The notes: generated by a model from the letters alone, not told the origin. A stretch of DNA of 64,000 nt from an uncultured Nitrososphaerota archaeon (GCA_963703285.1 OY969807.1:1792001-1856000), one strand, 5' to 3'. Numbered from the stretch's first letter, positions 1-64,000 are shown. Translations and numbers: made by a program.

Positions 1-1
1 G

Positions 2-373
2 ATGAGCAAGATGGTGACGCAGTCGAAGCTGGCTCTGGAGCAGATAGTGCTCAGGCTGAACACGGTCACCGAGCTCGGCGACGTGGTCCTCACTCTGGCC
101 CCCGCAACATCCATAGTCCGCAACCTCCGGGAGGGCCTGTCGGGTGTCATGCCGGAGGCGGAAGGAGAGATGAGCGAGATCTCCGGGCTCCTCAGCGGAA
201 TCCTCGTTGACGCCGGTTCCGTCACCGGCACTTCGCTGAACTTCGAGACCGCCAACGAGGAAGCCGAACGGGCGCTGGCGGAGGCCGCCGCTGTCGCGGA
301 AACCAGGATGAGCAAGTTCCCCGACATACCTCAAACGGTGGGGACCTCCGACCGAGAGATGGAGATGACCTAG
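2..373 (+). CDS. cdvB: ESCRT-III/Snf7-family cell division protein (CdvB-like), 5'-truncated by window edge
   Basis: Helical pattern LALEQIVLRLNTVTELGDVVLTLAPA...EAERALAEAAAVAE...KFPDIP typical of archaeal CdvB/Snf7 proteins. Confidence 0.8.
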   Translation: MSKMVTQSKLALEQIVLRLNTVTELGDVVLTLAPATSIVRNLREGLSGVMPEAEGEMSEISGLLSGILVDAGSVTGTSLNFETANEEAERALAEAAAVAETRMSKFPDIPQTVGTSDREMEMT

Positions 374-471
374 GGAGCGGAAGGACGCCCCTCAGGATCG
401 ACGACCACGCAGACGCTCGGGCCCGCTAGATGCTATAAACGACCCGCTACTCCTCGTGAACCAGAGGGAGA

Positions 472-1014
472 ATGAGTACCCCACCTAGGCAGGGCCACCC
501 GGTGCGGGACGGCGGATACTTGAGGGTCGCGATTTTCTCGAAGGAGAGGGAGCTTCCCAGGAAGGTCGCCTGGTTGACGGCGGGACGGGACGGAATCTCC
601 ATCGGCGTCGCCAGGGGCCCGGGGCGGGAGACTAGCTACAGCTATCGCACCAACGGCGGTTTCTACCGTTCCATCCCCTCGCAGACGCCGACCGGTCCCA
701 AGGCGGGGCAGGAGCTGGTAGCCATGCATCCCCCGCTCTCACAGATCAGAGGGCTGCTCCACCTGCTCTCGGTTGACAGCCCCGCCGGCGACAGGCTCGG
801 CAGATTCCCCTTCAAGAGGAGGTTCGAGTCGGTGTACGTCAGACCTCTCAACGGCAGGGCCGCCTTCAAGCTGGGGTTGCTCGAGCCCGGAGTCCCTCAG
901 GCCCTCGACACGATCAGGAAGGAAGAGCGCCACTTCCGGCTGATCACGAGGACAGAACCCTGGATGCTGCTCTGGAACTCGGCGGGGTTCGATACGCCAA
1001 GCGCGGTTCGGTAG
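472..1014 (+). CDS. hypothetical protein (180 aa)
   Basis: ATG ORF preceded by TATAAA at ~435; codon usage like its neighbours; no family recognised. Confidence 0.6.
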   Translation: MSTPPRQGHPVRDGGYLRVAIFSKERELPRKVAWLTAGRDGISIGVARGPGRETSYSYRTNGGFYRSIPSQTPTGPKAGQELVAMHPPLSQIRGLLHLLSVDSPAGDRLGRFPFKRRFESVYVRPLNGRAAFKLGLLEPGVPQALDTIRKEERHFRLITRTEPWMLLWNSAGFDTPSAVR

Positions 1015-1054
1015 GTTGTCGCGGCGCGCCCCCGGATATCCATCGAGTTCCGGA

Positions 1055-1100
1055 GAAAACATGAAACATTTACATGAAAACACCTGGAATCATTAAATAG
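1055..1100 (+). promoter_or_regulatory. AT-rich promoter with ACATGAAA direct repeat
   Basis: aaaacatgaaacatttacatgaaaaca followed by ttaaata ~25 nt before the 1123 start. Confidence 0.4.
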
Positions 1101-1122
1101 GCATCCGTACTCAGACCATCCA

Positions 1123-1824
1123 TTGTTCTGTCCCAAGTGCGGTGCTAAGAACGACGATAATGCTGCATTCTGCGCTTCTTGCGGGGCCAATCTCAAAACC
1201 AGCTCGAGTCCCACGGGCGCTTCCCCCCCGATGGCGCAGACGGGTCCCCAGGCTGGTGGCACATCCGGCAAGATCATGGGCGCACTCCAGGACGCCATCG
1301 CGCTCGTCAGGGACCCCAGGGCCTTCATGACCTCGAGGGCGACCGCGGCGCCCCCGATGCAATCGACGGTCATCAACTACGTGGCGATACTCGCGGCTAT
1401 ACCATTCTTCTTCACGCTCATCGGCAACCTGATCTTCCACAAGGGCCACGTCATCGTCTACTCCATCGTCTCCGGCATAGTGGCGTACATCTTCGCCCTC
1501 GCCAGCGTCCTGATAGTCTCATACGTTCTCTTCATGCTCGCTCCCAGATTCGCGTCGGCGGCCGACCTGAACAAGGCGACGAAGATGGTATCCTACGTCT
1601 ACACCCCGACCTTCCTGATAGCGGTACTCAACATCTACCCCCCGCTCCAGATCCTCTCCTTCCTCGCCCTCCTCTACGGGCTCTACATCCTGTGGATAGG
1701 CCTGCCCATCGTCCTCAACACCCCACCGGAGAAGAAGCTGATGTACGTGATAGCGACCCTCGTGGTCACCTTCATAGTGTACTTCATCTTGGCGCTCATC
1801 GCCGCGGGCCTCGCAAGGGCGTAG
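1123..1824 (+). CDS. zinc-ribbon + Yip1-family membrane protein
   Basis: N-terminal CPKCG...FCASCG ribbon followed by ~5 hydrophobic helices. Confidence 0.8.
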   Translation: MFCPKCGAKNDDNAAFCASCGANLKTSSSPTGASPPMAQTGPQAGGTSGKIMGALQDAIALVRDPRAFMTSRATAAPPMQSTVINYVAILAAIPFFFTLIGNLIFHKGHVIVYSIVSGIVAYIFALASVLIVSYVLFMLAPRFASAADLNKATKMVSYVYTPTFLIAVLNIYPPLQILSFLALLYGLYILWIGLPIVLNTPPEKKLMYVIATLVVTFIVYFILALIAAGLARA

Positions 1825-1851
1825 CCGCAACGCTAATCTGAGACCCGGGCG

Positions 1852-2388
1852 ATGTCTCGCGTCGCATTGGACGCGTACGAAGCGATAGCCACCAAGCTCG
1901 ACGTGCGGGAGTTCGCGCAGAAGCACGTCCCGGGCGAGACGAAGACGAAGATACTCGAGGCCGCCCGGCTCACGGGCTCCTCGATGAACACGCAGCACTG
2001 GCGTTTCATCCTAGTGCAGGACAGCTCGAACATCGCGAGGCTGGCATCCGGCAGCACAACGGGAGCGTGGATTGCGAAGGCAGACTTCGCGATTATCATC
2101 CTGACCGACCCGAAGGTGCCCGGTTACAAGATCGACGCAGGCCGGGTCCTGCAGGACATGGAGCTCGCGGCCTGGGACTTCGGGGTCGCATCCCGCCTCT
2201 TCACGGGGTTTAGGCAGGACGAGATTCGTAGGGACTTCGCGATACCACAGGAGCTCGAGATATCGGCGGCTCTGGGCTTCGGATACCCCGTCCGCAGAAT
2301 CAGGGGAAGGAAGAACAGGAAGCCCCTCGAGGAGCTCGTCTTCGCGGAGAGGTACGGGATCCGCTTCGCCCCCGCGGGGGTCGCCTAG
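1852..2388 (+). CDS. nitroreductase family protein
   Basis: ILEAARLTGSSMNTQHWRFILV, DAGRVLQDMELAAWDFG and LGFGYP motifs. Confidence 0.9.
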   Translation: MSRVALDAYEAIATKLDVREFAQKHVPGETKTKILEAARLTGSSMNTQHWRFILVQDSSNIARLASGSTTGAWIAKADFAIIILTDPKVPGYKIDAGRVLQDMELAAWDFGVASRLFTGFRQDEIRRDFAIPQELEISAALGFGYPVRRIRGRKNRKPLEELVFAERYGIRFAPAGVA

Positions 2389-2456
2389 CCCCATAAGATT
2401 CCCGGCGCTCTCGAGAAATCCAAATACGAGGTCGTGGAACGCCCGGAGCGGTTGAT

Positions 2457-3209
2457 ATGGAGCTTTCCGGAAAGACGGCGGTGGTGACCGGAGGAGGGTC
2501 GGGGATCGGAAGGGCGATATCGGAGCTCTTCGCAGCGGAGGGTGCCAGCGTCGTGGTCGCCGACGTCCACGACGGCGGGACGGCCGCCTCGATAACGAAG
2601 AACGGAGGGAAGGTGGCGTACGTCAAGACGGACGTGCGCGCCGAAGCCCAGGTGAAGAGGCTCGTAGCGCAGGCTCGGAAGAGGTTCGGCGGGATAGACA
2701 TCCTCTGCAACAGCGCCGGAATCGAGCTCCTCAAGCCGCTCAGCGAGACCTCCGAGGAGGAGTGGGACAGGGTCCTCGACACCAACCTGAAGGGGGTATT
2801 TCTGACCTCCAAACACGCCGTCCCGGAGATGCTCAAGAGGCGCGGAGGCGCGATAGTGAACATCGCGTCGCAGCTTGGCCTCGTGGGCCTCGAGAACTTC
2901 ACGGCCTACTGTGCGTCGAAGGGAGGCGTCGTGCTTCTGACGAGGGCGATGGCCCTCGAATATGCCAGCCGGAACATCAGGGTCAACTGCATCTGCCCAG
3001 GCCCCGTCCAGACGCCCATGCTCGAGAGGGAGATCAGGACCGAGGCCGACCCGGACGCCGCGAGGAAGGCGTGGGCTCGGAGGCAGCCGGTCGGCAGGCT
3101 GGGCCTCCCCCAAGAGATAGCGCAGGCCGCTCTCTACCTGGCCTCCGAGAGGTCTTCCTTTGTGGTCGGACACGCGCTCGTGGTCGACGGTGGGTACACC
3201 CTGGGCTGA
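2457..3209 (+). CDS. short-chain dehydrogenase/reductase
   Basis: TGGGSGIG, NSAG, YCASKGG (YxxxK) and VDGG motifs. Confidence 0.95.
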   Translation: MELSGKTAVVTGGGSGIGRAISELFAAEGASVVVADVHDGGTAASITKNGGKVAYVKTDVRAEAQVKRLVAQARKRFGGIDILCNSAGIELLKPLSETSEEEWDRVLDTNLKGVFLTSKHAVPEMLKRRGGAIVNIASQLGLVGLENFTAYCASKGGVVLLTRAMALEYASRNIRVNCICPGPVQTPMLEREIRTEADPDAARKAWARRQPVGRLGLPQEIAQAALYLASERSSFVVGHALVVDGGYTLG

Positions 3210-3221
3210 ACGAGAGATTCG

Positions 3222-4079
3222 CTATCTCGGGCTTCCGGCGTCCAGCAGCGCCTGACCCGCCCCCGAGGACTGGCCCAGCCTCTGGTCGATGGCCCTCGTC
3301 ACGCGCGACTGCAGCGACCTCTGCTCCTCGCTCGCGATTCCGAGGAGCTCCATCTCTTTGAGCGCGCTCTCGACAGCGTGGCCGAACGGGTGGTTGTTGT
3401 GGTACCCGTAGACCTTCTTGACCTTCGCGGCCACCTGCTTCACCTTGGGCACCCACGCCTCGAGCTCGCCGTCGGTGTACCTGTAGTTGTACCAAGGCCG
3501 GGCCCCCCGGCCGTGCCAGCGGATGAACGAGAAGTCGGCCGTCACGACGGGGTCAGGGGGGAGCAGGGGCTCGTCGACCACCGTGTACGCGACGTTGTGC
3601 CCCCTCAAGAGGTCCCAGGTCTCGGGGCGGAACCAGGACAGGTTCCTGAACTCCACGGCGAACCTGAGGTCGGACGGCAGGACCCCGAGGAACCCGGTCA
3701 GGGACCCCAGGTCCCTCTCGTAGGAGAAGCTGGGGGGCAGCTGGATGAGAAGGGCCCCGAGCTTGCCTGCGTCCTCCAGCGGCCTCATCACGTGCAGGAA
3801 CCGCATCAGGTCCTGCTGGACCCCCTTCCCGACGTCCAGCTTCTTGTCGTGGGTGATGAGCTTCGGGAGCTTCGCAGAGAATACGAAGTCCTCGGGCGTG
3901 ACGCTCGCAAATCCCTCGACCATCGCCTTCGCGGGGTAGGCGTAGTACGTCGAGTCTATCTCGACGGTCTTGAAGTACCTCGAGTAGTAGGTGAGCTTCC
4001 GCTTCTCGCCCTTGGGATAGAGGACGCCCTCCCACTCCTTGTAGGACCACCCCGAGGTCCCCACGTCGACGTTGGACAA
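3222..4079 (-). CDS. DUF72 (YecE-like TIM-barrel) protein, copy 1
   Basis: VGTSGWSY, VEIDSTYY, QLPPSF, AVEFRN, IRWHG, YHNNH; TTG start at 4079 lies ~28 nt after a TTTAA box. Confidence 0.9.
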   Translation of the reverse strand: MSNVDVGTSGWSYKEWEGVLYPKGEKRKLTYYSRYFKTVEIDSTYYAYPAKAMVEGFASVTPEDFVFSAKLPKLITHDKKLDVGKGVQQDLMRFLHVMRPLEDAGKLGALLIQLPPSFSYERDLGSLTGFLGVLPSDLRFAVEFRNLSWFRPETWDLLRGHNVAYTVVDEPLLPPDPVVTADFSFIRWHGRGARPWYNYRYTDGELEAWVPKVKQVAAKVKKVYGYHNNHPFGHAVESALKEMELLGIASEEQRSLQSRVTRAIDQRLGQSSGAGQALLDAGSPR

Positions 4080-4204
4080 CCTTCGGGTCGGGACGCCCCG
4101 CTGCGATTTAAGCCGTTGGGGTTCACTTTCAGCCACCCCTCCCGAGAGACCCGCGGAGGCTCTAGCGCCCTCGTTATTAGCCCGGAGCGGCAGCGAACGG
4201 ACAG

Positions 4205-4939
4205 ATGCCAGCGAGCACCCTCCAGCTTCCCAGCAGACCGACCTTCGCCACGGCCCGCTCTCTCATGGGCCTGACCTCCGGGGTCGCTCCGGTCGACTCC
4301 CTCGTCGGCGGGCTCAAACCTGACACGGTGGCGCTGATCACGGGTTCGGGCATCCGACTTCGGGCCGCGGAGTCTTACTGCGTCCGAGCACAACTCCCGC
4401 CCGCCAGGGGCGGCCTCGACGGGAGCGCATTCTTCATCGATGGAGGGAACAGCTTCGACATCTACCTCTTCGCCGAACTGGTGCACAGATGCAAGCTCGC
4501 TTACTCCATGGCGCTCGACCGCCAGCTGCTCTCGCGCGCCTTCACGATCTACGAGCTCCGCTCCCTGATCGAGGACTCGGCGGCCGTCTTCGCGACGCGG
4601 AAGCCGAAGCTCCTCGTAGTCTCAGAGGTCTTCTCGCTCTTCAACGAGGACGTGGAGAAGGCCGAGGCCAGGAGGGTCGTCCAGGAGATTGCGTCGTCGG
4701 TCACGGAGGTCAGCAAGCGCGAAGAGGTCCCGATACTCATGACGTCGGCTACCCGGCCCGAGCCCCTCGCCTCCATCCTCGAAGAGCGCTGCAACACCTC
4801 TGCCGAGATAACCGAAGATGGGCGCAGCGTCAGGTCGCGCCTGTTCAAGCACCCCTGGAAGGGTCCGACGGAGGCGCTGGGAGAGGCCGGTCCCGGCAGC
4901 TACAACCAGGCCACCCTCGAGGCGGAGCTCGATGGGTAG
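4205..4939 (+). CDS. RadA/RecA-like protein with degenerate Walker A (PolB2-associated)
   Basis: TSGVAPVDSLVGGL, GGLDGSAFFIDGGNSFD and SRAFTIYEL resemble RadA; no GKT; first gene of the polB2 cassette. Confidence 0.8.
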   Translation: MPASTLQLPSRPTFATARSLMGLTSGVAPVDSLVGGLKPDTVALITGSGIRLRAAESYCVRAQLPPARGGLDGSAFFIDGGNSFDIYLFAELVHRCKLAYSMALDRQLLSRAFTIYELRSLIEDSAAVFATRKPKLLVVSEVFSLFNEDVEKAEARRVVQEIASSVTEVSKREEVPILMTSATRPEPLASILEERCNTSAEITEDGRSVRSRLFKHPWKGPTEALGEAGPGSYNQATLEAELDG

Positions 4940-5204
4940 GACCATCCCGTCTTTCCGGATAGCCCTGGAACAGGAGGTGGCCAGCTGGTCGCGGTACAGG
5001 CTCTCCCTGGGGGCGGGGTCGAAGAAGGCGCTCGATGCGATGCTCAACGGGGCGAGGACGTATTGCTCCGCGTCGTCGAACGCCGTCCGCCCGGTGAGGT
5101 TCGAGGGGATGTTCATGGCGGTGGCGTTCGACCACGCTAGGCGGCTCGAGGACCTCTCGGCCGAGATGGAGAAGCTCAGGCTGGAGATGCGCGATGGCGG
5201 CTGA
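4932..5204 (+). CDS. small PolB2-associated helical protein (arCOG07300-like), copy 1
   Basis: MGRTIPSFR...W..YR..L signature; ATG overlaps the stop of the RadA-like gene. Confidence 0.75.
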   Translation: MGRTIPSFRIALEQEVASWSRYRLSLGAGSKKALDAMLNGARTYCSASSNAVRPVRFEGMFMAVAFDHARRLEDLSAEMEKLRLEMRDGG

Positions 5205-5481
5205 AGAGAGGGTCAGCGTCAGGCTCCTCAGGGAGGAGCTGGAGAGCTGGAGGCCGTTCATCGAGGCGCTGAGGCTCGAGGACAGGAAGGTCGCCCGGGA
5301 GATGATGGAGTCCTGCTGGAGGTACGCCGAGGCCATCGAGCAGTCCGGCAAGGACTACCTGACCGAGCCGTTCTTCCTCACGCTCCTCCTCGCGCAGGAG
5401 AGGCGCCTCCGGGGGTTCGAGGCCGAGCTCGAGAGGCTGAGGGGCGAGGTCGAGGCGTGGAAGTCGAAGGCTGGCTCCTAG
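5194..5481 (+). CDS. small PolB2-associated helical protein, copy 2 (divergent paralog)
   Basis: SWRPFIEALRLED pattern parallels SWSRYRLSL of the preceding gene; overlaps both neighbours. Confidence 0.65.
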   Translation: MAAEERVSVRLLREELESWRPFIEALRLEDRKVAREMMESCWRYAEAIEQSGKDYLTEPFFLTLLLAQERRLRGFEAELERLRGEVEAWKSKAGS

Positions 5482-8261
5482 ACCTCTATCCCGGCAGGGA
5501 CGGGGAGATGGTCGCGTGGATCAAGAAGGACGACGGTACGGTGGTCCGCCTTACGGACAGATGGCGCAACGCGATATACGTCTCCTCCTCCGCCGAGGGG
5601 CTGGAGACCCTCGCCGAGTGGGCCGTCCACCAGTACCCGGTCCACTCCTGCGAGTACGTGAACAGGCGCGTCAACGTCTACGATTACGCGAAGCGCCCGG
5701 TCCTCAAGCTCACGCTCAGGAACGCCGACCGGGCGGAGAGGCTCGCGAAGGAGATCGAGCAGCTCGACGCACCGTCCCCCCTGCGCATCTTCAACGCCGA
5801 CCTCATGCCCGCGCAGACCTACTTCTTCGAGAAGGAGCTGTTCCCTCTCGCCAGGGTCGCGGCGGGGCAGGAGGGCGCCTGCATCAGGTGGAGGCTGCTC
5901 GACTCGGTGATGTCGGAGGACTACCGGGTCCCTCCGCTGAGGAAGGCCTCGATTGAGGTCAACGTGGACGCGTCGGGCCGCATCCCGAAGCTCTCGGACC
6001 CGATCGGGTCCATAACGGTGAAGAGCGGCGAGACCACCGTTGAGATAGGGGAGGGGGACGAGCGTGCCAAGATCCTCTCGCTCGTGGACACCGTTCGGTC
6101 GCTGGACCCGGACATAATCTTCTTCGACCGCGGCGACGACTTCACCACGCACTACCTCGCCGAGAGGGCCTGGGCCAACGGCGTCTCCGACAAGCTCGTC
6201 CTCTCCCGGGACAGGGAGCCGCTGAGGAGACTCACGAAGAGGGGCACGTCGTACATGGCCTACGGCAGGGTCCTCCACACGCCCACCTCCCACAAGCTCT
6301 ACGGGCGGATCAACCTCGACGCCGAGAACTACTTCGTCTTCTCCGAGTGCGGCCTGGACGGCCTCTTCGAGATAGCCAGGCTGTGCCGGATGCCGCTCCA
6401 CAAGGGGAGCCGCGCGTCCATAGGCAAGTGCCTCAGCAGCCTCCAGGCGTACGTCGCCTTCAAGGACGAGCTGCTGATTCCTTGGAAGCCGAACCGGGCG
6501 GAGATACCGAAGACCGCGGCGACGCTCCTGGTCGGGGACCGCGGCGGTTTCATCTACGAGCCGAGGGTCGGGATTCACGAGAACGTCGGGGAAATTGACT
6601 TTACCTCGCTGTTCCCCTTCATCATGACCAAGTACAACATCAGCGCCGAGACCGTCCTCTGCTGGTGCTGCCCGGACTCGAAGACGAGGGTGCCCGACGT
6701 CGGCTACCACACGTGCGAGAAGAGGAGGGGCGTCATACCGCAGAGCCTCGAGCCCATCCTGACCAAAAGGGTCAGCTACAAGCTTAAATGGAAGAAAGAG
6801 AAGGATTCCGAGCTCAAAAGAGTCTATACGTCAAGGGTGGACGCTTTGAAGGGCATCCTAGTTTGTAGTTTTGGTTATCTAAGTTTTAGAAACGCAAAGT
6901 TCGGTCTGATTGACTGTCACATCGCAGTCTGCGCCTACGCACGGCAAATCCTCCTTGAAACGGCCAGGATAGCAGAGATGAGAGGCTTCGAGGTCGTCCA
7001 TGGCATAGTCGACTCGCTCTGGCTGAAGAAGGATGGGGCCACCCAGGACGACTTCGAGGAGCTGCGCCGGGAGATCCAGTCCGCGACGGGCCTCCCGATC
7101 TCGTTCGACGGCATCTACAGGTGGGTCGCCTTCCTCCCGAGCAGGATGCACGAGGACGTCCCGGTCCTCAACCGCTACTTCGGGATATTCGAGGACGGGT
7201 CGATGAAGGTTAGGGGCATCGAGCTCAGGAGGAGGGACGCGATAAAGGTCGTCACAGACTGCCAGGACGAGATGCTGCAGCTGCTCGCGCAGGCCAAGAC
7301 GCTCGCCGAGGCGAGGCTGCTGGTCCCCGACGCGATCCAGGTGGTGAAGGGCTACGCCGGGAGGATACGGCGCAGGGAGGTAGCGGTCACCGACCTCGTG
7401 ATACTGAACTCTCTCTCGAAGGACCACGACCAGTACGACAGCAGCCTGGTCCAGGTCTCCGCCATCAGGCAGCTGGCCGACGAGGGACTGGAGCTGATGG
7501 CCGGGCAGTCGGTCTCCTACGTCATCACGGACTACAGGTCAAGGTTCCAGAGCGAGAGGGTGCGCCCCGTCGAGCTGCTCGACCCCAACACAAGATACGA
7601 CGCCGACCGCTACGTCGAGCTGCTGCTGCGGGGAGCCTCGGCTATCCTGCAACCGTTCGGCATCGACGAAGAGTCGCTAAGGGACGCGGTCGCCGGCACG
7701 GGTTCCCAGGCGAGGCTCTTCGAGACCACCCTAGGACCGGCGGGCACCGAAACTCCGGAGGGGCCGGACGCGCCAACCAGCTCAGGTACGAGGAAGCACC
7801 TCGCGGCCGAAGTAGTCGATGACCTGCAGTTGGTTCGGCGACGCCACGTGCACCACGACGCGGGTCGCACCCAGCCTGCCGAGTTCCCGGATCGCGCTCC
7901 TGTGGACCTCGGCGTCCCTGCTCACCGTCCATTCGGCGAGGACCCTCTCCAAGGGGACCTCCCTCTCTGCGCGCGCCTGTATCTCCACCGGGCTGACGTT
8001 GTCGACGTAGCCCGACTCCCACCCCTTCGGGGAGAACCTCCACTTGTTCGCCCCATCGCGGGCCTCCTCCTCCCCCCGACGATCGCCCAGTGCTCCACCA
8101 CGACCTGCAGCGCGGACGGGTCCCTCCCCGACTCGCGCACCCCCTCTTCCCAGGCGGCCTTGAGCCCCGGGTTGGACCTCAGGGAGCCGGCTCCCATGAT
8201 AAGGCCATCGCCGTGGAGCCCGGCCAGGCGGGCGCTCCTCGGTCCCCCGGCAGCGATGTAG
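5457..8261 (+). CDS. polB2: DNA polymerase B2 (Dpo2-like); true end probably ~7734
   Basis: Motif A DFTSLFP, motif B KGILVCSFGY, altered motif C HGIVDS, degenerate exonuclease region. The extension past QARLFETT overlaps an antisense gene, and a TAG sits one base out of frame at 7732-7734. Confidence 0.9.
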   Translation: MEVEGWLLDLYPGRDGEMVAWIKKDDGTVVRLTDRWRNAIYVSSSAEGLETLAEWAVHQYPVHSCEYVNRRVNVYDYAKRPVLKLTLRNADRAERLAKEIEQLDAPSPLRIFNADLMPAQTYFFEKELFPLARVAAGQEGACIRWRLLDSVMSEDYRVPPLRKASIEVNVDASGRIPKLSDPIGSITVKSGETTVEIGEGDERAKILSLVDTVRSLDPDIIFFDRGDDFTTHYLAERAWANGVSDKLVLSRDREPLRRLTKRGTSYMAYGRVLHTPTSHKLYGRINLDAENYFVFSECGLDGLFEIARLCRMPLHKGSRASIGKCLSSLQAYVAFKDELLIPWKPNRAEIPKTAATLLVGDRGGFIYEPRVGIHENVGEIDFTSLFPFIMTKYNISAETVLCWCCPDSKTRVPDVGYHTCEKRRGVIPQSLEPILTKRVSYKLKWKKEKDSELKRVYTSRVDALKGILVCSFGYLSFRNAKFGLIDCHIAVCAYARQILLETARIAEMRGFEVVHGIVDSLWLKKDGATQDDFEELRREIQSATGLPISFDGIYRWVAFLPSRMHEDVPVLNRYFGIFEDGSMKVRGIELRRRDAIKVVTDCQDEMLQLLAQAKTLAEARLLVPDAIQVVKGYAGRIRRREVAVTDLVILNSLSKDHDQYDSSLVQVSAIRQLADEGLELMAGQSVSYVITDYRSRFQSERVRPVELLDPNTRYDADRYVELLLRGASAILQPFGIDEESLRDAVAGTGSQARLFETTLGPAGTETPEGPDAPTSSGTRKHLAAEVVDDLQLVRRRHVHHDAGRTQPAEFPDRAPVDLGVPAHRPFGEDPLQGDLPLCARLYLHRADVVDVARLPPLRGEPPLVRPIAGLLLPPTIAQCSTTTCSADGSLPDSRTPSSQAALSPGLDLREPAPMIRPSPWSPARRALLGPPAAM

Positions 8262-8806
8262 AGGGGTATCGGGGAGGCGGGAGGGTCGTACAGCTTCCCT
8301 TCCACGTTCCAGAACTGCCCCTGGATCCGGACGTGCTCCCCCGTCCAAAGGGCGCGGATTATCTTCACAGCCTCGACCAGCCTGGCGGCCCGTTCCTCGT
8401 ACGCCGCCCATCCACCACCCGCCGCTCCTTCGTTCAACCTCTCCCCGGAGCCAAGGCCCAGGAAAATCCGGCCCGGCGCCAGCTGGCTGAGGGAGGCCCA
8501 GGCCTGGGCGACGACCGCCGGCCGGTACCTGAAGGTCGGACACGTCACGCCCGTCCCCAGAACCACGCGGGAGGTGCGCTGCGTCAGCGCCGCAAGGGTC
8601 ACCCAGGCCGACCCGGAATGCCCCTCGTTGGCCTGCCACGGCTGGAAGTGGTCGCTCGACCAGACACCTTGGAACCCGGCCAGCTCGGCGGCGTGCCCGT
8701 ACTCCACGAGCTCCGCGACGGGAAACTGCTCGCTCGAGAGCACGTAGTAGACCTCCGGCCCGGGTCCCCCCGATTCCATCTCAGGCCTGCTCGTCTCTAC
8801 CATCAT
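7782..8806 (-). CDS. F420-dependent LLM-class oxidoreductase (G6PDH-like), frameshifted at ~8072-8077
   Basis: SSEQF, SDHFQPW, GTGVTCP and LGLGSGERLNE in one frame; C-terminus (VVVHVASPNQ..IDYFGREVLP) in another frame; the switch falls in a 6-nt G run. Confidence 0.85.
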
Positions 8807-8883
8807 GCGCTGCTTCTTCTCTGAATATCCTCCCGGCGCTTAAAAAGCAGACTGGAGAATTTTACCGTCGAGTCGGCCGAAGG

Positions 8884-11604
8884 TCACAGTGGCTGGAACG
8901 TCCTCGGCGGCTGCGTGAAGTCGAACGCCTCCGACATGTCGTTCGCAGCGGCGTCCCTCGTGCTCAGGGGCGCGAGGCCGTAGCGCGTCTCGATGAACTT
9001 CAAGATCGACGTGTGGTCGTTGACGACGCTGTCGACGAAGCCCTTCTTTGCATAGGGGGAGACGACCAGGCAGCCGACGCGGAAGCCGTACCCGTATTTG
9101 TCGACCTGCGGCGGCGGGACGTGGTCGAAGAATCCCCCGAAGCAGTCCCAGGTCACGAAGGCCGCGACAGAGTTCCAGTACCTGCTGCTTCCGAGGCCGT
9201 TCAGGATCTCCTCTGCGACGTAGTTCTCTCCAGTCTGTATGTCAGCCGGAGGGTGCTCGTCCGAAGCCGCCGCGCCTATCACCCACGACACCTGCGGCAG
9301 CGTCCCGTTCTGGATGTCGGTGACTATCTGCTGAGGGGGGACGAACTTGGCCTTGGCGCCTGGCGTCTTCTGAACGTACTCGAAGTTCTGGAACCACGTC
9401 GTGGTACTGTACACCTTCCAGGAGACGCCGGCGCCGTCGAGCTCCTCGAATATGGGCGGGAAGGTGATCGTGGCCGGGGGGTTGTCGTCTATGATGCCCC
9501 CGCACGTACCTGCGACGAGGGAGAGGTGGTTGGGGAGGCTCTCGCTCATCACGGAAGTGAAGTAGGAGTCGCAGAGGACGTACTGCTCCGCCGCGTTCCA
9601 GTAGTGGGGTATGTCGCCCGAGTCGTAATAGCCCATCGTCTCCTTGCTGCCCTCCGAGTAGATGAAGCCGTCCATGCTGCCGCCGTCGTAGTCCTTGTGC
9701 GCCGAGCTCCAGGTGTGGTTCATGTCGACCGGGGTGAGGTTCGTGTCGTGGAACGGCGCGACGCAGCTCTTTGACCCGGCCTTCGTCGGAAGGCAGTAGG
9801 TCTTCCCGCGGGTCCCGTTGCCGCCGGGGAACGTCCCGAAGTAGTTGTCGAAGGTGTGGTTCTCCTGAAAGACGACAACGATGTTCTCTATGGGAGACGT
9901 CGCACCGCCCGCGGCCAGGGAGAGGCGCTGGGCGGCGCCCGGTTTGAATATCGGGGCCTCCGACCTGGGTCTGGACCGCGCCGCCCCGCCCCCGATGAGG
10001 GCGAGCAGCTTCACCCCGTCGGGGCTCCCGAAACCGGTGCAGGCGTCCCAGCCTGGCCGCGCACTGTAGGCGCCGTTGCTACCTGAGACGATGTCGCGAC
10101 AGTCGCCCGCCGGGTCGAGGGGCTGGGAGTAGAGGAGAGGGTTCAGGTAGCCCGCCACCTTGCCGCCCGTGGCGCTCGCCTGCTGGTTGATCAAGCCGAC
10201 GAGACCGCTCCACAACGGAGCCACCGCGCTGGTGCCGCCCACGTGAATCTGCTTCCCGTCGGCGCGCACGACGTAGCCTGTATCGGGGTCGGCGTCCCCG
10301 GCCACATCCGGTACCCCGCGCCCGGTCCGCCCTCCCGGGTTTGCAGAGGGCGGGACGTTCACGCCGCTCTGCCAGGTGGGGAGGGGAAAGACGTCGCTCA
10401 CACCTCCGCCCGTGGCGCCCCCCGATGGGAGGTCGTTCCATACCACCTCGCTCGCGATGGCGGTGCCGCTCTTCGCTTCCTGCATCTTCGTCCCACCGCA
10501 GCCGAGCACGTACTGGGAGGAGGCGGGATAGTCCACGTGAGCGAGGCCGTCGCTCACACCGTCGGATGAGCCGTCGTCACCTGATGCGGCCAGCACCGTC
10601 ACGCCGAGCATCGCCGCCTCCTGGAACACCTGGTCGAGGGCCTGGATGCCCTGCTGCGTCCAGGTCGACTCGGCGTCGCCCCAGCTTATCGATATGACCG
10701 AGGGTCTGTGCAGAGTGTCATGGATGGCGGCGCTCACGGCGTCGACGAACCCCGCGTCGGTGTTCGGGGCGAAATAGACGTAGATCTGCGCCTTGGGAGC
10801 GACGCTACCGATGACCTCGATGTCGAGCATCACCTCCGTGTCGGGACCGTTGGGGTCCCCCGTCGGGGCGTTTAGCGCCCCATCAACCGAGATTGCGAGG
10901 ACGCTCGGCGCCGTGATCCCGAGCTTCGAGAAGTAGGTCTGGAGGTCGCTGGCGACATACCCTCCTCCGAGCTCGACGACGGCTATCGACTGTCCGCTCC
11001 CATCCAGGTTCGAGGGGAAGCTGTAGAGGCCTGCGACCTTCGGAGGAGTATACGCCGTCCCCCCGGGGGCCTGCCTGATTCGCACGTGGGACCGCCCCTG
11101 CGGCCGGTTGTCCAGACCCAGGACGGCCAGCACCAGGGGGGCGACGTCGGCTGGCAGGTATATCGGCCCCGTCCGTCCACGGAAGACCCCCTTCGGGTGT
11201 CGGTAGCGCTCCAGCTTGACGCCGAAGGCCCTTCCCAACTGCGCCAGCGTCCCCGACAGGACGACGGACCGCCTCGCGGCGCTCTCTTCCACCATCACCA
11301 ATCCATATTCGCGCGCGAATGACTCCACCTTCGCGAGGTCTTCTTGAGTGGCCCCGTGCTGCACCGCGAACTCCCCGCGCGTCGGATAGTTGCGGTCTCT
11401 GGGGAGGCGGATGCTCATCTCCTCCAGCGCCGCCGCCCTCGCGCGCGAGGACGAGGAGCGGGGTCGAAGTACCACCGTCACCCGCGCAATCTCGTCGGGG
11501 TCAATCTTGCCCGAGACTCGCGCTCCAGGGAGGGGCGCACGATCGCTTCCAGCAAGGGGTGTTCTCTGTCCGTGTGGAGCCATGCGTTCCCGGATTGCTC
11601 TCAT
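8884..11604 (-). CDS. S53 (kumamolisin/sedolisin) peptidase fused to a phosphoesterase/phospholipase C domain
   Basis: Pro-domain; EVMLD (Glu/Asp), SGDDG, GGTSA (Ser) and GWDACTGFGSP; then IVVVFQENHTFDNYFG, DEHP, DHVPPP and DHTSILKFIE. Confidence 0.9.
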   Translation of the reverse strand: MRAIRERMAPHGQRTPLAGSDRAPLPGARVSGKIDPDEIARVTVVLRPRSSSSRARAAALEEMSIRLPRDRNYPTRGEFAVQHGATQEDLAKVESFAREYGLVMVEESAARRSVVLSGTLAQLGRAFGVKLERYRHPKGVFRGRTGPIYLPADVAPLVLAVLGLDNRPQGRSHVRIRQAPGGTAYTPPKVAGLYSFPSNLDGSGQSIAVVELGGGYVASDLQTYFSKLGITAPSVLAISVDGALNAPTGDPNGPDTEVMLDIEVIGSVAPKAQIYVYFAPNTDAGFVDAVSAAIHDTLHRPSVISISWGDAESTWTQQGIQALDQVFQEAAMLGVTVLAASGDDGSSDGVSDGLAHVDYPASSQYVLGCGGTKMQEAKSGTAIASEVVWNDLPSGGATGGGVSDVFPLPTWQSGVNVPPSANPGGRTGRGVPDVAGDADPDTGYVVRADGKQIHVGGTSAVAPLWSGLVGLINQQASATGGKVAGYLNPLLYSQPLDPAGDCRDIVSGSNGAYSARPGWDACTGFGSPDGVKLLALIGGGAARSRPRSEAPIFKPGAAQRLSLAAGGATSPIENIVVVFQENHTFDNYFGTFPGGNGTRGKTYCLPTKAGSKSCVAPFHDTNLTPVDMNHTWSSAHKDYDGGSMDGFIYSEGSKETMGYYDSGDIPHYWNAAEQYVLCDSYFTSVMSESLPNHLSLVAGTCGGIIDDNPPATITFPPIFEELDGAGVSWKVYSTTTWFQNFEYVQKTPGAKAKFVPPQQIVTDIQNGTLPQVSWVIGAAASDEHPPADIQTGENYVAEEILNGLGSSRYWNSVAAFVTWDCFGGFFDHVPPPQVDKYGYGFRVGCLVVSPYAKKGFVDSVVNDHTSILKFIETRYGLAPLSTRDAAANDMSEAFDFTQPPRTFQPL

Positions 11605-11685
11605 ACGTTATGAAGGTGTCCCCCTTACTTCCCCACTCTAGCCAAGTGCTTCAAGGGACGCGCCCACGTTCAACAAGATTGAGGG

Positions 11686-11731
11686 GCGATTCTCTAGAGA
11701 TTATGGAATAATCTCGGAAATTCACTAAATA
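11686..11731 (+). promoter_or_regulatory. putative operator/promoter, copy 1 (palindrome GAGATTAT-gga-ATAATCTC)
   Basis: Perfect 8-bp inverted repeat plus TAAATA; 40/46 identical to 17807-17852. Confidence 0.7.
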
Positions 11732-11753
11732 GATTCCAACCGAACTCGGTGAC

Positions 11754-11996
11754 ATGTCGAGGAAGCACTCCAGCAAATTCTTCAGGGCCTACATAATCGC
11801 ACCAGCGACGTCCGGGCAGCAACCCTCAAACCAGCCTCCAAGACTCGTCCGAGAACCGGAAGGTCCGAGACCAATCACTACGCCCATAGAAGGGCCAGGG
11901 CAAGACCGGGGGAACGACCTGTCATTTGAGGTCTTGGAGCTTGCTCTCCCCGATGCCGAGCCGAGGCCCTCAGACCTAGAGGTCGAGACTCCGTGA
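11754..11996 (+). CDS. hypothetical Pro-rich small protein
   Basis: ATG ~23 nt after the TAAATA of the operator element; no family recognised. Confidence 0.4.
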   Translation: MSRKHSSKFFRAYIIAPATSGQQPSNQPPRLVREPEGPRPITTPIEGPGQDRGNDLSFEVLELALPDAEPRPSDLEVETP

Positions 11997-12178
11997 CGCC
12001 GTCCCCCCAAAGAGGAGGGGAAACGACCCGTGAAGAGAGTGCCGGCTCGGCGGGATAGGCTAGTCCTGGAATGGGATCCAAAGTGGACCGAGAACGTAGT
12101 CGTCGCGCCCTTACGGTTTCGGAATCGCGTCTTCACGTCCGACAGGATTATCGGTAGGGCTTTCATCCACCCCCGGCC

Positions 12179-12487
12179 TTGGACTCCTTCGAGCGGCTCC
12201 TGTGGTGGCTGTTCGCAGGGAGCGCGGGCGCTGCAACGAGGAAGCTGGTCATCTTCAGCATCAAGGAGGAGCCAAGGAACGCGCAGCAGCTCTCCATCGC
12301 GCTCAATCTCGATTATACGACCATCAGGCATCATCTCAAGGTGCTCGAATCGAACAGGCTCGTGCTCACCGAGGGTGACAAGTACGGAAAGGTGTACTTC
12401 ATCTCGGACTCCATGGAGGCCCACTGGGACAAGCTCCAAGAGATCGTTCAGAAGAATCGCCCCGCGAGGGGCGGAGGGAAGAGGTAG
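12179..12487 (+). CDS. winged-helix (ArsR-like) transcriptional regulator
   Basis: LLWWLFAGSAG..TR, PRNAQQLS..LNLDYTTIRHHLKVL and YGKVYF. Confidence 0.85.
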   Translation: MDSFERLLWWLFAGSAGAATRKLVIFSIKEEPRNAQQLSIALNLDYTTIRHHLKVLESNRLVLTEGDKYGKVYFISDSMEAHWDKLQEIVQKNRPARGGGKR

Positions 12488-12490
12488 CGC

Positions 12491-12950
12491 TTGACGACTT
12501 CAGAGGAACCGGTAAGGAAGGGGGGTAGAAGCTACCTCCAGAAGCTATGGGTGCCCGTCGTTCTGGTCATCGGCTTCGCCGCCGGCGAGGCGATGTCGTA
12601 CGGCACACAGGTACAGCAGCCGCAGGGCGGTTTCATGTTCGGCAACCACTTCCATCCCTTCCCCACCAACCCCGTCTTCGGCTACCACGTGCTCTTCTCG
12701 ACGATGGAGGTAGCGTTGCTCGTCGCGCTCGTGGTAATCTACGGGAGGATGTTCGTGGAGACCAAAGCCAACTTCGCGCTGGGGCTCATCTTCGTCCTCT
12801 TCGCCCTCCTCGTGGAGGCCCTTCTCTCGAATCCGATACTGGAGGACCTCATCGGCACGCCGCCCATCGGCCCGGGCTACCTGACCCCAGCCGCCGACAT
12901 ATTCACGATCTGCCGCGTACACAGTCTTCCTCTACCTCAGCCTGGACTGA
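12491..12950 (+). CDS. membrane protein; +1 frameshift near 12913
   Basis: Hydrophobic helices; removing one C gives the ending ...ICAYTVFLYLSLD* at 12950. Confidence 0.7.
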
Positions 12951-12951
12951 C

Positions 12952-13485
12952 CTAGTAGAAGACGGGCTCCTTCTTGGCCGCCTTCCCGCGTTCCCCGGGT
13001 GGTTTGTACTTCCAGTCCAGTATGCGGCCCACATCCCTCTCCGTCCTCGCGGGGATCAGCCGCGGGGGTTCGTCCCGCGTCCAGATCCCCTGAGAGTTTA
13101 TGATCAGCCCCTTGCTCCGCGCCTTGATGGTCATGCCGATGGTGTGACCCTTTGGACCTGTGGCCCACATCAGCGTCACGCCCCAGGAGTCCACGCTCGG
13201 GCAGATGAAGAGGTTGACCTGGACGCCCCTGTAGGCGAAGTTGGAGATGACCTCGCCAAAGGATACCACCTCTCCACCCATCTTCCCGACGCGCTCCTTG
13301 ACCGCCTCGCGCCACGAACCGAAGTCGCGTCCCTTCGGGACGACGGCGAAGTCGACGTCGTGGACCACTGGCTCGTTCCTCCGGAGGCTGCCGGCAATCT
13401 CGGCTCTCGAGTAGAGGTCCTTCGTGCGCTCGAGGAAGTCCTCCGCGACCTCCCGAGCGACCTTCGGGTCGAGGTCCTTCTTCAT
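12952..13485 (-). CDS. polX: minimal family X DNA polymerase (palm + C-terminal domain only, ASFV PolX-like)
   Basis: IAGSLRR, HDVD, QVNLF (third Asp position), ATGP, ARSKGLIINSQGI, TERDV..LDWKYKPPGER; 177 aa. Confidence 0.85.
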   Translation of the reverse strand: MKKDLDPKVAREVAEDFLERTKDLYSRAEIAGSLRRNEPVVHDVDFAVVPKGRDFGSWREAVKERVGKMGGEVVSFGEVISNFAYRGVQVNLFICPSVDSWGVTLMWATGPKGHTIGMTIKARSKGLIINSQGIWTRDEPPRLIPARTERDVGRILDWKYKPPGERGKAAKKEPVFY

Positions 13486-13501
13486 CTTGAAGCATCCGGC
13501 C

Positions 13502-14341
13502 CTATCTTATCTGGGAGAGGAGGCACTCCTGGGGTGTCTTGTCGTGCCTAATCCTCAGGATGAACGGCTCGCGCAGCTTCACGTCCTGGGTGACCTCCTG
13601 GAACCGCACCTCCACCACCGACCCGATTTTGACCTGTCTAGGATCCACGCTCTCGACGAAGGCCCCGACCTTCCCCAGGTCCACGCGCTCCCCGTTCTCC
13701 CCGTAGACGCCGACGTACCAGGACCTCGGCACCCCGGTCCGCTTCATCTCCTGCGTCTCCTCGTAGCCGACTATGAAGCAGTCGACCGTGTCGAACCGCT
13801 TCAGCTTGAGCCACGAGTTGGGCTGTCCGTACCTCGACGCCGGGTTCTTGACGATCAGACCCTCGCCGCCCTCCTTCACGACCTCCTCCATGAAGTCGAG
13901 TATCTCCTTCGAGCTCTTGGCGGTCCTGTATTCGACCTCCAAGTCCGTCCCCCTGAGGATCTCCCTCAGGATCTTCTTCCTCTCCGGGAGGAGCATCTCC
14001 CTGACGTCGCGGTCGTCCACCTGCAGTATGTCGAAGAGAAAGAGGCCCTCATCGGCCACGTACTCTCCGTCTAGGATCATCTGGTACGGGGCGTGGGTGA
14101 ACTCGGGGACGCGGGCGAAGACCTTCGGGCTGCTCTTCGGCGTGAACAGCATCCCGTGCTTGCTGGAGATCACCAGCTTCTCGCCGCTCTTGAAGAGGAA
14201 GATCCTGATCCCGTCCAGCTTCCGCTCGCAGATGGCGGGAAGTGGGTTCTTGAGCAGCCAGGTTGCCAGGTCGAGCTTGACGGCCTTGGCGTAGTTCTCG
14301 AGGACGAAGTTCTGGAGGACGTCGCTCAGGGCACTCGCCAG
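13502..14341 (-). CDS. lig: minimal ATP-dependent DNA ligase (~279 aa; start uncertain)
   Basis: Motif I ERKLDG lies upstream of the listed ORF in the same frame; III LDGE, IIIa FLFDIL, IV EGLIVK, V WLKLKR, OB fold, VI LREPFILRIRHDK. Confidence 0.9.
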   Translation of the reverse strand: MASALSDVLQNFVLENYAKAVKLDLATWLLKNPLPAICERKLDGIRIFLFKSGEKLVISSKHGMLFTPKSSPKVFARVPEFTHAPYQMILDGEYVADEGLFLFDILQVDDRDVREMLLPERKKILREILRGTDLEVEYRTAKSSKEILDFMEEVVKEGGEGLIVKNPASRYGQPNSWLKLKRFDTVDCFIVGYEETQEMKRTGVPRSWYVGVYGENGERVDLGKVGAFVESVDPRQVKIGSVVEVRFQEVTQDVKLREPFILRIRHDKTPQECLLSQIR

Positions 14342-14356
14342 GGCAAGGTTTCCAGC

Positions 14357-15202
14357 CTACTTCGCAATCGCGACCTTGGGCTTCTTCTTGCGGGCGACGG
14401 GCACCGCAGGGAGCTGCTCCGACTCGCGGTCCTCCTGTAGCGCCCAGGCGTCGTCTAGCAGGAGTATCCCCTCGCTGAGCCCCATCAGCAACCAGAGTCT
14501 GCCGTCCTTCCTCTCGTAGGGGTAGACCACGCTGGTGTAGAACTGGTATCCCCTCCCCCAGGAGAAGAAGGAGACGAGGGCGGTGTCCTTCTGGAGCAGG
14601 TAGCGGGCCAGCTGCTTTACCCTCGAGCCCGTCTCCTTCACCTTCTTGTCCGTGTCGGGGCCGAGCTGGTATACCTCCTTGAACTTGTACTCCGAGAGCC
14701 TCTCGAGGGGGACGAAGCCATCGGGCTCGACCTCGATCTTGGTGGTCCTGTCGAAGGGCTCGATCTCCTCCTCTCCCTGCTTGTCCACTATCTGGCCCAG
14801 CGGAACTTCCACCCACTTTCCGGACATCTCCAGTTCGTTCTTGAGGAAGTATCTCTTCTCCGTCTTCACCGTGATCTGGTACTTTCCGTCGTACCTCACG
14901 TGCTTCCTCGCCTCGTCCCTGGAGACCTCCTGCATCTCGAGGCGTTCGCCGTTGGGTCCCTCCTTGTACCTGTAGACCACAGGCACCTCCCGGCTTACGA
15001 CCTCCCTCCCCGACTTCGTGTCTATCTTCACGTAGCTCACGGGCTGGAGGTTGCCGTGCGCCTTGGCTGCCCTTAGGTGGTACTCGACCGCTCCCAGACC
15101 CAGCGTCGGCAGGTTCACGCTAAGAACCCCCCTCCACGAGGCCCTCGGACCCGCGGCGCTGTCGGCCTGCTTCTCTACCTCGGAGAAGATGTTCTTGGCC
15201 AT
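14357..15202 (-). CDS. ku: divergent Ku-like DNA end-binding protein
   Basis: Colinear matches to the prokaryotic Ku pattern: PRASWRG, VSYVKIDTKSG, EVPLGQIV, TTKIEV..FVPLERL..YKFKEVYQLGPD, QLARYLLQKDTALVSFF; basic tail; first gene before a ligase. Confidence 0.7.
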   Translation of the reverse strand: MAKNIFSEVEKQADSAAGPRASWRGVLSVNLPTLGLGAVEYHLRAAKAHGNLQPVSYVKIDTKSGREVVSREVPVVYRYKEGPNGERLEMQEVSRDEARKHVRYDGKYQITVKTEKRYFLKNELEMSGKWVEVPLGQIVDKQGEEEIEPFDRTTKIEVEPDGFVPLERLSEYKFKEVYQLGPDTDKKVKETGSRVKQLARYLLQKDTALVSFFSWGRGYQFYTSVVYPYERKDGRLWLLMGLSEGILLLDDAWALQEDRESEQLPAVPVARKKKPKVAIAK

Positions 15203-15387
15203 CTCGGATTCGTCAAGATAGGCATCAGCCCTTTATAATCGTGCTCGTATCTAGGAGGCTGAAGAAGCCACCACTAGAATACTCTGATGGGGCCCGGCGA
15301 CGCGGGCGCCGGGCGCGGTGGCCGAGGGTGGTCTATCTCCTCAACCCGTTCTCGATTTATAAGAGACCACGTGGCTCCATCCGCCCG

Positions 15388-15537
15388 TTGAGCAACTCCT
15401 ACAAGGAAGCCCGGAAGAAGGAGGAGAGCAAGGGTCACAATCATCCCGTGAGCCAGAAGTGCGGCCCCTACTGTCCGCGAAACGAGAAGTACAAGGGTCG
15501 TCAGAAGAAGATCGACCCGTTCCACAGGGACAAGTAG
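15388..15537 (+). CDS. small basic protein (49 aa) with HxH...CxxxC
   Basis: TTG ~27 nt after TTTATAA; MSNSYKEARKKEESKGHNHPVSQKCGPYCPRN... Confidence 0.5.
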   Translation: MSNSYKEARKKEESKGHNHPVSQKCGPYCPRNEKYKGRQKKIDPFHRDK

Positions 15538-15592
15538 CCACGCAGCGGTGCCGTCCCAAGCCCTGAGCCCCCGGCGCGACCTGGTCCCCCAC

Positions 15593-16342
15593 ATGACGAG
15601 CCCCCCCGAGAGGCGGTTCCACGTCCGCAGCGTGGTCTTCGACCTCTTCCACACCCTGGTCGACCCTGACGCGCACAGGCCGGAGGGTTTCGTCCGCGCC
15701 TACAAGATAGCCGAGGTCCTCGGTCTCGCCCGGCCAGAGGAGTTCGCGGACTGGTGGAGGGAGATGGAGGCGGAGAGACATGTCAACGGGTCCAAGAGGG
15801 TGGCGCTCTACGCAGACGAGTATCTCCTTCGGCACGTCGGCCGTCGATGCACTGCGGAACAGCTGGCGGAGACCGATCGCATCTGGGGTCAGATGCACGA
15901 CCAGGCTCTCCTGAACCCGGAGGTAGAGGTCCTGTCCACCCTCAGGAGGCTGCGCGAGAGGGGGGTGAGGCTCGGCCTGCTGTCCAACATCGACGAGAGG
16001 GAGGCGGCAAGCTGGCCGAAGTCCCCGCTCTCCTCACTCTTCGACGCGATCTGCCTCTCCTTCGAGATTGGTCACAGCAAACCCTCCAGAGAGGCCTACT
16101 CGATCGTACTCTCGAGGCTGGGAACCGACGCGCCGTCGTCAATCTACGTCGGTGACGGAAGCCACAGCGAGCTGAGGGGTGCGAAGGAGGCCGGGTTCGG
16201 CCTCGTGGTCTTCATGAAGGGCTTCATCTCGAGGAGCGGGACTCGCCGTCCCGAGACGATCAAGAAGCGGGAAGACGAATCAGACACCATCATTGCGAAC
16301 CTGAAAGAGCTCCCGGCGCTAATCGACGAGTTGGAGAGCTGA
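15593..16342 (+). CDS. HAD-superfamily hydrolase
   Basis: VVFDLFHTLVD, LLSN, KP and YVGDG..ELRGA. Confidence 0.9.
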   Translation: MTSPPERRFHVRSVVFDLFHTLVDPDAHRPEGFVRAYKIAEVLGLARPEEFADWWREMEAERHVNGSKRVALYADEYLLRHVGRRCTAEQLAETDRIWGQMHDQALLNPEVEVLSTLRRLRERGVRLGLLSNIDEREAASWPKSPLSSLFDAICLSFEIGHSKPSREAYSIVLSRLGTDAPSSIYVGDGSHSELRGAKEAGFGLVVFMKGFISRSGTRRPETIKKREDESDTIIANLKELPALIDELES

Positions 16343-16394
16343 CCTCGGCGAACCGTCGGAATCCTAATTATTCCTCCCCTCCGCGCCTGCCGGC

Positions 16395-17063
16395 ATGTCT
16401 CAGTACAAGTGGACGGCGGTCGACCGCTACATCGTAGACCTCTTCGTGCCCCCGGACCCGGCGCTGGATTCCATCCTGCGATCGAGCGCCGAGGCCTCCC
16501 TGCCCCGGATCCACGTCTCCCCGCCCCAGGGGAAGTTCCTGATGCTGCTCGCGATGATGCAGGGAGCCAGGAGGGTACTAGAGATCGGCACTCTGGGAGG
16601 ATACAGCTCGGTCTGGCTCGCACGGGCCCTGCCTCCGGACGGCCGCCTCGTCACGCTCGAGGTCGACCCCGACCATGCCGCGGTGGCGCGCGCAAACATC
16701 GCCCTAGCAGGGGTGGGGGGCCTCGTCGAGCTGCGTCTGGGGCCCGCCCTGGAGACGCTCCCGCAGCTCCTCGATGAGGGTCGGGGCCCGTTCGATCTCG
16801 TCTTCATCGACGCAGACAAGCCGAGCATCGCCGAGTACTTCAGCTGGGCGATGCGGCTGTCCCGCCCTGGCACCGTGATTATCGTCGACAACGTCGTGAG
16901 GGACGGGAAGGTGGTGAACGCGGCAAGCGAAGACGAGGACGTCCAGGGCGTCCGAAGGTTCAACGAGAAGCTCTCCTCCGACCCTCGCGTCGTCGCCGTC
17001 GAGATTCAGACCGTGGGGAGCAAGGGCTACGACGGGTTCGCCATAGCGCTGGTCAAAGGGTAG
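16395..17063 (+). CDS. O-methyltransferase (caffeoyl-CoA OMT-like)
   Basis: LEIGTLGGYS, FIDADK, VDNVVR and KGYDGF. Confidence 0.95.
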   Translation: MSQYKWTAVDRYIVDLFVPPDPALDSILRSSAEASLPRIHVSPPQGKFLMLLAMMQGARRVLEIGTLGGYSSVWLARALPPDGRLVTLEVDPDHAAVARANIALAGVGGLVELRLGPALETLPQLLDEGRGPFDLVFIDADKPSIAEYFSWAMRLSRPGTVIIVDNVVRDGKVVNAASEDEDVQGVRRFNEKLSSDPRVVAVEIQTVGSKGYDGFAIALVKG

Positions 17064-17154
17064 GATCTCCACGACGGGCAGACTGGGTCCTTGGGAGGCT
17101 CCGCGCTCCTTCAAAGCTTATCCCCTGTGGCAATGCGCCCTAGACTGACGCTAC

Positions 17155-17772
17155 TTGGCGAATTCCGACGGTTCCCTCTCGATGGCCGTCCTCTCTGAAC
17201 GCGGAAGGAGATCGTCGAACGAAGAGCTCAGGTCGATCCTCCTCAGACATGCGACCGACGACTCCCGCGGAGCCCTGCTCGACGTCGGGGGAGGGACGGG
17301 GCTGCTGGGCGAGTCTCTCTCGGACCTCTTCGCGCGCCTGTTGGTCCTCGAGCTAAATCCCGGGAAGCTGAGGTACGGGGCGAAGCGGAGGCGCGAAGTC
17401 TCGTTCATCTGCGGAAGCGCGCAGAACATCCCCCTCGCCGATGACAGCATCGGGACGGTGGTCTCCGTCGCCGCCTTCCACCACTTCCCCAACCAGGACG
17501 CAGCCCTGGAGGAGATGCGGCGTGTCCTGAGACACAACGGGAGGCTGCTGCTCGCCGAGATCGACATCTCGAAGGCCGGGGGTAAGGTGCTGCGCTTCAT
17601 CGAGAACAGGCTCATGCGCGGAGGCTCGAAGTTCCTGGCACAGGACCAGCTTCTGGAGAAGGTCGAGAGGCACGGATTCGCAGACGCCACCCTGGACAGA
17701 ACCTCGAGAGGCTACGTGATCATCGCAACCCGGGACTCTCCCGGAGGGAACGCACCTGCTACGGGCCGGTAG
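17155..17772 (+). CDS. class I SAM-dependent methyltransferase
   Basis: LDVGGGTG, AFHHF and EMRRVL..GRL. Confidence 0.85.
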   Translation: MANSDGSLSMAVLSERGRRSSNEELRSILLRHATDDSRGALLDVGGGTGLLGESLSDLFARLLVLELNPGKLRYGAKRRREVSFICGSAQNIPLADDSIGTVVSVAAFHHFPNQDAALEEMRRVLRHNGRLLLAEIDISKAGGKVLRFIENRLMRGGSKFLAQDQLLEKVERHGFADATLDRTSRGYVIIATRDSPGGNAPATGR

Positions 17773-17806
17773 ACCGTCCTTGCGCCGCTGCGAGACATCT
17801 AAGCGC

Positions 17807-17852
17807 GCGATTCTCTAACGATTAGGGAAGAATCTCGGAAATTTCCTAAATA
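17807..17852 (+). promoter_or_regulatory. putative operator/promoter, copy 2
   Basis: 40/46 identical to 11686-11731; directly upstream of the ABC permease. Confidence 0.7.
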
Positions 17853-17882
17853 TGCTATCGGACGGAGCCCGGACAGCTGCAC

Positions 17883-19178
17883 TTGTCCTCGTGGAGTTTG
17901 GCGGCCCGAAGCCTCCGCCGGCGGAGAACCCGGACGATATTCACGGTCTCAGGGATAGTAGTGGGTGTCGCCATGATACTCGTCCTGCTTTCGCTCGCGG
18001 CGGGGACCTCAACCCAGACCGGCGGGCTCCTCAGGAACCTGGTCGGAGCGCAGATAACCGTCGTGAACGACACGACCCCGACCTTCACTGGGGGCGGCAC
18101 GAGCTTCAGCTTCACTGGGGGCGGCGGCGCCGGAGGGTTCGGGGGTGGCGGGTTCCGGGCCTTCTTCGGTACGGGCACCACCCTCAACGAGTCGCTCACG
18201 GGCACCATAGCGTCGATCTCGGGGGTCTACGCCGTCTCGCCGCAGCTTACCACGACCGGATACATAGACGGTGAATCCACGTTCCTCTATGGAATCGACC
18301 CGAGCACCTACTCGAACGTCACGGACGGGCTCAGCATAGTGAGCGGGGCGATGCTTCCAACGTCCTCTGGAGGAAATCCCATAGTGCTGTCCAGCGCCCT
18401 CGCCAGCGAACTTGGCGTCACAGTAAACTCCGGCGTAACGGTCGGTGCGAACTCCACGGGCGGCGCAAGCTACATCGTGGTCGGAATCTACAATCCCGGG
18501 ACCACGTTTGGTCCCCAGTCAAACACCGCCTACGTCTTGCTCCCCGCCGCCCAGAGCATCGCGGGAGAGGCGGACAAGGTAAGCGAGATCTACGTAAAGA
18601 CCGACAGCTCGAACCTCGTGAGCTCTGTGGCGAGCCTGATTGACTCCACAGTCTCGGGCGTCGTGGCGAACACGGCTTCAACCGTGACGACCGCCGCCTC
18701 AACTCTGACGACCACCCTCTCCTCCTTCTTCACCGTGATAGGGCTGGTGGCGCTCATGGCGGGCGGATTCGGGGTGATCAACACCATGCTGATGTCGATC
18801 AGCGAGCGCACCCGCGAGATCGGGACCCTCAAGGCGATAGGCGCGAGGAAGGGTGACATCATGAGGATGTTCCTCAGCGAGGCGTTCCTCATCGGTCTCA
18901 TAGGCGCGGGGGTGGGTGTCGCCATCGGGATCGTCGTCTCGATAGCGCTACCGTCGCTGAGCGGCGCGGCGTCCGGAGCCGGGCCGGGTGGATTCTCGTT
19001 TCCGGGAGGCGGGGCAGCGGCAAGAGAGGTGATACAAGGAGGCCTGGAGACGGCGCTGACGACGAGGAACCTGTTGATCAGCCTCGGACTCGGAGCGCTC
19101 GTGGGAACGCTGGCTGGCATCTATCCCGCGTGGCGGGCATCAAGGATGGACCCCGTGGAGGCGCTAAGGCATGTCTGA
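17883..19178 (+). CDS. ABC transporter permease (MacB/FtsX family)
   Basis: RRTRTIFT..GIVVGV, ERTREIGTLKAIGA and YPAWRASRMDPVEALR. Confidence 0.95.
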   Translation: MSSWSLAARSLRRRRTRTIFTVSGIVVGVAMILVLLSLAAGTSTQTGGLLRNLVGAQITVVNDTTPTFTGGGTSFSFTGGGGAGGFGGGGFRAFFGTGTTLNESLTGTIASISGVYAVSPQLTTTGYIDGESTFLYGIDPSTYSNVTDGLSIVSGAMLPTSSGGNPIVLSSALASELGVTVNSGVTVGANSTGGASYIVVGIYNPGTTFGPQSNTAYVLLPAAQSIAGEADKVSEIYVKTDSSNLVSSVASLIDSTVSGVVANTASTVTTAASTLTTTLSSFFTVIGLVALMAGGFGVINTMLMSISERTREIGTLKAIGARKGDIMRMFLSEAFLIGLIGAGVGVAIGIVVSIALPSLSGAASGAGPGGFSFPGGGAAAREVIQGGLETALTTRNLLISLGLGALVGTLAGIYPAWRASRMDPVEALRHV

Positions 19179-19923
19179 GGTGACCATCCAGACGCAGCGC
19201 GTCTCCAAGTCGTACACGCGCGGGAGGCTGTCCGTCTCTGCGCTGAGCGGGGTCGACCTGGAGATCCGAAGGGGCGAGACCATCGCGATAATAGGCCCAT
19301 CGGGGTCCGGCAAGACCTCCCTGCTCAACCTGATCGGCGGCCTCGACGCCCCCAGCGGAGGGAAGGTCATCGTCGACGGGGCCGACCTGAGCGAGCTCGG
19401 CGACGACCAGCTGGCGAAGTACAGGCTGCAGAAGGTCGGCTTCATCTTCCAGTTCTACAACCTGATGAGCACGCTGACGGCGGTCGAGAACGTCGAGGTC
19501 CCCATGACCTTCGCAAAGGTGCCCAAGAACGAGAGGCGCCTCCGGGCCACAGAGCTCCTGAGGGACGTGGGGCTGCAGCTGCGGGCGAACCACATGCCCG
19601 ATGAGATGAGCGGCGGCGAGCAGCAGAGGGTCGCGGTTGCTCGGGCGCTCGCGAACAACCCATCCATCTTGCTGGGCGACGAGCCCACCGGAGACCTGGA
19701 CTCGAAGTCGGCGAAGTCTCTGATGGACCTGCTCAGGTCGCTGAGGAAGGACAGGCAGATGACCCTGGTCTTCGTGACCCACGACCCGCTGGTCGTCGCG
19801 CGGTGCGACAGGGCCTACGCCATCAGGGACGGCAAGATCACACGGCAGCTTTCCAGAAAGGACATCGACAACGCCAAGCTCTCGGACAAATTCGACAACG
19901 CGATGCTCGAGGGTGTCTACTAG
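19171..19923 (+). CDS. ABC transporter ATP-binding protein (LolD-like)
   Basis: GPSGSGKT, MSGGEQQR and DEPTGDLD. Confidence 0.95.
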   Translation: MSEVTIQTQRVSKSYTRGRLSVSALSGVDLEIRRGETIAIIGPSGSGKTSLLNLIGGLDAPSGGKVIVDGADLSELGDDQLAKYRLQKVGFIFQFYNLMSTLTAVENVEVPMTFAKVPKNERRLRATELLRDVGLQLRANHMPDEMSGGEQQRVAVARALANNPSILLGDEPTGDLDSKSAKSLMDLLRSLRKDRQMTLVFVTHDPLVVARCDRAYAIRDGKITRQLSRKDIDNAKLSDKFDNAMLEGVY

Positions 19924-19940
19924 GCGCAAGAAGGCGCGTC

Positions 19941-20786
19941 TTACGGCCCCGAGGCGGTCTTCTTCGGGCCGGCGTGACGCGCGGCCTTGGACTTCATGGC
20001 CCTGCCCACCCTCGCACCCGTTTCCTTCTGCTCATCGCTGGCCGTCCCGAGCTTCTCCATCATCCTGAGGCTGTCCTCGACGGCGTGTCCCCGGGAGTGA
20101 TTGCAGAAATATCCGTAGACCTCCTTGACTCTTCCTTCGACCTCCCTGACCCTGGGGACCCACGCGTCCAGCTCCGCGTCGTCGTATCTGTAGTCGGTCC
20201 AGGTCTTCTCGCCTCTCCCGTGCCACCTTATCACGGCGAAGTCTGTCGTGACGACGGGCTCGGCGGGGAGCAGCGGCGCGTCGTCTATCACGCTCGCGAT
20301 CTTGCACTGCCTGAGCAGGTCCCACGTCTCCGCCCTGTGCCACGATTTGTTCCGGAACTCGACGGCGAACTTCACGTCGGTGGGCAGGGCTCCGAGGAAG
20401 TCAATCAGCCTCCCCAGACCGTCCTCGTACCCAAAGTCCTGCGGGAGCTGGAACACCAGGGGCCCGAGCTTTCCGGCGTCCTCCAGAGGTCTCAGGTCGA
20501 GCAGGAAGTGCATCAGGTCCCGGCCCGCTCCCTTCTGGACGTCGAGCCTCCTGTCGTGCGTTACAAGCCTCGGCACCCTCGCCGAGAAGACGAAGTCGTC
20601 GGGTGTAACCCTGACGCACGCCTGGATCATCGCCTTCGACGGATACTCGTAGAACGTCGTGTCGATCTCGACCGTCCTGAACGTCTTCGAGTAGTAGGCG
20701 AGCTTGCCCGTGTCGGCCCTGGGATAGAAGACTCCCTCCCATTCTCTATAGGACCAGCCCGAGGTGCCCAGACGCGTGATTGCCAA
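19941..20786 (-). CDS. DUF72 protein, copy 2
   Basis: LGTSGWSY, VEIDTTFY, AVEFRN and IRWHG; closely parallels copy 1. Confidence 0.9.
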   Translation of the reverse strand: MAITRLGTSGWSYREWEGVFYPRADTGKLAYYSKTFRTVEIDTTFYEYPSKAMIQACVRVTPDDFVFSARVPRLVTHDRRLDVQKGAGRDLMHFLLDLRPLEDAGKLGPLVFQLPQDFGYEDGLGRLIDFLGALPTDVKFAVEFRNKSWHRAETWDLLRQCKIASVIDDAPLLPAEPVVTTDFAVIRWHGRGEKTWTDYRYDDAELDAWVPRVREVEGRVKEVYGYFCNHSRGHAVEDSLRMMEKLGTASDEQKETGARVGRAMKSKAARHAGPKKTASGP

Positions 20787-20864
20787 GGAGCGACCAAGCG
20801 CTCCCTTCTGGGCCGTATTAGGCTTGCTCAGAGTCCTGCGTCTGTAGCGAGGGCACCGGGCGAG

Positions 20865-21212
20865 TCAGGCGGGCTTCGTCTGGGTCGGCTTCTTCGCGTT
20901 TCTCACGACCACAAGGGTGCATTTCGTCGCCATCGCAGCGACGACGCCCGCCGCGGCGAGCCACGGGGCCAGGAGGAACCCGACTACGCCCGCCGTCACG
21001 GGTATCTCAAGGAGCTGCTTCCCGTTCTCGTCCTTCACGATGATCTTCGAGACGTTCCCTTCGTGGAAGAGCTCGCTCACCCTCCGCGTCAGGTCCTCCC
21101 CGGAGACGGAGAACTCCTGTGTCGTTGTCGGGTTGCCGATGTCGGCTCCGCAGACGTGGCAGAACTTCGCGTTTTCCATCAGAGACGCGCCGCACTCGGG
21201 ACACGATTCCAA
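20865..21212 (-). CDS. zinc-ribbon + DUF4342-like protein
   Basis: CPECG...FCHVCG followed by EGNVSKIIVK...LEIPVTAG. Confidence 0.8.
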   Translation of the reverse strand: MESCPECGASLMENAKFCHVCGADIGNPTTTQEFSVSGEDLTRRVSELFHEGNVSKIIVKDENGKQLLEIPVTAGVVGFLLAPWLAAAGVVAAMATKCTLVVVRNAKKPTQTKPA

Positions 21213-21296
21213 CTTGCTCTCCTCTCACCGTCGCAGCGCGCCGAGCTATAAGCCATGCATCGGGCGCGCGGTCCCCGCCCGCTGCTTGGCAGAATG

Positions 21297-21743
21297 CTAC
21301 TTGATTCCGCCCTCGACGAACTTGGTGCCCGTGTTGGTGAGCACGTAGGCCTTGAGCCCGTCCTTCTCGTCGTTCACCTGCATCATGTGTCCCTTCCAGA
21401 CGTTCTTCAGAATCTTGTCCGCGACGTTGCCCGGCACCTTCTCCCTGGCGTCCACGAATCCCTTCTCGATGTCCTTGGCGTTGAAGGAGGCGAGGCCAGA
21501 CTGCTTCTCGAGGTAGTAGCCTATGACGAGCGACCTCTGGACGTCGTCGGTCGGGCCCTTCTCCATCATGAACTGCCTCACGCTCTGCACCTTGGGAGCG
21601 GGCGCTACGGCCTGCGGGGCAGCTGCAGCGGCGACGGTGACGGCGACCTCGGAACCGCCCACCTTCTGCTCGAGAGCCTTGATTCTCCTCTCGTGTTCTT
21701 GCAGAAGGGCCTCCAGCCTGGACAGCGTGTCTTGGCTACTCAT
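21297..21743 (-). CDS. hypothetical protein (coiled coil + possible winged helix)
   Basis: Clean ATG ORF; wing-like ending YVLTNTGTKFVE. Confidence 0.65.
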   Translation of the reverse strand: MSSQDTLSRLEALLQEHERRIKALEQKVGGSEVAVTVAAAAAPQAVAPAPKVQSVRQFMMEKGPTDDVQRSLVIGYYLEKQSGLASFNAKDIEKGFVDAREKVPGNVADKILKNVWKGHMMQVNDEKDGLKAYVLTNTGTKFVEGGIK

Positions 21744-21871
21744 ACCATCAATCGCCCGATGCCTGCACTTCTCTCTACTTTAATTCTTGCAGGACGACTC
21801 CCAGACGGCCCTTCTTGTCCTTAACCGCGCCTCGTAAAAGGATAAAATCATGGCGAACTGGCGCTCAATAC

Positions 21872-22015
21872 ATGCCGAGACGCAAGGTGGAAAGACGGGC
21901 TCACAATAAGAACGAGGAGATTTTGGATTCATTCGAGAGCTGGTTGAAGCACCAGAAGCCGAAGCAGGTAAGGGCGAAGACGGGTTTCATAAGCGAGCCC
22001 GCCGAGAAGGCGTAG
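21872..22015 (+). CDS. small basic hypothetical protein (47 aa)
   Basis: ATG ~25 nt after GATAAAA box. Confidence 0.45.
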   Translation: MPRRKVERRAHNKNEEILDSFESWLKHQKPKQVRAKTGFISEPAEKA

Positions 22016-22116
22016 CGAGCACACCCGTTCCCTCCTCCCCTCTCGCAATCACCCTCGGGGCTGCCCGGGAGTCGCTCGGCTAATTCTTTTAACCGGTCTT
22101 ACACGGACCTCAACGC

Positions 22117-22353
22117 ATGGCTTCAATCAGGGTCCCTGATGACGGCAGCGCCCCAATCGTAGGGAAGGGTCTCGAGACGCCGTTCAAGCAGGGGGAATAC
22201 TACGTCTTCGACACGGCGGACAATCTGGCCCATTACTGGAACAAGCTCCCTCCCGGAAGGAGGGCGGAGCTCGTGAAGCAATCGAGGAAGGAGGGCAGGG
22301 ATCTGCGCCTCATCCTTGACGGCTTCGTGCACAGGCCCGCCAAGACCAAGTAG
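22117..22353 (+). CDS. hypothetical protein (78 aa)
   Basis: ATG ~25 nt after TTTTAA; host-like codon usage. Confidence 0.6.
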   Translation: MASIRVPDDGSAPIVGKGLETPFKQGEYYVFDTADNLAHYWNKLPPGRRAELVKQSRKEGRDLRLILDGFVHRPAKTK

Positions 22354-22392
22354 AAGCGCGTTCGCCACCGTCGACCGCCTGGAACGGACTCT

Positions 22393-23487
22393 CTAGGCTC
22401 TGCTCTGGCCATCGAAGCTCTCGATTCTCAAGGAGTCTCTCTCCAGCCCCGAAACCCTGACCCCTACGAGCCGAACCCCTTCGCTCCTCGACTCGAACTC
22501 CTTCAGCAGCTCCGCCGCGGTCGTCCTAAGGATCTCCTCGCTGTCCGTGTAACCCGGAAGCGTCCTCTCTCTCGTGTGAGTCTCGAAGTGGCTGAACCTA
22601 ATCTTTATCCCCGCGACCCTGAACCTGACCATGGCGTGCAGGACCCTGCCCCTGAGCTCGTGAGCGGCATCACCGGCCTCCGAGTAGACCTTCTCGAAGT
22701 CGTGGACGTCCTCCCTGAACGTCCGCTCAACCGCCAGCGACTTGGGCATCTCGCGTGCGCGGACGGGAATCCTCTCCTGGGCGTGGACGACGCCCCAGAG
22801 CCAGACACCCGTCTTCCCGAACCAGGCCAGCAGCTGCTTCCCGGGGACCGCCTGCAGCTGGGCTATCGATTCGACGCCCCTCTCCCTGAGGAAGGTCTGC
22901 GTCTTCTTCCCGACGCCCGGTATCACGGAGACGGGCAGGGGAGCGATGAAGGCCGCGGCGGAGTCCAGCGGAACGACGGTCAGCCCATCGGGCTTCCGCA
23001 TGTCCGAGGCTATCTTCGCCGATGACTTGTTCGGGCCTATCCCGATCGAGGACGAGAGCCCATGGACCTGGCGCACCGTCTGCTTGACCACCAGGGCGAG
23101 CTGCTCCGCCTCAGAGGCGTTGCCGGCGCGCCCGCTGACGTCGAGGAAGGCTTCGTCGATGCCCGTCTGCTCGAAAGAGTCGGCGAACCCCCTCAGCGTC
23201 TCCATGACCTCCTCGGAGACCCGCTCGTAGAGCTCGAAGTTGGGGCGCAGATACACCGCCGAGGGGCAGAGCCTCCAAGCGCGTGATATCGGCATCCCGG
23301 ACCGCAGGCCGAACTTTCGGGCCTCATAGGAACACGCGATGACCACGCCCCTCCCCCTCCCCTGCTCGGGGTCGGCCCCCACGACGACGGGAAGCCCCCG
23401 GAGCGACGGTTTCTCCCTGGCCTCGACCGAGACGTAGAACGCATCCAGGTCCACGTGGAAGATTATTCGGCGCGCGTCTTGCTGCAT
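22393..23487 (-). CDS. dinB: DNA polymerase IV (Y family)
   Basis: HVDLDAFY, SYEARKFG, GIDEAFLD, KIASDMRKPDG and little-finger domain. Confidence 0.97.
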   Translation of the reverse strand: MQQDARRIIFHVDLDAFYVSVEAREKPSLRGLPVVVGADPEQGRGRGVVIACSYEARKFGLRSGMPISRAWRLCPSAVYLRPNFELYERVSEEVMETLRGFADSFEQTGIDEAFLDVSGRAGNASEAEQLALVVKQTVRQVHGLSSSIGIGPNKSSAKIASDMRKPDGLTVVPLDSAAAFIAPLPVSVIPGVGKKTQTFLRERGVESIAQLQAVPGKQLLAWFGKTGVWLWGVVHAQERIPVRAREMPKSLAVERTFREDVHDFEKVYSEAGDAAHELRGRVLHAMVRFRVAGIKIRFSHFETHTRERTLPGYTDSEEILRTTAAELLKEFESRSEGVRLVGVRVSGLERDSLRIESFDGQSRA

Positions 23488-23494
23488 GTCGCTG

Positions 23495-24319
23495 CTAGAA
23501 TCCTGTGAGTGTCCCCTGGGCCGTGTCGGTGGGTCCTAGGTCCTGCTTGTCCTTCCAGTCCAGCTCGATCATCCCGAGGAGCCTTCGGAACTCGTTGACC
23601 GATTCCGGACCGAACCCTGCGAAGTGGTTGTTGAAGAAGACGTAGGCGCTCTCAATCGAGTCGCTCTTCTCCTTGAGGTTCGAGGCCCACCTCTCCAGAT
23701 CCCCGCCGCGTTCCTTCTGCTTGCCCGAGAACTCGGTAATATCCCGCTCGCCGACCATCCGCAGGACCGCGAAGTCGGCCGTGACCTCCGCAGGTGTCTC
23801 CAGATACTGGTTCAGGGACCACGTCATCGCGACGTTGTGCTCCTCGAGCAGCCTGTACACCTCCGGAGTGAACCACGACTTGTGTCTGAACTCGATCGAG
23901 TGCTTGTACTTCGGGTTCAGGAATTCCACGAACTTCTTCATCACCGACATGTGCTTCTCGGCCTTGACCGACGGAGGGAGCTGGGCGACGATGGGTCCCA
24001 GCTTGAATCCGAGTTTGCCCACGACGCCGTAGAAGTAGGTGAGGGTGCTCTCGAAGTTCTCCAGCTTGCTTTCGTGGGTAATCTTCTTGGAGAGCTTCGG
24101 GCTGAAGACGAACCCGTCGGGCGTCGCCCTCTTCCACTGCTCTATCATGAACGGGCTGGGTATCCTGTAGAAGCTGGAATCTATCTCCACGCAGTCGAAG
24201 ACCCGCGAGTAGAACCTGAGGTAGTCCTTGGCGGGCAGGTCCTTTGAGTAGAAGGGCCCGGCCCAGTCCTTGTAGGACCAGCCACTGCATCCCACCTTGA
24301 CCTTCGTTGCGAGCGACAA
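23495..24319 (-). CDS. DUF72 protein, copy 3, co-oriented 7 nt upstream of dinB
   Basis: VGCSGWSY, VEIDSSFY, QLPPS, IEFRH, FFNNH; ends QGTLTGF. Confidence 0.9.
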   Translation of the reverse strand: MSLATKVKVGCSGWSYKDWAGPFYSKDLPAKDYLRFYSRVFDCVEIDSSFYRIPSPFMIEQWKRATPDGFVFSPKLSKKITHESKLENFESTLTYFYGVVGKLGFKLGPIVAQLPPSVKAEKHMSVMKKFVEFLNPKYKHSIEFRHKSWFTPEVYRLLEEHNVAMTWSLNQYLETPAEVTADFAVLRMVGERDITEFSGKQKERGGDLERWASNLKEKSDSIESAYVFFNNHFAGFGPESVNEFRRLLGMIELDWKDKQDLGPTDTAQGTLTGF

Positions 24320-24433
24320 CGCTTGGAATGTCCCCTTCCTGATAATAAATGTGATTCATGCAGGTCCTCCGGAGACGTGCGACGCCAGGTCGCTCGCAAA
24401 CGTTTATCGGCCGAGGGCGCGACGACGCAGCGA

Positions 24434-24907
24434 ATGATTCGGTGGCCAGAGAGATACCGCCCGGAGACGGCGGCCGTCCACGTCAGGAACGAGATTGAGA
24501 TTCCCGCTACGCCTGAGACGGTCTGGGCCTGGCTCATCAGGGCGACGCTCTGGCCGACCTGGTATGCCAACTCGCAGAACGTCAGGATAGACAGCGGCGG
24601 GAGCGACCTTGCGGCTGGCTCCAAGTTTCGCTGGAAGACGTTCGGCGTCACCCTGAACTCCAGCGTCGAGGAGTTCTCTCCTCCGGAGCGTCTCTCGTGG
24701 AGCGCCCGCTCGACCGGCATAGACGTCTATCACGGCTGGCTGATTGAGAGGACGCCCGCCGGTTGCCACGTCCTGACGGAGGAGAGCCAGAACGGGCTCG
24801 CCGCCCGCCTCTCGAACGCCCTGAGGCCCAACAACATGAGCAGGTATCACCAGCTCTGGCTGGAGCGGCTTCTCTTGAAGGCGAAGACCGGTCTGCCTCC
24901 CACCTGA
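24434..24907 (+). CDS. SRPBCC/polyketide cyclase family protein
   Basis: IEIPATPETVWAWL...WPTWY and PPERLSW. Confidence 0.85.
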   Translation: MIRWPERYRPETAAVHVRNEIEIPATPETVWAWLIRATLWPTWYANSQNVRIDSGGSDLAAGSKFRWKTFGVTLNSSVEEFSPPERLSWSARSTGIDVYHGWLIERTPAGCHVLTEESQNGLAARLSNALRPNNMSRYHQLWLERLLLKAKTGLPPT

Positions 24908-24954
24908 CTCAACCTTATATTACCCGGAGGCCTTCGCGGTCTAGGTCCCGTGCG

Positions 24955-25182
24955 ATGCCGACCCTGAACTTTGCCGACGCCAAGAAGAGGGTAGCCGAAC
25001 AGCTCAAGACTGCGGTGGGAGCGGAAGATTTCGACGTGACATCGGCAAAGCTCGAAGAGATTCAAGGAGTCTGGAGGTTCGACGTCGAGTACAGGAAGCC
25101 CAAGGCCATGTTCCCGGACACCGCCTTCCTCATCCTGGACGCCATCACGGGCGAGGTCAAAGAGTTCAGGAAGGGCATGTGA
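24955..25182 (+). CDS. small PepSY-like hypothetical protein
   Basis: VWRFDVEY...ILDAITGEV pattern; TTATAT box upstream. Confidence 0.6.
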   Translation: MPTLNFADAKKRVAEQLKTAVGAEDFDVTSAKLEEIQGVWRFDVEYRKPKAMFPDTAFLILDAITGEVKEFRKGM

Positions 25183-25235
25183 CGGGACCAGCCGCCCGCC
25201 TAGCCCTTCTTTCCCTTGGCCGGCAGGCCGGACGC

Positions 25236-25553
25236 TCATGACAGGGACCTGGCAACCCACGTACCTGCCTTCTGGCGGTCAGCTCTCCACCCGTCGGGCA
25301 CGACGACGTACCCCGACATGGGCCTGCCCTTCATCGGAGCAAACCTCGATGCTCCCTCCTCCCTGAGGAGGACAGCCTGGTCATGGTCGGAGAGCCGGAC
25401 GAAGAGCTGCTTGCCGAACAGGCCCGCGAAGAGGTTCCCATTCACGAAGGCCGCGTCGTTGCCGAACATCGGTCGCACCGTCACGCGCACGTCCTTGGGC
25501 AGGACCGATTCCAGGAATACCCTGTCTTCCGCCGTCGATCGCGGCAACTTCAT
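25236..25553 (-). CDS. TfoX/Sxy N-terminal family protein
   Basis: RPMFG..AAFVNGNLFAGL, FAPMKGRPMSGYVVVP. Confidence 0.85.
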   Translation of the reverse strand: MKLPRSTAEDRVFLESVLPKDVRVTVRPMFGNDAAFVNGNLFAGLFGKQLFVRLSDHDQAVLLREEGASRFAPMKGRPMSGYVVVPDGWRADRQKAGTWVARSLS

Positions 25554-25554
25554 C

Positions 25555-26537
25555 TCAGACGTACCCCAGGACGGCCTGCGGTATGTAGGGCTCCTCGAGG
25601 TACTTCGCCTCTTCGGGAGAGACCTTCACCTCGAGCAATCCTACGAACTCCTCCAGGTGTTCCACCTTGGTGGTGCCGACGATGGGCGCAGTCACCTCCC
25701 TGTGGAGCAGCCAGGCGATGGCTACCTGCGTGGGAGTGGCACCCTTGTTGGCTGCCACCTCCTTCGTCCTCCTGACTATCTCATCGTTTGCAGGCCTCCC
25801 GACATACCTCGAGTAGGCCATCGACCCCGGCGAGACTCTGCTGTTGTCCCTCTCGGTCGTGACAATCTTGCCGTCCTCGAAGTACTTCCCGGAGAGGATT
25901 CCGGCTGCCGTCGGGCTCCACGGTATCAGCGCGACCTTCTCGGCTGCGCAGAGGGGATTCATCTCCCTCTCCTCCTCGCGGTAAATCAGGTTGTAGAGAT
26001 TCTGCATGCTCACGAAGCGAGCGTATCCCTTCACGTCGCTCGTGTAGAGAGCCCTGCAGAACTGCCAGGCCCACATGCTCGACGCCCCGATATACCTGAC
26101 CTTCCCCGCCCTCACGAGCTCATCGAGGACCGAGAGGGTCTCCTCGATCGGAGTGTCATAATCCCACCGGTGGGTCTGGTAGAGGTCGACATAGCCCGTC
26201 CCCAGCCTGCGGAGAGATTCGCCGAGCGCGTGGTGGACGTGCTTGCTGGAGAGGCCCTTCTGGTTGACGCCTTCCCCCATGGGGCTGTACACCTTTGTCG
26301 CCACGACTGCGTCCTCTCGGGCCCCTTGAGGAACTCGCCCAGGATCTCCTCCGACCTCCCCCTCGAGTAGACGTTGGCGGTGTCGTAGAAGTTTATCCCG
26401 AGGTCCCAGGCTCGCTTCAGGACGGCCTTCGCGCCCTCCCCATCAACCATCCAGGGGGACTGGGTCCCGAAGGTCATGCATCCCAAGCAGATTCGAGAGA
26501 CCTTCAACCCAGTCTGGCCGAATCTCACATACTCCAT
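25555..26537 (-). CDS. aldo/keto reductase, frameshifted at ~26320
   Basis: GLKVSRICLGCM, FYDTANVY and SEEILG in one frame; ATKV, YVDLYQTH and WSP in the next. Confidence 0.9.
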
Positions 26538-26586
26538 GGACGACCTTGGGCCGGGTCGGCTATCAGCCTTTCCCGGGTCGATGGGG

Positions 26587-26973
26587 CTACCTATCGGCGC
26601 GCTTCAGGGAGACCGAGTTGATGCAGTATCTCATCCCGGTGGGCTCGGGCCCGTCGTCGAAGACGTGCCCCAAGTGGGACCCGCAGTTCGAGCACTCGGC
26701 CTCGGTCCTCCGCATGAAGAAGGAGTTGTCCGACTTCTCGGTGACCGATCCCTTCTCCAGCGGCTCCCAGAAGCTCGGCCAACCCGTCCCGGAGTCGAAC
26801 TTCGTCTCCGAGCTGAAGAGGGGGCTGTCGCAGACGACGCAGCGGTAGACGCCTGGCTCGTGGCTGTCCCAGTACTCGCCGGTGAACGGGACCTCGGTGC
26901 CCCTGTCTATGCAGACGTGGTACTGCTCCGCGGTGAGACGCTTCTTGAGACTGGCCTTGTCTTCCTTGAGCAT
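26587..26973 (-). CDS. msrB: peptide-methionine (R)-S-oxide reductase
   Basis: GTEVPF, KFDSGTGWPSF, HLGHVFDDGP and RYCINS. Confidence 0.97.
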   Translation of the reverse strand: MLKEDKASLKKRLTAEQYHVCIDRGTEVPFTGEYWDSHEPGVYRCVVCDSPLFSSETKFDSGTGWPSFWEPLEKGSVTEKSDNSFFMRRTEAECSNCGSHLGHVFDDGPEPTGMRYCINSVSLKRADR

Positions 26974-27076
26974 GACGAGAAATCCTCCCGGGAACGGTAT
27001 AAATCTTGGCCAGAATCTCTTCCACTTTTCCCGGGCGAAACTCTTTTGGCTCGCCGGGACGCGATACCGGGACAGA

Positions 27077-27970
27077 TTGGTTTCCAGGGTCGGTTTCATC
27101 GGCCTGGGGGTGATGGGCGGCAGCATGTCGAAGAACCTCCTGAAGAGCGGCTACCAGGTCATCGTCTACAACCGGAGCCGGCCGGCCGTCGACGAACTGC
27201 TGAGGAGCGGGGCGGTCCAGGCAGCCTCCCCCGAGGAGATGGCCAGGACTTGCCGGATAGTCGTCCTCTCGCTTTCAGAGTCGAAGGCGGTGGAGGAGGT
27301 GGTGCTGGGAGAGAAGGGGCTGGTCCACGGGCTCGCCCCAGGGAGCGTGGTCATCGATACGAGCACCATCGACCTCGATGTCACGATGAAGGTCTCGGCG
27401 GCCCTTAAGGACCTCGGCATCCACTTCCTTGACGCCCCCGTCAGCGGGGGACCCGAAGGGGCGGCGGCCGGTTCGCTCTCGATCATGGTGGGAGGGGACC
27501 GCTCCGCCTTCTCGGAGTGCGAGGATGTTCTCAACAAGGTGGGAAAGCGCGTCTTCTACCTGGGCGGCTCCGGTTCGGGGCTGAAGATGAAGCTCTTCAA
27601 CCAGGCGCTGGTGGGCGTGTACTTCCTCGCGGCGGCGGAGGCGTACCTCTGGTCAGAGAAGCTCGGCGTAGGTCTCGCGGACATCCAGAGGGTGATATCG
27701 GTGAGCTGGGGCGACTCTCCACCCTTCCGCCACTTCGTCTCGGTGCTCGAGTCGGGGGACTTCAAAGGGGGCGCCAAGATCAAGAACTTCAGAAAGGACC
27801 TCTCGATCATCCTCCGGAGCGCCGAGCGCGAAGGCACTCCGATGTCGCTCGCGGAGCTGGTCTACGGGTATCTGGTCAAGGCGTCCGAAATCGGCCTCGA
27901 CGACTACGACATCTCATCGGTCCTGCAGGTGCTCGACGAGGTCAGGCCGGGGCCTGCGGGGTCGTCCTAG
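27077..27970 (+). CDS. NAD(P)-dependent oxidoreductase, 3-hydroxyisobutyrate dehydrogenase family
   Basis: GFIGLGVMG, LDAPVSGG and KLFNQ. Confidence 0.92.
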   Translation: MVSRVGFIGLGVMGGSMSKNLLKSGYQVIVYNRSRPAVDELLRSGAVQAASPEEMARTCRIVVLSLSESKAVEEVVLGEKGLVHGLAPGSVVIDTSTIDLDVTMKVSAALKDLGIHFLDAPVSGGPEGAAAGSLSIMVGGDRSAFSECEDVLNKVGKRVFYLGGSGSGLKMKLFNQALVGVYFLAAAEAYLWSEKLGVGLADIQRVISVSWGDSPPFRHFVSVLESGDFKGGAKIKNFRKDLSIILRSAEREGTPMSLAELVYGYLVKASEIGLDDYDISSVLQVLDEVRPGPAGSS

Positions 27971-28301
27971 CGCGGCCCTTGTCCTGGAGGATCTCCCCGA
28001 AGACCCTCTGGAAGTAGTCCATCGACTTGGCGAGGTTCGAGCGTCCGCTGTCCGTGATATCGTATACGATTGTCCGGCCCTCGACGTGACCCTTGATCAG
28101 ACCGCGGTTGACGAGCTCCTTGAGCGCGGGATAGATGGTCCCCGGGTTCGGCTTGTCGCCCTTCTTCTTTCCTATCTCGCCGGCGAGCGTCTGTCCGTTC
28201 ATGGGCTGGTTCGAGAGCATCCACAATATCGTGAAAGAAAGCATCCCCCTCATATCGCACATGCCGGAGTCTGCAGAATCCTCTTTCGACACCTGGAGCA
28301 C
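27942..28301 (-). CDS. PadR family regulator
   Basis: PMNG, PGTIYPALKEL and YDITDSG. Confidence 0.9.
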   Translation of the reverse strand: MLQVSKEDSADSGMCDMRGMLSFTILWMLSNQPMNGQTLAGEIGKKKGDKPNPGTIYPALKELVNRGLIKGHVEGRTIVYDITDSGRSNLAKSMDYFQRVFGEILQDKGRARTTPQAPA

Positions 28302-28335
28302 CCATCCTGTTACGAAAGCTCAAAATATAAAAACA

Positions 28336-28373
28336 TATTGGACATACGATAGATTTTTATTGGACCTCCAATA
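28336..28373. promoter_or_regulatory. tandem palindromic operator (TATTGGA-cc-TCCAATA plus a degenerate copy 22 bp upstream)
   Basis: Perfect palindrome at 28358-28373 between divergent padR and VOC genes. Confidence 0.65.
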
Positions 28374-28388
28374 CGAGAGCCCATCAAG

Positions 28389-29330
28389 TTGACCGCCACC
28401 GTTGCCGAGGGTAACGAGACACGAAGGGGCCCGCTCACCGGCCTGAGCCTGGGACCCCCCACCCTGAGGGTTAGAGACCTGGACCGCATCCTCGGCTTCT
28501 ACGTGAAGGACGTGGGCCTTCGTGCGAAGGGAAGGGGCTTGGACCCGAGCGGCCTCGAGATCGTACGCCTTGGCTTCGAGCAGAAGGAGGATACGCTCCT
28601 GGTGATAAGGCACGACCCTTCTGCCATGAGGCCTCCCCACGACGCAGCGGGCCTCTACCACTACGCGGTCCTCCTCCCCAGCAGGAAGGACCTCGCCTCG
28701 ACCTTCCTCGCGGTCGGGGAGGCCGGCGTCTCCTACGAGGGTTACGCCGACCACACCTTCAGCGAGGCTATCTACCTCCACGACACAGAGCAGAACGGCA
28801 TCGAGTTCTACGCGGACAGACCCCGAGAAGCCTGGCCCAAATGGAGCGAGCTGCGGGGCGGTGTCGGCCAGAGGCGGTTCGCGTCCATGAACTGCCCCCT
28901 CGACCTCGATTCGCTGTTGAGAGAGCTCTCCAGCGGGGAGAGGACCAGACCTTCCCCGTTTCCCAACGGGGCGAGGTTGGGGCACATGCACCTCCGCGTC
29001 ACAGACCTGGAGAGGTCTGTCGAGTTCTACCGCTCCAGGCTCGGATTCGACGTCACGATGTACTTCCCGGAGATTGGAGCCGCCTTCCTCTCGGCAGACG
29101 GCTACCACCACCACCTCGGCCTCAACACCTGGCACAGCAGGGGAGGGCCTTCCCGCTCGGACGGAGAGGCCGGGCTCGACGGGTTCACCATCAGGCTCCC
29201 CACGAGGGCGGACGTCAAGGCCATCTCCGAGAGGTTCCCGGAGCTCGCTCCCGGGGAGGACGTCTTCACCGTCGCCGACCCTGATGGAATAACCATCAGG
29301 CTCGAATCCCTAGATTCGCGCACCGGTTAA
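28389..29330 (+). CDS. VOC-family protein (catechol 2,3-dioxygenase/CatE-like)
   Basis: GLYHYAVLLP, ADHTFSEAIYL, GHMHLRV and GYHHHLGLNTW. Confidence 0.9.
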   Translation: MTATVAEGNETRRGPLTGLSLGPPTLRVRDLDRILGFYVKDVGLRAKGRGLDPSGLEIVRLGFEQKEDTLLVIRHDPSAMRPPHDAAGLYHYAVLLPSRKDLASTFLAVGEAGVSYEGYADHTFSEAIYLHDTEQNGIEFYADRPREAWPKWSELRGGVGQRRFASMNCPLDLDSLLRELSSGERTRPSPFPNGARLGHMHLRVTDLERSVEFYRSRLGFDVTMYFPEIGAAFLSADGYHHHLGLNTWHSRGGPSRSDGEAGLDGFTIRLPTRADVKAISERFPELAPGEDVFTVADPDGITIRLESLDSRTG

Positions 29331-29368
29331 CTTCTTAGGGCAGACCCGGCGCCGGAGCGGAGCGTGTC

Positions 29369-30109
29369 ATGACGAGCGGCATCGGCATAGCGAACCTCAC
29401 GAAGACCTACGGCCAGCTCGTCGCCCTGAACGACGTCTCCCTAGAGGTGCATTCAGGCGAGGTCATAGGGCTGTTGGGACCGAACGGCGCCGGCAAGAGC
29501 ACCCTCATGAAGATCGTCGTAGGAATCCTCAAGCCCACGAGCGGCACCGTTAGCGTGGGCGGCTACGACATCGTGAAGGACCCCGAGAAGGCGAAGAAGG
29601 CCGTGGGGTACCTCCCGGAGAACCCATCCCTCTACACAGGACTCACAGTCAGCGAGTTCCTAAGGTTCATGGGGAAGATCAGGGGTGTGCCCGACGCCTC
29701 CCTGGAGGAGAAGATAGCGGGCTCGCTGAGGACGTTCTCGCTCGAGGACAAGGTCAACGCCCTGCTCGGGTCGCTTTCAAAGGGGATGAAGCAGAAGGTC
29801 GCGCTGACGGCCGCTGCGATCCACGATCCTCAGGTGCTCGTCCTGGACGAGCCTCTCACCGCCCTCGATCCGAAGACGCAGATCTTCGTCAACAACTGGA
29901 TCCTGTCCCAGGGGAAGGAGGGCAAAACGGTGCTACTGTCCACTCACAACCTCGAGATAGTCCAGTACTACGCGACCCAGATTGCCATAATAGACAAGGG
30001 CTCGATAATCGCCGTGGGGGACCTCCAGACGCTGAGGAAGCTGGCCGATGCCGGCAAGGACGCGAGGCTGGACGAGGTCTTCCTGAAGCTGACAGAGGAG
30101 TCGGCCTGA
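29369..30109 (+). CDS. ABC transporter ATP-binding protein
   Basis: GPNGAGKS, LSKGMKQK and DEP. Confidence 0.95.
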   Translation: MTSGIGIANLTKTYGQLVALNDVSLEVHSGEVIGLLGPNGAGKSTLMKIVVGILKPTSGTVSVGGYDIVKDPEKAKKAVGYLPENPSLYTGLTVSEFLRFMGKIRGVPDASLEEKIAGSLRTFSLEDKVNALLGSLSKGMKQKVALTAAAIHDPQVLVLDEPLTALDPKTQIFVNNWILSQGKEGKTVLLSTHNLEIVQYYATQIAIIDKGSIIAVGDLQTLRKLADAGKDARLDEVFLKLTEESA

Positions 30110-30124
30110 GCGAGGGGGCATGTC

Positions 30125-31726
30125 GTGAAGCTTTCGGGACCGTGGACGACCGTCCACCTCCTGGTCCGGTACTGGATCAAGGGGAGGTTCACGAAGGCGG
30201 CCACCCTCGCAATCCTCCTCGGGGAGGGCTTCTCGGTGATAGCGGTGCTCTTCGTGGGCTCGACCTTCCTCTCCTTCTCGAACAGGTTCGGTCTGGGCGA
30301 AGGCCTCTCCGACGCCGGACTGAGCCTGCTCCTGGCCCTCTTCCTCGTCGGCCTGATACAGAGCGGCTTCAACGGGAGCGGCCTGCCGGTGAGGTCGGCT
30401 GACGTGGACTACGTATTCACCTCTCCCATCAGGCCGCGGGAGGTCTTCGCCGCCAAGGTTCTGATGAACTCCTTGACGACGGTCCTGCTATCCTTCCCGC
30501 CCGTACTGGCGCTGTACTTCAGGTTCGCGCTCTCGTACGGGACCTCTCTCGCTGACGCCGTCCTTGCGGGGATCGTGACGCTGATCTTCCTCGTGCTGGG
30601 ACTTCTCCTCAGCGCGGACATCACCCTCTCGCTCGGGTCCAGCATCGCGCCGCGGATCAGGTTCCTGAGGAACGGGCTCGTGGTCCTCATAGTCGCCATC
30701 AGCCTGATCCCGGTGACGCTCCTGATTCCGGGGGTCCCGCCCGCCTTCGGCGAACTGACGCAGGCGCTCCCCAGCGGGCTCGCGGCCGCCCTCAGCGTCG
30801 GGCTGGTGAGCGGGGCCGCCTTTGGTCCCGTCCAGGTCCTGGACCTGCTCCTGCTCCTCTCGTGGTTCGCCGCGTTCCTCTTCCTCGGCCTCCGGATGTC
30901 GAGGACGCACTTCTACGAGGTCCTCCAGGTCATGGACTCGGAAGGGTCCGCGGGTGAGCTCGGCAAGGCGACCGGCCGACTCGAGACCGTGGGCAGGTCC
31001 GTCTGGGCGGTCGTCAGGATGAAGGAGAGGCTGCTGATGATGAGGACGAAGGAGAGGAGGGCCCTCCTCATCAACGGGCTGTTCCTCTCCGGTTTCATGA
31101 TCATCTACTCGCTCTCCGGGGTGTTCCAGTCCTCGCCGACGTCGTTCCTCTTCATCCTCTTCATAATAGGGTCGTTCGGCGCAGGCAGCGCGACCAGGTG
31201 GCTGGAGAAGGAGAGGCTCTGGATCATAAAGACGTCCAGCCTGGACCTGAGGGGATACATCAAGCAGGTCTACCGGGCGCGGGTGGCTCCCCTCCTGCTC
31301 GTCCTGACGCCCGTCACCGTCGCCGTGGGTGTCCCGCTCATACTCAGCGACGTCGGAAGGGGAACGTTGCTGGGTATCATACTGTCCCTTCCCGGGGCGC
31401 TCGAGGTCGCCGCCATAACGATGGCCGGGGCCATGTACTTCGCCTCGAGGTACGGGCAGAGCTCGACAGACGACATACTCTCCGCCCAGGCGCAGGACCT
31501 CACCGACATCAGGCGCTTCCTCTACCAGACGGCCATCAACCTTGCCCTCGTCGCGCCCGTCATGGCCCTGGTCGTCAGCGCCGAGTTCTGGCTGGACCTG
31601 TTCACCCGGTCTCTCGATTCGCTCGCGGTCGTCCTGGCCGCGGTTTCCGTGGTCTACACGGCCGCGATCCTGCTCTTGGTCCTGAACGCGGCCGGCGACT
31701 CGATCAGGAAGAGGGAGGACCTCTAG
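30125..31726 (+). CDS. putative ABC exporter permease
   Basis: ~12 hydrophobic segments; follows an ABC ATPase. Confidence 0.75.
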   Translation: MKLSGPWTTVHLLVRYWIKGRFTKAATLAILLGEGFSVIAVLFVGSTFLSFSNRFGLGEGLSDAGLSLLLALFLVGLIQSGFNGSGLPVRSADVDYVFTSPIRPREVFAAKVLMNSLTTVLLSFPPVLALYFRFALSYGTSLADAVLAGIVTLIFLVLGLLLSADITLSLGSSIAPRIRFLRNGLVVLIVAISLIPVTLLIPGVPPAFGELTQALPSGLAAALSVGLVSGAAFGPVQVLDLLLLLSWFAAFLFLGLRMSRTHFYEVLQVMDSEGSAGELGKATGRLETVGRSVWAVVRMKERLLMMRTKERRALLINGLFLSGFMIIYSLSGVFQSSPTSFLFILFIIGSFGAGSATRWLEKERLWIIKTSSLDLRGYIKQVYRARVAPLLLVLTPVTVAVGVPLILSDVGRGTLLGIILSLPGALEVAAITMAGAMYFASRYGQSSTDDILSAQAQDLTDIRRFLYQTAINLALVAPVMALVVSAEFWLDLFTRSLDSLAVVLAAVSVVYTAAILLLVLNAAGDSIRKREDL

Positions 31727-31747
31727 GGCGCGGGCCGTACCCCGCCC

Positions 31748-32789
31748 TCAGCGGTAGCGCACCTCGAACAGGCCTCCGCCCTTCCTCTCCACGAACTCGA
31801 GGAAGGGGATGCTGACAAGCGTCTCCTGCCTCGTCATCACGCGGAAGCGGTAGCGCTTGTTGAAGTGCCCGAGCGCTCGTCCCTCCCTCCCCATCCTCTC
31901 GACGAAGACCCGATGGTCGGACACCCTCCGCGCGTTGAAGGAGTTCGAGCTCTCCACCGCGGCCATCACCCGCCTGTCCAGGAGCTCCCCGAGGCGCGGG
32001 TCCAGCTCTATCCCCACGCTGTCCCTGCCCGAGGCCATCGCCGCGATCATCGTGGTCCCCGTGCCAAGGAAGGGGTCCAGCACGAGCTCTCCCTGGATGG
32101 AGAACATCGAAATCAGCCTGTAGGGGAATTCGAAGGGGAAGGACGCCTTCCGTCCTCGAGCGTCCTCCGGCCCGAGCCTCTGCCTCTCCCCCTGGAGATT
32201 CTCCCACATATCGGAGAACCAGGCGTTGCGCTCTTCCCAGAAGAACGCGCTCTTCTGCCTCACGAGTCGCTGGCTAGGTGTCGTGGGGGGCCTCCTCCCG
32301 CGCTTCCGGAGAATGAGGACGTACTCATGCTCCTGGGTGACGTAGGCCGCCCCCGGGAGCATCCCTGAGCCCATGAACTTCGTCGGCTTGTTGGACTCCT
32401 TCCTCCACAGTATCTCGGGGAGGACCTCGAACCCCAGGCCGAGGCAGGCCGTCAGCACCCTCGCGTGATTCGGGAACACCCTGAACGAACCACCGACCCT
32501 GCCGCGTCGCGTCACCGACGTTGATGCAGGCGATGCCCCCGGGGCGGAGCAGGCGGTGGATCTCCTTCCACACCGGGTCCATCTGCGCGTGCATCAGCTC
32601 GAACGCCCCTTCGCCGTCCCCGTCTCCGAGGAGCCCGGCCACGCGCCCATCCAGACGGGAGAACGTCTCGTCCCACATCTCGATCATCGGGTATGGCGGC
32701 GAGGTAACCACGAGGTCGACGCTGGCCGGGGCCATCCCGGCGAGTACCTGCCTGGCGTCCCCGTAGAGGACCGAGTGGGATGTCTTCAA
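31748..32789 (-). CDS. site-specific DNA methyltransferase (N4-C/N6-A, beta class), frameshifted at ~32503
   Basis: VVTSPPY in the 5' frame; VLDPFLGTGTT in the 3' frame; one extra G separates them. Confidence 0.88.
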
Positions 32790-32914
32790 CCCCCGGTGCG
32801 CACCGTTCACGAGATATAACCGAGCGCCCGCGGGAGAGGGAAGACTCACATCGGGTGATTACCTCAGGTGAGCCGTCCTTTTATCCCCAAGCTCCGTCCG
32901 CTCGGGCAGTTAGA

Positions 32915-33913
32915 ATGACCAAGATGATCGAGGCGGAGAACCTGACGAAGGTGTACAAGGGAAAGGTCAAGGCCGTCGACCATATCTCCTTCACAGTCGA
33001 GGAGGGAGAGATCTTCGGGTTCCTGGGGCCGAACGGCGCAGGCAAGACCACGACCATCAAGATGCTCAACACCCTGGCGACCATCACCGAGGGCAGGGCC
33101 AGCGTCGCCGGGCACGACGTCAGCAGGGAGCAGGGGGCCACCAGGGACAGCATCGGCGTGGTGCCCCAGGAGCTGACCGCCGACGACGAGCTGAACGGAG
33201 AGGAGAACCTGATGCTCGCGGCGAGGCTTCATCACGTCGGGAGAGATGCGGCGCGCCTGAGGACCCAGGAGCTCCTCAAGCTCGTCGACCTCGACCAGGC
33301 GGCCCGGCGGAAGGTGAAGACCTACTCTGGCGGCATGAGGAGGCGCCTGCAGCTAGCGATGGGGCTCGTCCACATGCCGAAGGTCCTCTTCCTCGACGAG
33401 CCCACCCTCGGGCTCGACATACAGACGAGGAAGAAGATGTGGGACTACATCTCCAGGCTCAATCGCGAGCGCGGGCTCACGGTGTTCATGACGACCCACT
33501 ACCTCGAGGAGGCGGACTCCCTCTGCAACAGGATAGCGATCATCGACCAGGGTACGATCAAGGTGTCGGGCTCGCCGGCGGAGCTCAAGGAGAAGGTCGG
33601 GGGAGACATCCTCACCCTCGAGCTCAGCGAGAACGCCCCCGACCTGACCGAGTTCTTCAGGTCGGTCCCCGAGGTTATCGAGGTCATAAAGTCGGACCAG
33701 ACTTACCGGATCAAGCTTCCGAAGACGGAGAAGGCCCTCCCGGCGATCGTCGAGGGCGTGGTCAAGAGGGACGTCCAGATCATCGAGATATCGTTCACCA
33801 AGCCCACCCTCGACCAGGTGTTCCTGGAGGTCACGGGCAAGTCGATGCGGGACGAGGACGCGTCTGAGAGCGACTCCCTGCTTCAGAACGTGATGATGGA
33901 GAGGGCGAGGTAG
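32915..33913 (+). CDS. ABC transporter ATP-binding protein (DrrA-like)
   Basis: GPNGAGKT, YSGGMRRR and DEPTLGLD. Confidence 0.95.
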   Translation: MTKMIEAENLTKVYKGKVKAVDHISFTVEEGEIFGFLGPNGAGKTTTIKMLNTLATITEGRASVAGHDVSREQGATRDSIGVVPQELTADDELNGEENLMLAARLHHVGRDAARLRTQELLKLVDLDQAARRKVKTYSGGMRRRLQLAMGLVHMPKVLFLDEPTLGLDIQTRKKMWDYISRLNRERGLTVFMTTHYLEEADSLCNRIAIIDQGTIKVSGSPAELKEKVGGDILTLELSENAPDLTEFFRSVPEVIEVIKSDQTYRIKLPKTEKALPAIVEGVVKRDVQIIEISFTKPTLDQVFLEVTGKSMRDEDASESDSLLQNVMMERAR

Positions 33914-33919
33914 ACCGCG

Positions 33920-34783
33920 ATGTTCGACGAGACACTAGCGCTCACGACCAGGGCGCTCAAGAAGTGGATCAGGAATCCCGCAGCCGTCCTGCCCGCGCTC
34001 TTCACCTCTCTCTTCTACCTCGTCCTGTTTGGGAACTCCTTCAACCCGACCAACCTCTTCACCTCCGGGCTGAGCAGCAGCGGAATCCCTCCCTCGGTGG
34101 TAGCTCAGATCAAGGCGACCATCCTCCAGCAGACCTTCGGGGGCGCCGCGACCTACATCACCTACCTGACCGCCGGCGTCATATGCCTCATCCTCGTCTT
34201 CAACATGGCCTTCGGCGGCATCGACCTCGTCCTAGACAGGCAGCTGGGCTACCTCAACACCCTCCTCACCTCCCCGATACCGAGGGCGGCGATCTACTTC
34301 TCGGGGGTTCTCCAGAACCTAGTGAAGGTCATGTTCATGGCCCTGCTGACCTTCCTCATAGCGCTGGTGATTCCAAACGGGCTCGAGCTGCAGTCCGGGT
34401 TTGGTCCCCTCAACTTCATCGGCATCTTCGCCGCCTTCGCGCTCCTGGGATTCGGCCTGTCGTGCGTCTTCACTGCCCTCGCGCTCTCAGTCAGGAGCAT
34501 CGACTCCCTGGTCGCGATAGTCAACTTCCTGACGCTGCCGCTGATATTCATGAGCAACGCCCTCTTCCCGTCAGAGACGTTCCCGAGCTGGCTCAAGGCG
34601 ATAGCGAGCGCGAACCCGATATCAACGACCGACGAGGCGGCGAGGCTGCTCATAGTGAACGGGAGCCTGACCAGCGCGCAGATCTCGACCTTCGCTGGCG
34701 ACATGCTCTATCTTGCGGTCGTCGCGGTGGGGCTCACCGTAGTCGGCTACCTCGCCGCGAGAAAGGCGCTGAGTGCCGAGTGA
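33920..34783 (+). CDS. ABC-2 type permease
   Basis: DRQLGYL..LLTSP, LPLIFMSNALFP and ANPIS. Confidence 0.92.
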   Translation: MFDETLALTTRALKKWIRNPAAVLPALFTSLFYLVLFGNSFNPTNLFTSGLSSSGIPPSVVAQIKATILQQTFGGAATYITYLTAGVICLILVFNMAFGGIDLVLDRQLGYLNTLLTSPIPRAAIYFSGVLQNLVKVMFMALLTFLIALVIPNGLELQSGFGPLNFIGIFAAFALLGFGLSCVFTALALSVRSIDSLVAIVNFLTLPLIFMSNALFPSETFPSWLKAIASANPISTTDEAARLLIVNGSLTSAQISTFAGDMLYLAVVAVGLTVVGYLAARKALSAE

Positions 34784-34880
34784 GCGCGCTCACGTCATGA
34801 ACCTTGCCGCGCTCGAAGCCGCCGTAGGCGGTCTGACCTCCGGGCATCGAATAAATAGACCGCGAGCAGCGAAATTGCCC

Positions 34881-35903
34881 GTGCCCCAGAAGAAGAAGAT
34901 TGTAGCGACAGACATGGTGGTCCCCGAGCCGATCAAGAGGAGGGTGGAGTCATCGGCCGGAGGAAGCTACTCCCTGCGCCACATCGACAGCCTAGACGAC
35001 ACGGTGAAGAACGACGTCGAGGTGCTGGTGATGCTTCGAAGCGCCAGCGTGACGAAAGCTCTCTTCCGGGAGATGCCTAACGTCAGGCTGGTCCAGTCGA
35101 TGTCGGCGGGGGTGGATTTCATCGACTTCACGGCCGTCCCCCCGGACGTCACCGTCTGCTCTAACGCCGGCGCCTTCAAGGACCCCATAGCCGAGCACGT
35201 CTTCGCCATGGTCCTATGCTTCGCGAAGAACCTGTCCCGCAACCACGAGCGGCTGCGCCGGGGGCTCTTCGAGAGCTCCGCCGACGGGCTGTTCCTGGGG
35301 AACAAGACCATCGGGGTAGTCGGCGCCGGGGGCATCGGCCAGTCCGTGGCGAGGGTCGCGAGGGGCTTCAACATGAGGACGGTGGGGATCAACACGACAG
35401 GTCGCCCCGTCGAGGGTTTTGACGCCGTGTGGAAGATGGACCGGCTCGACGACCTCCTAAGGCAGGCGGACGTCGTCGTGATTTCGCTCCCGCTGACCGT
35501 ACGCACGAGGAACCTCATCGACGCCGGGAGGCTCTCCGCGATGAAGGAGGACTGTATCCTCGTCAACGTCGCCCGCGGGGCGATAATCGCCCAGGACGCC
35601 CTCTACTCGCACCTCAAGTCCCACCCCAGCTTCAGGGCCGGCATCGACGTCTGGTGGAGGTACCCGAAGGAGGGGGAGAAGTTCTCCCTCGACTTCCCGT
35701 TCTTCGACCTTCCAAACTTCCTCGCGTCGCCACACAACGCGGACGGTGTCCCCGAGGCGCTCCCCCTCGGCCAGGAACACGCGTTCCGAAACGTGATCGC
35801 GTACCTCGACGGAGGCGCGCTCGAGAGGAAGGTCGACAGGGGCGACTACCTCGGCCTGCCACCGCGGACGAGCGCCAGGGCTTCCAAATTCCGGAGGGTA
35901 TGA
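34881..35903 (+). CDS. D-isomer-specific 2-hydroxyacid dehydrogenase
   Basis: GAGGIG, VNVARG, GIDVW and SPHNA. Confidence 0.92.
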   Translation: MPQKKKIVATDMVVPEPIKRRVESSAGGSYSLRHIDSLDDTVKNDVEVLVMLRSASVTKALFREMPNVRLVQSMSAGVDFIDFTAVPPDVTVCSNAGAFKDPIAEHVFAMVLCFAKNLSRNHERLRRGLFESSADGLFLGNKTIGVVGAGGIGQSVARVARGFNMRTVGINTTGRPVEGFDAVWKMDRLDDLLRQADVVVISLPLTVRTRNLIDAGRLSAMKEDCILVNVARGAIIAQDALYSHLKSHPSFRAGIDVWWRYPKEGEKFSLDFPFFDLPNFLASPHNADGVPEALPLGQEHAFRNVIAYLDGGALERKVDRGDYLGLPPRTSARASKFRRV

Positions 35904-35909
35904 CCGGCG

Positions 35910-36383
35910 ATGGAGGAGGAGATGAACAGGCTCCTCGACCTGTTCAAGAAGGAGGGGGTGGAGTTCCAGCTCTACGAGCACGAGCCCGTCTACACGTCCG
36001 TGGAAGCCTCGAAGGTGAGGGGCGTGGAGCTTAGGTCCGGGGTGAAGGCCCTGGTGTTGAAGTCGGACGACGGGAACTACCTGCTGGCAGACCTCGCGGC
36101 CGACCGCAAGGCCGACATCAAGAAGCTGCAGAAGGTCGCAGGCGTCGGGAAGCTGCACTTCGCCTCGAGGGAGGAGGTCATCTCCGTCACGGGATGCGAG
36201 CCGGGGTCTGTCCACCCGTTCGGCGTCCTCTTCGGCCTCCCGACGTACCTCGATCCTTCCGTCCTCGAGAACGAGCACGTCAACTTCAACATCGGCCTGC
36301 TGACGAAGAGCGTCCGCATCCGCAGGGAGGACCTGATGAGGCTCCTGGGTGCCGTCCTGGCCGACTTCGCGAAGAGCGCCTAA
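35910..36383 (+). CDS. YbaK/ProX-type aminoacyl-tRNA deacylase
   Basis: HEPVYT, VKALVLK, GCEPGSVHPF and NFNIG. Confidence 0.9.
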   Translation: MEEEMNRLLDLFKKEGVEFQLYEHEPVYTSVEASKVRGVELRSGVKALVLKSDDGNYLLADLAADRKADIKKLQKVAGVGKLHFASREEVISVTGCEPGSVHPFGVLFGLPTYLDPSVLENEHVNFNIGLLTKSVRIRREDLMRLLGAVLADFAKSA

Positions 36384-36433
36384 CATAGCAAGAGCATTAA
36401 CCATCCGTTCTGGCCTCGGCGTCAGGCGTAAGA

Positions 36434-36880
36434 TTGGAGTCCAGGCCGTCCTATCGGATCAGGGAGTGCGTCGAGAAGGATTTAGTCGACGTCCTGAAGA
36501 TAGAGAACGAATCGTTCACGGACCCGTACGACATGGAGATCTTCTCGCAACTCCTCAGGTCGGAACCGGAGGGATTCTTAGTGGCCGATGGCGGCGGCAT
36601 ACTCGGATACGTCGCTGCCTCGGCGAGGTACGGGCTCATCCTCTCCCTTGCGATCTCCCCGAGCCACAGGAGGAAGGGAATTGGCGCGGCTCTCTTGGAC
36701 TCCGTGCTCCGCTACCTCCGGGGGCGCACGAGCAGGGTCACGTTGCAGGTCCGCGTCGGCAACTCGGCGGCGATAGCCCTCTACCGGCGATTCTCCTTCA
36801 GGGAAGAGGGAAGGCTGAGGAGATACTATCCCGACGGCGAGGACGCCCTCGTGATGTCCTCCGACCTCAGACGCAAGTGA
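36434..36880 (+). CDS. rimI: RimI-like GNAT N-acetyltransferase
   Basis: HRRKGIG, LQVRVGN..AIALY and YYPDGEDA. Confidence 0.85.
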   Translation: MESRPSYRIRECVEKDLVDVLKIENESFTDPYDMEIFSQLLRSEPEGFLVADGGGILGYVAASARYGLILSLAISPSHRRKGIGAALLDSVLRYLRGRTSRVTLQVRVGNSAAIALYRRFSFREEGRLRRYYPDGEDALVMSSDLRRK

Positions 36881-36889
36881 GTTCTCTGC

Positions 36890-37153
36890 TCACGCGTCTG
36901 TGGACGCCGGGGGAGGTATGAGGTCAGGCGACTGGCCTGAAGTCTGCGTCCCAGACGTCGCGGGGTTTTCGTTCAGCTGTCTCTGGAGCCTCTTCGACTT
37001 GTTGTAGTAGTACCAGAACATGTAGAAGATCACTGTGGCGAAGATTATCTCGAAGATCGTGTCGACGAGTATAAGCGAGACGAAGAACGCCAGTACGACC
37101 AAAAGTACCGTCCTCATGGTGTCCATCAGCCCAGATGTGTTGCTCATTCCCAT
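36890..37153 (-). CDS. small membrane protein
   Basis: Two hydrophobic segments and a polar tail. Confidence 0.6.
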   Translation of the reverse strand: MGMSNTSGLMDTMRTVLLVVLAFFVSLILVDTIFEIIFATVIFYMFWYYYNKSKRLQRQLNENPATSGTQTSGQSPDLIPPPASTDA

Positions 37154-37369
37154 GCCGATCCCTTGCCGTCCGCCGATGCTCCCTACTCCGTGTTAAGTCT
37201 TGGGGTTGGTCGTGCCTTCCACGCCGTACGACGCGAAGGGCCTCCTTACCTCCCCGATGAGGGACGAGGATTCTAGCCGCCATCCGCAAGGTCGCACATC
37301 ACCGAGGCCGAACGATACCCAGAAGCAACCCAAACTATTTACCACCCACATCGCGCAAGTCCCAACAGC

Positions 37370-38380
37370 TTGTCGAGCCCCTCGTCTCCCCCTCCAGCCT
37401 GGCTTGCGAAGTACGTCGAGGCGATAGACGCCCGGGTCGCGGAGGTCTTTCCCAAGGCAGACTCGACGTTGGAGCTCGCCGTGAAGGGGGCCCTCCTCGG
37501 AGGAAAGAGGATCAGGGCCGTGCTCGCCCTGCTCTGGTGTGAAGCCGTCTCGGGCGGATACGAGGACGCGTTGCCGGTGGCGGTAGCCTACGAGCTGGCC
37601 CACGCGGCGGCCCTCGTCCAGGACGACATCCTGGATGACTCGGGGTTCCGCCGGGGCGAAAAATCGATAGTAGGAAGGCACGGCCTGCGCCCCGCGATTC
37701 TGGCATCGAATATGCTGCTGGCGCAGGTCCCCAGAGAAATCGCCGAGTACGGGTCCGGAAGGTGGGGCGGGGCGACGCTCAAGAAACTCTTCGAACTGCT
37801 CGGCGATTCGTTCGGCGCGACCATCCTGGGAGAGTTTCTGGACCTCGAGATGGTCGAGAAGCAGTCCGTGAGCCAGGATGACTACGAGTACATGATAAGG
37901 AAGAAGACGGGCGCGCTCGTGGCTGCATCTTCGGCGAGCGGCGTCATCGTGGGCAGGGGGATGGACAGCGAGGCGACCGTGAGGACCGCGTACGAGTTCG
38001 GAGAGTGGCTGGGGATGGCGTATCAGGTCCACGACGACCTCCTCGACATAGTCGGGGACGAAGGAGTCCTCGGGAAGCCCGTCTTCGCCGACATCAGGGG
38101 CGGCAAGAGGAACATCCTGCTGATTCACGCGTCCGAGAGGGCCTCAGGGGAGGACCGCCGCTTCCTCGATGAGCTGCTCAGCAGGAGAGGGGAATTCGGC
38201 GAATCCGAGATCGCGAGGGTGAGAGGCCTGCTTTCCAAGGTCGGTTCGCTGGAGTACGCCGAGGGCGTGGCGGCTTCGTACGCTGGGAACGCCCGCGGAC
38301 TCCTCGAGACGCTGGACGCTGGGTCGGCGAAGGGGAAGCTTCTCGAGCTCTCGGACTACCTCGCTTCGAGGAAATACTGA
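37370..38380 (+). CDS. polyprenyl (GGPP) synthase
   Basis: GGKRIR, QDDILD..FRRG, KKTG and HDDLLD. Confidence 0.95.
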   Translation: MSSPSSPPPAWLAKYVEAIDARVAEVFPKADSTLELAVKGALLGGKRIRAVLALLWCEAVSGGYEDALPVAVAYELAHAAALVQDDILDDSGFRRGEKSIVGRHGLRPAILASNMLLAQVPREIAEYGSGRWGGATLKKLFELLGDSFGATILGEFLDLEMVEKQSVSQDDYEYMIRKKTGALVAASSASGVIVGRGMDSEATVRTAYEFGEWLGMAYQVHDDLLDIVGDEGVLGKPVFADIRGGKRNILLIHASERASGEDRRFLDELLSRRGEFGESEIARVRGLLSKVGSLEYAEGVAASYAGNARGLLETLDAGSAKGKLLELSDYLASRKY

Positions 38381-38410
38381 ACCCCGAGCAGCTACGATTA
38401 TCTACAGGCC

Positions 38411-38704
38411 TTGGGCGCAGCATCCGGGTTGACACAGAGGGACGACGCCGGTCTTGTCTCGAGCCTGGAGCGAACCTCCCGGGCCCTCGAGATACTCACC
38501 TTCGCTCTCGTCATCCTCATCTCGCCCGTCTCCTTCGTGCTGGGCCTACCATTCGGCATCTCACCCGAGACGTGGCTCGCGCTCTGGCAGAAGTACGCGT
38601 TCTTCTTCGTGGTCTTCGCCATCGCCATCGCGCTGACCGGTTTTGCTGGTTCGTTCCAGTACCGCGTGCGGGCTAGGGCAATCCGCAGATCGACTCAGCG
38701 CTGA
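38411..38704 (+). CDS. small membrane hypothetical protein
   Basis: Two transmembrane-like helices. Confidence 0.5.
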   Translation: MGAASGLTQRDDAGLVSSLERTSRALEILTFALVILISPVSFVLGLPFGISPETWLALWQKYAFFFVVFAIAIALTGFAGSFQYRVRARAIRRSTQR

Positions 38705-38710
38705 AGCGGC

Positions 38711-39151
38711 TTACTTCCGGTGCACGACGATGTATGCGGGAACCGGCTTCGTCCCCTTGTAGGACGACCTCTCCAGCATCCTCTGGTAGGCCTCCTCCTC
38801 CAGCAGCGTCGGCTTGGGTTGGAAGTGGCCGCCCTGGTCGTCGTCCTGAACGTTGAAGCGGACGCGTATGGCGACGTCCTCGGCCGGGTTCGCAGTTTCG
38901 TAGTCCGGGTCCCACCTGACTTGGCCGTCGGGGAATTCCTCCGCGAAGCCCCTGAGGAACTCGGGGAGTTTCACCAACCAGATGCTGTTGGCCCTCACCT
39001 CCAGCCCGTCCTTCCAATAGACTGAGACAACCATGTTGTCCAGAGACCTGCTCGCAGCGAGCCTCTTGGCCGCGTCCTTGTCGACACCTATCGATATCAG
39101 GGACTTGTGCAGCCTCTCAATCTCCGCCGCGGAGTCGCCTTTCTTTGCCAA
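38711..39151 (-). CDS. hypothetical protein (146 aa)
   Basis: Clean ORF with TTTAT box upstream; no family recognised. Confidence 0.6.
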   Translation of the reverse strand: MAKKGDSAAEIERLHKSLISIGVDKDAAKRLAASRSLDNMVVSVYWKDGLEVRANSIWLVKLPEFLRGFAEEFPDGQVRWDPDYETANPAEDVAIRVRFNVQDDDQGGHFQPKPTLLEEEAYQRMLERSSYKGTKPVPAYIVVHRK

Positions 39152-39191
39152 GATTGCAGTAGCCAGAGCCAGGGGGACATAAATCAGTTAT

Positions 39192-39596
39192 CTATCCGTC
39201 GATCTGCGACTGGTCCTGCATCGGGCCGGCGTCCTCCCGGTGCTCCTTGTAGTAGGCCCATATCCTCTCCTGCTGTTGCCTTGCGTATTCCCTCTCCTTT
39301 TGTGTGAGAATAGGGTCGTTGGCCCTCTCGCCCGGCCTCCTCAGGTCGGCGGGAAGCCCCTCCCAACAGAAGAAGCCTCCCCCGGGGTATCCCGTGTCCT
39401 TGCGCACCACTATAGCCGCGAAACCAGGCGCACCGGCGAGGGACTCCGCCCTGTCTATCTCGCCGAGGACGCCCACGACCGTCCGACCCTCGCTCCCCCG
39501 CGCGAGGCCGAACCGGGCCATGAGGTAGCCGTAGGTCACCGTCCTGCGCGCGAGAGCGGCCCGCAACAACTCCCTCCGCATCTCGTCCCGGAGCAT
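39192..39596 (-). CDS. hypothetical protein (possible helix-turn-helix)
   Basis: ARRTVTYGYL, AIVVRKDTGYPGGGFF and QERIWAYY form a recognisable uncharacterised pattern. Confidence 0.65.
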   Translation of the reverse strand: MLRDEMRRELLRAALARRTVTYGYLMARFGLARGSEGRTVVGVLGEIDRAESLAGAPGFAAIVVRKDTGYPGGGFFCWEGLPADLRRPGERANDPILTQKEREYARQQQERIWAYYKEHREDAGPMQDQSQIDG

Positions 39597-39690
39597 CCTT
39601 CGTTCTTGTGACGCGAACCCTAAAACGGTTCCGAAACCGTCGCCAACCCACCGAAAGTTAGTTAATCCACCAGGGCAGGACGATAACCAA

Positions 39691-40365
39691 GTGCCTGTCA
39701 TCAGCATCGGGGAGCATCGCATCGAGTACTCTGTGAAGGAGGGAACCAGCAGGAGGTACACCTACTTCAGGTTCAGGGCCGACAGGACCCTCGAGATTGT
39801 GGTGCCCAGGGGCAGGAGGGTGGACATCGACTCCACGATAAGGAACAGGCAGACCTGGATAGTCAGGCAGTTCGAGGAGATGTCCCGGAGCAGGAGGATA
39901 CTCGCCGATGACGAGGTCATGTTCGACGGGGAGCACCTGAGGCTGGTCTTCGAGGAGAGCCAGGAGAGGGAGGAGCTCGTCCACGACCCCGTGAGAAAAG
40001 AGGTCATAGTCCGGTCGAGCGACAGGTCCAGGGTCAGGGAGCTCGTCAGGAGGTGGTTCCTGAGGGAGACATCGAGGTACGTGGTCCGGAAGCTCGGAGA
40101 GATCTCCGAAGCGCTCGAAGTGAAGTACCGCCGGGCCGACGTGAGGCAGATAAGGAACTGGGGCTACTGTACCAAGGACGGCCGCCTCTCGTTCAACTGG
40201 CAGCTGATAGCGCTCCCCGAGAGGCTACGGGAGTACATAATCCTGCACGAGCTCGCACACCTGTCGGAGTTCAACCATTCCCCCGCCTTCAAGGACAGGC
40301 TCGCCGCCTACTGCCCCGACTATCGGCAGAGGGAGAAGGAGCTCGACAGGATAGTCTCGCTCTGA
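39691..40365 (+). CDS. YgjP/DUF45 (SprT-like/M48) zinc metallohydrolase
   Basis: WGYC, LSFNWQL, ILHELAHL..FNHS. Confidence 0.9.
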   Translation: MPVISIGEHRIEYSVKEGTSRRYTYFRFRADRTLEIVVPRGRRVDIDSTIRNRQTWIVRQFEEMSRSRRILADDEVMFDGEHLRLVFEESQEREELVHDPVRKEVIVRSSDRSRVRELVRRWFLRETSRYVVRKLGEISEALEVKYRRADVRQIRNWGYCTKDGRLSFNWQLIALPERLREYIILHELAHLSEFNHSPAFKDRLAAYCPDYRQREKELDRIVSL

Positions 40366-40451
40366 GCCTCCGGGAGGAACGCTACGATGGCAGCACTCTC
40401 GTATCACACTTTTATGTCACCGTTGACTTGCCGGTCAAAGCGGATATCTCG

Positions 40452-41045
40452 ATGCGAAGAACCACAGTCTTTGTCTCACTCTTTGGCGCCTCCGCCTTGG
40501 CGCTTCTAATCGTCTCGATATGGTATCTCACATCCTATCAAGGTGGCTATGGATCGCTTTCTGGGATGATGCAGCAGATGATGGGAGGCCGGACCGCGGT
40601 AGGCGGTGCAGTCGCGTCGATGCCGGGCTACGTATGGACTTCCTTGGTTACGTTCTCTATCCTATCGGTGGTCGGGGTGGTAGGGCTCGTCTACTACCTC
40701 GCATACCCTGAGATTAATACTGGGGCTGCCTCGGCCGAGAGCCCCCCTTCAGCCGCACCCACCAGGCCACCTGCCCAGACCACCATCAAGGAGAGCTGGG
40801 AGACAGTGGTCCGCACATCGAATCCGGAGGAGAAGAAGGTCTTGGACGTTCTCGCAGGGCATAACGGCACATACTTGCAGAAGTTCATCGTCAAGGAATC
40901 GGGCCTGAGCAAGCTGAAGACGCACAGGATAATCTCCCGCTTCGCCGAGAGGGGCATAGTGAGCGCCGTTAAGAGCGGGAACACAAACGAGGTTTCGCTG
41001 TCGCCTTGGCTGAAGCAGGACCTTTCGGCAAGACATCAGACATAG
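40452..41045 (+). CDS. membrane-anchored winged-helix regulator
   Basis: Two TM helices with a Met-rich loop; C-terminal Q..IVKESGLSKLKTHRII..FAERGIV...GNTNEV. Confidence 0.75.
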   Translation: MRRTTVFVSLFGASALALLIVSIWYLTSYQGGYGSLSGMMQQMMGGRTAVGGAVASMPGYVWTSLVTFSILSVVGVVGLVYYLAYPEINTGAASAESPPSAAPTRPPAQTTIKESWETVVRTSNPEEKKVLDVLAGHNGTYLQKFIVKESGLSKLKTHRIISRFAERGIVSAVKSGNTNEVSLSPWLKQDLSARHQT

Positions 41046-41092
41046 TAATTGTACAATGTGCCTCTCGAACGTCCGATACTTACATGCATTCG

Positions 41093-41132
41093 GTTTCAAA
41101 GGCGCCTGAAACCGTTTCAAGGTTTCGTTTCA
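41093..41132. promoter_or_regulatory. GTTTCA repeats including palindrome TGAAAC-c-GTTTCA
   Basis: Four GTTTC(A) units between the regulator and the Met-rich gene. Confidence 0.55.
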
Positions 41133-41179
41133 GCGAACCACCATAACCCCGCCATGCGTAGTATACGCCGTGCATCAAA

Positions 41180-41524
41180 ATGAACGCAACCGAAAAGGCA
41201 ATCGTCGTCGGACTTGGGCTCGTGGTAGCCGTAGGGCTATTCGCAGGAACCGCATTCGGACTCGTAGGGCAGACGCCGGCCGCGAGTCATCAAAGGGGAG
41301 GGGGGATGATGTCGGGCGGATCGAGCTACGGTGGCAGTGGCATGATGGGACTCGGGACAAACGGGGCAACCTCCACTGAATCGCATGCTGGCGGGATAAT
41401 GGGAGGGATGTGGGGGATGATGGGCGAACAAGGCCCAGTGACCAACGGGGGCAACCTCTTCATGGGGTGCATCCAGTACATGGCCCACTACTTCGGTATC
41501 GGGTCGAACGGAACGGCGAGCTGA
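41180..41524 (+). CDS. Met/Gly-rich exported or membrane protein
   Basis: N-terminal hydrophobic helix; GGMM repeats. Confidence 0.7.
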   Translation: MNATEKAIVVGLGLVVAVGLFAGTAFGLVGQTPAASHQRGGGMMSGGSSYGGSGMMGLGTNGATSTESHAGGIMGGMWGMMGEQGPVTNGGNLFMGCIQYMAHYFGIGSNGTAS

Positions 41525-41658
41525 AGTGTACAGGCTCGGCTATAGCGCATAAGAACAGTCTGCCGAAGAAAGCGGGCGTAGTGGAAGAGTAAGTTTGGAG
41601 GCAGAGACCAAACGGGCCTTTAGGCTTAAATTGCGGTCAAAGGGCGTCCGAATCAAAA

Positions 41659-43734
41659 ATGCCAGGAGAGCGAAGACCGAACAGGCTGATCAACGAGAAG
41701 AGCCCTTACCTCCTAAAGCACGCTTACAACCCCGTGGACTGGTTCCCGTGGGGCGACGAGGCCTTCGCGAAGGCGAGAGCTGAGGACAAACCGATCTTTC
41801 TAAGCATCGGTTACTCGAGTTGCCATTGGTGCAATGTGATGCACCGTGAGTCCTTCGAGGACGAGAAGGTGGCCTCCGTCCTGAACGACCGCTTCGTCCC
41901 GATCAAGCTCGACAGGGAGGAGAGGCCCGATATCGACGAAGTATACATGAAGTCGGTCATGGCGCTGAACGGCCAGGGTGGCTGGCCCCTCTCGGTCTTC
42001 CTCACCCCCGACCTGAAGCCGTTCTACGGAGGGACCTACTACCCGCCCGCGCCAGCGCACGGCCTTCCGGGTTTCCCCCAGCTCCTCGACTTCGTCTCCG
42101 ACATCTGGAAGAACAAGCGGGAAGAGATTCGCAATAACTCGGACGAGATTACGAAGTACGTGGAGCGCGACAGCGAGCTTCACTCCAGGGACGAGCTTCC
42201 GAGGTCCATCCTGGATGGTGCCTATGCCGAGATCGTCTCCAACCTCGACGAACAGTTCGGGGGGTTCAGCGCGGCGCCGAAGTTCCCCCTCCCCAACTAC
42301 CTCGAGTTCCTGCTCCGCTACCACGCGCGGACCAAGAAAGAGACGGCGCTTCGGGCGGTGAGGAAGACGCTCGAGTCGATGTCGGCCGGTGGGATACACG
42401 ATCAGCTCGGCGGGGGCTTCCACCGCTACTCGACGGACAGGCAGTGGCTCGTGCCCCACTTCGAGAAGATGCTCTACGACAACGCACTGCTGGCCCGGGT
42501 TTACCTGGAGGCATATCAGGTCTCGGGCGAGACTTCGTTCCTCGAGACGGCCACCGACACGCTCGAATGGATGCTGAGGGAGATGAGGGGGCCGGAGGGA
42601 GCGTTCTACTCCGCCCAGGACGCTGACACGCGCAACGGAGAGGGCTACTACTATACGTGGACGCCGAAGGAGACCGAGATGGTCCTCGGCAAGGAGAACT
42701 CCACCGTGATGGACGAGCTTTTTGGAGTCGCCCCCGAGGGCAACTTCGAGGGCCGCCGGTCGATTCTCCACCTCGCAAGCTCCATCGAGAGGGTTGCCTC
42801 CAGGTCGGAAGTCAACCCAGAGGCGGTGAGGAGCATCGTGAAGGAATCCAAGGGCAAGCTGCTCGAGGCCCGCCAGAAGAGGGCCCACCCGGCGGTCGAC
42901 GACAAGGTCCTCGCGTCCTGGAACGGGCTCGCCATCTCGGCGCTCGCCTGCGCCTACCAGGCCACTGGAGAGCGGAAGTATCTGGACGCCGCCGGCGGCG
43001 CGGCTCGCTTCATCCTGAGCACCTTGGTGTCATCCGGCAACCTCTTCAGGAGGTACAGGGACGGTGCGGTCGCCGTGGAGGGAGAGCTCGAGGACTACTC
43101 ATTCCTCGCCGCAGGGCTGCTCGACCTCTACGAGGCAGGGTTCGACCCTTCGTACCTCAGGGGGGCGATCCGGCTCGCCGAGAGGATGGTCGAGCTCTTC
43201 TGGGACCCCAAGGAGGGGGCCTTCTTCATGAGCCGTTCCCCCGACCTCCTCGTCAGAATCAAGGAGGGGTACGATGGTCCGACTCCCTCGGGCAACTCGA
43301 TGGCGGCGCTGACGCTCCTCCGACTCTCGGAGTTCACCGGGCGCGGGGACTTCAGGGAGACGGCCGAGAGGACGCTGAAGGCCTTCGGAGACCCGATGGA
43401 GTCTTCGCCCTTCTCCTACACCTACATGCTCTGCGCGCTCGACTTTTGGTTAGGCTCGAAGGAGATCGTCGTCGCCGGGAAGACGGAGGAGAGGGGGACT
43501 CGGGAGCTCGTCAGGGAGATACAGCGCCGCTTCCTCCCGAACAAGGTCCTCGCGCTCGCAGCCCCCGACGTCCCCGAGATCTCCTCGCTCACCGAAGGCA
43601 AGGGAGAGGTGAGCGGGATGCCTGCGGTCTACGTCTGTGAGAACTTCGCCTGCAAGAGCCCGGTCACGGAGCTCGAGTCCCTGAAGAAGCAGCTCGAACC
43701 CAGCGGAGTCAGAGGAGGTCCAGCGGCCGCTTGA
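41659..43734 (+). CDS. yyaL: thioredoxin-domain protein (YyaL/SSP411, DUF255)
   Basis: [25 protein letters not shown] and [11 protein letters not shown]. Confidence 0.95.
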
Positions 43735-44561
43735 AGGTCTCGATTCTGATAGACCCAGAGCGGCCCAAGGTGAAACGGCGGGACGTCTTGAAGATGGTCA
43801 GGGACGCTGGAATCGAGGTCGCTCAGCGGCACCCCCACCTCGGCATCGTGGTCGGCGGGGACGGCGTCTTCAGCCACTACGGCAGGCTGATGCCGATGCC
43901 CCTTCTTTTCGTGGGGGTGCGTTCTCCGGAGCCCACGGCCTCCAGGGGGTACCTGGCCGAGGTCCGGTTCGACCAGCTCTCGGAGGCCCTCCATAGCATC
44001 AAGAGGAGGAGGTACACCGTCGTCGAGTACAAGCGCCTCCGCGTCTCGATAAACGGGAAGACCACCGGGGAGGTCTTCACGGACGTCTCCCTAGAGAAGG
44101 GAGCGGAGAGCAACTGCCTTAGGTATCACCTGGACGTGAAGGGCAAGGGGCTCTCGTTCACAGACTCGGCCATATCCAACGGCGTGATCCTCTGCACGAG
44201 CGCCGGATCGACCGGTTACTACTCTTACATTGACAGGCTTAGGAGGGGGGACAGGCTGGAGCCGGAGAAGTACACGCAGATAGGCAGCGAGGAGGTGGGC
44301 GTGTGCCATATCGCACCCGTCCTGACGGCCCGCGAGAACACCAGAGAGGCACCGCTCCGGTACACCGTGCCGTGGGGCGCTTCCTTCAGGCTCAGGCTCA
44401 CCCGCGACGCCGACGCGCGCCTCTTCGGGACGCTAAAATCGAGGGCAGGGATTCGCGTCAGAGTGGGAGATATCGTGGAGGTGAGCCCGAGCCCGAACAC
44501 GACCCAGGTGGTCAGGCTGCGACCAGGGTCCGACCCGCCAGCCGCTCGAGAAGCTCCGTGA
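43731..44561 (+). CDS. divergent NAD kinase-like protein
   Basis: VGGDG, GYLAE and [13 protein letters not shown]. Confidence 0.7.
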
Positions 44562-45759
44562 GCCCGGACCTGTCCGCGACGAGCGGCGTCCCCTCGACGT
44601 CCGTCACGATGGTCTCCTGGTCCTTCAGCCCGTTGCCCGTCGCGACGCAGACGACTACCGCGTCCTTCTCGAGCCTGCCTCCGACCTCCTTCAGGGCTGC
44701 GATGGGCGTCGCGCTTGCGGGCTCTACGAATATCCCCTCCTTGGAGGCGAGCAGTCTCCTCGCCGACGTGATCTCCTCGTCCGTCACAGTGAGCATCATA
44801 CCGTTCGACTCCTTCAGCGCTGCGAGCGCCTTCTTTGCCGATGCAGGCTTGCCGATTCTGATCGCGGAGGCGACTGTGTTGGGGTTCTGCACCGGAACAA
44901 CAGCGTCGCTCCCCTTCCAGAACGCCTTCGCGATGGGAGACGCCCCCTCCGCCTGCACCCCGGCCATGCGGGGGACCTTCTTGGTGATTCCGAAGTCCCT
45001 GAGCTCCCTGAAACCCTTCCAGATCGCGCTGATGTTCCCGGCGTTTCCCACCGGCAGCACGACGTAGTCCGGCACGGAGAAACCCAGCTGCTCGTAGATC
45101 TCGAAGGCGGCCGACTTCTGTCCCTCCAGGCGGTACGGGTTTACAGAATTCATCCCGGAGAAGCCAGGCAGGCCCGCTATCGTCTGAAGCAGCATCGCCA
45201 GGGCGTCATCGAAGGTACCGTCCACCCTGATTATGGCGGCTCCGTAGGCGGTAGCCTGGACCATCTTGCCTGCGGCCACCTTCCCGGCGGGGACGATAAT
45301 CGCGGCCATGACGCCCGCCCTCGCGGCGTAGGCCGACATCGAAGCCGATGTGTTCCCGGTCGAGGCGCAGATCAGGACGCGGACGCCCGACTGCACTGCG
45401 CGCGTCACCGAGACGGTCATCCCCCTGTCCTTGAAGGAGCCCGTGGGGTTCTGCCCTTCGTTCTTGACGTAGAGGTTCTTCACCCCAAGCTCCTCCGAGA
45501 GGTTGACGGTCCTGATGAGAGGAGTGTGTCCCTCGTCCAGCGACACGGGGCGGACGTCCGCGTCGAACGGGAGCAGGGAACGGAACCGCCAGATTCCTTC
45601 TCCGGTCCTGCCGAAGAGCTCTGCCCGCGATAGCGCACCGCCCTCCCTGACCGCTTCGAGGAGACCCCCGCAGCGGGAGCACGTGTAGCCCGGCGGGTCC
45701 GACTCGAACCTCGAACCGCAGTCTATGCAGCGCAGGACCCAGCCGGCGGCGACCTTCAT
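44512..45759 (-). CDS. thrC: threonine synthase
   Basis: NPTGSFKDRG, ASTGNT, PVGNAGN and EPASA. Confidence 0.97.
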   Translation of the reverse strand: MKVAAGWVLRCIDCGSRFESDPPGYTCSRCGGLLEAVREGGALSRAELFGRTGEGIWRFRSLLPFDADVRPVSLDEGHTPLIRTVNLSEELGVKNLYVKNEGQNPTGSFKDRGMTVSVTRAVQSGVRVLICASTGNTSASMSAYAARAGVMAAIIVPAGKVAAGKMVQATAYGAAIIRVDGTFDDALAMLLQTIAGLPGFSGMNSVNPYRLEGQKSAAFEIYEQLGFSVPDYVVLPVGNAGNISAIWKGFRELRDFGITKKVPRMAGVQAEGASPIAKAFWKGSDAVVPVQNPNTVASAIRIGKPASAKKALAALKESNGMMLTVTDEEITSARRLLASKEGIFVEPASATPIAALKEVGGRLEKDAVVVCVATGNGLKDQETIVTDVEGTPLVADRSGLTELLERLAGRTLVAA

Positions 45760-46688
45760 ACCCTCGCGGCGCCCCCTCCGACCTTCGTCACGAAGCCGTC
45801 CGACTCTACGCCCTCCTCGCCGAAGCCCGCCACCATGTTGTCCATCACTGCGCGTGGGTCGTGCTTCGTCCGGTCGAGTAGGGCGAGCATCGAGGGTCCG
45901 CCCCCGCTTATGCAGACGCCCGCGGCGCCAGCCTCGAGTGCATGCCTCTTGACCGAGTCGTAGCCGGGAATTAGCTTCTTGCGTGCTTGCTCTACGACCT
46001 TGTCGTCCATCCCCGTCCCTATCATCTCTATGTCTCCAATCGCGAAACCCGAGACTATGAGGCTGGCGTTTGCAACGTTTGAAACCATCCTTTTCAGTTC
46101 GACCACCTTCGGAAGGACCGACCGGGTGTACTCCGTCTTGCGTTCCGGCAGCTTCAGGACGGGCGTGACCATCACGAGCACGAGGTCCGATGGAGGATCG
46201 AACCTGATGGCAGAGGGCCTCCCGGTATCCCTAACCACGACGAACCCGCCGAGGACCGAGGCGGAGACGTTGTCGTAGTGGGCGCTCCCAGCTGTAACCT
46301 CCTCCCCCTTCCCGGCGTAGTATATCTTGTCGTCATTGCTCATGCCAAGAGCGAAGAGCTCGTTCATGCCGAAGGCTGCCGCCGCGGCCGATGCCCCGCT
46401 GCTCCCCATACCGAGCCCGATGGGGACGCCCTTCGTGATCTCGACCGCTATCCGCTTCTTGATCCCAAAATCCCGTGCTATCGCGAGGCAGACTGCCCCC
46501 GCGCCATTCTTGGCGGCTTCGAGCGGTGTCGTGACGTCCCCCCAATTCTTTATCTCGACGGAGAGCTGCTGCGCGCCCTCTGAGCTCAGCGCCACTCTGT
46601 CCCTCGGTCTGTCGAAGGCCAGCGCGAAGACGTCGAAGCCAGGGCCGAGGTTGGCTGACGACGCAGGCGCCTCCACGGTGACCTTCAA
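45756..46688 (-). CDS. thrB: homoserine kinase
   Basis: PASSANLGPGFD, GLGMGSSGA, HYDNV and ISGGGPS. Confidence 0.97.
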   Translation of the reverse strand: MKVTVEAPASSANLGPGFDVFALAFDRPRDRVALSSEGAQQLSVEIKNWGDVTTPLEAAKNGAGAVCLAIARDFGIKKRIAVEITKGVPIGLGMGSSGASAAAAAFGMNELFALGMSNDDKIYYAGKGEEVTAGSAHYDNVSASVLGGFVVVRDTGRPSAIRFDPPSDLVLVMVTPVLKLPERKTEYTRSVLPKVVELKRMVSNVANASLIVSGFAIGDIEMIGTGMDDKVVEQARKKLIPGYDSVKRHALEAGAAGVCISGGGPSMLALLDRTKHDPRAVMDNMVAGFGEEGVESDGFVTKVGGGAARV

Positions 46689-46798
46689 TTCGGTCGCCGC
46701 GTCGCGACAATCGATTATATGACTATCGGCGCTTCATCGACGCGGAACCAGACCAAACACTTTTAGCGCTTGCACGCTCCCGACCGCGACCAACCTCC

Positions 46799-48344
46799 TT
46801 GCTCCCCGAGAACACGCTCCAGCCGAGGGCCTACCAGCAGAACATCGCCCGGGTAGCCTCGCAGACCAACACGCTTGTCGTCCTTCCGACAGGGCTGGGG
46901 AAGACCATGGTCGCGATGCTGGTCGCCAAGGCGAGGCTCGAGAAGTTCCCCAAGGGAAAAGTCGTCATGCTGGCGCCCACGAAGCCCCTCGCGCTGCAGC
47001 ACTATGAGACCTTCAAGAGGATGCTTTCCCTCGACGACAGCGAGGTCGCCATCATGACGGGCGAGACGCACCCCGAAGAGCGGTCCTATCTGTGGAGGAA
47101 GTCCAGGTACGTCTTCGCGACCCCTCAGACAGTGAGGAACGACCTGCGGGCGGGTAGGGTCGAGCTGAACGAGACCGTGCTCCTGGTCTTCGACGAGGCG
47201 CACCGCTCCGTGAAGGACTACTCCTACACGCAGCTCGCCCAGATCTACAAGGACCAGGGCTGGAACCCGCTGATAATGGGCCTCACCGCATCCCCGGGCG
47301 GGTCGAGGGCGAAGGTCAACGAGATAATGCAGAATCTCTTCATCGAGAAGTTGGAGATCAGGAGCGAGGAGGACGAGGACGTGAAGCCCTACGTGGAGCA
47401 GACCAAGATCGAAGGCATCAGGGTGGCGCTGCCTCCGGAGTACTCGACGCTAATCCACGCGCTGAGGGAGATTTACAACGAGAAGGTGACCCGGCTGGTG
47501 GAGGCGGGGTTCCTCCCGAAGAATCGCCTGACCAAGACGATGCTCCTCGCAGCGCAGGGGGACGATCCTCTCGCGACTGAAGTCGAGCGGGGGGAACAAG
47601 GGATACCTCTACGGCTCCCTGATCAGCCAAGCCCAGGGGATCATGATCCTCCACGCCGTGGAGCTGCTCGAGACACAGGGTCCAGCGGTCCTGGAGAAGT
47701 ACCTCGTCAGGTTCAGGGCGAAGCCGGAGCAGGGAAAATCGGCGCAGGCGCTGCTGAAGGACAAGCGTTGGATATTCATAGAGTCCGAGGCGGAGAAGCT
47801 CAGGGACTTCCCCAACCCCAAGCTCGAGAAGGTGGCGGAGATAGTGAGGGACCAGCTCTCCTCGAAGCCCGGCGCCAAGATCATCGTCTTCACACAGTAC
47901 AGGGACACGATAGACACGATAGTCGAGCGCCTCTCGGCGATACGCGTGAGCTCGATGCGCTTCGTTGGGCAGGCCGACAAGGTCGGCAACGAAGGGATGG
48001 ACCAGAAGGAGCAGTCCCAGGCCCTGGAGCAATTCCGTGGGGGCGACTTCTCGGTGCTCGTGAGCAGCAGCATCGGGGAGGAGGGGCTGCACGTGCCGGA
48101 CGTCGACCTCGTGGTCTTCTACGAGGCGGTGCCCTCCGAGATACGGTCGATCCAGAGGAAGGGGAGGACGGGGAGGACCCGTCCGGGGAGGGTCATAATA
48201 CTGCTGGCGGAGGGGACCGTCGACGAGGCCTACTACTACAGCAGCGTGAACAGGGAGAAGTTCATGAAGACCCTCGTCACGGGAGGCGAGATTAAGAAGA
48301 CGGAGAGGAAGAAGAAGCCGACGACCCTTCTGGACTACATGTAG
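46799..48344 (+). CDS. hef: Hef/FANCM (Mph1)-like SF2 helicase, frameshifted at 47557-47561, no nuclease domain
   Basis: LPTGLGKT, DEAHR and TASPG in frame 1; FTQYR, GMDQKEQ, GEEGL and IQRKGRTGR in frame 2; the switch falls in a G5 run. Confidence 0.9.
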
Positions 48345-48804
48345 CCTCGTCTTGGCCGGCCCGCACCATCGCGTTCTTGAGGCTCCCGAAGACCTCTTTC
48401 ACCTTCTTCTCCGCGAACCCGTTGAGGACGCTGGAGCCCACCCCGGCCATCACCCCCGTTATTTCGACCTCGGAGACCCACTTCATCTTCGTGGGCACAT
48501 CCCCCTGGAGGTCGAAGTCGCTCGTGATCTTCATGTTGGTGCCGCTCCCCGCCGCCTCGGCGTAGAGCCTCGCGTGCTCCGGCCGCCGCCTGTCCTCTAT
48601 CCTCATCCTGACCGCCATGTCCGCGTTCAGGAAGGATACCCCAACCCTCATCTTCGCCTCGATGTTGCTCTCGTCGATAACCTTCGCCTCTCTGACGTCG
48701 GGGAGTGACTTGGCGAGGAAGGACGAGTCGCTCAGCAGCAGGAAGACCCTCTCCCTCGGAAGGGCAAGCTCCTCCGACCCCTGGAGATGGAGCCGCATGT
48801 TCAT
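48292..48804 (-). CDS. CoxG/SRPBCC family protein
   Basis: PRERVFLLLSD..FLAKSLP and G.MAGVGS.VL. Confidence 0.8.
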   Translation of the reverse strand: MNMRLHLQGSEELALPRERVFLLLSDSSFLAKSLPDVREAKVIDESNIEAKMRVGVSFLNADMAVRMRIEDRRRPEHARLYAEAAGSGTNMKITSDFDLQGDVPTKMKWVSEVEITGVMAGVGSSVLNGFAEKKVKEVFGSLKNAMVRAGQDEATCSPEGSSASSSSPSS

Positions 48805-48906
48805 CCAGCTTCGATGTCGCTCTTTATCCCTTATGATTTGGGTGTTGTCCGCTCCGCGGGAGTTCCCCCACCCACCGTTGGGAGATGCTCGCTCGCCGAA
48901 GGAAGG

Positions 48907-49572
48907 CTAGAAGCCCACGAGCTTGCCGACGAGGGCCACGATCGCTACAGCGTAGACCGAGACATTGTAGAGCCCGAGCAGGAATAGAGCGTCCTTCCAG
49001 GCGGGCGACTCTCTGCTCATGACGGCCAGGTGGTGCATCATCACTACGCTTAGACCTATGAAGATGGAGAGACCCACGGCAAGAAGGCTGATCGTCGAGC
49101 TCTGGATGAGGTAGGCTCCGAGGAACGGGATTGTCCCCCACGTGAGGCCGAACCCCAGGTACGAGTGAACCATCTTCGGATTCTCCCTTGGGTAGGCGAT
49201 GGCCGCGAAGCCCTCGATGACCACGAACGCGAGGAAGACGATGTCCCAGCGCAGCGCCATGTACACCCCCAGGACGATGCCCAGAGCGACGGAGACGAAC
49301 CCTACGGCGAGCATCCCTTTGGGAATCCTGATGTACGGTGAGAACTTCTCCTTGCTCGTCCCGATGTCGATGTAGTGGGCTCCCACGATCAGCCCGAGGA
49401 AGGCCGCGAGGATCGTCAAGAGGTATATCTCGACGCTGAAGCTCGGAGATATCGCCTGCGCAAGGGTCAGCCAGCCCAGGAAGACGAAGCTGAAGGGTGT
49501 CCTGAGACCATAAAGCCAGGTGTTCTTACTCCACGGCCTGATCATATCAGGTTCGACGGGTGGGGTCTCCAA
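48907..49572 (-). CDS. multi-pass membrane protein (UbiA-like superfamily?)
   Basis: ~7 TM helices, AHYID motif; divergent from a UbiE-like methyltransferase. Confidence 0.55.
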   Translation of the reverse strand: METPPVEPDMIRPWSKNTWLYGLRTPFSFVFLGWLTLAQAISPSFSVEIYLLTILAAFLGLIVGAHYIDIGTSKEKFSPYIRIPKGMLAVGFVSVALGIVLGVYMALRWDIVFLAFVVIEGFAAIAYPRENPKMVHSYLGFGLTWGTIPFLGAYLIQSSTISLLAVGLSIFIGLSVVMMHHLAVMSRESPAWKDALFLLGLYNVSVYAVAIVALVGKLVGF

Positions 49573-49627
49573 CCGTCCCGATGGACGTCTTCAGAATATT
49601 TAAGGTATGCCGGCGCGTGCGGGAACC

Positions 49628-50320
49628 ATGAGCCAGGGTCTCCAGCCCCTCGCGAAGAAGATCTTCCAAGGGCTCTCGCCGTCGTACGACAGGGTGCTCG
49701 AGGCAGTCACGCTCCTCCAGGACAGGTACTGGAAGAGGTGGCTCCTCGAGGGGGCCTCTCTGAGAGAAGGTCAGACGATACTCGACGTGGGCTGCGGGAC
49801 TGGGGTCCTGGAGGAGAGCATTGCGGATGGGAGGGTGAAGGTCGTGGGCCTGGACCTCACCGAAGAGATGCTCAGGCTGGCGCAGCACAAGGGTCTGCCA
49901 TCGCTCAGCTCCTTCTGCCTCGGAGACGCGGAGAGGCTACCCTTCAGGGACGGAACCTTCGACGTCGTGCTCTCCTGCTACGTCGTGAAGTACTGCAGCG
50001 CGCAGCTGCTCGCCTCCGAGGCCTCGCGCGTCCTCCGGCGCGGGGGCAGGCTGGTCCTCTACGACTTCTCCCGGCCCAGGGGAGCTTACGCTCCGTTCCT
50101 GGCATTCTACGTCTACGGCGTGCTCAGGATTCTCGGGACGCTCATGCGCCTCGTCGGCTCGAAGGGTGCCTTCACGTACCAGGCTCTCCCCTCGGTGATT
50201 CGCGACCGCCCGTGGGACGAGACGCTCGGCGGGGTCCTCATCTCGGCCGGATTCCGAGATGTCGGGAGAAAGAGCCTCTCAGGCGGGGCGGCCACCGGGT
50301 TCCAGGCGACGAGGTCGTAG
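49628..50320 (+). CDS. UbiE/MenG-like methyltransferase
   Basis: YDRV...QDRYWKR, LDVGCGTG and GDAERLPF. Confidence 0.85.
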   Translation: MSQGLQPLAKKIFQGLSPSYDRVLEAVTLLQDRYWKRWLLEGASLREGQTILDVGCGTGVLEESIADGRVKVVGLDLTEEMLRLAQHKGLPSLSSFCLGDAERLPFRDGTFDVVLSCYVVKYCSAQLLASEASRVLRRGGRLVLYDFSRPRGAYAPFLAFYVYGVLRILGTLMRLVGSKGAFTYQALPSVIRDRPWDETLGGVLISAGFRDVGRKSLSGGAATGFQATRS

Positions 50321-50365
50321 ACGCCCGCCAAACTATTTAGTTCTCCGGGGGACGGGTCCCGCGCA

Positions 50366-50869
50366 ATGTCAGTCGTAAGCGGAGAGGAGGTCGCGGCCTG
50401 CTGCAAGGGCTACGTCAAGATCAACCCGAACGGCGTGGACCTGGCCCCTAAGCAGGTCTCCAAGCTCCCGATGGACGCGACGATTTTCCTTCACGGCGCG
50501 GAGAGGGGATATCTCGGCCAGGGAGGAGAGCTGATTACCATTAAGGAGGACCTGCCGCCAGACGAGGCCGGTTTCTACCGCTTCGAGCGCGGAGCGATGT
50601 ACGAGCTGAGGTTCCCGGAGGTGAGCGTCCCGTCCACGTGCACCGGCGTCGCGTTCCCGCGCTCCACGATGAACAGGCTGGGAATCGTGAAGCTGGAATC
50701 AGCGGTCTTCGACAGCGGCTACCGGGGCGAGCCGACGCAGGTGATACTCACGCCGATTCGCGCCCAGGTCCACCGCGACGAGGCGATGGTCCAGCTCGTC
50801 TTCTTCAGGAACGAGAAGCAGTCGAGCAACCTCTACTCGGGCTTCTACCAGAACGAGAAGGGGAGGTAG
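50366..50869 (+). CDS. dut: trimeric dUTPase/dCTP deaminase family protein
   Basis: NPNGVDL, PRSTMNRLG, FDSGYRG and YSGFYQ. Confidence 0.85.
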   Translation: MSVVSGEEVAACCKGYVKINPNGVDLAPKQVSKLPMDATIFLHGAERGYLGQGGELITIKEDLPPDEAGFYRFERGAMYELRFPEVSVPSTCTGVAFPRSTMNRLGIVKLESAVFDSGYRGEPTQVILTPIRAQVHRDEAMVQLVFFRNEKQSSNLYSGFYQNEKGR

Positions 50870-50873
50870 CGGG

Positions 50874-51575
50874 TCACTTCTTGCCGGGAAGAACCACATC
50901 ACGGTAGTACCTGCAGCTGGCCGTGATGGTGCAGATGTCGCACCGCGGCCCGACGGGCTTGCACGTCGTCTGCCCGAACCTCACGAAGAGCTCGTTCAAC
51001 TCCAGCCAGTACCTCTTGGGAATCGACTTGGTCAGCTCGGCCTCCGTCTCCTCGGGCGTCTTGGTCTGGACGAGCCCGAGCCGGTTGGCAATCCTGTGCA
51101 CGTGCGTATCGACCGGTATCGCCGGCTTGTTGAACCCGTAGACGAGGACGCAGTTGGCTGTCTTCCTCCCGACCGCGTGAAGGGTGAGCAGGTCGTCGAT
51201 GTCGTCGGGTACCCTTCCGCCGAATTCCTCTACAATCTGCTTGGCGACCCTGATGACGTTCCTCGCCTTGACGTTGTAGAATCCGACAGACCTTATGAGC
51301 TTCCTGACCGTTCTTGGATTTGCGCTCGCGAGCTTCTCCGGCGTGTCGTAGACCGAGAACAGGCTCTCGGTCGCCCTCCTCGTGCTCTCGTCCCTCGTCC
51401 GGTGGGAAAGGACCGTGCCTATGAGAATCCTGAAGGGGTCTCCCCCCTCCGCCGACCGGAGCTCTCCCAGGGCGGTGGCGCGCTTGTCCTCGCTCGAATC
51501 GACCATCTTCCTGATTCGTCCGAGCAGGAACCCTATCCTAGGTCTTTGGTCACCCATGGCTCTTTCCTGTACCAT
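50874..51575 (-). CDS. nth: endonuclease III
   Basis: HhH VGRKTAN, VDTHV and Cx6Cx2Cx5C 4Fe-4S motif. Confidence 0.97.
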
Positions 51576-52477
51576 GCAGACACCTCAGCTACCGTCCTCC
51601 CCAGGTCGAAACCGGGCGAGTAGGCAATTCTCTTCCACGAGTCCTGTTCCTCGAGCGTCAGCCCTGCCCTCATCTCCTCAGCGCCGTACTGCGGAACCTC
51701 GCCTCTCCCTGAAAGGACACCCTGCTGCTTGACCTCGACCCTCTTGTCCTCGGCCCTCGCCAGGGACCTCGCTAGCTCTTCGGCGCTGACATCGAAGGAC
51801 TTCACCTGGAACGGTGCCGGCTCGGCCGCCGAGTTCGCCGCTCTGAGGAGCGCCTGAGCGACGTCCTTGGGATGGGTGACAGAGATTTTGGCCGAGCCTC
51901 CGGAGGGCAGGACGACCTTTCCCCTCTCGATCATCTTCAGGATGGGGATGACGATGCCAGGGTCCCTCGAACCGACTGCCTTCGCCGCCCTGACCACTCG
52001 GACCTGCATCTCGGGGTGCCTCTTGCCAAACTCCAACACCATGGCCTCGCCCTCGAGCTTCGACCTCTGGTACTCGTCGCTCGGCTTCGGCGTCCTCTCC
52101 TTCCCTATCACACCTCCCGGCCGGAACCCGTAGACGTCCAGCGTGCTGAGGTGGACGAAGGTCTTCACCTCGTGCTCGCCCGCCTCCTCGAGCAGGTTTG
52201 CGAGACCCTTCCCGTTGAACTCGGCGTACTCCTCGGGCGACCTTCCCGGCGGAGGGGAGGCCAGGCTGTAGACCACGTCGACCATGTCCAGGGGCTCGTG
52301 CAGGCTGTGCCTGTCCATAAGGTCGGCCTCCAGGCACTGGACGCCGCACTGGTCCAGGATTCTCAGGTGCGACCCCTTCCTGAAGATGCCCTTCGAGATC
52401 TCACCCTCGGCGAAGAAGTACTCCGCAAGGTGCCCCCCGATGAACCCGGTGCCTCCGACGATGAGGTTCGTCTTCCT
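51533..52477 (-). CDS. NAD-dependent epimerase/dehydratase (start codon not evident)
   Basis: In-frame upstream extension [15 protein letters not shown]; HLSTLDVYG; YQRSK. Confidence 0.85.
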
Positions 52478-52487
52478 GCCCCCGGAC

Positions 52488-52793
52488 CTACGACGGAGGG
52501 TCCTTCCCTTCCTTCGGCTTTATCTCGAAGTCTCCGCTGACGAGCTTCATCTGGAGGTCCTCCTCGAACTCGGGGAGGCTACCAACGAGCGCCTCCAGCT
52601 TCTTCTTGGACGCGGGCGAGAGGCGAGGCGCGACGTTCTGCCCCCCGTACCGCCCGTACGCTATGCCCGTGAACCGAATCTTCTGCCCCCCCACGTCGAT
52701 GTACCCTCGCAGAATGTTCGCAATCTCCCCTCCGGTGACCTCGTCTATCACCACGCCGTAGGTTGGGAGGTTGCTCCTTCTCTCGGGTCTCAA
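52488..52793 (-). CDS. conserved-looking hypothetical protein (101 aa)
   Basis: Clean ORF containing RFTGIAYGRYGGQNV. Confidence 0.6.
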   Translation of the reverse strand: MRPERRSNLPTYGVVIDEVTGGEIANILRGYIDVGGQKIRFTGIAYGRYGGQNVAPRLSPASKKKLEALVGSLPEFEEDLQMKLVSGDFEIKPKEGKDPPS

Positions 52794-52835
52794 GGTTTCG
52801 AGCGTTGCGGAATCGAGCTATATGAACGGTGTCTC

Positions 52836-53291
52836 TCACTCTGAGACGAGCGGGTACCTGAAATCCTCCTTGTAGGTGTTCAGGACGAGGTGGGTGTTGG
52901 TCCGCTCGACGTGGGGGATGGTCAGGAGCTCCTTGGCGAACTTGCTGACCTCGTCTCTGTTCCTGAACTTCGAGACGACTATGCTGTCCTCGATTCCCGT
53001 GACGTCGTAGACGGCGCAGACCGAGCTCATCTTCGCGATCCTCTCCTGAACCTCGACGAGCTTGCCCTTCGAGACGGTGACCTCGGTGATGGTCGTGATC
53101 TCGTACCCCAGCTTCTCCTGGTTCGTCAGCACCGAATATCCCTTCACTATGCCCTCGCCCTCCATCTTCCTCACTCTCTGGGCCACCGTGACCACGGAGA
53201 CGCCCGTCTTCTTGGCGAGGTCCCTGAAGGACTGGCGCCCGTCAATCTCAAGCTCCTTGAGCAGCGACCTGTCCAGATTGTCCAGTTTCAT
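52836..53291 (-). CDS. Lrp/AsnC family regulator
   Basis: LDNLDRSLL..L..DGRQSFRDLA, YDVTG and VERTNT. Confidence 0.95.
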   Translation of the reverse strand: MKLDNLDRSLLKELEIDGRQSFRDLAKKTGVSVVTVAQRVRKMEGEGIVKGYSVLTNQEKLGYEITTITEVTVSKGKLVEVQERIAKMSSVCAVYDVTGIEDSIVVSKFRNRDEVSKFAKELLTIPHVERTNTHLVLNTYKEDFRYPLVSE

Positions 53292-53406
53292 CTGTGAACA
53301 GGAAGCCCATGATACCACCCATTTGATAAGTGTTTTTATGTATCAACTTGGACGAATGTAAGACAACGGAGCAAAACTTATAACCGCAGATTTGGGATGC
53401 GGTCCA

Positions 53407-54870
53407 ATGCCTTTCGACACGACGACAAAAGGCTATGTTCCTAGAGTCAGGACTCCGAAACAGATAGTTGACGCGGTGGCTTCAAAGGGCGTAAGGTTCA
53501 TCGACCTGCAGTTCGCCGACGTTCCGGGCCGGACCCAGCACGTCACCATCTCGAACAAGATGCTGGAGGTGGAGACGTTCAAGGACGGCATCCCGAAGCT
53601 CGACGGGTCTTCCATCAAGGGTTTCGCGGAGATCTTCGACTCCGACATGCTCCTGCTCCCTGACCCTTCGACCTACGGGGTCATCCCCTGGGGCGACGAG
53701 CGCTTTCCGACGGCGAGGATGATCTGCGACGTTCACTGGGGTTATCAGAAGGGGAGGTTCTCGCGGGATCCGCGCTTCGTCGCACAGAAGGCAGAGGACG
53801 CTATCAAGTCCGCCGGTTTCACTAACTCCTACTGGGGGCCGGAGATGGAGTTCTTCGTCTTCGACTCGGCAACCTGGGACGTCTCGAGCCCGTTCGGGAC
53901 CAGCCACAAGATTACATCCGTGGAGTCTGCCAACGAGGCCCGCGGCACAAACTATCCGATAAGGTTCAAGGAAGGGTACTACCCCACGCCGCCGTCGGAC
54001 ACCCTCCAAGACTACAGAAGCGAGGTCGCGTACCACCTCGACGAGTCTTTCGGCATCATCAACGACGCGCACCACCACGAAGTGGCGACCGCGGGGCAGT
54101 GCGAGATCAACATCTACCGGGATACACTCACAGCGATGGCAGACAGCATCCTCACCTACAAGTACGTGATAAAGAACGTCGCTTCGAAGAGGGGGATGAT
54201 AGCGACGATAATGCCGAAGCCGATCTTCGGCGACAACGCATCTGGGATGCACGTCTCCTCGAGTCTCTGGAAAGGGGACACGAACGCCTTCTATGACGAG
54301 AAGGACGATTACGCGAACCTCTCCCAGACCGGGAGGTACTACGTAGGGGGGCTCCTGGCACACAGCAGGGCGCTTTGCGCGATCACCAACCCGACCACCA
54401 ACTCGTACAGGAGATTGGTGCCGGGCTACGAGGCCCCCGTCTACGTGGCCTGGAGCAGAGGCAACCGCTCCGCGAACGTGAGGATCCCGCTCCACTACAA
54501 GGGGAAGTCCGGCATGAAGGTGAAGAGGGCAGAGTTCAGAACGCCAGACCCGTCCACCAACCCGTATCTGGCATTCGCGGCCATCGCCTCGGCCGGCCTC
54601 GATGGCATTAAGCACAAGCTCGACCCGGGGGACCCGGTAAACGAAGACATCTACGAGCTGACGCCGAAGAAGAGGAAGGAGCTGGGCGTCAAGGAGCTCC
54701 CAGGAAGCCTCCTCGAGGCGATCGAGTGCCTCAAGAGCGACTCGTCCTTCCTCAAGGGCGTCTTCTCGGACGACCTCGTGGAGATGATGATTGAGCTCGA
54801 GATGGCCAACTACCGCGCGGTATCAGCGAGGCCGCACCCGTACGAGTTCTATCTGTACTTCGACATATGA
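53407..54870 (+). CDS. glnA: glutamine synthetase type I
   Basis: DGSSIKGF, GPEMEFF, HHHEVA, SGMH, SYRRLVPGYEAP and EFRTPD. Confidence 0.98.
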   Translation: MPFDTTTKGYVPRVRTPKQIVDAVASKGVRFIDLQFADVPGRTQHVTISNKMLEVETFKDGIPKLDGSSIKGFAEIFDSDMLLLPDPSTYGVIPWGDERFPTARMICDVHWGYQKGRFSRDPRFVAQKAEDAIKSAGFTNSYWGPEMEFFVFDSATWDVSSPFGTSHKITSVESANEARGTNYPIRFKEGYYPTPPSDTLQDYRSEVAYHLDESFGIINDAHHHEVATAGQCEINIYRDTLTAMADSILTYKYVIKNVASKRGMIATIMPKPIFGDNASGMHVSSSLWKGDTNAFYDEKDDYANLSQTGRYYVGGLLAHSRALCAITNPTTNSYRRLVPGYEAPVYVAWSRGNRSANVRIPLHYKGKSGMKVKRAEFRTPDPSTNPYLAFAAIASAGLDGIKHKLDPGDPVNEDIYELTPKKRKELGVKELPGSLLEAIECLKSDSSFLKGVFSDDLVEMMIELEMANYRAVSARPHPYEFYLYFDI

Positions 54871-54904
54871 AAGGCAAGTTCTACCCGTTCTGGTCTAGAG
54901 AATC

Positions 54905-56068
54905 ATGGCTACAGAGAAGCGCGGTACAAGCGAAAGTCGAAGGAGCCAGTTGCGCGACGCTACCAGAGTGATTCGGGCCGGCCTTCCGCCGGCGTCGCAG
55001 GGGGACCCCTTCCTGCCCGGTCCCACATTTGCCAGCGCCTACCATTTCAGCGGAGAACCAAGCTCCTCCCCATACACGTATGGGAGATACCACAATCCAA
55101 CTTGGACTCATTTTGAGCAGGCTCTGAGCGAGCTGGAGGGGGGACCTTCGGTCGTTTTCGCGTCGGGGATGGCGGGAGTAATGGCCGTCTTCGGAACTGC
55201 GCTGCGCTCCCACGGCCGCGGCAACGTCGTAGTGATGCCGAGCGACGGCTACTATACTGCGCGTGCGCTGGCGAGCGGATACCTCTCACTATCGGGAATC
55301 GAAACGCGTTTGGCACCCACCGGTGGCGATGCGCAATTGGAAAAGCTAGAAGGAGCAACCTTGCTGTGGCTCGAAACACCCTGCAACCCAGGGCTTGATG
55401 TATGTGACTTGTCGAAGCTTATCGAAGCTGCCCATCGTCGAGGCGCGGTTGTCGCCGTGGACAACACGACTGCGACCGTTCTCGGCCAGAAGCCGTTGGA
55501 ATTTGGGGCGGATTTCTCGATTTCTAGCGATTCAAAGGCGCTTACAGGACACAACGACCTCACGTTGGGCCACGTTGCTACCCGCGAGCAATCGTGGGCC
55601 GACGAGCTTAGGACCTTCAGAACGCAACAGGGAGCTGTTCCCGGACCGATGGAAGTATGGCTCGCGCACCGCTCTCTCGCTACCCTGAGCTTGCGATTGG
55701 AGCGGCAATGTGAGAACGCCCTAGGAATTGCGAAATTCCTTACGAAGAGACCGGAAGTGCACCATGTCAGGTATCCGGGACTCCCGCAAGATCTGTCGTA
55801 CAGGATAGCCTCTCACCAGATGAAATACTTCGGGCCGATAGTGAGCTTCGTCCTGGAAAGCAAGCAGATGGCCGACCACTTCCTCGAATCCTGCAACCTT
55901 ATCATCAATGCAACGAGTTTCGGAGGGATTCATAGCAGCGCCGAGAGGCGCGCGCGATGGGGAGGCGATGCCATTCCCGAAGGATTCATTCGACTCAGCG
56001 CTGGCTGCGAAGATCTGCGAGATATCCTCGAGGATTTGACCCAGGCGCTCGATAACCTCTCTCATTGA
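54905..56068 (+). CDS. cystathionine gamma-lyase (PLP-dependent transsulfuration enzyme)
   Basis: YGRYHNPTW, FASGMA, ETPCNP, VDNT, SDSKALTGH and ATSFGG. Confidence 0.92.
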   Translation: MATEKRGTSESRRSQLRDATRVIRAGLPPASQGDPFLPGPTFASAYHFSGEPSSSPYTYGRYHNPTWTHFEQALSELEGGPSVVFASGMAGVMAVFGTALRSHGRGNVVVMPSDGYYTARALASGYLSLSGIETRLAPTGGDAQLEKLEGATLLWLETPCNPGLDVCDLSKLIEAAHRRGAVVAVDNTTATVLGQKPLEFGADFSISSDSKALTGHNDLTLGHVATREQSWADELRTFRTQQGAVPGPMEVWLAHRSLATLSLRLERQCENALGIAKFLTKRPEVHHVRYPGLPQDLSYRIASHQMKYFGPIVSFVLESKQMADHFLESCNLIINATSFGGIHSSAERRARWGGDAIPEGFIRLSAGCEDLRDILEDLTQALDNLSH

Positions 56069-56413
56069 TTACTCGTGATACTTCAAACAAAGCATTCGAA
56101 CCTTTGGACTATCACACTTTTGGTTCAAGATTCCTTCAGCATTCTCGCATACTCCAGATACTTCGGCACATGAAACTTGAGTTCTATCTGTCCTGAGTTG
56201 AAGGACACTTTTGGATAGGTAGAACTCACTGTTTTCCAGATTCCCAATAGTCCGGACACGAGGAGGGCAATGGAAAGTCTCGACAACGATCATCATTCTT
56301 CCGGTGAATACTTGCCGAAATCCGCTTCTTCTAATCTCGTTTCACCAAAGACGCTATCCGCGCGAGCCATAACACTATAAGGTCACCTGCCTGGAGTTAC
56401 AACCATCGGGGGT

Positions 56414-57364
56414 GTGATTGTGAGTCGGCAGGCGTCTGAACAGGCAATCACAGTCCAACACCTCGTAAAAAGGTACGGGGATTTCGTCGCGGTCAACGAT
56501 GTGTCCTTCTCGATAAAGCAGGGCGAAATCTTTGGAATCATAGGCCCCAACGGCGCCGGCAAGACCACCACCGTGGAATGCATCTCGGGGCTGCGCACGC
56601 CGGATTCGGGCTCGATCAGCATCTACGGACTCTCTCCCCATAAGGACAGGAACAGGATAAGGGAGTTTCTCGGCGTTCAGCTGCAGGAGAGCTCGATGCC
56701 TCCGCGCCTCAAGGTGGGCGAAGCGGTGGACCTCTTCGCCTCTTTCTATCCGAACCCAGTGGACCCGAATGGCCTGCTCGAGACCCTCGGGATAAGCAAC
56801 GTCAAGAATTCCATATACAAGAACCTGTCTGGTGGCCAGAAGCAGAGGCTGTCGATAGCGCTCGCCTTGGTCGGGGACCCGAAGATTGCCATACTGGATG
56901 AGCTGACCACGGGGCTCGACCCGGAAGCCAGGCGCGAGACGTGGGCCCTCATAGAGAGCATCAGAGACCGCGGCGTCACCGTGATACTCGTGACCCACTT
57001 CATGGACGAAGCGGAGAGATTGTGCGACCGTCTCGCCCTGATCAACCACGGCAAGCTCGCGGTGTTGGATACGCCCGAAGCGATTGCCGCGATGGCAGGA
57101 GGCAACAGAGTGCGATTTGTTCCTTCGCAAACAGTTGACGACAAGACTCTGTACGCCATACCTGGTGTGGCTGAGGTTGAGAGAAAAGAAAGATACATCA
57201 CTGTTACCGGTACCGGCGATCTGGCAGCATCCGTCATCAATTCACTTGCGAGAATTGGAGTGCACGTCTCCGAGATAGAAGCAAGAAGAGGGAACCTCGA
57301 CGACGCGTTCGTGAAGCTGACCAGGGACGACGCGTCCAGCCCTTCAGGAGGGGCCCAACCATGA
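56414..57364 (+). CDS. ABC transporter ATP-binding protein
   Basis: GPNGAGKTT, LSGGQKQR and DELTTGLD. Confidence 0.95.
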   Translation: MIVSRQASEQAITVQHLVKRYGDFVAVNDVSFSIKQGEIFGIIGPNGAGKTTTVECISGLRTPDSGSISIYGLSPHKDRNRIREFLGVQLQESSMPPRLKVGEAVDLFASFYPNPVDPNGLLETLGISNVKNSIYKNLSGGQKQRLSIALALVGDPKIAILDELTTGLDPEARRETWALIESIRDRGVTVILVTHFMDEAERLCDRLALINHGKLAVLDTPEAIAAMAGGNRVRFVPSQTVDDKTLYAIPGVAEVERKERYITVTGTGDLAASVINSLARIGVHVSEIEARRGNLDDAFVKLTRDDASSPSGGAQP

Positions 57365-58140
57365 CCTCGGTCCCGGGCGAATCGAAAGAGAAGGAATCAC
57401 GAGGCCACTTCTCCGAACTCCTCAAGGTCGAGGGACGGCTCGCCATGCGAGAACGGACAGGGTTGTTCATGGGAATCGGGGTTCCGATCATCTTGCTCGC
57501 AGTATTCGGACTCGTCGGAATAGCAAGCCCAGGGGACGTCCCCGGTACAAGCTATACGGTCATTGAGCTGTACGTTCCAGTAATCATGGTCATGGAATTT
57601 CTGTTTCTTGGAATCTATCTCATGCCTATCACCATGGTGAGGTACCGCGAGATCGGGTGGCTGCGAAGAGTTTCAGTGACTCCAGTGCCTCCCTCGAGAC
57701 TACTCGCAGCCCAGTTTGTCGTCAACCTTGTGCTTGCCTTGACGGGAATCCTGATTGTCATCCTTGGAAGCGAATTGATCTTCGGGGCGTCGCTTGACGT
57801 AGGTATCCCATATTTTGTTCTCTCAATCGTTCTCTCGATTGCCGAGATATTTTCTCTCGGGTTGATTGTTGCGGCCCTCGTTCCCTCACAGTCGCTAGCA
57901 GGCGGCGTGTCCGGAGGGTTGCTCTTTCTCATGTTTTTCCTTGCAGGCCTCTGGGTTCCGCCTGCCACAGTGGGCGGGCCGTTGGCGACGATAATGTACT
58001 ATTCTCCGTCTGGCGCAGCGGCGCAGGCCCTGCTTTACTCGGTCTTCAATACCACCCCACCATGTACGGCAATAGTTACCATGGTCATTTACGCGCTCGT
58101 CTTCTCATTCATAGCGACCCGTTACTTCCGCTGGGAGTGA
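57361..58140 (+). CDS. ABC-2 type permease
   Basis: YREIGWLRR...TP and FRWE ending. Confidence 0.92.
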   Translation: MTSVPGESKEKESRGHFSELLKVEGRLAMRERTGLFMGIGVPIILLAVFGLVGIASPGDVPGTSYTVIELYVPVIMVMEFLFLGIYLMPITMVRYREIGWLRRVSVTPVPPSRLLAAQFVVNLVLALTGILIVILGSELIFGASLDVGIPYFVLSIVLSIAEIFSLGLIVAALVPSQSLAGGVSGGLLFLMFFLAGLWVPPATVGGPLATIMYYSPSGAAAQALLYSVFNTTPPCTAIVTMVIYALVFSFIATRYFRWE

Positions 58141-58173
58141 CCCGAAGCAGACTCGCAGGCCAGTGCCAGTAAC

Positions 58174-58800
58174 CTAGGGCCGCTCCGCCGCCCCGATCAG
58201 ATCCACGAAGACGACGGGCGCCTCTCCCACCGTCCATGCGTCGTGACCCGCGGGCACATCGAACGCGTCGCCTGGCCCCACCTCCAGCTTCGTCCCGTCG
58301 TTCATCAGGAAACCCATGCGACCGGAGATGACGTAGCCGACGTGACGTATCTCACAGGTGTCGGTCTTCATCAAGGGCTTCATAGATGTGGTCCACTTCC
58401 AACCAGGCTCGAGGGTGCGAATCCCAAACGGGAAATCGTCCATGACGAAGAGCTGGAGTCTCGCCTTCGGCGTATCCTTGACCTCATCCGGTTCGTTGAA
58501 ACTCTTCTTGATGGCGGTCATCCGCCTAGTCTCTCCCCTCCTGCTGACCGTCCGGCCTATGCGGACGACCAACCGCGTGTAGTCTCTTTCGTGCGTCGAT
58601 TCGATGACGCTGTTGCCGCTCTTCTTGGCCCAGGCCTTCACGTCCTTCTCGATGTCGGGTTCGGTCGCCCGAAGCTCGATTTCGTCCCCGACCTTGGCTG
58701 CGCTCCACGCCTTGGTAAGGTCTATCAGAGGCGTCGGAGGGCACCAATTACCCCTCGAATCAACGATTTTGCGCATTTCGCGCTCCGACTGGTTCTTCAT
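58174..58800 (-). CDS. TusA-like sulfur carrier fused to a cupin domain
   Basis: VDSRGNWCPPTP...DVKAWA, then LEPGWKW, C..RHVGYVISG and PAGHDAW. Confidence 0.8.
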   Translation of the reverse strand: MKNQSEREMRKIVDSRGNWCPPTPLIDLTKAWSAAKVGDEIELRATEPDIEKDVKAWAKKSGNSVIESTHERDYTRLVVRIGRTVSRRGETRRMTAIKKSFNEPDEVKDTPKARLQLFVMDDFPFGIRTLEPGWKWTTSMKPLMKTDTCEIRHVGYVISGRMGFLMNDGTKLEVGPGDAFDVPAGHDAWTVGEAPVVFVDLIGAAERP

Positions 58801-58851
58801 CCCTGATTCACACGCTGATTCTTGATGCTTGGTTAAAAGCCTTGGTAGGCG

Positions 58852-59061
58852 CTATGTGCTCGCTCGTTTCTGCCCGTTCTCCGCCTCGATTCTCGCTTCT
58901 ACTGCCTCGAGCCGTCTCTCGAGAATCCTCTTTTCCTCTTCCAGGTACTCGCGACGGTCTTCGGGCGCGGGATCGGCGTAGTATCGCCACCTAGATTGGT
59001 GGCATCCATAGTGGGGGTGCTCTCTACTGCAACCCCACTCTTCGTGGCAGTGACCACACAT
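58852..59061 (-). CDS. small Cys/His-rich coiled-coil protein (DUF5320-like)
   Basis: MCGHCH...HPHYGCH followed by EYLEEEKRILERRL. Confidence 0.7.
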   Translation of the reverse strand: MCGHCHEEWGCSREHPHYGCHQSRWRYYADPAPEDRREYLEEEKRILERRLEAVEARIEAENGQKRAST

Positions 59062-59106
59062 TCTTACTCACTCCTCGGCAGGGAGCCCACCTTGCTATTA
59101 ATAAAC

Positions 59107-59145
59107 ATATCAACCGATGCCTTTATTATTATATCAATTGATGTA
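59107..59145. promoter_or_regulatory. tandem near-palindromic operator (ATATCAATTGATGT and ATATCAACCGATGC)
   Basis: Two copies 24 bp apart between divergent genes, upstream of padR. Confidence 0.55.
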
Positions 59146-59159
59146 TCGGGCGACGTGAA

Positions 59160-59672
59160 ATGGGCGAATACGAGTACGGTCACCACCACGGACCTCACGG
59201 TCCTGGGCCGATGCATGGAGGCTATGGCATGGGTTTCGGGGTTAGGCGCGGTGAGTTCAGCTTCCTAATCCTGATTGCACTCAACGAGAAGCCCATGCAC
59301 GGATACGCTCTGATTCAGGAGATTGGCAGGACCTACCAGCGTCCGATAAGCGCGGGTATAGTGTATCCAACTCTACAAGAATTCGAGGATATGGGATTGG
59401 TGGTCTCCGAAGAGAAGGACGGCAGGAAGGTCTATTCGATTACGGAGGAAGGGAAAAAACACCTCGCAACAAACGCTGATGTGGTCACCCGGTTGAAGGC
59501 GGGACAGGAGTACGCGGGCAAGGTGGGGCAGTTCAGCTTCATGAAGGACATCAGGGACGTCCAGGCAATGATCATGTTGAACGCAGAATACATAAACGAC
59601 GAGAAGATGGAGAGGATACAGAACGCGCTTTCCGAGGCCAAGAGGAAGGTAGCAGCCATTGTCTTCGGCTAG
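59160..59672 (+). CDS. PadR family regulator with His-rich N-terminus
   Basis: PMHGY, AGIVYPTL and KVYSITEEG. Confidence 0.92.
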   Translation: MGEYEYGHHHGPHGPGPMHGGYGMGFGVRRGEFSFLILIALNEKPMHGYALIQEIGRTYQRPISAGIVYPTLQEFEDMGLVVSEEKDGRKVYSITEEGKKHLATNADVVTRLKAGQEYAGKVGQFSFMKDIRDVQAMIMLNAEYINDEKMERIQNALSEAKRKVAAIVFG

Positions 59673-59687
59673 AGGGGTTTGGTCGGG

Positions 59688-60071
59688 ATGAAGATTGGAG
59701 TCGCAACAGACGACGGAAAGACGGTCTCGCCCCACTTCGGCATGGCGAAGTTCTATCTGGTCTTCGAGATGGAGGACGGCACAATCAAGGGGAAGGAGAT
59801 GAGGCCAAAGACAAGGCATCACCACGGAAGGGAGCACGGCGATACCGGCGCAGCGATCAAAGAAGGGGAGGAACACCATGGGCATGCGGAGATGCTCTCG
59901 AACGTCAATGACTGCGAAGCGTTGGTCGCAAGGGGGATGGGGCCGCCGATGTACAACTCCATCCTTCAGATGGGGATCAGACCGTACTTGACGCGGATCG
60001 CAGTGGTTGAGGATGTCGCGCGTGCGTACATCAATGGAACCCTGGACGACAGGGGCGTTGAGAGATCATGA
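59688..60071 (+). CDS. NifB/NifX-family metal-cluster binding protein
   Basis: VSPHFGMA..Y, His-rich loop and GMGP. Confidence 0.85.
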   Translation: MKIGVATDDGKTVSPHFGMAKFYLVFEMEDGTIKGKEMRPKTRHHHGREHGDTGAAIKEGEEHHGHAEMLSNVNDCEALVARGMGPPMYNSILQMGIRPYLTRIAVVEDVARAYINGTLDDRGVERS

Positions 60072-60553
60072 ACGAGGTCTCGTTCAGGCCAATCGGGGTC
60101 GTGCGCACTCGAGCGACAATCGATGAGATAAGGAGCCACGCCGCGGGGATCGAGTCCGTAGTCGAGATATTCCCAGAGTTCGGACCGGCCCTGGACGGGC
60201 TGGACGGCTTCTCGCACATCTTCGTGCTGAGTTACCTAAATCAGCTCAGGCCCGAGCAGATCGGACCGCTCAAGGTGAGGCCGAAGGCCTTCGTCTGGAT
60301 GGGCCTGAAGCTCGAAGAGCTCCCTACCGTCGGCGTCTTCGCCCTGGACTCGCCCACGCGTCCCAACCCAATAGGCCTGTCCCTCGTTCCTCTGCTGAGG
60401 AGGGAGGGAAACTCGCTCTTCGTCTCGGGGCTCGACTACTTCGACGGGACGCCCGTCCTCGACATCAAGCCCTATGGGCCGAACTATCGGGTCGATGAGT
60501 ATGATCGTCCCGAGTGGCGCAAGAGCCTGCTGCAAAAAGCAGGTCGCAACTGA
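60068..60553 (+). CDS. tsaA: TsaA/TrmO family SAM-binding methyltransferase
   Basis: GLDGFSHI, GVFA..SPTRPNPIGLS and DGTPVLDIKPY. Confidence 0.92.
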   Translation: MNEVSFRPIGVVRTRATIDEIRSHAAGIESVVEIFPEFGPALDGLDGFSHIFVLSYLNQLRPEQIGPLKVRPKAFVWMGLKLEELPTVGVFALDSPTRPNPIGLSLVPLLRREGNSLFVSGLDYFDGTPVLDIKPYGPNYRVDEYDRPEWRKSLLQKAGRN

Positions 60554-60589
60554 GCGGTCGCGCCGCCGTACCCGTCCCGGGCGAGGAAG

Positions 60590-60740
60590 CGTTGCTTGGA
60601 AACCATCATGGCCGCCGTGGACGCGGTGAATGTCGGGACGCCATCATGCCGAACAAGGTAACCGTCGACTACGACGAGTCGAAGCCCGCCATCGGGAAGG
60701 TTCTGGATGTCATCAGGGACGGAGGGCACGCGAATCACGG
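60590..60740 (+). pseudogene. remnant of an HMA/CopZ-like metal chaperone
   Basis: KVTVDYDESK...V.DVIRDGG matches the C-terminal half of the HMA fold; no intact MxCxxC N-terminus. Confidence 0.4.
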
Positions 60741-60839
60741 TGCGGGGAACTGCACCGGCATGGGAGGACGACCACCCGTCTCATGGAGGCAGCAGTGGCC
60801 GAATCGACGGCTCGGCTCTTGATGGATGTCGAGGTCGCA

Positions 60840-61187
60840 CTAGGGCCGGGTTACCTGCAGCAACCGGTTGGTTGAGTAGAACCTCTGGCGTATGGAAGCC
60901 CTAACGATTTCGCAGGCCTGCACAATACGCTCGTCCGCTATGCTGTAGTAGGTGTTCAGGCCTTCCCTGCGCTTCTCGAGAATCCCAAGCTGTCTCAGTA
61001 TCGTGAGGTGCTGCGAGAGGTTCGCCTGCCGAATCCCGGTCGCCTCTGCGATCTGGTTGACCGACTTCTCCCCTTCCTTGAGGGTGCTTATTATCAACAA
61101 CCGCTTTGGATGAGCCAGTCCCTTGCAGAATTCGGCTTGCATTCGGAACAGCTCCCTTTCAGGGTCAGGGTCTTGTCTGGGGGCCAT
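60840..61187 (-). CDS. ArsR/SmtB family regulator
   Basis: KGLAHPKRLLII, QANLSQHL and YYSI. Confidence 0.93.
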   Translation of the reverse strand: MAPRQDPDPERELFRMQAEFCKGLAHPKRLLIISTLKEGEKSVNQIAEATGIRQANLSQHLTILRQLGILEKRREGLNTYYSIADERIVQACEIVRASIRQRFYSTNRLLQVTRP

Positions 61188-61193
61188 CTCTCG

Positions 61194-62432
61194 TCACTTG
61201 GCTGGAACCTCGCTGATGAACTTTTCCGATTTCGGCTCCTCGAGGACGGAAGTGCTGGTTTTGCCGAAGTAGATGCCCATGAGCCACTCAAGGCTTCCGT
61301 TCATCGTCCTCCAGTACATCTTGGAGAACGACCTCTTCATGGCGTACTTGATGAACGAGGGTGACTGTTCTGCGGCCGGCGACGTATAAGTCGCAGAGAC
61401 GAATATCGCCTTGCGGTGCCCCACCTCCATGGGGCAGTTGATTCTGCCACTGTAGTGAAGCCTCTCTGAGGAACCAGTCATGTCCAACATGATGTTCTCA
61501 GCCACCACGCCCGAGGCCAGGTGAGCCACGACCCCGGACTTCGAGATCGGGATGCTCGTGCAGTCGCCGAGTGCGTAGGCGTCGCCATGATCCTTGACCT
61601 GCATCGTCTCCTTGTCCGCCGGAACCCAACCGTCCTCGTCCCCGATTCCAGAATTGCGTATGACGTCGGTGCCCCGGTGAGGGGGCACGGCGATGAGCAG
61701 ATCGTAGTCCACCGACTCTCCCTCCAGGGAGTACAGTCTGTGGGCCGACGGGTCCACCGACTCGGCGTTGAACAGGGTCATGACCTTGATTCCCCTCTCC
61801 TCGAAGAGCGGTGCGACGACCTTGGACAGGGTCTCGGCCGGGTACGCTCTCGGGTACGGCGTGACGAAGGTGAGGTCAACCTTGTCCCGGAGTCCCCTCC
61901 GTCTGTAGAACTCGTCGATCATGAACGCGGCCTCGTTTGGGGACGGAGGGCACTTGTGGGGGACCCCGGTTATTGCGACGACGACCTTTCCACCCTGGAA
62001 CTTCTGCAGGGCTTCCCACGTCCGCGCCGAGTCTCTTCTTCCGGTGTGGAAGTTGAAGGAATCCTCAGCGAGGCCGGGTAGCAGCGTTGGGTCGGCGAAA
62101 GCGCCTGTCGCTATGACCAGGTAGTCATACCCGAACTTGTGCCCGCCGTCAAGCGTGACAGCTCTCTCCTCCAGGTCTATCTTGGTCGCCGTCTCTTTCC
62201 TGAACGTCACCTCCTTGAGGAGCAGGCCCTCCTCTGGTCTGGCAAGTCTCTCGGGCGCGTAGCCCTTGAACGCTACGTCGAGGTATCCTGGCTGGAAGAT
62301 GTGATCCGCCCTCTGTCCAACCAGATCAACGGAGACCTCCCCTCGATGAATCTGCCCCTTAAGGCCCCTCGCAAGTAGGTTCGCGGTCAGCGTCCCTCCG
62401 CTGCCCGACCCGACGACCAGTAGCCTCTTCAC
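61194..62432 (-). CDS. sqr: sulfide:quinone oxidoreductase-like flavoprotein
   Basis: VVGSGSGG, LVIATG, KCPPSPNE, GDC, KSG and INCPME. Confidence 0.88.
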   Translation of the reverse strand: MKRLLVVGSGSGGTLTANLLARGLKGQIHRGEVSVDLVGQRADHIFQPGYLDVAFKGYAPERLARPEEGLLLKEVTFRKETATKIDLEERAVTLDGGHKFGYDYLVIATGAFADPTLLPGLAEDSFNFHTGRRDSARTWEALQKFQGGKVVVAITGVPHKCPPSPNEAAFMIDEFYRRRGLRDKVDLTFVTPYPRAYPAETLSKVVAPLFEERGIKVMTLFNAESVDPSAHRLYSLEGESVDYDLLIAVPPHRGTDVIRNSGIGDEDGWVPADKETMQVKDHGDAYALGDCTSIPISKSGVVAHLASGVVAENIMLDMTGSSERLHYSGRINCPMEVGHRKAIFVSATYTSPAAEQSPSFIKYAMKRSFSKMYWRTMNGSLEWLMGIYFGKTSTSVLEEPKSEKFISEVPAK

Positions 62433-62457
62433 GACCCGACACCGACCGTGGAGCTAT

Positions 62458-62712
62458 CTACCTGCTTCCGACCTTCTTCGTTATCTTGACCAGGAGGCGG
62501 ATGTAGTCCTTCTCGTTGATGACATCCAGCAACTCGTTCCCGCTCTTCCTCGTCCAGGCTTCAACGTCGGGCTTTGCGGCGGGGTCGGTCGCGAGGAGCT
62601 CGATGATGTCCCCAACTTCCGCCTTCCTGTAGGCCTTGAAGAGGTCGGTTATCGGACCCGGACACGAGGTGCCCCGGGAGTCCACGATCTTGTGCTGATC
62701 CAGTGCTGACAC
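62458..62712 (-). CDS. tusA: TusA-family sulfur carrier
   Basis: VDSRGTSCPGP and ATDP..KPDVEAW. Confidence 0.92.
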   Translation of the reverse strand: MSALDQHKIVDSRGTSCPGPITDLFKAYRKAEVGDIIELLATDPAAKPDVEAWTRKSGNELLDVINEKDYIRLLVKITKKVGSR

Positions 62713-62722
62713 GTCGAATCGC

Positions 62723-63229
62723 CTAGATGAAGATTATCTGTCCGCCCTCGCCGAGCTCGAGCATCGTGGCCGCTCCCACGATATCATCGACCTCCGGGAG
62801 AAGCATCTCCTTCGTCGTGCCCATCACCTCGAGGGTCGTCGAGCAGGCGTGCAGTTTGACCCCCAGGTCCTTGGCCGTTTTGATCAGCTCCGGGATTGAG
62901 GGGACCTTGGCCTTCACGATCCTGCCCTTCATCATGCGCGTCGCCATGGATGTCATGCCTGGTATCATCCCGAGGATGTTCGGCATAGGGAGACCCGGGT
63001 TACCAACCGGGGCGACCTTGAGGTCGGCCGATGTCTTCGCGGTCACAGCGTTCATTCCCCAAAAGGTGAAGAACATGTGCACCTCCTTTCCCATGGCCGC
63101 TCCAGTGGTCGCTATCATGAACGCGGGGTAGACCATGTCCAGGGTGCCCTTGGACAGGATCACCAACAGCTTCTCCGTCTGCTGGGTCTTCGCCTCTTCT
63201 GCGTGAACTACTGTTTGTTGACTCAACAA
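62723..63229 (-). CDS. DsrE2-like sulfur relay protein
   Basis: FFTFWG, ACSTT and IVGAAT. Confidence 0.9.
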   Translation of the reverse strand: MLSQQTVVHAEEAKTQQTEKLLVILSKGTLDMVYPAFMIATTGAAMGKEVHMFFTFWGMNAVTAKTSADLKVAPVGNPGLPMPNILGMIPGMTSMATRMMKGRIVKAKVPSIPELIKTAKDLGVKLHACSTTLEVMGTTKEMLLPEVDDIVGAATMLELGEGGQIIFI

Positions 63230-63240
63230 TCTCGCCTTTG

Positions 63241-63260
63241 ATATTCGCATATTCTAATAT
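63241..63260. promoter_or_regulatory. putative ArsR operator ATATTcg-N6-ctAATAT
   Basis: Inverted repeat directly upstream of the dsrE-tusA-sqr-arsR operon. Confidence 0.5.
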
Positions 63261-63362
63261 AATGATAACAATTTCCCCGAATAGGTTCGCCGCCGCGTTG
63301 GTTCTCTCCCTCCCCCTGATTACCCGGCCGCAATCGAGCGAAGCGACCGACCTCACAAACCT

Positions 63363-63998
63363 CTACTTGGTCACAGCGAGGTCCGCACCCTTCGCTCTTA
63401 GAAGACGCCAGGTCGCGTCGCTATCCATCGGGGTTGATTGCACCACAATCCCCTTTTCCGAGGCGGAGAGAGCGTTCTCCACGGCGTTCACTATCGCCGG
63501 GAGCGAGCCTATCCTCCCAGCCTCGCCAGCCCCCTTTGCTCCATGAAGATGCTGGGAAGCCGTCAAGTGCACGGGAGAAAACGAAAAGGCGGGCGCAGCC
63601 GTCACCGAGGGGATTGGATACTGGGCGTCGAGTCGACCCTCCTGATCGTACTCGACGCTCTCCTGAAGGGCTTCTCCAACCGATTGCATGGCTCCTCCCT
63701 CTATCTGGGCTGCCAGCGCGGACCTGTCGAGTACTTTGCCGAAGTCGTCGAAGGCGAGGTAGCGGAGTACGCGTATGGAGCCCGTCGACCCGTCGACCTC
63801 GACGAGCGAGACGTGGCAGCCCAGAGAGAAGGTTGAGGTCTCGGACCTGTACGTCGCCTCTACGGAGACGTCTCCGCCCAGTTCCTCGGCCACGTCCTCG
63901 AGCCTGATTCGTCGGGCAGCCCCGCCCTCTCGCCTGACGCGGAAAACACCATCGTCGCCAATGGATACAGAAGCGCGCCTGCCCTGCGACGAACCGCC
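63363..63998 (-). CDS. xanthine dehydrogenase/CoxL family molybdopterin-binding subunit (C-terminal part; runs off the window)
   Basis: VEVDGSTG, DDFG, QIEGG..Q.VGEAL and GAKGAGE. Confidence 0.9.
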   Translation of the reverse strand, partial: GGSSQGRRASVSIGDDGVFRVRREGGAARRIRLEDVAEELGGDVSVEATYRSETSTFSLGCHVSLVEVDGSTGSIRVLRYLAFDDFGKVLDRSALAAQIEGGAMQSVGEALQESVEYDQEGRLDAQYPIPSVTAAPAFSFSPVHLTASQHLHGAKGAGEAGRIGSLPAIVNAVENALSASEKGIVVQSTPMDSDATWRLLRAKGADLAVTK

Positions 63999-64000
63999 TA

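Follow-up and report, generated by a model that had tools for sequence, protein, structure and literature searches.

A divergent Ku, a minimal ligase and a non-canonical mini PolX: a candidate end-joining operon in one family of Nitrososphaerales

Three neighbouring minus-strand genes of an uncultured soil archaeon of the Nitrososphaerota encode a Ku-like protein, a minimal ATP-dependent DNA ligase and a very short family X polymerase (mini PolX). The reading we prefer, with moderate confidence, is that they form a self-contained Ku-dependent end-joining operon present in one Nitrososphaerales family, with Ku and ligase as its core and the PolX as a non-canonical accessory. It is built on folds, motifs, linkage, purifying selection and a dimer obtained in silico. 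The prevailing view is that few archaea have Ku-dependent end joining, and the known cases follow the bacterial plan of Ku, ligase, AEP and phosphoesterase. The window analysed is a stretch of 64,000 nucleotides (GCA_963703285.1 OY969807.1:1792001-1856000). Its relevant features are as follows.

15202..14357, minus strand: Ku-like gene, 281 aa, ATG start, TAG stop
13502..14329, minus strand: minimal ATP-dependent DNA ligase, adenylation and OB domains, 275 aa from CTG 14329-14327
12952..13485, minus strand: mini PolX, 177 aa, palm and C-terminal (Pfam 'thumb') subdomain
15232..15239, minus strand: TATA-like box ATTATAAA, about 33 nt upstream of the Ku ATG
14357..14359, minus strand: Ku TAG stop, past which the ligase frame runs on in the same frame
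13213..13215, minus strand: Asn91 codon AAC of mini PolX, aligned to Thermus PolX D243, the third catalytic Asp

Reading of the open frames bore out the three co-directional minus-strand ORFs that a sequence-only reading of the window had placed at these coordinates, and the TATA-type box that it had put upstream of the trio is read directly on the minus strand. The genes are separated by 27 nt between the Ku stop and the homologous ligase start, and by 16 nt between the ligase stop and the PolX ATG. An AT-rich box is seen by eye, without a count, at a like distance upstream of most orthologous Ku genes, and the ATTATAAA box is probably the promoter of a near-leaderless operon transcript. When public runs were searched for the locus, no RNA run was among the matches.

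The 281-aa protein had been proposed to be Ku-like, and its AF2 model (pLDDT 77.2, pTM 0.64) supports this. At the top of the Foldseek matches stand only Ku chains, from Ku80, Ku70, M. tuberculosis Ku and B. subtilis Ku (probability 1.00, E 1.6e-8 to 1e-6), and the model has the Ku beta-barrel core fold with bridge and pillar. The low TM values (0.32-0.49) come from setting a monomer model against chains that form a ring. In single-sequence searches the likeness is faint. The Pfam Ku profile PF02735 gave E=1.1e-4 and 22.6 bits, below its cut-off of 25 bits, and returned zero matches in a scan of the source genome; the protein is unmatched in NCBIfam, and phmmer against the PDB stayed at chance level (best match NUDT5, E=0.5). 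PF02735 was matched at E<=0.01 by 17 of 29 aligned family members (best 3.4e-8), and a profile of the family found M. tuberculosis Ku, its nearest solved relative by sequence, at E=2.1e-6. The C-terminal tail is Lys-rich and conserved (K-P-K-V-x-I-x-K).

Modelling of the protein as a homodimer, which the sequence-only reading had suggested together with the fold comparison, yielded an ipSAE of 0.60 against 0.00 for the best control. The predicted interface is symmetric, with about 260 contacts and a partner pLDDT of at least 76, and the runs agree on at least 78% of contacts. As a benchmark, 20 of 30 solved homo-pairs passed the mark used, against 1 of 23 single chains; the pass obtained here may reflect likeness to Ku dimers already solved. 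Judged by its model, the protein is a very divergent Ku, and its ring is predicted to bind DNA ends.

The sequence-only reading had taken Ku to be rare in archaea. Ku as such is already known in Nitrososphaerales, according to the available part of PMC7554672, in a canonical form that looks unrelated to the operon Ku. In a sister family (f4) we found canonical Ku in 39 of 64 sampled genomes, including the unpublished G620; there it matches Pfam Ku at about 1e-45, whereas the proteins of the family studied here reach only about 1e-6 or fail to match. BLASTP of the operon Ku against a canonical Ku of the same order gave E=2.6, an insignificant pairwise similarity. By these sequence comparisons, the operon Ku is of a different lineage from the f4 canonical Ku.

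The ligase consists of adenylation and OB domains only, accessory domains being absent. It carries K-L-D-G-I-R, L-D-G-E, F-D, E-G-L-I-V-K, W-L-K-L-K and R-H-D-K as motifs I, III, IIIa, IV, V and VI, and the key residues of all six are conserved over 41 sequences. Its best NCBIfam match is TIGR02779, the NHEJ ligase domain, at 106.2 bits against a cut-off of 227.75, and TIGR02776 gave 78.3 bits against 373.2; with both scores below cut-off, and extra domains absent from its 275 aa, it falls outside LigD as these models define it. PHROG 114 matches it as well (E=3.4e-30).

Ku and ligase lie in one reading frame, split by the single TAG. Upstream of ligase motif I there is no ATG, GTG or TTG, and the first such codon comes 16 codons past the motif. 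Adding the upstream part raised the PF01068 match from 62.9 to 85.9 bits. Orthologous ligases start with M/V/L-S-D where the window has CTG-AGC-GAC, and since their N-termini align there the start is likely CTG 14329-14327. The six motifs and the accessory-free architecture announced by the sequence-only reading thus stand, but its length does not: about 279 aa results if translation begins at the CTG of 14341, upstream of the one preferred here, which gives 275 aa. A ligase started at CTG may be poorly made in the source genome.

Two other accounts of this junction were rejected. Sequencing error at the CTG or the TAG was set aside on the agreement of contigs from two public soil runs, X2 and X4, which show zero differences from the assembly over the Ku-ligase junction; the two runs come from one study and are possibly the assembly's own data, hence no independent proof. 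Read-through of the TAG, or a Ku-ligase fusion, was discarded because the orthologues start with M, V or L at the aligned position while frames and spacers vary, and no long fused frame is seen in the 40 orthologous loci.

A survey of synteny, also suggested by the sequence-only reading, found the trio conserved as a unit. Among 43 species loci of one Nitrososphaerales family, 40 have Ku, ligase and PolX in this order, which puts the association far beyond chance. Flanks match in 4 of the 43 loci, near flanks being common to 2, closest relatives only; as flanks are unshared beyond such relatives, the trio persists as a unit. Ku is present in 42 of 97 family genomes, mini PolX in 41 and, by tally, both in 38, and in the 3 PolX-only genomes the gene begins within about 500 bases of contig base 1. 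Ku is found in 12 of the 26 high-quality family genomes; the operon is thus patchy and dispensable. Purifying selection acts on each of the three genes, with median pairwise dN/dS of 0.11 (Ku), 0.18 (ligase) and 0.18 (PolX). Ku identity within the family is about 70-90%, which is compatible with vertical descent.

More divergent Ku genes tell what the core is. In all three such loci with readable flanks (G004/L057, G183/L056 and the metagenome locus L065), Ku and ligase occur without PolX, and DNA methyltransferase genes adjoin two of the divergent pairs. Metagenome searches with divergent Ku relatives gave one locus for P0141 and zero for P0135. We conclude that Ku and ligase are the conserved core and that PolX lies outside it.

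The third gene had been read as a 177-aa PolX, and its predicted structure agrees. PF14791 matches it at E=4.9e-10 (39.6 bits against a 25-bit cut-off), and by phmmer it aligns only with residues 170-314 of Thermus PolX (E=1.4e-9). Foldseek relates its AF2 model (pLDDT 89.4) to Pol lambda, Thermus PolX and Pol beta, with TM of 0.76-0.78 on the query; the model has a Pol beta-type palm and a C-terminal nucleotide-selection subdomain. The 8-kDa, helix-hairpin-helix and PHP domains are lacking, and further Pfam domains are absent. The catalytic site is made of D43, D45 and N91 and so does not hold three acidic residues, Asn being at the third position in 41 of 41 orthologues. G32, S33, R35, R36, D43 and D45 are invariant (G-S-x-R-R, D43-x-D45), and H42, which directly precedes the first Asp, is fixed across the clade along with N91. 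The third-site Asp is retained in the PolX-PHP of the same genome and in two phage short PolXs. Phage homologues share 25-29% identity with mini PolX, African swine fever virus (ASFV) Pol X (174 aa) aligned to it over residues 27-166, and the Atlas clusters closest to it consist of proteins of 158-174 aa, mostly viral, which is a lead only. PHROGs contains no family for Ku or mini PolX.

The other end-joining parts of the genome were then considered. The LigD-type AEP (PF21686), sought as a possible partner elsewhere, is absent from the source genome and from all 97 family genomes. On the phosphoesterase side the sequence-only reading is weakened: a stand-alone LigD-type 3'-phosphoesterase (PE) is encoded about 310 kb from the operon, among transporters and a dehydrogenase subunit. 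Of the prokaryotic NHEJ parts, therefore, Ku and ligase are linked, the LigD-type AEP is absent, and the PE is present and unlinked. The PE occurs in 69 of 97 family genomes, by tally in 35 of 42 with Ku and 34 of 55 without, a mild excess in Ku-bearing genomes that is confounded by kinship and completeness. We rejected the PE as an operon partner, as its neighbours are unrelated and it is common in Ku-negative genomes, and kept it as a possible helper; any role in the pathway is a guess. The genome also encodes a full-length PolX of 580 aa with an intact triad, in a PF14791-matched frame that is open over 653 codons; from its sequence it appears to carry PHP and N-terminal domains. A replicative primase, which is an AEP, has been reported in the available part of PMC12019639 to join breaks in another archaeon.

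The sequence-only reading had PolX stand in for the AEP. Taken at full strength, this gives a three-enzyme NHEJ in which an active mini PolX fills gaps or extends ends in place of the LigD-type AEP, in parallel with eukaryotic Ku, Pol lambda/mu and Lig4. Palm and thumb alone can be enough for such an enzyme, as ASFV Pol X, which has nothing more, is active as a polymerase, and it aligns with mini PolX. The lack of a LigD AEP in this genome and in all 97 family genomes, the PolX fold, the invariant triphosphate-binding G-S-x-R-R and first two Asp, at a site that is fixed and not decaying, and the dN/dS of 0.18 all speak for this reading. The difficulty is Asn91, which replaces the third catalytic Asp in every orthologue: in the accessible text of Prostova et al. 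(PMC9226535), single triad substitutions abolish PolX polymerase activity, and natural prokaryotic PolXs with an altered triad lack it. Gap filling by PolX in place of an AEP is doubtful for these two reasons. Relatives of the operon, moreover, manage without PolX, and the genome has the canonical PolX-PHP with its intact triad. We consider a gap-filling three-enzyme system unlikely. Mini PolX is most likely not a standard Mg-dependent gap-filling polymerase. The invariant D-D-N and G-S-R-R site under purifying selection nevertheless argues against a dead enzyme, and could reflect real catalysis.

Our preferred reading, an end-joining operon with a Ku-ligase core, suggests the following course of events, in which we infer DNA-end binding, the Ku-ligase partnership and any activity of PolX. 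A Ku homodimer ring would thread onto the broken DNA end and recruit or stimulate the minimal ligase, which, without a DNA-binding domain of its own, would seal the break using ATP. Ku and ligase would be the ancestral core of the divergent Ku family, and mini PolX a lineage-specific accessory always travelling with Ku. Having kept its nucleotide- and metal-binding residues in a fixed, remodelled active site (His42, Asn91), mini PolX would more likely bind gaps or ends and help their alignment, or perform limited non-canonical nucleotide addition. Cleaning of 3' ends could perhaps be left to the unlinked LigD-type phosphoesterase, and gap filling, if needed, to the full-length PolX-PHP or the replicative primase.

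A different use of the same three proteins would be short-patch base-excision or single-strand-break repair, with Ku acting as AP/5'-dRP lyase, mini PolX at a 1-nt gap and the ligase sealing the nick. African swine fever virus pairs a mini Pol X with a ligase. In architecture mini PolX is like the viral mini PolXs, ASFV Pol X aligning end to end and the nearest Atlas clusters (the lead mentioned above) being mostly viral and 158-174 aa long, and bacterial Ku proteins process abasic sites, as stated in the available part of PMC4245934. Asn91, however, tells against gap filling in this setting too, the operon contains no AP endonuclease or glycosylase, and the PolX-less Ku-ligase core of the relatives better fits end joining, so that we hold this form of repair to be improbable.

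Most improbable of all is a mobile-element or viral cassette that protects or circularises the element or incoming linear DNA, by Gam-like end protection and sealing, and does not repair the chromosome: the patchy distribution (42 of 97 genomes), the unconserved flanks, the methyltransferase genes beside two divergent Ku-ligase pairs and the short PolXs of phages would suit it, but searches of 2.9 million viral contigs with the window Ku and its distant relatives P0171 and P0170, and of 50,697 phage records with the window Ku, gave no relative, no integrase, tRNA or repeat border was noticed in the ORFs read beside the operon, and the Ku identity in the family would be compatible with vertical descent.

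Among known systems, the Ku-LigD NHEJ of Mycobacterium, Bacillus and Pseudomonas likewise has a homodimeric single-domain Ku next to an ATP-dependent ligase. What sets the operon apart is that its ligase stands alone, without a fused AEP or phosphoesterase, and scores far below the LigD family cut-offs, that the Ku is too divergent for NCBIfam, and that a LigD-type AEP is nowhere found. The NHEJ of Methanocella paludicola is archaeal and made of separate small Ku, Lig, Pol and PE proteins, with a PE homologue also in our source genome. Its polymerase is an AEP (PMC4797286; PMC7554672, available parts), whereas the present operon has a PolX gene instead and the PE lies about 310 kb off among unrelated genes. 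The same archaeal order includes ammonia oxidisers with a canonical NHEJ of bacterial type (Abby et al. 2020, PMC7554672, as far as available).

On paper, the Ku ring, family X fold and ATP-dependent ligase of eukaryotic NHEJ (Ku70/80, Pol lambda/mu, Lig4) are also here, and models of both Ku and PolX can be superposed on their human counterparts. The operon, in contrast, lacks BRCT, vWA and SAP domains, XRCC4/XLF and DNA-PKcs, and mini PolX lacks the 8-kDa and helix-hairpin-helix domains and carries Asn in place of the third catalytic Asp. In sequence, none of the three proteins is linked in particular to eukaryotic Ku, Pol lambda/mu or Lig4; the nearest solved relatives being mycobacterial Ku and Thermus PolX, the eukaryotic layout proposed by the sequence-only reading reduces to an analogy.

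As for the PolX, a non-acidic triad residue is shared with the 'noncanonical' prokaryotic PolXs of Prostova et al. 2022 (PMC9226535). The available part of that paper also proposes a PolX-NHEJ link, reporting that LigD is encoded next to PolX in operons of Alphaproteobacteria and an ATP ligase beside it in Methanomicrobia, calls PHP obligatory in prokaryotic PolXs and gives the PHP exonuclease as the conserved function of full-length altered-triad PolXs. Mini PolX differs from the proteins described there in lacking PHP, the 8-kDa domain and fingers, and in a triad variant that is fixed and not decaying. ASFV Pol X and phage short PolXs are, like mini PolX, made of palm and C-terminal subdomain in about 175 aa; the two phage proteins aligned keep the third-site Asp, in contrast to mini PolX, and none is Ku-linked.

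The belief that this combination had not been described is in line with our search: no published description of a Ku-ligase-PolX operon was found, although the supplements of PMC9226535 and PMC7554672 (Data Set S1) may bear on novelty. No paper was found that treats PolX, Thaumarchaeota and end-joining together. PMC11936186 and PMC7554672 were the only ones found for Nitrososphaer- NHEJ with Ku protein, and neither mentions PolX in its available part; a bioRxiv survey (10.1101/2023.09.30.560322) leaves PolX and Nitrososphaerota unmentioned. With its Ku-ligase core and non-canonical PolX accessory, the operon looks like a new form of Ku-dependent end joining.

Several consequences follow for this family and beyond. 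The operon Ku is a separate lineage that standard models miss, and surveys of NHEJ undercount since its Pfam score is below cut-off and an NCBIfam match is absent. At 281, 275 and 177 residues, the trio is a very small and tractable system for minimal end joining; its use as a compact end-joining tool is speculation. For family X, a fixed D-D-N palm-plus-thumb protein, under selection and tied to Ku, amounts to a natural experiment. Should mini PolX be active, it would be the first prokaryotic replacement of an AEP by a PolX in NHEJ; should it be inactive, it would be a PolX scaffold with a non-catalytic role at DNA ends, which would bear on the scaffolding roles proposed for Pol lambda and Pol mu. 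Tentatively, and with more doubt than belief, we also put forward a third kind of prokaryotic end joining, in which an ancient divergent Ku-ligase pair recruited, in one family, a virus-like PHP-less mini PolX with an unprecedented His42/Asn91 job; this may be a chemistry or a structural task, for example end bridging that depends on nucleotides, or a His-assisted, Mn-dependent reaction that adds one or a few nucleotides. If that is true, the family would have the first prokaryotic Ku-PolX operon, which would have arisen independently of the eukaryotic arrangement of Ku, PolX and ligase and converged on it.

Three packed genes on the minus strand behind a TATA-like box, as the sequence-only reading had reported, were present at positions 12952-15202 of the window:

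15239-15232: ATTATAAA box, ~33 nt upstream of the first ATG of the trio
15202-14357, minus strand: ORF, Ku-like protein, 281 aa
end at 13502, minus strand: ORF, ligase
13485-12952, minus strand: ORF, mini PolX, 177 aa

Flanking genes lie on the plus strand on both sides, so the trio would be a stand-alone transcription unit; one flank carries an ArsR-type regulator and a small membrane protein, the other a 98-codon frame without assignment and a HAD hydrolase. The genome itself is a single contig of 2.25 Mb with a completeness rating of 96%. A 906-aa ORF at window positions 8884-11604 (minus strand) encodes a fusion in which a phosphoesterase (PF04185) domain is joined to a pro-kumamolisin activation domain plus a subtilase-type peptidase.

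The 281-aa protein matched Pfam Ku under the cut-off (E=1.1e-4), and NCBIfam and PHROGs searches with it gave no match. An exhaustive representative search returned only 61 clusters, hence a small family, of which 17 of 29 aligned members matched Pfam Ku at E<=0.01. The alignment profile hit M. tuberculosis Ku (E=2.1e-6) across the conserved R-x-I-E-x-x-F-V-P ... Y-x-L block. The AF2 model (pLDDT 77) retrieved from the PDB only Ku chains (human, yeast, mycobacterial and Bacillus, probability 1.00), which bears out the Ku-like core first read from the sequence. When the protein was modelled as a homodimer, a large symmetric interface was predicted between the two copies (score 0.60 versus 0.00 for the best control; partner pLDDT at least 76; at least 78% of contacts agreeing between runs). 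Of 30 solved homo-pairs, 20 reached this mark, against 1 of 23 single chains; since Ku dimers are already solved, this prediction shows likeness more than proof. Some orthologues already bear the automatic name 'Ku protein' in NCBI records. On sequence and predicted structure, protein 1 is a Ku, in a separate lineage of its own. Its extreme C-terminus (14360-14401), K-P-K-V-x-I/L-S/A-K, is retained down to relatives of 35-50% identity and is a candidate docking peptide for ligase or DNA.

Within the same order, the sister family f4 carries a canonical Ku (Pfam ~1e-45) in 39 of 64 sampled genomes, a count that includes one genome flagged unpublished (G620), whereas the window's Ku falls under the Pfam cut-off and shows no significant similarity to a protein of that type by BLASTP or profile. 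The f4 Ku fits the published account in which ammonia-oxidising Nitrososphaerales acquired bacterial NHEJ (PMC7554672, part consulted).

Past one TAG, the ligase is read in the same frame as Ku, with no ATG, GTG or TTG upstream of motif I. Adding the upstream part raised the PF01068 score from 62.9 to 85.9 bits, which indicates that this part is coding. In 40 orthologous loci the N-terminus reads M/V/L-S-D-x-L-P-x-Y-V, and the window has CTG-AGC-GAC at that position; the start was therefore placed, from sequence, at a putative CTG start codon at 14329, giving 275 aa rather than the ~279 proposed earlier. The window agrees at the Ku-ligase junction with contigs of two public soil runs (one study, possibly the assembly's own reads). 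The other features first described held: motifs I, III, IIIa, IV, V and VI are all conserved, and adenylation and OB domains are the only ones found. The best curated family was the NHEJ ligase domain TIGR02779, far under its cut-off, and the best solved relatives were archaeal replicative ligases and the M. tuberculosis LigD ligase domain. Judged from these matches, protein 2 is a minimal ATP-dependent DNA ligase. Adenylation motif I reads K-Y-E-G, not K-x-D-G, in three loci (L017, L035, L037). The genome encodes two more ligases, both long; in the second long ATP-dependent one, outside the window (G000:C1:105507-106089), the PF01068 match is split over two reading frames (positions 2-163 and 164-204), owing either to a frameshift inside that adenylation domain or to an indel from the assembly.

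The mini PolX aligned with Thermus PolX residues 170-314 and with Pol mu and Pol lambda, and its model (pLDDT 89) superposed on Pol lambda, Thermus PolX and Pol beta with TM 0.76-0.78. It has no 8-kDa, helix-hairpin-helix or PHP parts. G-S-x-R-R and D43-x-D45 are invariant, with His42 across the clade where Gly precedes the first Asp, and the third catalytic Asp (Thermus D243, numbering from the alignment) is Asn91 in 41 of 41 orthologues. By contrast, the genome's own 580-aa PolX (31% identical), which from its printed sequence looks like a PolX-PHP protein, retains G-D-x-D and the Asp, and two phage short PolXs also retain the Asp. At window position 13396 the contigs of the two soil runs have G in place of the window's A (plus strand), a synonymous change in codon Ile30 of the PolX gene.

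According to the consulted part of Prostova et al. (PMC9226535), 27.5% of prokaryotic PolXs have altered triads; polymerase activity is missing from such enzymes, as it is from a mutant changed at one triad site. [quoted passage not shown] The mini PolX differs in having neither PHP nor a drifting site, and we read its site as a remodelled, still-used putative nucleotide/metal site; neither a standard polymerase nor a relic is favoured. On sequence and model, protein 3 is reduced to the PolX core, and its active site is altered.

The first proposal, an active PolX in place of an AEP, appears unlikely: no LigD-type AEP polymerase was found in the genome or in any of the 97 family genomes, in line with it, but Asn91 speaks against a standard polymerase. 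A stand-alone LigD-type phosphoesterase lies ~310 kb from the operon among unrelated genes. Of the 97 family genomes, 69 have it; our own tally puts it in 35 of 42 genomes with Ku and in 34 of 55 without, so it has no tie to the operon. The likeness to eukaryotic NHEJ stood as one of layout, and Ku and PolX alike show no special closeness to eukaryotic proteins.

Gap repair or base excision repair of the ASFV kind is less probable still, and a cassette of a mobile element is the least probable account. The mini PolX aligns with ASFV Pol X (174 aa) over its full length.

In the window's family the mini PolX occurs in 41 of 97 genomes and Ku in 42 (12 of 26 high-quality ones), and by our own tally both occur together in 38. 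In the three PolX-only genomes the gene begins within ~500 bases of contig base 1; of the four Ku-only genomes, two have a divergent Ku locus, one has a Ku lacking neighbours and one has a fragment.

A pattern scan, one genome per species, gave 43 loci with a relative of the window's Ku, all labelled Nitrososphaerales or Thaumarchaeota MAGs, and in 40 the whole trio keeps its order and strand, four of them (L011, L026, L040, L042) with a 0.5-1.5 kb gap between two trio genes. In L031 the sequence stops 219 nt past Ku; in L024 and L038 no ligase follows Ku. In L038 (genome G044) Ku is cut off at residue 254 and the mini PolX lies on a different contig. In L041:5001-5849 (genome G030) Ku is out of frame with two TGA over ~residues 27-80, then back in frame, beside intact ligase and PolX, being either a pseudogene or a long-read assembly error. 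The flanking genes are common to nearest relatives only. Median pairwise dN/dS, with about one third of pairs excluded as saturated, was 0.11 for Ku and 0.18 for both ligase and PolX.

Outside the family, 400 sampled genomes of the phylum gave one strong and one weak Ku match. At all three more divergent Ku loci with readable flanks, Ku adjoins a minimal ligase and PolX is absent: Ku (55% identical) then a 277-aa ligase in L057 (genome G004), ligase then Ku in L056 (genome G183, a different family of the phylum), and Ku (38% identical) then a 276-aa ligase in metagenome locus L065:2124-6160. Two of these pairs directly adjoin DNA methyltransferase genes (L056:1739-2677, N6_Mtase; L057:4422-5402, N6_N4_Mtase with an AbiEi-like N-terminus). 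In L065 a 297-aa coiled-coil protein and a 320-aa PCNA/Rad1-like clamp follow, and the clamp may be an alternative accessory solution.

A PolX-NHEJ link in prokaryotes was already proposed from co-occurrence and LigD neighbours (PMC9226535, part consulted). Published Ku surveys, in the parts consulted, cover only canonical Ku, from Nitrososphaera and Nitrosocosmicus, and are silent on PolX; our search on PolX, this phylum and end joining, which covered texts other than supplementary tables (where short PolXs may be listed), found no description. The best-supported account, and a reasonably probable one, is that the trio is a Ku-dependent end-joining operon, in which a Ku-ligase core would be joined by a lineage-specific, non-canonical PolX accessory.
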